DNA of 20,000 bases from an uncultured virus (IMG/VR IMGVR_UViG_3300043467_002020) (taxonomy: Duplodnaviria; Heunggongvirae; Uroviricota; Caudoviricetes): the IMG/VR virus record IMGVR_UViG_3300043467_002020. One strand, given 5' to 3'. The notes beneath the pieces are model-generated. The model was not told the origin of the DNA. It worked only from the letters and a program-made list of their open reading frames with translations, and searched no databases. The translations under genes and the position numbers were made by a program. Of this stretch, positions 1 through 20,000 are shown one piece after another (positions within the stretch are counted from its first letter, which is position 1; every line of letters starts with the position of its first letter).

Positions 1-1
1 T

Positions 2-805
2 CAATTTATTGTTGATGGGGGAAGCCTTTCTTCGGTTGACCCTTCAATCATGCCCAAGATACTCGCAAAAGCTGGAGTAGTACAAAGACAGAGATTAGCC
101 AACAACATTAGCGCTATATCCACCCCGTCAGAAAGTCTTTTTCTTTACGAAAAGCCATCCAAGTTTCAACATATTGCCGAAAGATTTGCATCAGATGTGC
201 AGCAGTCTCTTGGGCTGGAATCTCCAGACGTCGTCTTTGCATCAAAGCAGGGTGATTCACGTCAGTTTCTGCGTCAAGAGGTAACTGCGGCAATACCTGG
301 AGCCGTTTTCAATCCGGATGCGAAATTCAACGAGCTCGACCCTCAGGACGTGGCGGCAATGTTTGTGTCAGATTTCCTCACCGACCAGCGCGAACGTCCG
401 ATGACGTCTATATACACGCTAGATACCCCTGACGCTCGAAGGCTCGTACTGGGGCAAAACTCCACATCCGGATTAATAGACTTGTCTAAAATTGAAATTA
501 CGAATCGCATGAAAATGACGCTCAGCGAATTTTATAGTTCACAAGCAACTCCGGCATATTCCGATTATTACCAAGCACTAAAAGCCGAACAAAGATTGTT
601 GTTTATGAAATATCTAAACATCCTAATAAATAGAGCAAGGAAATTCAATCCTAAAAATTTCAACGACTCGATGAATCAATATGGTATTTCCGAAGGAGAA
701 AGAATACATATGAATATCATTGGGAAGCTATTCGAAGTACGCCTTGAAGGTTTGCAAAGTGGTAAAAACAGCCTAAAACTACTGTTCTCTGGAGGCAATG
801 TATGA
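2..805 (+). CDS. C-terminal part of a protein with a degenerate HipA/PI3K-like kinase domain (5' end outside window)
   Basis: The frame is open from base 2 (QFIVDGGSLSSVDPSIM...), so the ATG at 50 is probably internal. ERFASDVQQSLGLESPDV resembles the HipA-like E-x-x-A...LGL-x-x-P motif. DFLTDQRERPMTSI sits where D-x-L-x-x-N-x-DRH-x-x-N is expected. Confidence 0.45.
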   Translation, partial: QFIVDGGSLSSVDPSIMPKILAKAGVVQRQRLANNISAISTPSESLFLYEKPSKFQHIAERFASDVQQSLGLESPDVVFASKQGDSRQFLRQEVTAAIPGAVFNPDAKFNELDPQDVAAMFVSDFLTDQRERPMTSIYTLDTPDARRLVLGQNSTSGLIDLSKIEITNRMKMTLSEFYSSQATPAYSDYYQALKAEQRLLFMKYLNILINRARKFNPKNFNDSMNQYGISEGERIHMNIIGKLFEVRLEGLQSGKNSLKLLFSGGNV

Positions 806-1494
806 AAATTGGTTTCATAAAAGACGTATTTAGTGGAATGCCGCACGTTATGGCATCGATGGAAAATGAAGTTATTCACGTAAAATCGATTACTGAATTT
901 GGTAAATCAATTATTGAAGATTTTGATTTTGATGAAAAAAACATTGGTGCAAACGTGCCTGTTGGTTGCGTTTTTACTGGATTTTTTGCTGACAAAAATA
1001 ATCTCCAAGTGCCAGAAAAAGAAAACCAGGTTAAGCAAGAAAATTTTACATATGCCAGAAAATCAATAAATGACATATCGCATCGAAAAATTAATGCGAT
1101 TGGACTAGAAATGAATAAGTTCACAAACAGCACTAACAAAATTAATGCTATTGCATTCAAAGCTGAATCATTCAAGAATTCTGTGCGCAGGTCTAACTTC
1201 ATCCGAAGAATACATAGCGGGAAGATAATTTTTAACGAAAAAATGGGGCGGATTGAACTAAATCCAAAGTTTGCCTTTAGCAGTATCGAGAAAGAAGTTC
1301 TTAATTCTTCTTTCGGCAAGAGTTTCATTAGAAAATCAGCCGATAAAGAAATAATGCAAAGTAGCGATAAGCGTAGAGTCGCACGCAGGGCAAAGGTCCT
1401 TCTTGGGCTAGCAGGCGGAGAACGTTCTCCTGAAAAACAACAAATTTCAGAACGAATACAAAAAGCCCGCAGGCAGGTCAAAAATGGCAAGTAA
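802..1494 (+). CDS. Hypothetical phage protein (230 aa), basic C-terminus
   Basis: ATGA overlap with the upstream stop, GGAGG shortly upstream of the start, and overlap with the next gene. No recognisable motif. Confidence 0.7.
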   Translation: MKIGFIKDVFSGMPHVMASMENEVIHVKSITEFGKSIIEDFDFDEKNIGANVPVGCVFTGFFADKNNLQVPEKENQVKQENFTYARKSINDISHRKINAIGLEMNKFTNSTNKINAIAFKAESFKNSVRRSNFIRRIHSGKIIFNEKMGRIELNPKFAFSSIEKEVLNSSFGKSFIRKSADKEIMQSSDKRRVARRAKVLLGLAGGERSPEKQQISERIQKARRQVKNGK

Positions 1495-2146
1495 AAAAGA
1501 TTTGGTAAAAAAGGCTGACGCCCTGCGTCTAGCTAAAGATATTGGCTGTTCTGGTGCCCACAAGGACCGCAAAGGAAATTGGATACCTTGTGAATCAATA
1601 GAGGAACTAGAAAGAATATCCAATACTGCCGAAACATCAAAATGGCGAACCGTGGTTCCTGGTTCAAAATCATCAAAGGAACGTACCAAGGGGAAAAATA
1701 AACGCCGGCCTGACGGCTGGGAAAACCTAAGAGAAAAGCCAATCCGTGGCATTGAGTCACTCCCTGGCGTGGGGCTCGTTTCAGGCTCTTCATTTAATTC
1801 AAAATCACTTAACTGCTGTGGCACGAAAGGGGCCGGACCTGAATTCGTACGCGACAATGATGTCGATGTGTTCTTGGATGCAGACTCAGCGAGGGCTCGT
1901 TCCCGTCAAATCGGATGCATAGGTATTAGTAGGCGAATAAGCAAGTCTGGGCGCACGGTTTGGATGCCATGTACCAATATGAGCGATTATTCAAACAGGA
2001 CTGGTTCTACTGATTTAGGGCGCAGAAACATGCGGAATCGTCGCGAAGAAGAGACGCGACGTGCAGTAAGAACAGTTCTAAGAGAGACTTCTAAGCCAAA
2101 TGTAGCGAGAAAAAGTTCGCTAGCAAAAGAACTACGTATTAAATAA
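1484..2146 (+). CDS. Basic protein with two DUF3721-like (GCxG...W[IM]PC) domains
   Basis: Two internal repeats: ALRLAKDIGCSGAHKDRKGNWIPCES and ARARSRQIGCIGISRRISKSGRTVWMPCTN. WMPC is the recalled signature of DUF3721. Confidence 0.65.
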   Translation: MASKKDLVKKADALRLAKDIGCSGAHKDRKGNWIPCESIEELERISNTAETSKWRTVVPGSKSSKERTKGKNKRRPDGWENLREKPIRGIESLPGVGLVSGSSFNSKSLNCCGTKGAGPEFVRDNDVDVFLDADSARARSRQIGCIGISRRISKSGRTVWMPCTNMSDYSNRTGSTDLGRRNMRNRREEETRRAVRTVLRETSKPNVARKSSLAKELRIK

Positions 2147-2261
2147 TACTTCATCTATTTACGTACTTTAATTGCAAAATATTATTAGTTCCACTGGAGA
2201 GTGTAAATCATCTGTTATTTTTGATTATACATAGTGCTGGGTGCTGACCTAAGCCTAGATA

Positions 2262-2279
2262 AACAACAACAACAACAAC
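2262..2279 (+). repeat. (AAC)6 tract in the capsid gene leader
   Basis: Six perfect AAC units inside an A/C-rich stretch that runs up to the Shine-Dalgarno AGAGGAGA before ATG 2311. Confidence 0.85.
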
Positions 2280-2310
2280 CCAACACTCAATCTCAACAGA
2301 GGAGAAACAA

Positions 2311-3660
2311 ATGTCGCAAGACAATTCCCGTACCGAGGAGCTTCAATCAGCCCTCCGTCAGAAGATGGCAGACAACAAGACCATCGCTGACTCATTCAAG
2401 GTAGAAGACGGCACAGTAGTCGTCACTACGGAACAGAAGACCGCGTTCGACAAGAACATGCGAGACATCAAGGAAATCAAGTCGCTTCTTAGTGACCTTG
2501 ATACCATGAAGTCAGTCGACCAGTGGGGCTCACAGCCTGCAGGCGAATCAGCCGCAGCAATGTACGCTGCCGCTGCCGCAGACCTCAGTCACTTGTCTTC
2601 ACGTGAAATCAAGAGCATCGGTCAGCTATTTCTTGATTCTCCGGAATTCAAGGCACTCAATGGTGGTCGCAATGGCGCAAACATGGTTGCCCCATGGACC
2701 GTCGCTGCTTCACTGACGACCCAAGGAATGTACAACGTCAAGGATGTCTTCTCGGCAACCCCGACCGGCACCCCTGGTTCGTTTGGAACGATTCAGCGTG
2801 ACCCGATGGTGACCCCGCCGACCCGCACAAAGCGCGTTCGCGACTTGTTCCCGGCCCGTAAGACCAATGCTGCTGTTATCGAATACTTCCGTCAGTTGGG
2901 TTTCACGACCCTACAGACGGGCCATGGTACGAACAGCGCCTCATCGGTTGCTGAGCGAAATAGCGGCAACACCGCCTTTGGCCTCAAGCCACAGTCGTCG
3001 TTCGCCTTCGTTGGTGAGCAAGCCCCAATTCGCACACTCGCACACTGGGAAGCTGCACACCGCAACGTTCTGTCGGACGAGCCGCAATTGCGTTCAATCA
3101 TCGACAACGAACTCATGTACGGTCTCCGTCTCCTTGAGGATAATCAAATCCTCAATGGTGATGGCGTCGGCGAGAACTTGCTTGGTGTTTTGAATACCCC
3201 CAACATCCAGCAATACGCCTGGTCAGATGGAGAAAACTCCCCGGTCGCAGATACAAAGGCCGATGCACTTCGTCGCGCCGCAACTCTCTCGTTCCTTGCT
3301 TACTACGAGCCATCTGGCGTCGTACTGCACCCGAACGACTGGGAAGACATCGAATTGACCAAGGATGCCAATGGCCAGTACCTCATCGCAGTTTCGGTTG
3401 CAATGGGTGGCGAGCCACGCGTCTGGAGAATGCCGGTAATTGATACCCCAGCAATGACCGCTGGCAAGGCCCTTGTCGGAGCATTCGGTACAGGAGCACA
3501 GTTGTACGACCGCGAAGAGGCGAGCATTCGTATCTCTGAGCAGCACTCGGACTTCTTCATCCGTAACGCAATCGTGATTCTCGCCGAGCAGCGTTTAGCT
3601 CTCGCAGTGAAGCGTCCCGAAGCGTTCGTTGAGGTTACCTTCGACAACGAGCCAGCCTGA
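2311..3660 (+). CDS. Major capsid protein, HK97 family (449 aa)
   Basis: N-terminal coiled-coil delta-like domain. Typical HK97 motifs: RVRDLF, TLAHW, QILNGDG.GENLLG, VLHPNDWEDIELTKDANGQY, ILAEQRLALAVKRPEAFV. Strong SD and biased codon use. Confidence 0.95.
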   Translation: MSQDNSRTEELQSALRQKMADNKTIADSFKVEDGTVVVTTEQKTAFDKNMRDIKEIKSLLSDLDTMKSVDQWGSQPAGESAAAMYAAAAADLSHLSSREIKSIGQLFLDSPEFKALNGGRNGANMVAPWTVAASLTTQGMYNVKDVFSATPTGTPGSFGTIQRDPMVTPPTRTKRVRDLFPARKTNAAVIEYFRQLGFTTLQTGHGTNSASSVAERNSGNTAFGLKPQSSFAFVGEQAPIRTLAHWEAAHRNVLSDEPQLRSIIDNELMYGLRLLEDNQILNGDGVGENLLGVLNTPNIQQYAWSDGENSPVADTKADALRRAATLSFLAYYEPSGVVLHPNDWEDIELTKDANGQYLIAVSVAMGGEPRVWRMPVIDTPAMTAGKALVGAFGTGAQLYDREEASIRISEQHSDFFIRNAIVILAEQRLALAVKRPEAFVEVTFDNEPA

Positions 3661-3675
3661 TAACTTCTAGCTCTT

Positions 3676-3735
3676 AAGGGTTCCCCCCGGAAGTAGCCGC
3701 TTAAATGTGGTGAAACCGGGGGGTTTCCTTTATAT
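3676..3735 (+). terminator. Long GC-rich hairpin after the capsid gene, probable intrinsic terminator
   Basis: CCCCCCGG (3683-3690) pairs with CCGGGGGG (3716-3723) and is followed by TTTCCTTTATAT. AAGG (3676-3679) and CCTT (3727-3730) can extend the stem. Confidence 0.7.
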
Positions 3736-3764
3736 CGACACATTTATGTGGGAAGATTGTGTAT

Positions 3765-4580
3765 ATGACAAACCCTATTGACGAAACCCAGAAGCTTTAT
3801 GAAGAGCTACAGGCAATATCTGACCAAATTGAATCAGAAATAGTCCTTGAGCAAATTACCGAGCAATCCATAATCGAACTCAAGCGCCTTGAAATGCAAC
3901 CCATGTTCGACGAGTACTATGGTTCCTCTGTCTTCAGTAAGATGATTGAAAAGAGCGTCAGCAAGCCTGTCTATCGTGACCCTAAGGGTGGACTGACCGC
4001 AGCCGGACGAGCGTATTTCCGCAGAAAAGAAGGGGCCAACCTTAAGCCGGGGGTAATGGGTGCTGCGAATACCCCAGAGAAAATGAGAAGAAAAGGCTCC
4101 TTTCTAACTAGATTTTTTACGAACCCCTCTGGACCCATGAAAGATGAAAAGGGAAGAGCAACAAGACTCGCGTTGTCCGCTGCCGCATGGGGAGAGCCAG
4201 TGCCACAAAACGTGGATGATGCCAAAAAGCTCGCAGCTAAGGGACGCCGCATGCTCCAGCGTTATCAAAAAACAAAAGATAAAACAAAATCATATTCCGA
4301 GTTCGATATCTTCAACAAAAATGCGTCTGAAAATTACTACTCAAATCTTGATTCAGAAGAAATGAAAGGCGTTTGCCCAACAGGTGGGATTTTTGATTAT
4401 TCTGACATTGACGCAGACGGCGAACTGTCTCTCAGGATTGCGGCAAGACGTGAACTAGCGAGCTTGGTCCCATCCCTCAAGTCCTCTATGTCGTATATTC
4501 CGTCAGACGCAGACAAGGCCAAGAGAATTGCTAGTGCCTCAAAAATGATGCGAAAGCGGAGAAAGCAAAAAAATGGCTGA
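3765..4580 (+). CDS. DUF6321-like phage protein
   Basis: KGGLTAAGRAYFRRKEGANLKPGV...RRKGSFLTRF...GPMKDEKGRATRLALSAAAWG matches my recollection of this family. ATG 3765 is preferred over GTG 3759. Confidence 0.7.
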   Translation: MTNPIDETQKLYEELQAISDQIESEIVLEQITEQSIIELKRLEMQPMFDEYYGSSVFSKMIEKSVSKPVYRDPKGGLTAAGRAYFRRKEGANLKPGVMGAANTPEKMRRKGSFLTRFFTNPSGPMKDEKGRATRLALSAAAWGEPVPQNVDDAKKLAAKGRRMLQRYQKTKDKTKSYSEFDIFNKNASENYYSNLDSEEMKGVCPTGGIFDYSDIDADGELSLRIAARRELASLVPSLKSSMSYIPSDADKAKRIASASKMMRKRRKQKNG

Positions 4581-4971
4581 ACAATTTTGGTATGCAGCAA
4601 AAGTTATTAAGGTGGTTGATGGGGACACGCTTGATGTTCTCATTGACCTCGGCTTCAATATTCATCATAAGGTAAGAGTTCGGCTCTACGGACTCAACAC
4701 CCCCGAGTCAAGAACTAAGGATTTGGGAGAAAAAGAGATGGGACTAAAAGCCAAATCTTTCACTCAAGACTGGACCACTAGGCATCAAGTAGTTTTTCTT
4801 AAAACAATCGCAGGAAAAGATGACAAATACGGCAGAGTTCTTGCACAGATTTATTCAGACAAGGACATAAAGTCAGAAAAAACAGCTTGTCTCAACCTTG
4901 ACATTGTATCTGCGGGTTATGCTCGCGAATATTTTGGTGTGGGCGACAAGACATGGGAGGAATTCAAGTGA
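4573..4971 (+). CDS. Thermonuclease (staphylococcal nuclease family)
   Basis: VIKVVDGDTLDV, VRVRLYGLNTPES, DKYGRVLA and GYA motifs. No signal peptide. Confidence 0.92.
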   Translation: MAEQFWYAAKVIKVVDGDTLDVLIDLGFNIHHKVRVRLYGLNTPESRTKDLGEKEMGLKAKSFTQDWTTRHQVVFLKTIAGKDDKYGRVLAQIYSDKDIKSEKTACLNLDIVSAGYAREYFGVGDKTWEEFK

Positions 4972-5426
4972 GCGACAATACGTGGGCTTCTTATAATGGG
5001 CCAATCAAGGGTATTCGCATAGAGGAAAAAGCAGACGATTCCGCCAAATGCCCGACAGCAACAAAGGACATTTCTGTAAATCTTCAAAATCGTAAAAAGG
5101 CAATTGCCGTTGCTGATTATGGTCCACTTAATCCAGGAGAGGAAAATGAAGAGTTCTGGTCAAAGCTTGCCAATGAGTGGGAAGTAAGTGCTGAAGAGGC
5201 CAAAAAGCAAAAATGTGGTAACTGCTCCGTATTTATTGTTACCCCGCAAATGAAGTCATGCATACAGGGCGGGCTCGTTGGGGAAGAAAAAAAAGATGAA
5301 TGGGAAGCAATAGACAAAGCCGGCGAACTAGGCTACTGCGAAGCGTTTGATTTTAAGTGTGCATCCAAGAGAACTTGCCGCGCATGGGTTGCTGGCGGAC
5401 CGATAACTAGCGTCAAGCAAGACTGA
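4968..5426 (+). CDS. Cys-rich phage protein, possible metal or Fe-S binding
   Basis: GTG 4968 overlaps the upstream stop (GTGA) and has GGAGG at 4956-4960, so it is a better start than 4953. Motifs CPTAT, YGPLNP, CGNCSVF and GYCEAFDFKCASKRTCRAW. Confidence 0.75.
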   Translation: MSDNTWASYNGPIKGIRIEEKADDSAKCPTATKDISVNLQNRKKAIAVADYGPLNPGEENEEFWSKLANEWEVSAEEAKKQKCGNCSVFIVTPQMKSCIQGGLVGEEKKDEWEAIDKAGELGYCEAFDFKCASKRTCRAWVAGGPITSVKQD

Positions 5427-5461
5427 ATCGACCATGAACAATATAAGTAGAGGAAAATAAA

Positions 5462-6169
5462 ATGGCAGCACAAAAAGGTATTGGAGTTGTTTTTCATTGT
5501 TCAGACTGTGACCCCTATGAGGTGAGGTCTTACGGCTGGGGTGGTGAATGGCCAGGTTCGGACTGCGGTTATCACGCACTTACCGAAAACGCCAGAAGGT
5601 ACATTCACGCTCATCCCGAAGAGAACCACACGTTTGAAGACATGGTTGCCTTGGAGGTGGGAGACGAAGTATTACCAGTACTCATTGATTTGGGAAATCA
5701 AATACAATCAGGCTATGAAGTAGTAAAAGATGGCGTAGTAGACGCATACGAATGGTTGGATAAGAACGCCTGCAACATAGCGGTGACTGCAGCAATCTCG
5801 GCCGGGGTTGTTGCCTATTTTACGCCAGCACAGCCCGCAGGAGCGGCAACATCAACCTCTCTATCAATTATGGCACAGCCGCTTCTTTATGTTGCAGATA
5901 TGGCAACTAAGGCTGTAATAGTAACGGCAATGAGTGAAATCATAACGGAAGGATTTCTGCTAATACCATTCGTTAGCGAGAGCATTGACCACACACTATT
6001 GAAAAACATAATCTCAAACTGTTTAGCCAAAAGTTTAGATTCAGCAGCACTGTGGGCAACGCCAGCGGGTGTTGGCATTGCAATCGGAGCAGCGGTTGCG
6101 CCTGTTATTGCAGATTTGATATGTACAAAAACCTGTCCTGAGGGATTTACCAAAGCGTTTAACGGGTAA
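5462..6169 (+). CDS. Hypothetical protein (235 aa) with Ala/Gly-rich hydrophobic helices
   Basis: SD GAGGA upstream. N-terminal CSDC...DCGYH cluster. Hydrophobic runs IAVTAAISAGVVAYF and AGVGIAIGAAVAPVIA. Confidence 0.75.
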   Translation: MAAQKGIGVVFHCSDCDPYEVRSYGWGGEWPGSDCGYHALTENARRYIHAHPEENHTFEDMVALEVGDEVLPVLIDLGNQIQSGYEVVKDGVVDAYEWLDKNACNIAVTAAISAGVVAYFTPAQPAGAATSTSLSIMAQPLLYVADMATKAVIVTAMSEIITEGFLLIPFVSESIDHTLLKNIISNCLAKSLDSAALWATPAGVGIAIGAAVAPVIADLICTKTCPEGFTKAFNG

Positions 6170-6190
6170 AGAAGAATGCAGGACAAATAA

Positions 6191-6316
6191 GTGAAAAAGA
6201 AAATAACTAACGTCATAAACTGGATGGCAGCGATTGTTTCCACCATTGTCGTAGCAAGAATGGCTATCAAAATTAAAAAAGCAGCGGGTCACCCCAACCC
6301 TGAAATGTGGGAATGA
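6191..6316 (+). CDS. Small (41 aa) putative membrane protein, not in ORF track
   Basis: GTG start, MKKKITNVINWMAAIVSTIVVARMAIKIKKAAGHPNPEMWE*. One hydrophobic segment flanked by Lys, AGGA upstream. Fills the gap between convergent genes. Confidence 0.5.
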   Translation: MKKKITNVINWMAAIVSTIVVARMAIKIKKAAGHPNPEMWE

Positions 6317-6672
6317 ATTGTGTGCTCGGCGCACGAAACGTAACGCCTGCCAGATTCTTCCTCTTTGCGGGCGTATCCCTGTTCCCCACATCTTTCACAT
6401 ATAGTAAAAGAACTTTCTTCAATAGCAATAATCAATGAATTCACTTTCATGTAGCTATCCATGTCTGTGAGATTAAAATAAAACCGCAATCCACCCATCT
6501 TTTCTTTGACCTGTGCGATTGTGTAGTTTGGGTCTTGTGCGAATAAAATATCATCGCATTCCCTTATTAGGTTCGCCCAACCATACCCGCAGTCAATCGT
6601 TGCCGGTATCCCGTCAGCAAAACGGTCAAGGATGTTTTGAAAATCAGGGTCTGAGCCTATGTTGGTGTCCAT
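6289..6672 (-). CDS. Conserved phage hypothetical protein (QxKEKxGGLRFY family) with C-terminal zinc ribbon
   Basis: CGYGW, IAQVKEKMGGLRFY and TICERCG...C..H motifs. Confidence 0.8.
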   Translation of the reverse strand: MDTNIGSDPDFQNILDRFADGIPATIDCGYGWANLIRECDDILFAQDPNYTIAQVKEKMGGLRFYFNLTDMDSYMKVNSLIIAIEESSFTICERCGEQGYARKEEESGRRYVSCAEHTIHSHISGLG

Positions 6673-6678
6673 AATTAA

Positions 6679-6684
6679 ATCCTA
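6679..6684 (-). promoter_or_regulatory. Putative -10 element (TAGGAT), leaderless transcript
   Basis: TANNNT hexamer 6 nt upstream of ATG 6672. Confidence 0.45.
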
Positions 6685-6695
6685 TACTCACGTTG

Positions 6696-6768
6696 CGCGC
6701 CGGGCAGGATTCGAACCTGCAATCGACAGATTAGAAGTCTGTTGCCTTATCCCTTGGGCCACCGACGC
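6696..6768 (-). tRNA. tRNA-Arg(UCU), 73 nt, CCA not encoded
   Basis: Acceptor stem GCGTCGG/CCGGCGC, anticodon arm ACAGA-CT TCT AA-TCTGT, T arm GCAGG-TTCGAAT-CCTGC, discriminator G followed by CAA. Confidence 0.95.
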
Positions 6769-7271
6769 TAGGGGTTTTGCTTGTTCTTTCTAGCATGATA
6801 CAGATTTCTTTGCCGTTCATTTTGCTTCTCTTTGTTTTTTAGACGGTACTCGCGCTTGCATTCTTTACAAACTCTGTATTCTTTACCAATTTGTCTGCCT
6901 TGCTTCTTTACATAGACAAGAGGTTCAAACTCTTCAAAAGAGTGACCCTTCTTGCAGCCATCTTTCTTCCTATTAGAAGTTCCTTGTCTGTTTTTGTTAA
7001 ACATGTCCCTTGAGTTGGCAGAATAGGTGTCGGCCCACAGGTGCTCTGGATTGACACATGCCGGAACATCGCAGGTATGACAGATTATTAAACCATCAGG
7101 GATTTCACCCTTATGGATGATATAAGAATAATGGTGGGCCGAGGTTGTCTTGCGGTTTACCGCGAAAGAACCATACCCGCGAGAGTTTGGCGCTCCAGTC
7201 CATAACCAACAGGAATCAGTCTTGTTTACCTTTTGGAAAAAACGTTCTTCGAGGGACATGTTTTTAGGCAT
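6768..7271 (-). CDS. Free-standing HNH endonuclease (HNH_3-like) with C-terminal zinc ribbon
   Basis: RFFQKV...CWLWTG...GYG...AHHYSY...GEIPDGLIICHTCDVPACVNPEHL...N..D, then CKKGH...RVCKEC. Confidence 0.92.
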   Translation of the reverse strand: MPKNMSLEERFFQKVNKTDSCWLWTGAPNSRGYGSFAVNRKTTSAHHYSYIIHKGEIPDGLIICHTCDVPACVNPEHLWADTYSANSRDMFNKNRQGTSNRKKDGCKKGHSFEEFEPLVYVKKQGRQIGKEYRVCKECKREYRLKNKEKQNERQRNLYHARKNKQNP

Positions 7272-7275
7272 GTGA

Positions 7276-9201
7276 CTACTTTACCGGACAAGCTCCAGTT
7301 GCGCAATCGTCCATATCAATCTCTCCGTTGAACTTCTCTTGTACTAATGGAATGGAGAAGTCGATTTTAGAGACCATCTTTTCGTATAGTTCTTTTGTTA
7401 TCTCTTCATATGGAGGGAGAACGAAGTTGTGGTCGCTGTGCAAGAGGAATGATACGGACTTCACGCTCTTGTCGTAGTTCTCAGTCAACCACTCCTGAAT
7501 GCTTTTTAGCTCTTCTTTGCGGTAATAGACCGTAACGGAAACAGCATTGTCTGCCCACTCGGTTTGAACTTTCTTTACCCACTCAAGCTGCTGCACTGCT
7601 GTCATTTCGCTTGCCAAAGTTGAGCCCTCTGGAGACATGCAGGGGAATTCCACAACATAACGCGTATGGTCTTCTCGGCCATCAATGCCGATATCCCATA
7701 CGACCTTGTAGCCACGCTTGCGACATGCGTCAACAAGTGGGTCTGCCGCTCCAAAACGAACGCGCCGGATGTAGTGAGGGGCAAAAGCCGGGTGAATGCC
7801 CGGAGTAACGCCTGGAAGCAGCGAGAGAGTGCCTGAAGGCTGAACCGTGGTCATTCTCACAGACTCAGGGAACCCCTTTTCCGCGGAATACTCCTTATCA
7901 AGGTCGCGTAAGTACTTGTACGCCGTATCGAGCCACGAAACCTGCTGTTCAGTTGCCTGAAGAACTCCAGTAATGCTTTGACCAAGGCGTGCATTGGCCC
8001 TGACAATAGATGTCGTCTTCTCGTACGGGTACGGGAGTCTGGTGATTTGCTTCTGCGTCATGTAAAGGAGACGCGAAAGTGACAAGAATTGCGGCAAAGA
8101 TTCGATATTAGGAAGAAAAATTGTCGCGAGATTGCACGATTCTCCATCTGCAAGTGCAATTTCCGCACATGGATTAAAGCCCTCGATTGTTGCGTCTGGG
8201 CGTTTTTCGCCAAGGCGACCGTGAGTTCGTGCGAGCTTCCTATTAACTAGACCGTATGGCTCTCCCGAGCCGTCATATCCACGCCATAGTTCTGCTGGTA
8301 TTTCTTCCCAGCCGTCGGCATATAGCGAATTGTTACTATTTGCTCGCCACCCAGGAATGTTTCCTGAACCCCAGTTCTTTGCTCGGAGGAAGAGAACATC
8401 GTCAGGGTCGCCCATTGCGATTTGCGCCGAACGCCTTGATGAACCGGAAACAACAATTCGACCAATGATATTGCAGATATCCAAAACATCGATTGACCTA
8501 AGCTTCTTGCCGACACGGTTATCTAAAACCTTGCAAATATCGCTAATACCATCAATGAGGGCTCCAGGTCCGGAAGCAGTACCGCCAAACGTCTTGAGAG
8601 GTGCACCAAACTCACGAATCAAAATGGTCGAATAGGTAAAGGACTTGCCGGTATCAAAGTACGACTTAAGAACGCTATGCAAAAGGCGACGCCAGCCAGT
8701 ACGACTGTCTGGAACAATAATGTCAGCGTCGTTACTACGCTCCTGTGTAATAGTTACTCCACTCTTGATTCTGGGCAAGTCGTGAATCTTTGAACGCTCT
8801 ACGGAAAAACCCACGCCACCGCCAAGCATCAGGTAGTCAAACAGCATTTCAAAATCTTCAACTTTTTCGATATTCGTGAAGTAGCAGTTGTTTAAAGACG
8901 CTCCGCCAAAACGTGCAACCATTCCAGTTCCTAGTTGCCACAAAGCACGCCCACTCATTGAGCAGCGCAGGTTATACATGTGGTCAAAAAGCTCTTCCGC
9001 TTCTTCGCGGGTGTAGGGAACGCCAATTTCTATTGCACCATTGACAACACGCTGAATCGTTTCGGGCCATGTTTCGATGTTGCCGTTGTCTTTTGTGCGG
9101 CTATAGGTACGGAGAAAAACAATTTCTCCCATGCCATTGAAGCCCCATGGAACGGGACGATTGGCGTAAGAAGCAACGAATTTGTCATCAATGTGGTTCA
9201 T
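7276..9201 (-). CDS. nrdJ: Class II (adenosylcobalamin-dependent) ribonucleotide reductase, monomeric RTPR type
   Basis: FLRTYSR, SGRALW, LNNC, GGGVGF, RRSA, finger loop NPCAEI, TTVQPSGT and C-terminal CATGACP. No small-subunit gene adjacent. Confidence 0.93.
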   Translation of the reverse strand: MNHIDDKFVASYANRPVPWGFNGMGEIVFLRTYSRTKDNGNIETWPETIQRVVNGAIEIGVPYTREEAEELFDHMYNLRCSMSGRALWQLGTGMVARFGGASLNNCYFTNIEKVEDFEMLFDYLMLGGGVGFSVERSKIHDLPRIKSGVTITQERSNDADIIVPDSRTGWRRLLHSVLKSYFDTGKSFTYSTILIREFGAPLKTFGGTASGPGALIDGISDICKVLDNRVGKKLRSIDVLDICNIIGRIVVSGSSRRSAQIAMGDPDDVLFLRAKNWGSGNIPGWRANSNNSLYADGWEEIPAELWRGYDGSGEPYGLVNRKLARTHGRLGEKRPDATIEGFNPCAEIALADGESCNLATIFLPNIESLPQFLSLSRLLYMTQKQITRLPYPYEKTTSIVRANARLGQSITGVLQATEQQVSWLDTAYKYLRDLDKEYSAEKGFPESVRMTTVQPSGTLSLLPGVTPGIHPAFAPHYIRRVRFGAADPLVDACRKRGYKVVWDIGIDGREDHTRYVVEFPCMSPEGSTLASEMTAVQQLEWVKKVQTEWADNAVSVTVYYRKEELKSIQEWLTENYDKSVKSVSFLLHSDHNFVLPPYEEITKELYEKMVSKIDFSIPLVQEKFNGEIDMDDCATGACPVK

Positions 9202-9244
9202 GATTTCCTGTCAGGTGGGTGGATTGAATAGTAACTAGGAAACG

Positions 9245-9255
9245 AGTGTAGCGCA
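9245..9255 (-). promoter_or_regulatory. Putative promoter of the nrdJ-HNH-tRNA unit (TGCGC-TACACT)
   Basis: TACACT -10-like hexamer about 45 nt upstream of the start. The TGCGCTA string is shared with the element upstream of 10371. Confidence 0.45.
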
Positions 9256-9290
9256 CAGATGAATAAAGAAAAAGTCGAGAGAATATAAAA

Positions 9291-9626
9291 TTAATTTAAA
9301 AAGCCAAGTCTCCTGGCTTCGGCGATAGAAATGTTTTTGCCTTTTTTATGGACAACTATTTTTGTAACAATACCTGGCGCAATTTCTCGCTCTTCGCAAT
9401 AATCCTCTTGCATACAAAACGCCAAGGAGTCATCGAGAGAAGAGTGCGTGTTGTAGCCCCAAATATCTTCCGGCAACAAACTTGCAGAATTGCCCTCACA
9501 ATCGCCAGTCGGGTGACCGCAAACGGGACACGGAAGCCTGTCGGCCCGAAGAATACTAAACCCAGAATGTTTATCTTCAAATATGGACATTTCGCCAAAT
9601 CCTGGGCTATCGTAAAATGCATTCAC
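9291..9626 (-). CDS. Hypothetical protein with CPVCGHPTGDC metal-binding motif
   Basis: 111-aa ORF co-oriented with its neighbours. TAAACT (9634-9639) lies 7 nt before the GTG start. Confidence 0.75.
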   Translation of the reverse strand: MNAFYDSPGFGEMSIFEDKHSGFSILRADRLPCPVCGHPTGDCEGNSASLLPEDIWGYNTHSSLDDSLAFCMQEDYCEEREIAPGIVTKIVVHKKGKNISIAEARRLGFLN

Positions 9627-9640
9627 ATTAATAAGTTTAT

Positions 9641-10279
9641 CTAAATAATGCTCTGCATAATAAAACCAAAACTGGCTATTTTTGCAGCAGCATCGAGAAG
9701 GCTCTGGTCGTCGACCGATTCGCTGGGCCCCATTTGAAGAACTCTATTTAACATGTGGGGGTATTTTGTTTGTTTTGTATGGTGTTCTGCTTTTTCCGGA
9801 TAAACCAGCACCTCTTTCCAGTGCACCTTGCGCCCTAACGCAATCTTGTATGGGGCGGCAACCATGGATGTAGGCGTAATATGGCCATTTTCTTCGTCAA
9901 TTGACGCATGGCTAACCGTCAGGCATTCATATATGGGCAATTTGGGGTCCGAAAACGCCAAAGCTAGGTCCATATTCTTGGTTTTATGGGAGTCTAGGGA
10001 GCAGTAACCCTCCGAGACCATGGTGATGGCCGTGGCCCACATATCCTTGCGGAGTACCTTGCACACCTCTTTGCATCTTTCAAAGCGTACTTCTGGGTCC
10101 AATTTCATTGTTTCAGAGTTCATTTGAGATATCGAAATCAGTCCGTCATCCATCCACGCTAGAAAATGGATGGCCAAATCCTCCCCAACCCCATGTTCCT
10201 CGACTGCCGTATCTTTCGCCAGCTGGGCCGATGTCAGGGCAAGAGCCATTTTACTAAAATCATCCATGTATTGGTCCAC
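9641..10279 (-). CDS. Hypothetical protein (about 212 aa)
   Basis: Long ORF. The likely start is GTG 10279 (TAAAAT 5 nt upstream) or ATG 10267, rather than 10354, which runs into the divergent promoter region. Confidence 0.7.
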   Translation of the reverse strand: MDQYMDDFSKMALALTSAQLAKDTAVEEHGVGEDLAIHFLAWMDDGLISISQMNSETMKLDPEVRFERCKEVCKVLRKDMWATAITMVSEGYCSLDSHKTKNMDLALAFSDPKLPIYECLTVSHASIDEENGHITPTSMVAAPYKIALGRKVHWKEVLVYPEKAEHHTKQTKYPHMLNRVLQMGPSESVDDQSLLDAAAKIASFGFIMQSII

Positions 10280-10342
10280 GAGGCATTTTAGACAAATATT
10301 CTTCATTTCCATGGTAAACAAATAAACCGCTTTTGCAACGGC

Positions 10343-10366
10343 CGACACACTCATGCGCTAAGGTTG
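10343..10366 (+). promoter_or_regulatory. Putative leaderless promoter (TAAGGT -10) with upstream CGACACA element
   Basis: TAAGGT at 10359-10364 is 6 nt before ATG 10371, with no SD. The stretch is 18/24 identical to 3736-3759. Confidence 0.5.
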
Positions 10367-10370
10367 CATC

Positions 10371-10691
10371 ATGACTGAAAGCATCAAAAAGAACCAAACA
10401 AAGACCCCCAAGAAGGCCGCCGTTAAAAAGGCTCCTGCAAAGAAAACCGCCCCCAAGAAGGCCGCCGCCAAGAAGTCCCCGGTGAAGAAGGCCGCTGCCA
10501 AGAAGGCTCCTGTGAAGAAGGCCGCGGAGAAGCAGCCCGAAGTTCAATTCGATATCTTGGATGAGCTTCGCGATGAGGTCATTGAATGGGCCGACGATTT
10601 TATTGCCGCAAATCCGAATGTAAAAGTAAATGGCAAGGTTGGAATTTTACAGACTTGGTTCCGTAAGTTCTTTAGTCGTCGCGCTAAATAA
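10371..10691 (+). CDS. Histone H1-like Lys/Ala/Pro-repeat protein
   Basis: PKKAAVKKAPAKKTAPKKAAAKKSPVKKAAAKKAPVKKAAEK: about 8 pentapeptide repeats, then an acidic helix and an aromatic/basic C-terminus. Confidence 0.85.
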   Translation: MTESIKKNQTKTPKKAAVKKAPAKKTAPKKAAAKKSPVKKAAAKKAPVKKAAEKQPEVQFDILDELRDEVIEWADDFIAANPNVKVNGKVGILQTWFRKFFSRRAK

Positions 10692-10714
10692 CTGCGCGAG
10701 TTGCATCTTTCATA

Positions 10715-11128
10715 ATGACAACAGAAAGACGCAGAGCCCCACGTAAAAAAATAACATCTATCGAGAAGACCGGTAGGTGGGGTCATCTTGTTTATCATCA
10801 CAAACTTGAATGTGGTCATATCGACGTACGCAAAAGAGCCGCAACATCTGATGAAATAGCATGCATGTGGTGCCTTAGGGCGGAAGAACAAGATGTTGAG
10901 ATTAAAAAAATGTCTGCGCCTTTAGTTCAAAATGTTTTTTATGACGACAATCTAGCTGCAGAAGAAACGCGCATTGAAAAAACCAGAGCTGCAATTGCTG
11001 CACGTATTGGCGTACCAATGGAGGCAGTGGATATTTCTTCAGAAGATGTTGCTGGTTTGCTTGTGATTCGCAGCGCAGTCGTGTATCTTTCTGCACGCGA
11101 CATAGTTCGCATTGCGGGGGGAATTTAG
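10715..11128 (+). CDS. Hypothetical protein with N-terminal zinc-ribbon-like motif
   Basis: LECGH...IACMWC. Co-oriented within the operon. Confidence 0.75.
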   Translation: MTTERRRAPRKKITSIEKTGRWGHLVYHHKLECGHIDVRKRAATSDEIACMWCLRAEEQDVEIKKMSAPLVQNVFYDDNLAAEETRIEKTRAAIAARIGVPMEAVDISSEDVAGLLVIRSAVVYLSARDIVRIAGGI

Positions 11129-11154
11129 CTCTCGCCCATACAACGGAGGTTCAA

Positions 11155-11478
11155 TTGGAATCAGTCAGTAGGGTGGACGTAATGCCGCGAGGCGGAAAAT
11201 GCACGGGACATAATCCAAATATATGGTTCCCTATGGCTGACAAATCTCAGCCTGGTCAGTTTTCTGAAAATTACAGACAGGCCAGAGCAGATACTCAAAT
11301 TGCTAAACAAATATGCGGAACGTGCGAAATTAAAATTGAATGCCTCTCGTATGCTCTCTATCATGAGATGTTTGGTATTTGGGGAGGGACATCCGAGCGC
11401 GAGCGTCATAGAATGCGGAGACAAATGAACATCGTCCCCGTACCTAAGATACCATTCAACATACTCCTACCTCATTAG
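11155..11478 (+). CDS. whiB: WhiB-family Fe-S transcription factor
   Basis: Four Cys (GKC...ICGTC...EC), WFP and GIWGGTSERER. TTG start with GGAGG at 11145-11149. Confidence 0.93.
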   Translation: MESVSRVDVMPRGGKCTGHNPNIWFPMADKSQPGQFSENYRQARADTQIAKQICGTCEIKIECLSYALYHEMFGIWGGTSERERHRMRRQMNIVPVPKIPFNILLPH

Positions 11479-11496
11479 AAAAAGAGCGATTAGCCA

Positions 11497-13341
11497 ATGC
11501 CTACTATTCCATCGCCAGAAACAGAAAACTTTCTAGGACTCTTGGATGGCGTGCGTAAGGCTGGCTCTGGCTGGATTGCGCGCTGTCCGTGTAGAAATGA
11601 TGATTCAAATCCATCCCTATCCGTGGGACAAGGGGCGGACGGTCGTGTCCTTGTCACCTGTCATCGTGGCATGTCATGCAACGTTGACGACATATGCCAG
11701 TCTGTTGGCATTAGTGTTTCTGACTTGATGCCGAAAAAAGACGAATATGACAGGCCTTTTAAACAGGAGACGCGACAACTTCCAGCCGCAAAGAATAGAG
11801 AAACAAAAGATTTGAGTGAAAAAATTTCCCGACCACCCAAGAAACTCACCTTGACCAATACCTATGACTACACGGACGAGAATGGTCTACTTCTTTTTCA
11901 AAAACTCCGCTACATAGATGAAGACGGAAAGAAATCTTTCAGTCAGCGCAAGCCCGACGGCAAGAGTGGATGGGAATACAGCTTAGGTGATGTCCCGAAA
12001 GTCCTATACAACCTCCCTGGAGTTATCTCAGCGCGAGCATTTGATGCAACCATATGGGTGGTCGAGGGGGAGAAGGATGCAGACACACTAATTGAGGCAG
12101 GTTTCGTTGCAACGACGATGCCAGGTGGGGCTGGTAAATGGCTCGAGATACACACCGAACCCTTGAGTGGGAGCGTTGTTGAAATAGTCGCAGACAATGA
12201 CGAAGTTGGTATCAAGCATGCGCTTAATGTTTGTGAGAAATTAATTGACGCTGGTTGTGACGCTCAGGTTTGGATATGTCCATCCCACAAGGACATAACC
12301 GACCACCTTTCTGCTGGAATGTCAATTGATGATTTGGTCGCCTACGAAGCGCCTCCCGTGCTCAATGATTATTCAGTTTCAGAAAATGGGTTTACGGAAG
12401 TTGAACTAACGGGAATAAAAATTAATGAGGATTTGTCGCCAGAGGACCTTGCCCTACAGAAGCTAAAGGAATTAATAGAAAGGGACGACCTCAATGTTAA
12501 GCAAAAAATTGCTAAAAGCAATCTCATATTGGCCACAGCCACCGTCTCCTTTTCGCTTGATACTGGCCGCCTAGTTCACTGGAATGATTTCCTTAAAGAG
12601 ACTGATGGAGACACCTACGATTGGGTCATACCAGGACTTCTTGAGAGAAGCGAGCGTGTCATAGTCGTGGCCGCTGAGGGTGTTGGTAAGACAATGCTCG
12701 CCCGACAAGTGGCGCTCCTCTGCGCTGCAGGAATCCACCCGTTCTCTTTTCAGCCCATGCCAGCCATAAAGACGCTCACCCTCGACCTAGAAAACCCAGA
12801 CAGAATTATTAGACGTACTGGTCACTCAATTGCTATGCAGGCAATGGCTTCTGGCCGAGTGACTAGACTAAATGCAGAACTATTGACCAGGCCGTCCGGA
12901 ATGGACCTGCTCAAGGCAAGCGATAGGGCATCACTTGAAGAGGCCCTAGACAGGGTGCGTCCTGACTTACTAGTCATTGGCCCGCTATATAAGGCTTTCC
13001 TTGACCCAGGCGGGCGGACCTCTGAATCAATCGCCCTAGAAGTAGCAAAATATCTAGACACCATTAGGACTGTTTATAAATGTGCGCTATGGATTGAGCA
13101 CCACGCCCCACTTGGCACAAGCATGACCAGCAGGGACCTGCGGCCATTTGGTTCTGCCGTGTGGTCGAGGTGGCCGGAATTTGGCATATCCCTTCAGCCA
13201 GACCCAACAGCTCTCGGCGCATATGTTTACGATGTCCGTCATTTCCGTGGTGCACGTGACGAGCGCCAATGGCCGACTAAAATAAAGAGAGGCGTCAAAT
13301 TCCCGTTTGAGGTCATTGACTGGTCTAAGGCTGTAACGTGA
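11497..13341 (+). CDS. Primase-helicase (Zn finger + TOPRIM + RecA-like AAA_25/RepA helicase)
   Basis: ARCPC...PSLSV...TCHRGMSC zinc finger. VVEGEKDAD, ADND and KDITD TOPRIM motifs. Walker A AAEGVGKT, then DLEN, IEHH and RPFGS. Confidence 0.9.
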   Translation: MPTIPSPETENFLGLLDGVRKAGSGWIARCPCRNDDSNPSLSVGQGADGRVLVTCHRGMSCNVDDICQSVGISVSDLMPKKDEYDRPFKQETRQLPAAKNRETKDLSEKISRPPKKLTLTNTYDYTDENGLLLFQKLRYIDEDGKKSFSQRKPDGKSGWEYSLGDVPKVLYNLPGVISARAFDATIWVVEGEKDADTLIEAGFVATTMPGGAGKWLEIHTEPLSGSVVEIVADNDEVGIKHALNVCEKLIDAGCDAQVWICPSHKDITDHLSAGMSIDDLVAYEAPPVLNDYSVSENGFTEVELTGIKINEDLSPEDLALQKLKELIERDDLNVKQKIAKSNLILATATVSFSLDTGRLVHWNDFLKETDGDTYDWVIPGLLERSERVIVVAAEGVGKTMLARQVALLCAAGIHPFSFQPMPAIKTLTLDLENPDRIIRRTGHSIAMQAMASGRVTRLNAELLTRPSGMDLLKASDRASLEEALDRVRPDLLVIGPLYKAFLDPGGRTSESIALEVAKYLDTIRTVYKCALWIEHHAPLGTSMTSRDLRPFGSAVWSRWPEFGISLQPDPTALGAYVYDVRHFRGARDERQWPTKIKRGVKFPFEVIDWSKAVT

Positions 13342-14006
13342 GCGACGAAAAATCAAAACCAATTACTACTAAAGAGTTCCTCCACGAGCGCGATATGCGC
13401 ATCTTCAAGATGAGGCAAGCCGGAACTTCTGTTAATGAGATAGCCCGACGATTCGGCATATCTACTCAGTCGGTAGCACGCTCAGTTCAGCGTCAATTAG
13501 AAAAAATGAACAAGGAGGCCATTCTTGCGTATCCAGAAATTCTGAGAATGGAGCTCGAACGGCTAGATAATCTCCAGCAAGCAATTTGGCCAATGACACA
13601 ACATAGACGTGTCTCAATGGACGACGGAACAGAAGTGCAGGTCGAGCCAGACCTCAAGGCAATTCAACAGGTCCTATCAATCATGGACCGAAGAACAAAA
13701 CTACTCGGCATGGAGCAGACAAATGTTAATGTAAATGTTGACGCAAATATCAACTCTACAATTAGGGCAACCATTGCCGGACAGCCTGGTGTAATCATGC
13801 CTGCTTCCGGCTTTGACGCTGAATCAGAAGCCAGAAAACTACTAGAACTCATGGGTATAGCAGGCGTTCTACCTGCGGAAACAGTTTCATCTATTCTTGC
13901 AAAAAATCAAAAACCTGACGACGGCATTATCGATGCTGAAGTAGTATCGGATTTAGAAGACAGGCCGATTTACAGGGATTTTGACAACAATGACCCAGGA
14001 CAGTAA
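13338..14006 (+). CDS. HTH DNA-binding protein, possible terminase small subunit
   Basis: HTH motif MRQAGTSVNEIARRFGIS, then ELERLDNLQQAIW and AIQQVLSIMDRRTKLLG, a pattern I associate with actinophage small-terminase-like proteins. GTGA overlap with the upstream gene. Confidence 0.65.
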   Translation: MSDEKSKPITTKEFLHERDMRIFKMRQAGTSVNEIARRFGISTQSVARSVQRQLEKMNKEAILAYPEILRMELERLDNLQQAIWPMTQHRRVSMDDGTEVQVEPDLKAIQQVLSIMDRRTKLLGMEQTNVNVNVDANINSTIRATIAGQPGVIMPASGFDAESEARKLLELMGIAGVLPAETVSSILAKNQKPDDGIIDAEVVSDLEDRPIYRDFDNNDPGQ

Positions 14007-14316
14007 CCCAGAAGAAGACAATATTCGTGCGGCAATGGACAAAGTGGCAGAAACAATAACGCCAACGGTCTCCCCGTTAATCAATGCTGCTGATGGCCCT
14101 GCGGATAAGCAGGTTTTAATCAGAACCAACGATTATGAACGAAATAGATGGAAAGAGGCCGCAACGCTCGAACAGGTAACTCTTTCTGCGTGGATACGGA
14201 ATACCCTCAATTCAGAGGCCAAGCGTCTTCTGGAGTGTGAACACCCGCTGAACATGATGCGCTTCTACCCGTGGGCAAAAATATGCACCAAATGCGGCGC
14301 TCGCCTCAAATCCTAG
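13990..14316 (+). CDS. Ribbon-helix-helix-like DNA-binding protein with C-terminal zinc ribbon
   Basis: KQVLIRT...ERNRWKEAA...TLSAWIRNTLN is an RHH pattern, followed by CEH...CTKCG. ATG 13990 preferred as start. Confidence 0.7.
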   Translation: MTQDSNPEEDNIRAAMDKVAETITPTVSPLINAADGPADKQVLIRTNDYERNRWKEAATLEQVTLSAWIRNTLNSEAKRLLECEHPLNMMRFYPWAKICTKCGARLKS

Positions 14317-14327
14317 GTTATTTACAA

Positions 14328-14336
14328 TGGTATTAT
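14328..14336 (+). promoter_or_regulatory. Extended -10 promoter (TGGTATTAT) for the giant ORF
   Basis: TGnTAnnnT located 8 nt before ATG 14345 in an AT-rich gap with no SD. Confidence 0.55.
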
Positions 14337-14344
14337 TTAATTAA

Positions 14345-17300
14345 ATGTCTGTAGATAACAATGAGTTCCACATCCCCTTTGAGGAAACGCGTCGCGGTGT
14401 AGATTCAAACACCGAAGAAAAGGCCGCCCTCGGTCGGCTGGGGCGCTATTTGGGCTCCAGAGCCACAAACAGACCCACTATCGGCCAGAGGCGAAGAGGC
14501 AGGGGCGGTGGTCGAGGGGTCGAAATACCTACCGGCGGCAAGCCAGGCACACGAAACCCAACGGGCTCGCGAAGGGACGTCGATGGAGACGGCTGGGCTG
14601 ACGAAGGAACCAAGAAGCCGGTATGGGTGGGGATGGGGAATACGGAGCCCGCATCAAAACCAAAGCCTCAAGCGCAAAGACAAACAGCGAAAAGAACCGA
14701 GACAGAAGTTGCCAAGAAGCTATCCAGTGGATTGGAGCAACTGTCGCCGTTAGAGCGTTACGACTATGGTCCAGTGGTTGCTGCCAAAAAAATCAAAAGC
14801 AAAGACACCGAATACAGGCTAGTCATTAGGAATGACTTTGATATTGGCATCTATCTTGAATCAGATTTCAACAAAGCACGCGACGTTTTAGTCGAGAGAT
14901 TCAACAAACTTGGAGCGAACCCCTTCAACGATAAGCCATCTCCATTGGGTCCGGAGGATATCGACGACAGGGATGTTCTGAGGTTCATGCTCGACAACGA
15001 TAAGACCATAAAAACCATGTCGGCCATGCAAGTATGGTCGCCCGGTGGCGGCAGTCGAACTGAAGTTTTTCAAATCAACACAAGACCCAAACACCAAAGA
15101 CGTGGTCTCGCAGCAGAGATGTTCAATACACATAGGGAAACTTTCCCTGAGTTGGACCTTCAGCACAGTGATGCGTTGAGCGAGGATGGTCGAGCATTTT
15201 CAAAAGCAGTACCGGCTACGTCCAACATGGAATCCCCAGATAGGCCGTCCAGTCTTTCGTCTGGAAAAAAATATCAAGAGCTTGTCGATGCTCAGCCAGA
15301 ATTAACCGAAGAAAAGTTGCGTCAGATAGACGAGCTTAATGAATTATTAAAAAGCGATTTACTTGATAGCGCCGACTCGTATAGTGAAGATACTGATGTA
15401 TTTGGCACAGGAATAGATATTTTAAATGATTCACCAGAGCGTGCAGCACAAAGAAAAAGAGTGCATGATTTATTACGTGAAATTTTTAGTGGAGAAATTG
15501 AGTTAGAGGAAGACATCATCGTCACCGCTACTAATGGCGAAAAAATAAATTTAGGAAAAACTGTTGTTGTTGATGTTGCTGAATCTTTCGAAGCCCTTGG
15601 CTGGCAGGTGGAGATAGACGAAGTAAGTGAAGAAGATATACAACTAGTCCAAGACCAAACTTTTGAACCATTTCTTTCAGCCGATTCAACCGGCATTGGC
15701 CTAGCCGCAAGATTTCAATTCAAACTAACCCCCACTGCCGATGCCGCAGAACGACTAACTGCAGCCGGGGTGCCAGATGAAATGATTTGGGATGAGATGA
15801 TGTCGGTTGGGCCCGGCACCCAAGGAGAAGTGCAATTTGGTCGCTCCGCAAGAATGCTTTCGTATTTTCCTGGAGATAAACCAACGGCGACGATGCAGCA
15901 TGAGACTTTCTTTCTGAATTCGGAGTCTCAAGGACACGGCATAGGAAGCGCATTCAATGCAAGAAATGAAAAAATATACGAAGCTATCGGTCAATTAAAA
16001 ATATTTGCAGCGGGGACGTCCAATACCGAAGAATCCATTGGGGCGACGCACTGGCCTAGAAATGGATTCACGTGGGCCGGGGAACCAGGGAAACAAACTT
16101 TTCTTGGGACAATCGCAGAAGCCCTCGATGATACTGAACAGAACTGGTTTAGTCCGGAAGAGAAATCCCGGATATCGTCATTAATACGGAAAAATCCTGA
16201 TACGGGCTTATTTGAAACTGACTCAACCCCAGAAAATCTTCTCAAATTCCAACGAGCAACGGAATTATTCAAAGAAAAAGAATTGTCGATTCTTTACGTG
16301 CGTGAAGTATCCAAGAGAAAGACTCCAGCCGGCGCACTTTCCAGTGGGCGCATCGGAACCGTAAAAACAGAACCAGTCGAGATGATGCGTTCAACGGAGT
16401 TTCCGAAACTAGGTACTAAATTAATTGATTCTGGCGGTACGCCCGACCCCACCTCTAGTCAAAAACAATATATGGAATTCCCGGTTTACGAAATTGACGG
16501 GAAAAAATTTGCGTTTGGCAATACTGACTTGGGCCGATTCCAGCCTGAGTTCAATACCGAAGATATAGAGATAGTCCCTCTAAATCCTTACGCAATTGTC
16601 GGACTGCCCAAAACCTCCACCGAAGGACAAGAGTGGGCGTTGAAAATGTTTCATGCGATTCAAGCAGTTTCTCTTCTTGACGACATTGAGGCTGGGCGTG
16701 TTGGCAATAGAAAAGTTGGCCTAGTCGCAGCTTTAACTTATGCTGCGAAGCGGGGAGATAAGCCTGCCCTAGAAGAACTGGAACGTTTGGCAAAAATTGG
16801 TGAGGAGCTTTTAGTAAACAACCGACGAGATTTCGTATCGGCTGCGAAGGTGTACAACGAACAGATGTGGGACGTTGACGGCACCTATTGGGACGACACG
16901 CCAAATATGCAAGTCGTTCTTGGCCCGACAAGAACCAATGAATACGGCGACACCGTCCGCACAACAAGAGCACTAGGCATCGATGACATGTTTCTTGTTC
17001 ACCAAACATCATATAAGCCTCAGTATGATGACGACGGCAATATTATTCTTAAACCAACCGGGGATTTTATCCCAATTGACCCCAATACTGGCGAGCAATT
17101 ATTGGACCCCATATCAGGCAAGCCAGTCGCCATGCCAGACCGCGATTCCATACATATGACCCTTAATCACATGGTCAAGGGTCATATGTGGAGAAATGAG
17201 CCCACGGAATCAACAAGCGTTATCATCGTTCCACTAAGAGACGTACTTGACGCTAACCCCGGCTCCTTGGACAACCTTTTCGTAGTTGACACATTCCTCA

Positions 17301-20000
17301 CACCAAAGCCAGGTGAAGGACTTGTCATACCAATGAAAAAAGGAAAGGTCGTGGAAGGCTCTGGCAAGGAATTGAAGGAATCCGTTCATGAGGCCTTGCT
17401 TGAAGTAGGCAAACTGCACAATGGGCATCCCGAATATATTACGCCGACGCTTTTAGGCGGAGAAAGTTTTTCAGAAACGCCGAATGCCGACGACCGGGTG
17501 GGGGTGGTCGCACTGCAGGATATACCGAAAGAATACCCCGAATATGCCGAAGGTGTCGTGGGGTCGCCTCACGCAGACCACCCAAGTGTCAGGTTGGCAG
17601 AATTTGATAATTTTTATGTAAATAGCGCCTCTTCTCGCATGGCCGCCTATGACTACGGCCGATTGAGTCCTAATGCAAAATTAAGAATTTACGATAGCAA
17701 TTCGGATAAGTACTCCTCAGCCAGAATTGAAACAATTTATGAAGACAGTGGGTTTTCTTCTGGAAGAGTACAACGACGTACGCCAAAATCTGGAGCAAAC
17801 CTCGCGGATGCGTTTGATGAACCAAGAGAAGTAACTCAAGAAGAGGCCACTCGAATGGGCTCATCGCGAGAGGTGTTGACCAGCAAAAGAGTTGCTGAAA
17901 GAATAATAAAAAAAATAGAAGAAAAAACCGGCACAGAGCTAACAACAAATCAAAAGAACACTATTGAAAATACTATTCCTGGTTTATTGGACGAAATTGC
18001 TGAAAAAACACTCTTAGATGTTGAGGTCAGCGACGCATTTTCCGAAACTGGGGAGCAGTTACTGTCCTCGATAGCGATTGATATTGCTTCTGACGGAATC
18101 CCGTTCGTGTCTGCTGACCCAATACCTCAACTGGCAGAACAAATTCCAGACAAACGAGACTGGAGTACTGTCGAGCTACCAAAACGAGATGATGTTCTTT
18201 CGATACTTGATGAAGCACTTAAAGACACTCTTATATTTAAAAACAATGTTTGGCTCGACACTGATGGCAATATTGTTGCAAGAAAAATAGATAAAGATGG
18301 CAGCTCTTCCTTGGAATTTGAGAGCGAAGAAGCCAGAACTAGATTCCCATTGTTGGAAATGATAGCTCCATTAGGATTCGTAATAGCGGGTGACAAGCTC
18401 AGTCTTCCACGCTTACAGCAAGACACATTGCCCAAGCCATATATCGAGGCATGGAAAAAACATTCAGAATTTATGGTGGAGCTTTCGCGTCGGGCTGGCA
18501 AATTGATGGGGGATGAGGGACTCTTTGTTCAAGGCTCTAGAAGAATTCACAACTCTTCTACCTATATTCGTGGTTACATCGGCGGGATAACTGACCCATC
18601 TAAATTTAATATGGGGCTCACTGGTAAGGCTCTTCAGGATTCTCATGACCTATTCGGGCACTTGGGAACAGGAAGAGGCTTTGACCGTCACGGGGAGTGG
18701 GCCAATGACCTAGCCATGATGTCAATCATTGACCACCCCGATTCTCCTTTGACGCCAAAAGAAAAATTAGCTGTAAAACACCTTCACTATTTACTTTACT
18801 CTGCCAATCGAATCAAAGAGGGTAGAAATGATGAGGCAAAAGATACTACAGGAATCGTTCAGCGCATTAATCGAGCAAGAACCATACTTGACGTCGCATA
18901 TCAAGACGTAGGCGATACACGCACATCAACACCACGCGTATATGCAGGTGATTTTGGTTCCGTTATCAAGAAACTTGATGCAGCATCAACCACTAAGGGG
19001 CTTTCATCTGGCCGTAAGTCAATCTATGAAGCCGACCCTGAAGATGTTGAGCTTGCTCTTGCGTATGACGCCTTAGGAATGAGCAATAGACTTGCATCCG
19101 GACGAGAGCGTCCTCGCATACTTGCAAGACCCATTCTGAGACGCCCAACTATTGAACCAGGAAGACGTGCAGTAAAGGGGTACGGCAAGCCAGATGCTTC
19201 CGGGAATGAAGTACGCAGAAACTCAAATAAGTGGCTTGCTGGAATGACCCCAGAAGAAATCTCTCGCGTTATTATTCCGAGCTCACAAGCGGAACATTTT
19301 GAAATGTGGGCAGACGATATGGCTGGTGGTTCATGGAGAACAAACAGCAAAGAGCGCGAGTTCCTGCAGAAGTACTACGACGAGTTGAGGGCTAATAAAA
19401 ACAGTCTAGATATTGATTACTCACCAGAGAACGTAAAAGCTACACAAGAGTTAGTGGAGGGAATGCTCAAATCTTCTCCACAGATGTTGTGGATGTTTGA
19501 AAACTTTGGTTCGCCGATGATTGTTTCCTTCACGCGTGAAGCAATGGAGGGTTTTGAAGTATCTCCCGAAATGAAAGAACGCTTAGAACTCAGTCGTCAG
19601 CAACGCGGAGCGGAAAAGTCGCAATTTATTAGCGGTTTATCTTCTCCTGCATTTGGATTAATAGGGCTAGCACCACGCGCCCTCATTGACAGAGAGTCGA
19701 TGACAACGAATGAAAAAGGCGTTTACCCGATTAATCTTGACCCTGCCAGAATTCCTCAACCACGAGATGCTCACGTTGATAGGTCGCTCCACGGCGTTGT
19801 AATGCACGAATATGGCCATTGGCTTCACTACAGGGCCGCATGGGACTCAGAGGCGAATGGTAAATCTCGTAAAGAAAAATCTTTCTACGGCTCCGGAGAT
19901 ATTAGTGACCCACGCTATGTCGCTGCATTAGAAGTAGCCGACGAGTACATGAACCCCGATGCGGACGACGAGGCTATTAAAATCTGGTCTGAGTTCATAG
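14345..20000 (+). CDS. Giant polyvalent protein (>=1885 aa, runs off window): GNAT, GNAT, putative ART-fold, HDxxGH and HExxH modules
   Basis: Hand translation from ATG 14345 (in-frame TAA directly before it) found no stop up to 20000. Motifs: QRRGLA (15095), QGHGIG (15929), LVHQT/RDSIHMT (about 16994-17161), HDLFGH (18644) and HEYGH (19805). Confidence 0.9.
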   Translation, partial: MSVDNNEFHIPFEETRRGVDSNTEEKAALGRLGRYLGSRATNRPTIGQRRRGRGGGRGVEIPTGGKPGTRNPTGSRRDVDGDGWADEGTKKPVWVGMGNTEPASKPKPQAQRQTAKRTETEVAKKLSSGLEQLSPLERYDYGPVVAAKKIKSKDTEYRLVIRNDFDIGIYLESDFNKARDVLVERFNKLGANPFNDKPSPLGPEDIDDRDVLRFMLDNDKTIKTMSAMQVWSPGGGSRTEVFQINTRPKHQRRGLAAEMFNTHRETFPELDLQHSDALSEDGRAFSKAVPATSNMESPDRPSSLSSGKKYQELVDAQPELTEEKLRQIDELNELLKSDLLDSADSYSEDTDVFGTGIDILNDSPERAAQRKRVHDLLREIFSGEIELEEDIIVTATNGEKINLGKTVVVDVAESFEALGWQVEIDEVSEEDIQLVQDQTFEPFLSADSTGIGLAARFQFKLTPTADAAERLTAAGVPDEMIWDEMMSVGPGTQGEVQFGRSARMLSYFPGDKPTATMQHETFFLNSESQGHGIGSAFNARNEKIYEAIGQLKIFAAGTSNTEESIGATHWPRNGFTWAGEPGKQTFLGTIAEALDDTEQNWFSPEEKSRISSLIRKNPDTGLFETDSTPENLLKFQRATELFKEKELSILYVREVSKRKTPAGALSSGRIGTVKTEPVEMMRSTEFPKLGTKLIDSGGTPDPTSSQKQYMEFPVYEIDGKKFAFGNTDLGRFQPEFNTEDIEIVPLNPYAIVGLPKTSTEGQEWALKMFHAIQAVSLLDDIEAGRVGNRKVGLVAALTYAAKRGDKPALEELERLAKIGEELLVNNRRDFVSAAKVYNEQMWDVDGTYWDDTPNMQVVLGPTRTNEYGDTVRTTRALGIDDMFLVHQTSYKPQYDDDGNIILKPTGDFIPIDPNTGEQLLDPISGKPVAMPDRDSIHMTLNHMVKGHMWRNEPTESTSVIIVPLRDVLDANPGSLDNLFVVDTFLTPKPGEGLVIPMKKGKVVEGSGKELKESVHEALLEVGKLHNGHPEYITPTLLGGESFSETPNADDRVGVVALQDIPKEYPEYAEGVVGSPHADHPSVRLAEFDNFYVNSASSRMAAYDYGRLSPNAKLRIYDSNSDKYSSARIETIYEDSGFSSGRVQRRTPKSGANLADAFDEPREVTQEEATRMGSSREVLTSKRVAERIIKKIEEKTGTELTTNQKNTIENTIPGLLDEIAEKTLLDVEVSDAFSETGEQLLSSIAIDIASDGIPFVSADPIPQLAEQIPDKRDWSTVELPKRDDVLSILDEALKDTLIFKNNVWLDTDGNIVARKIDKDGSSSLEFESEEARTRFPLLEMIAPLGFVIAGDKLSLPRLQQDTLPKPYIEAWKKHSEFMVELSRRAGKLMGDEGLFVQGSRRIHNSSTYIRGYIGGITDPSKFNMGLTGKALQDSHDLFGHLGTGRGFDRHGEWANDLAMMSIIDHPDSPLTPKEKLAVKHLHYLLYSANRIKEGRNDEAKDTTGIVQRINRARTILDVAYQDVGDTRTSTPRVYAGDFGSVIKKLDAASTTKGLSSGRKSIYEADPEDVELALAYDALGMSNRLASGRERPRILARPILRRPTIEPGRRAVKGYGKPDASGNEVRRNSNKWLAGMTPEEISRVIIPSSQAEHFEMWADDMAGGSWRTNSKEREFLQKYYDELRANKNSLDIDYSPENVKATQELVEGMLKSSPQMLWMFENFGSPMIVSFTREAMEGFEVSPEMKERLELSRQQRGAEKSQFISGLSSPAFGLIGLAPRALIDRESMTTNEKGVYPINLDPARIPQPRDAHVDRSLHGVVMHEYGHWLHYRAAWDSEANGKSRKEKSFYGSGDISDPRYVAALEVADEYMNPDADDEAIKIWSEFI

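Follow-up and report, generated by a model that had tools for sequence, protein, structure and literature searches.

What is the function of a tetrapeptide that recurs, copy after copy, along a giant phage protein? The question is raised by the gene that runs off the 3′ end of the window, the 20,000-nucleotide stretch of the uncultured virus record IMGVR_UViG_3300043467_002020 that was analysed. An earlier note had picked out six copies of [LF][SA]SG in its product, and proposed that they are protease sites, or packaging or ejection signals, through which a virion-loaded precursor releases separate enzymes. All six copies lie at the nucleotide and residue positions given there, and the segment lengths derived from them (174, 357, 468, 412, 26 and >299 aa) are correct. 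The gene and its parts within the window are as follows.

14345..20000, + strand: giant polyvalent protein ORF, first 1885 codons; the full ORF ends 4.26 kb beyond the window
14345..14719, + strand: Arg/Gly-rich N-terminal leader (aa 1-125), containing DVDGDGWADEG (nt 14576-14608); the first LSSG closes it
14720..14731, + strand: junction motif 1, LSSG, aa 126-129
14732..15253, + strand: module 1, aa 130-303, possible GNAT, with QRRGLAAEMF at nt 15095; Pfam Acetyltransf_1 at E 0.15, sub-threshold
15254..15265, + strand: junction motif 2, LSSG, aa 304-307
15266..16336, + strand: module 2, aa 308-664, no family match
16337..16348, + strand: junction motif 3, LSSG, aa 665-668
16349..17752, + strand: module 3, aa 669-1136, no family match
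17753..17764, + strand: junction motif 4, FSSG variant, aa 1137-1140
17765..19000, + strand: module 4, aa 1141-1552, weak phrog_3170 match
19001..19012, + strand: junction motif 5, LSSG, aa 1553-1556
19013..19090, + strand: conserved 26-aa spacer peptide, aa 1557-1582, between motifs 5 and 6
19091..19102, + strand: junction motif 6, LASG variant, aa 1583-1586
19103..20000, + strand: start of module 6 (aa 1587-2009), zincin-like HExxH, with HEYGH at nt 19805-19819

In the whole record the ORF encodes 3305 aa, the window cutting off its 3′ part, and its 12 motifs together with BLAST alignment ends bound eleven modules. The phage, with a genome of ∼170 kb that includes tail-sheath, tube and baseplate genes, encodes three giant polyvalent proteins, this one among them, and probably has its host among the Actinobacteria; capsid, portal, terminase and sheath genes form the context. 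It has no cultured relative; the best cultured capsid match is 48% identical, and the first 1885 aa of the giant gave 0 matches in 50,697 phage records. Homologues of the giant number 60 and span 1817-4703 aa. The leader is recognisable in 43 giants, standing at the N-terminus in 39, and in 40 of the 43 the first motif follows within 40 aa of the leader's end. BLAST matched module 1 in 7 LSSG giants, module 2 in 22 homologues, where it lies elsewhere along the chain, and module 4 in 23 homologues from three lineages, while the 26-aa spacer recurs between two motifs in homologues P0007, P0009 and P0011. Across giants the median module length is 290 aa.

The motif is far too frequent to be a matter of composition. 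Within the window part of the protein [LF][SA]SG occurs 6 times against 0.19 expected (Poisson P ∼6e-8). The full-length giant has 10 LSSG, one FSSG and one LASG; for LSSG alone the expectation is 0.112 (P ∼8e-17), and 20,000 shuffles never exceeded 4. No other 4-mer of the protein comes near LSSG in frequency, and L or F precedes 11 of the 12 SSG. Homologues retain the motif, as the earlier note had asked of them: 35 giant proteins together hold 297 LSSG where 3.9 are expected. Tolerance at each position is strict, with L preferred to F, then S to A or T, followed by S and G. The two variants in our protein conform to this pattern, FSSG being enriched 5-fold and LASG 3.5-fold in LSSG giants, and reading the sequences by eye we find LSSG or LASG before module 4 in homologues. 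Two copies, at aa 2753 and 2760, form a doublet separated by three residues. The codons vary among the copies (Leu as CTA, CTT, CTG, CTC and TTA; Ser as TCN and AGT; Gly as all four), from which we conclude, in agreement with the earlier note, that conservation acts at the level of the peptide.

If the motif divides the protein into units, it should be found where the units end, and this is so. Among 6374 BLAST alignment ends between LSSG giants, using pairs no more than 80% identical, 30% fall no more than 5 aa from a motif and 60% no more than 20 aa away, against 3% and 12% for random points. Module order differs from giant to giant, and thus both lines of evidence reveal shuffling at motifs, which the note had proposed to look for. 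LSSG therefore marks the borders of swappable modules. These borders are also unstructured in prediction. In an AlphaFold model of aa 2360-2780, four of four motifs lie in stretches of pLDDT<50 (model residues 1-22, 85-104 and 394-421), and the exonuclease between the low-pLDDT stretches scores >90. A second model places a fifth motif, at aa 3167, immediately N-terminal to a domain of mean pLDDT 82. The flanks of the motif are poor in hydrophobic residues (0.21 vs 0.29) and enriched in R, K, S, P and Q. Alignment of whole giants to the 421-aa query misaligned most rows (15-22% identity), and matching stretches were aligned instead.

The enzymatic content of the modules is less clear than had been supposed. 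The earlier note saw exactly one enzyme-like motif set in each large segment, a claim that finds no support in any of the family searches (Pfam, PHROGs and PDB sequences), which gave almost no family matches for the window part of the giant. What these searches returned for the segments is the sub-threshold GNAT of segment 1, an isolated HExxH in the final segment of the window, where the zincin assignment is by motif only, and, beyond the window, an RNase_T exonuclease (Pfam E 7e-15), the sole Pfam match in the giant to pass the cut-off. Nor did they find in this protein an ART domain, which the note had listed among the domains of phage polyvalent proteins. The paralogue in genome G001 and homologues carry ArdcN, MPTase-PolyVal, GNAT, ADPrib_exo_Tox, NUDIX and Zeta_toxin. 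The three in-silico tests that the note had suggested, on linkers, homologues and shuffling, thus turned out favourably for its reading, which is supported in part; its one-enzyme-per-segment claim and an ART domain find no support.

The reading that we favour, and hold to be rather likely, is that LSSG is a lineage-specific protease cleavage code of virion-borne polyvalent polyproteins. The giants are chains of gene-sized modules, each evolving and moving independently, joined by disordered hydrophilic linkers that each contain a tetrapeptide [L>F]-[S>A,T]-S-G, the putative recognition site of a phage-encoded protease. Precursors would be produced late and directed to the prohead or virion by the N-terminal leader of ∼110 aa that ends at the first site. 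Cleavage at every site, through a presumed scissile bond in each, would release separate enzymes to be carried with the DNA into the next host, among them the exonuclease, zincin, GNAT-like and Cys-His domains and, from the paralogues, ArdC and helicase. The site may change in 'dialects' jointly with its protease.

Such dialects are indeed observed. Sister lineages have other peptides at the same joints, namely GM[RS]S, STRS, [IV]SGRM, [ILV]TG[AS]M and G[FL][AS]S, and this lineage-wise replacement fits a co-evolving recognition site. A single module (aa 2764-3166), 81-83% identical in relatives, is flanked by LSSG here and by GMRS and STRS in two other lineages. In a near-identical phage, with a record of 120 kb, nearly every LSSG lies in the tape measure or in one of three giant proteins. 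Counting each lineage's own motif in five phage records, in frames of at least 1000 aa and in frames of 80-999 aa respectively, gave 19 and 2 for LSSG, 30 and 0 for GM[RS]S, 37 and 1 for STRS, 13 and 1 for SGRM, and 14 and 3 for TG[AS]M, with foreign motifs occurring 0-3 times per record. The tape measure follows suit, carrying LSSG, STRS or TGAM according to lineage at N-terminal aa 36-55, and in a fourth lineage the near-variant LNARMG, twice. It is important to note that the lineages share descent, so that the association of motif with lineage amounts to few independent events.

As to which protease might read the code, we tentatively rank the S78 prohead protease first, though at rather less than even chances; a zincin module borne on the giants is somewhat unlikely, some other or host enzyme more so, and the C-terminal Cys-His module quite unlikely. 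The HExxH module to which the earlier note had pointed is therefore just one of three phage-encoded candidates. Peptidase_S78 was found in genomes G001, G002 and G006-G009. The S78 domain of G001 (Pfam E 1.2e-11; phrog_80 E 4.5e-26) is fused to a giant with ArdC-N, MPTase-PolyVal and helicase, and in G002, G003 and G006 the gene order is portal, S78 protease, giants, capsid gene. Paralogues of our giant, and the module-sharing giants of G002 and G006, sit between the portal/protease and capsid genes, a gene order that is the sole pointer to packaging in the virion. The gene under study lies outside this head block, 10.7 kb past the capsid gene and behind primase/helicase and HTH genes. Three head-region genes fall within the window.

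2..805, + strand: C-terminal part of a head-block protein that is 673 aa long and conserved in all five lineages
1484..2146, + strand: DUF3721 protein, 220 aa
2311..3660, + strand: HK97-type major capsid protein, with a conserved L-S-S-R at nt 2593-2604 (aa 95-98), at the presumed delta-domain end

By eye, the module of this DUF3721 protein also forms the N-terminus of the capsid-adjacent giant in the GMRS-lineage phage.

Several observations bear on the S78 enzyme. Its catalytic domain is 72-84% identical over five lineages with quite different motifs, which speaks against S78 as the determinant of the dialect, unless what it recognises is a shared core, hydrophobic-x-Ser, a core that we derived by aligning the motifs ourselves. 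In G007 and G008 each S78 protein has one copy of its own motif; in those of G002 and G006 there is none. The tape measure is not known as a usual prohead-protease substrate, and its possession of the motif counts against such an enzyme as the cutter. Exact LSSG is absent from the capsid protein, which has 2659 homologues at E<=1e-30; at the presumed delta-domain border, 98 of the 120 capsid homologues listed have L-S-S and most other listed ones L-T-S, and LSSG itself never occurs there. In the GMRS, STRS, SGRM and TGAM lineages the capsid proteins likewise lack their own motif at this border.

Module 6, with its HExxH, is present in 32 of 34 LSSG giants and in 0 of 13 GMRS, 0 of 9 STRS and 0 of 3 other giants. 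A search of 1.84 billion representatives returned 66 matches to it, and among the 28 strongest (E<=1e-29) all but a few are LSSG-punctuated giants. However, module 6 tracks lineage too, so its association with LSSG is not enough to identify it as the protease. HExxH is absent from the three that were checked of nine STRS-lineage giants; other giants of an STRS phage do have HExxH. For the zincin region of the second giant, Protein Atlas gave sub-threshold leads only: a score of 0.89 for a cluster named 'putative metalloprotease', and a cluster in which 14% of the members have LPD1. The Cys-His module (aa 3171-3305, with Cys35 and His74 in the module's own numbering) is modelled at mean pLDDT 82, and its best fold matches are all papain/transglutaminase-like (Z 5.0-6.4): NTAQ1 (Z 6.4), SseI (Z 6.0), LapG (Z 5.4) and protein glutaminase (Z 5.3). 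No C80 chain is among the fold matches listed, Foldseek gave no match at E<=0.001, and a profile of the module found one chance-level match in PDB sequences (E 0.41). A single-protein scan of viral contigs returned only identical copies of this C-terminal module, which is missing in two of five phage records.

Our data might also be explained without any cutting. The tetrapeptide would then be a mark that some factor reads during packaging or ejection, or else a defined joint at which the chain can unfold so as to pass through portal and tail, and the giants would act as intact multi-enzyme chains. We regard this as unlikely, though it accounts for the position of the motif in disordered linkers and for its presence in the tape measure, which itself passes through the tail. 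There is precedent too, in that the N4 virion RNA polymerase and ArdC are given, in the part of the source covered, as polyvalent proteins delivered uncut (PMC5512222). A simple flexible joint, however, would need neither an invariant S-G nor a lineage-wide switch of every copy, and a candidate reader protein for such a signal is not known. Furthermore, the doublet at aa 2753 and 2760 and the 26-aa spacer between two sites resemble processing sites, and a leader that closes at the first site looks like a removable targeting peptide.

Still less probable, in our view, is cutting by a host protease, in the producing cell or after ejection, with the dialects reflecting different hosts. A cytoplasmic or envelope enzyme would suit a substrate set of head-block giants and tail tape measure better than one confined to the prohead, and the conserved S78 protease, for its part, does not track the dialects. 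Yet capsid, terminase and protease proteins are 68-84% identical in the five lineages, whose hosts are therefore probably close kin, and such hosts would not have housekeeping proteases that disagree at all four positions of a recognition site; moreover, several proteases are encoded by each phage itself. That the motif is a functionless by-product of gene construction, such as a recombination joint at module insertions, is scarcely credible: modules are swapped among giants and lineages exactly at motifs, but the freedom of the codons, with Ser as TCN or AGT, leaves no conserved DNA joint, on which ground we rejected the recombination-joint reading, and both the switch of an 81-83% identical module's flanks to the local dialect and the dialect of the tape-measure positions point to selection on the peptide.

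The cleavage-code reading has parallels in several known systems. Polyvalent proteins, as described by Iyer et al. (2017) in the part of the paper covered, are single chains of many (2-15) unrelated domains, encoded by phages or conjugative elements, with a repertoire of ArdC-N, MPTase zincin, helicase, nuclease, GNAT, ART, NUDIX and pentapeptide repeats (PMC5512222). Processing by their zincin peptidases and delivery with the DNA were predicted there, while that part of the text gives no cleavage site and the word 'linker' occurs 0 times in the paper (PMC5512222). Our giant resembles these proteins in being multi-module and phage-borne, and its G001 paralogue has the Pfam pair ArdcN and MPTase-PolyVal. 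It departs from them as described in having a defined tetrapeptide at every joint, common to the giants and tape measure of the genome and switching as a set between lineages. A description of the motif did not turn up in the literature searched.

Head cargo offers a second comparison. The T4 internal proteins and Alt have a capsid-targeting sequence and are processed by gp21. In SPN3US, according to the part of the report covered, the prohead protease gp245 cuts head proteins after AXE and may cut a single propeptide several times (PMC10052503). These T4, phiKZ and SPN3US systems, in which propeptides are removed, the protease cuts itself, one chain may be cut many times and cargo is ejected into the host, share with ours a short consensus common to many proteins and an N-terminal leader, here a putative site and leader, and in our phages an S78 gene stands at the start of the block, one giant being fused to S78. 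Unlike them, our phages do not have the site as such in the capsid, do have it in the tape measure, and have a conserved protease that does not track the dialects; and where prohead systems mostly trim propeptides of single proteins, 10-14 sites would here break chains of 3000 aa into modules the size of a gene.

MARTX and large clostridial toxins are giant multi-effector precursors cut in inter-domain linkers, after delivery, by a built-in cysteine protease. They are bacterial and aimed at eukaryotic cells, and their C80 protease is activated by inositol hexakisphosphate. By comparison with C80, the Cys-His module of our giant is only papain/transglutaminase-like and is absent in two lineages. 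Adenovirus protease sites and the polyproteins of RNA viruses, one product being cut at a repeated short consensus with protease and sites co-evolving, are further parallels. ASFV pp220 and pp62 are viral polyproteins too, as given in the part of the source covered (PMC10308890). In contrast to the RNA-virus and ASFV cases, the modules here are accessory enzymes rather than a core replication or capsid set. To our knowledge a polyprotein strategy is not general for tailed phages, the main known examples being RNA viruses, bacterial toxins and a handful of large DNA viruses of eukaryotes.

Three to five giant chains per phage make up 11-26% of the estimated genome (three records summed). We consider it evenly balanced whether an abundant clade of ∼150-170-kb phages uses a polyprotein strategy whose code is rewritten whole in each lineage with a co-evolving protease, a four- or five-residue code being changed, on this same reading, in the giants, the tape measure and sometimes the protease. 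Having its own dialect might shield a lineage from others, for example from cross-processing, or from host decoys. Should LSSG prove to be a cleavage code, sequence alone would suffice to parse the giant 'hypothetical proteins' of phages into working units, dozens of unknown anti-host modules would acquire clean borders, ready for expression and assay, and the 2017 prediction of polyvalent-protein processing would become experimentally testable. Tailed phages would then use polyprotein expression with co-evolving sets of protease and site, and DNA phages would have their equivalent of the MARTX toxins and the polyproteins of RNA viruses.

The virus record that holds the window is 31.9 kb long, and in it the giant open reading frame beginning at nt 14345 encodes 3305 aa (residue numbers refer to this protein). 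Over the giant gene (14345-19999), the window and G000:C1, the record said to contain it, differ at 13 of 5655 bases, giving a single residue change, S1854G.

Genes of the window
1484-2146: stand-alone 220-aa DUF3721 protein, just upstream of the capsid gene
2311-3660: HK97-type capsid protein
6768-7271, minus strand: HNH endonuclease, abutting the class II ribonucleotide reductase gene
7276-9201, minus strand: class II ribonucleotide reductase
14345 to beyond the window end: giant open reading frame
in window: staphylococcal-type nuclease
in window: WhiB regulator
in window: primase/helicase
in window: HTH protein

The HNH endonuclease may be a homing endonuclease. Because the nearest cultured capsid proteins belong to Brevibacterium and Gordonia phages (48% identity), and because a WhiB gene is present, these sequences point to an actinobacterial host. 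A search of 50,697 phage records gave no cultured phage matching the first 1885 aa of the giant.

An earlier note had placed six [LF][SA]SG motifs in the part of the giant within the window. Checked on the sequence, all six positions and the segment lengths between them are correct, as is its remark that codons differ between copies: they vary freely, and thus the repeat resides in the peptide, not the DNA. The full protein carries ten LSSG, one FSSG and one LASG, while 0.11 LSSG are expected and no more than 4 occurred in any of 20,000 shuffles (Poisson P ~8e-17). Across the giant and its 34 LSSG homologues there are 297 LSSG against 3.9 expected; the only substitutions tolerated in these 35 proteins are F for L and A or T for the first S, with Ser at position 3 and Gly at position 4 fixed. 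In LSSG giants the inter-site segments have a median of 291 aa (quartiles 125 and 387), and residues flanking the motifs include fewer hydrophobics and Cys and more R, K, S, P and Q. A 26-aa peptide at aa 1557-1582 (window 19013-19090), RKSIYEADPEDVELALAYDALGMSNR, is flanked by two motifs here and likewise in distant homologues; it could serve as a spacer peptide or be a small product with its own function.

The homologue search was limited to proteins close to the query in length and yielded 60 giants, of which one is the query's own cluster. The motif is kept in homologues, 34 of the 59 others being punctuated by LSSG, and the remaining giants are also punctuated, with GM[RS]S the top tetrapeptide in 13 and STRS in 9. 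The module at aa 2764-3166 is 81-83% identical to its counterparts in giants of the GMRS and STRS lineages, and is flanked by LSSG in the giant studied and by GMRS or STRS in the other two; aligned sequences reveal the same swap at both ends of the RNase_T exonuclease module. Related giants (L099/G007, L091/G008 and L104; P0209-P0237) add the dialects [IV]SGRM, [ILV]TG[AS]M, TGSM, G[FL][AS]S, GLRS and LGSR.

Both module shuffling and a linker position for the motifs had been put forward as checks, and the results favour both. When the query is aligned by BLAST with its homologues, the blocks end at motifs and their order differs from one homologue to another. Comparing the LSSG giants pairwise, restricted to pairs with no more than 80% identity, gave 6374 internal alignment ends; 30% of them are no further than 5 aa from a motif, compared with 3% of random points, and 60% no further than 20 aa, compared with 12%. 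In the AlphaFold models, the five motifs covered (of 12) are all predicted to lie outside folded domains. The model of aa 2360-2780 (13 aligned sequences, mean pLDDT 76.7) places the exonuclease above pLDDT 90, and its four motifs (model residues 15-18, 102-105, 394-397 and 401-404) all fall within stretches below 50 (1-22, 61-66, 85-104 and 394-421). The C-terminal module model, with a mean pLDDT of 82, begins four residues past the motif at aa 3167.

We compared five records: G001, which holds the gene studied at 100% identity (119.7 kb), G002 (90 kb, GMRS lineage), G006 (86 kb, STRS lineage), G007 (106 kb, dialect [IV]SGRM) and G008 (169 kb, dialect [ILV]TG[AS]M, rated complete). Each has several giants, in which its own motif is concentrated; foreign motifs number 0-3 per genome.

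Own-motif counts in frames of at least 1000 aa and in frames of 80-999 aa
LSSG: 19 and 2
GM[RS]S: 30 and 0
STRS: 37 and 1
SGRM: 13 and 1
TG[AS]M: 14 and 3

Motif-bearing frames of G001
giant after the portal gene: LSSG 4, LASG 1
second giant: LSSG 3, LASG 1
giant studied here: LSSG 10, LASG 1
probable tape measure, 34958-39817 (L014:14958-19817), minus strand: LSSG 2, LASG 1
two small frames: LSSG 1 each

At aa 36-55 the tape measure carries LSSG in G001, STRS in G006 and TGAM in G008, each of these proteins having its own motif once more further in; G007 has the near-variant LNARMG twice, and in G002 its own motif is absent from this stretch. The pattern suggests that the tail ruler may be processed by the same enzyme as the giants.

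G001 carries sheath, tube and baseplate genes. Its head block runs from terminase and portal to a 2887-aa giant, whose first 170-200 residues are a Peptidase_S78 prohead protease (Pfam E 1.2e-11; phrog_80 E 4.5e-26), followed in the same chain by ArdC-N, MPTase-PolyVal and a UvrD-type helicase. The block continues with genes for a 580-aa acidic protein and another giant (2849 aa); three smaller genes then lead up to the capsid gene. In G002, G006 and a further record, G003, the S78 protease is a separate gene (472-494 aa), and every giant lies between it and the capsid gene. The gene studied here is located outside the head block, but in G002 and G006 the giants of that block contain two of its modules, aa 2764-3166 and the Cys-His end. 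In 40 of 43 giants the first site comes after a conserved leader (~100-120 aa), and a leader-like stretch also lies downstream of the protease part in the fused 2887-aa giant. Within the leader, aa 78-88 (14576-14608), DVDGDGWADEG, is similar to a calcium-binding Asp-Gly loop, and the leaders compared retain it. The 580-aa protein between the first two giants (G001 65502-67244; L016:5502-7244) has a very high content of Glu, Asp, Met and Lys; it is kept in all five lineages at 45-63% identity and may be the scaffold. By eye, the DUF3721 protein resembles the first ~200 residues of a 3273-aa G002 giant at the same place; this module would stand alone as a gene in one lineage and form part of a giant in another.

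Three candidates for a processing enzyme emerge from the sequences: S78, the zincins and the C-terminal Cys-His module. Known biology would suggest S78. Its gene heads the giant block, and in G007 and G008 the protein with the S78 domain includes the lineage's own motif once. An alignment by eye of the dialects LSS-G, G-LSS, G-FAS, G-M[RS]S and S-TRS gives a common hydrophobic-x-Ser core, resembling the (V/L/I)-x-Ala/Ser sites of assemblin-fold proteases. L-S-S also occurs at the expected delta-domain border of the capsid protein in 98 of 120 homologues among the matches listed, most others having L-T-S. Here capsid aa 95-98 (window 2593-2604) read L-S-S-R, within the stretch QL[ST]SREIKSIG, whose sequence is kept across the 120 homologues listed and which adjoins a variable Ala-rich stretch; L-S-S-R is a candidate maturation cleavage site. 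Against S78, its catalytic domain keeps 72-84% identity over all five dialects, a level of conservation similar to that of the terminase; the capsid proteins of other lineages lack their own motif at that place; and a prohead protease would not usually be expected to cut a tape measure.

For the zincins, at least one HExxH lies near aa 480-600 of the second-giant-type giant in every one of the five genomes. The zincin-like module 6 (aa 1587-2009, HEYGH) is present in 32 of 34 LSSG giants and in 0 of 25 others; among 1.84 billion representatives it has 66 matches, nearly all of the 28 strongest being LSSG-punctuated giants, and most weaker full-length giant matches use G[FL][AS]S, GLRS or LGSR. 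This distribution fits a possible co-divergence with dialect, and also simple descent.

The Cys-His module (aa 3171-3305), always C-terminal and immediately past a motif, has invariant Cys35, His57, His74 and Asp89 (own numbering), and the best folds for its model are papain/transglutaminase-like with middling scores (NTAQ1 Z 6.4, SseI 6.0, LapG 5.4); it shows 38% and 28% identity between lineages, with a lineage-specific insertion, and a search of the five records found none in G007 or G008.

Iyer et al. 2017 (PMC5512222) defined polyvalent proteins and predicted their processing by their own zincins; the portions of that paper available to us name no cleavage site. Our search of the literature on LSSG in phage, including a freshwater-phage paper, found no description of such a junction code. 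Our conclusion is that phage polyvalent polyproteins carry this motif as a genuine and strongly non-random mark at their junctions, with lineage-specific dialects, and that a protease cleavage code explains it best, the giants probably being cut at these joints.
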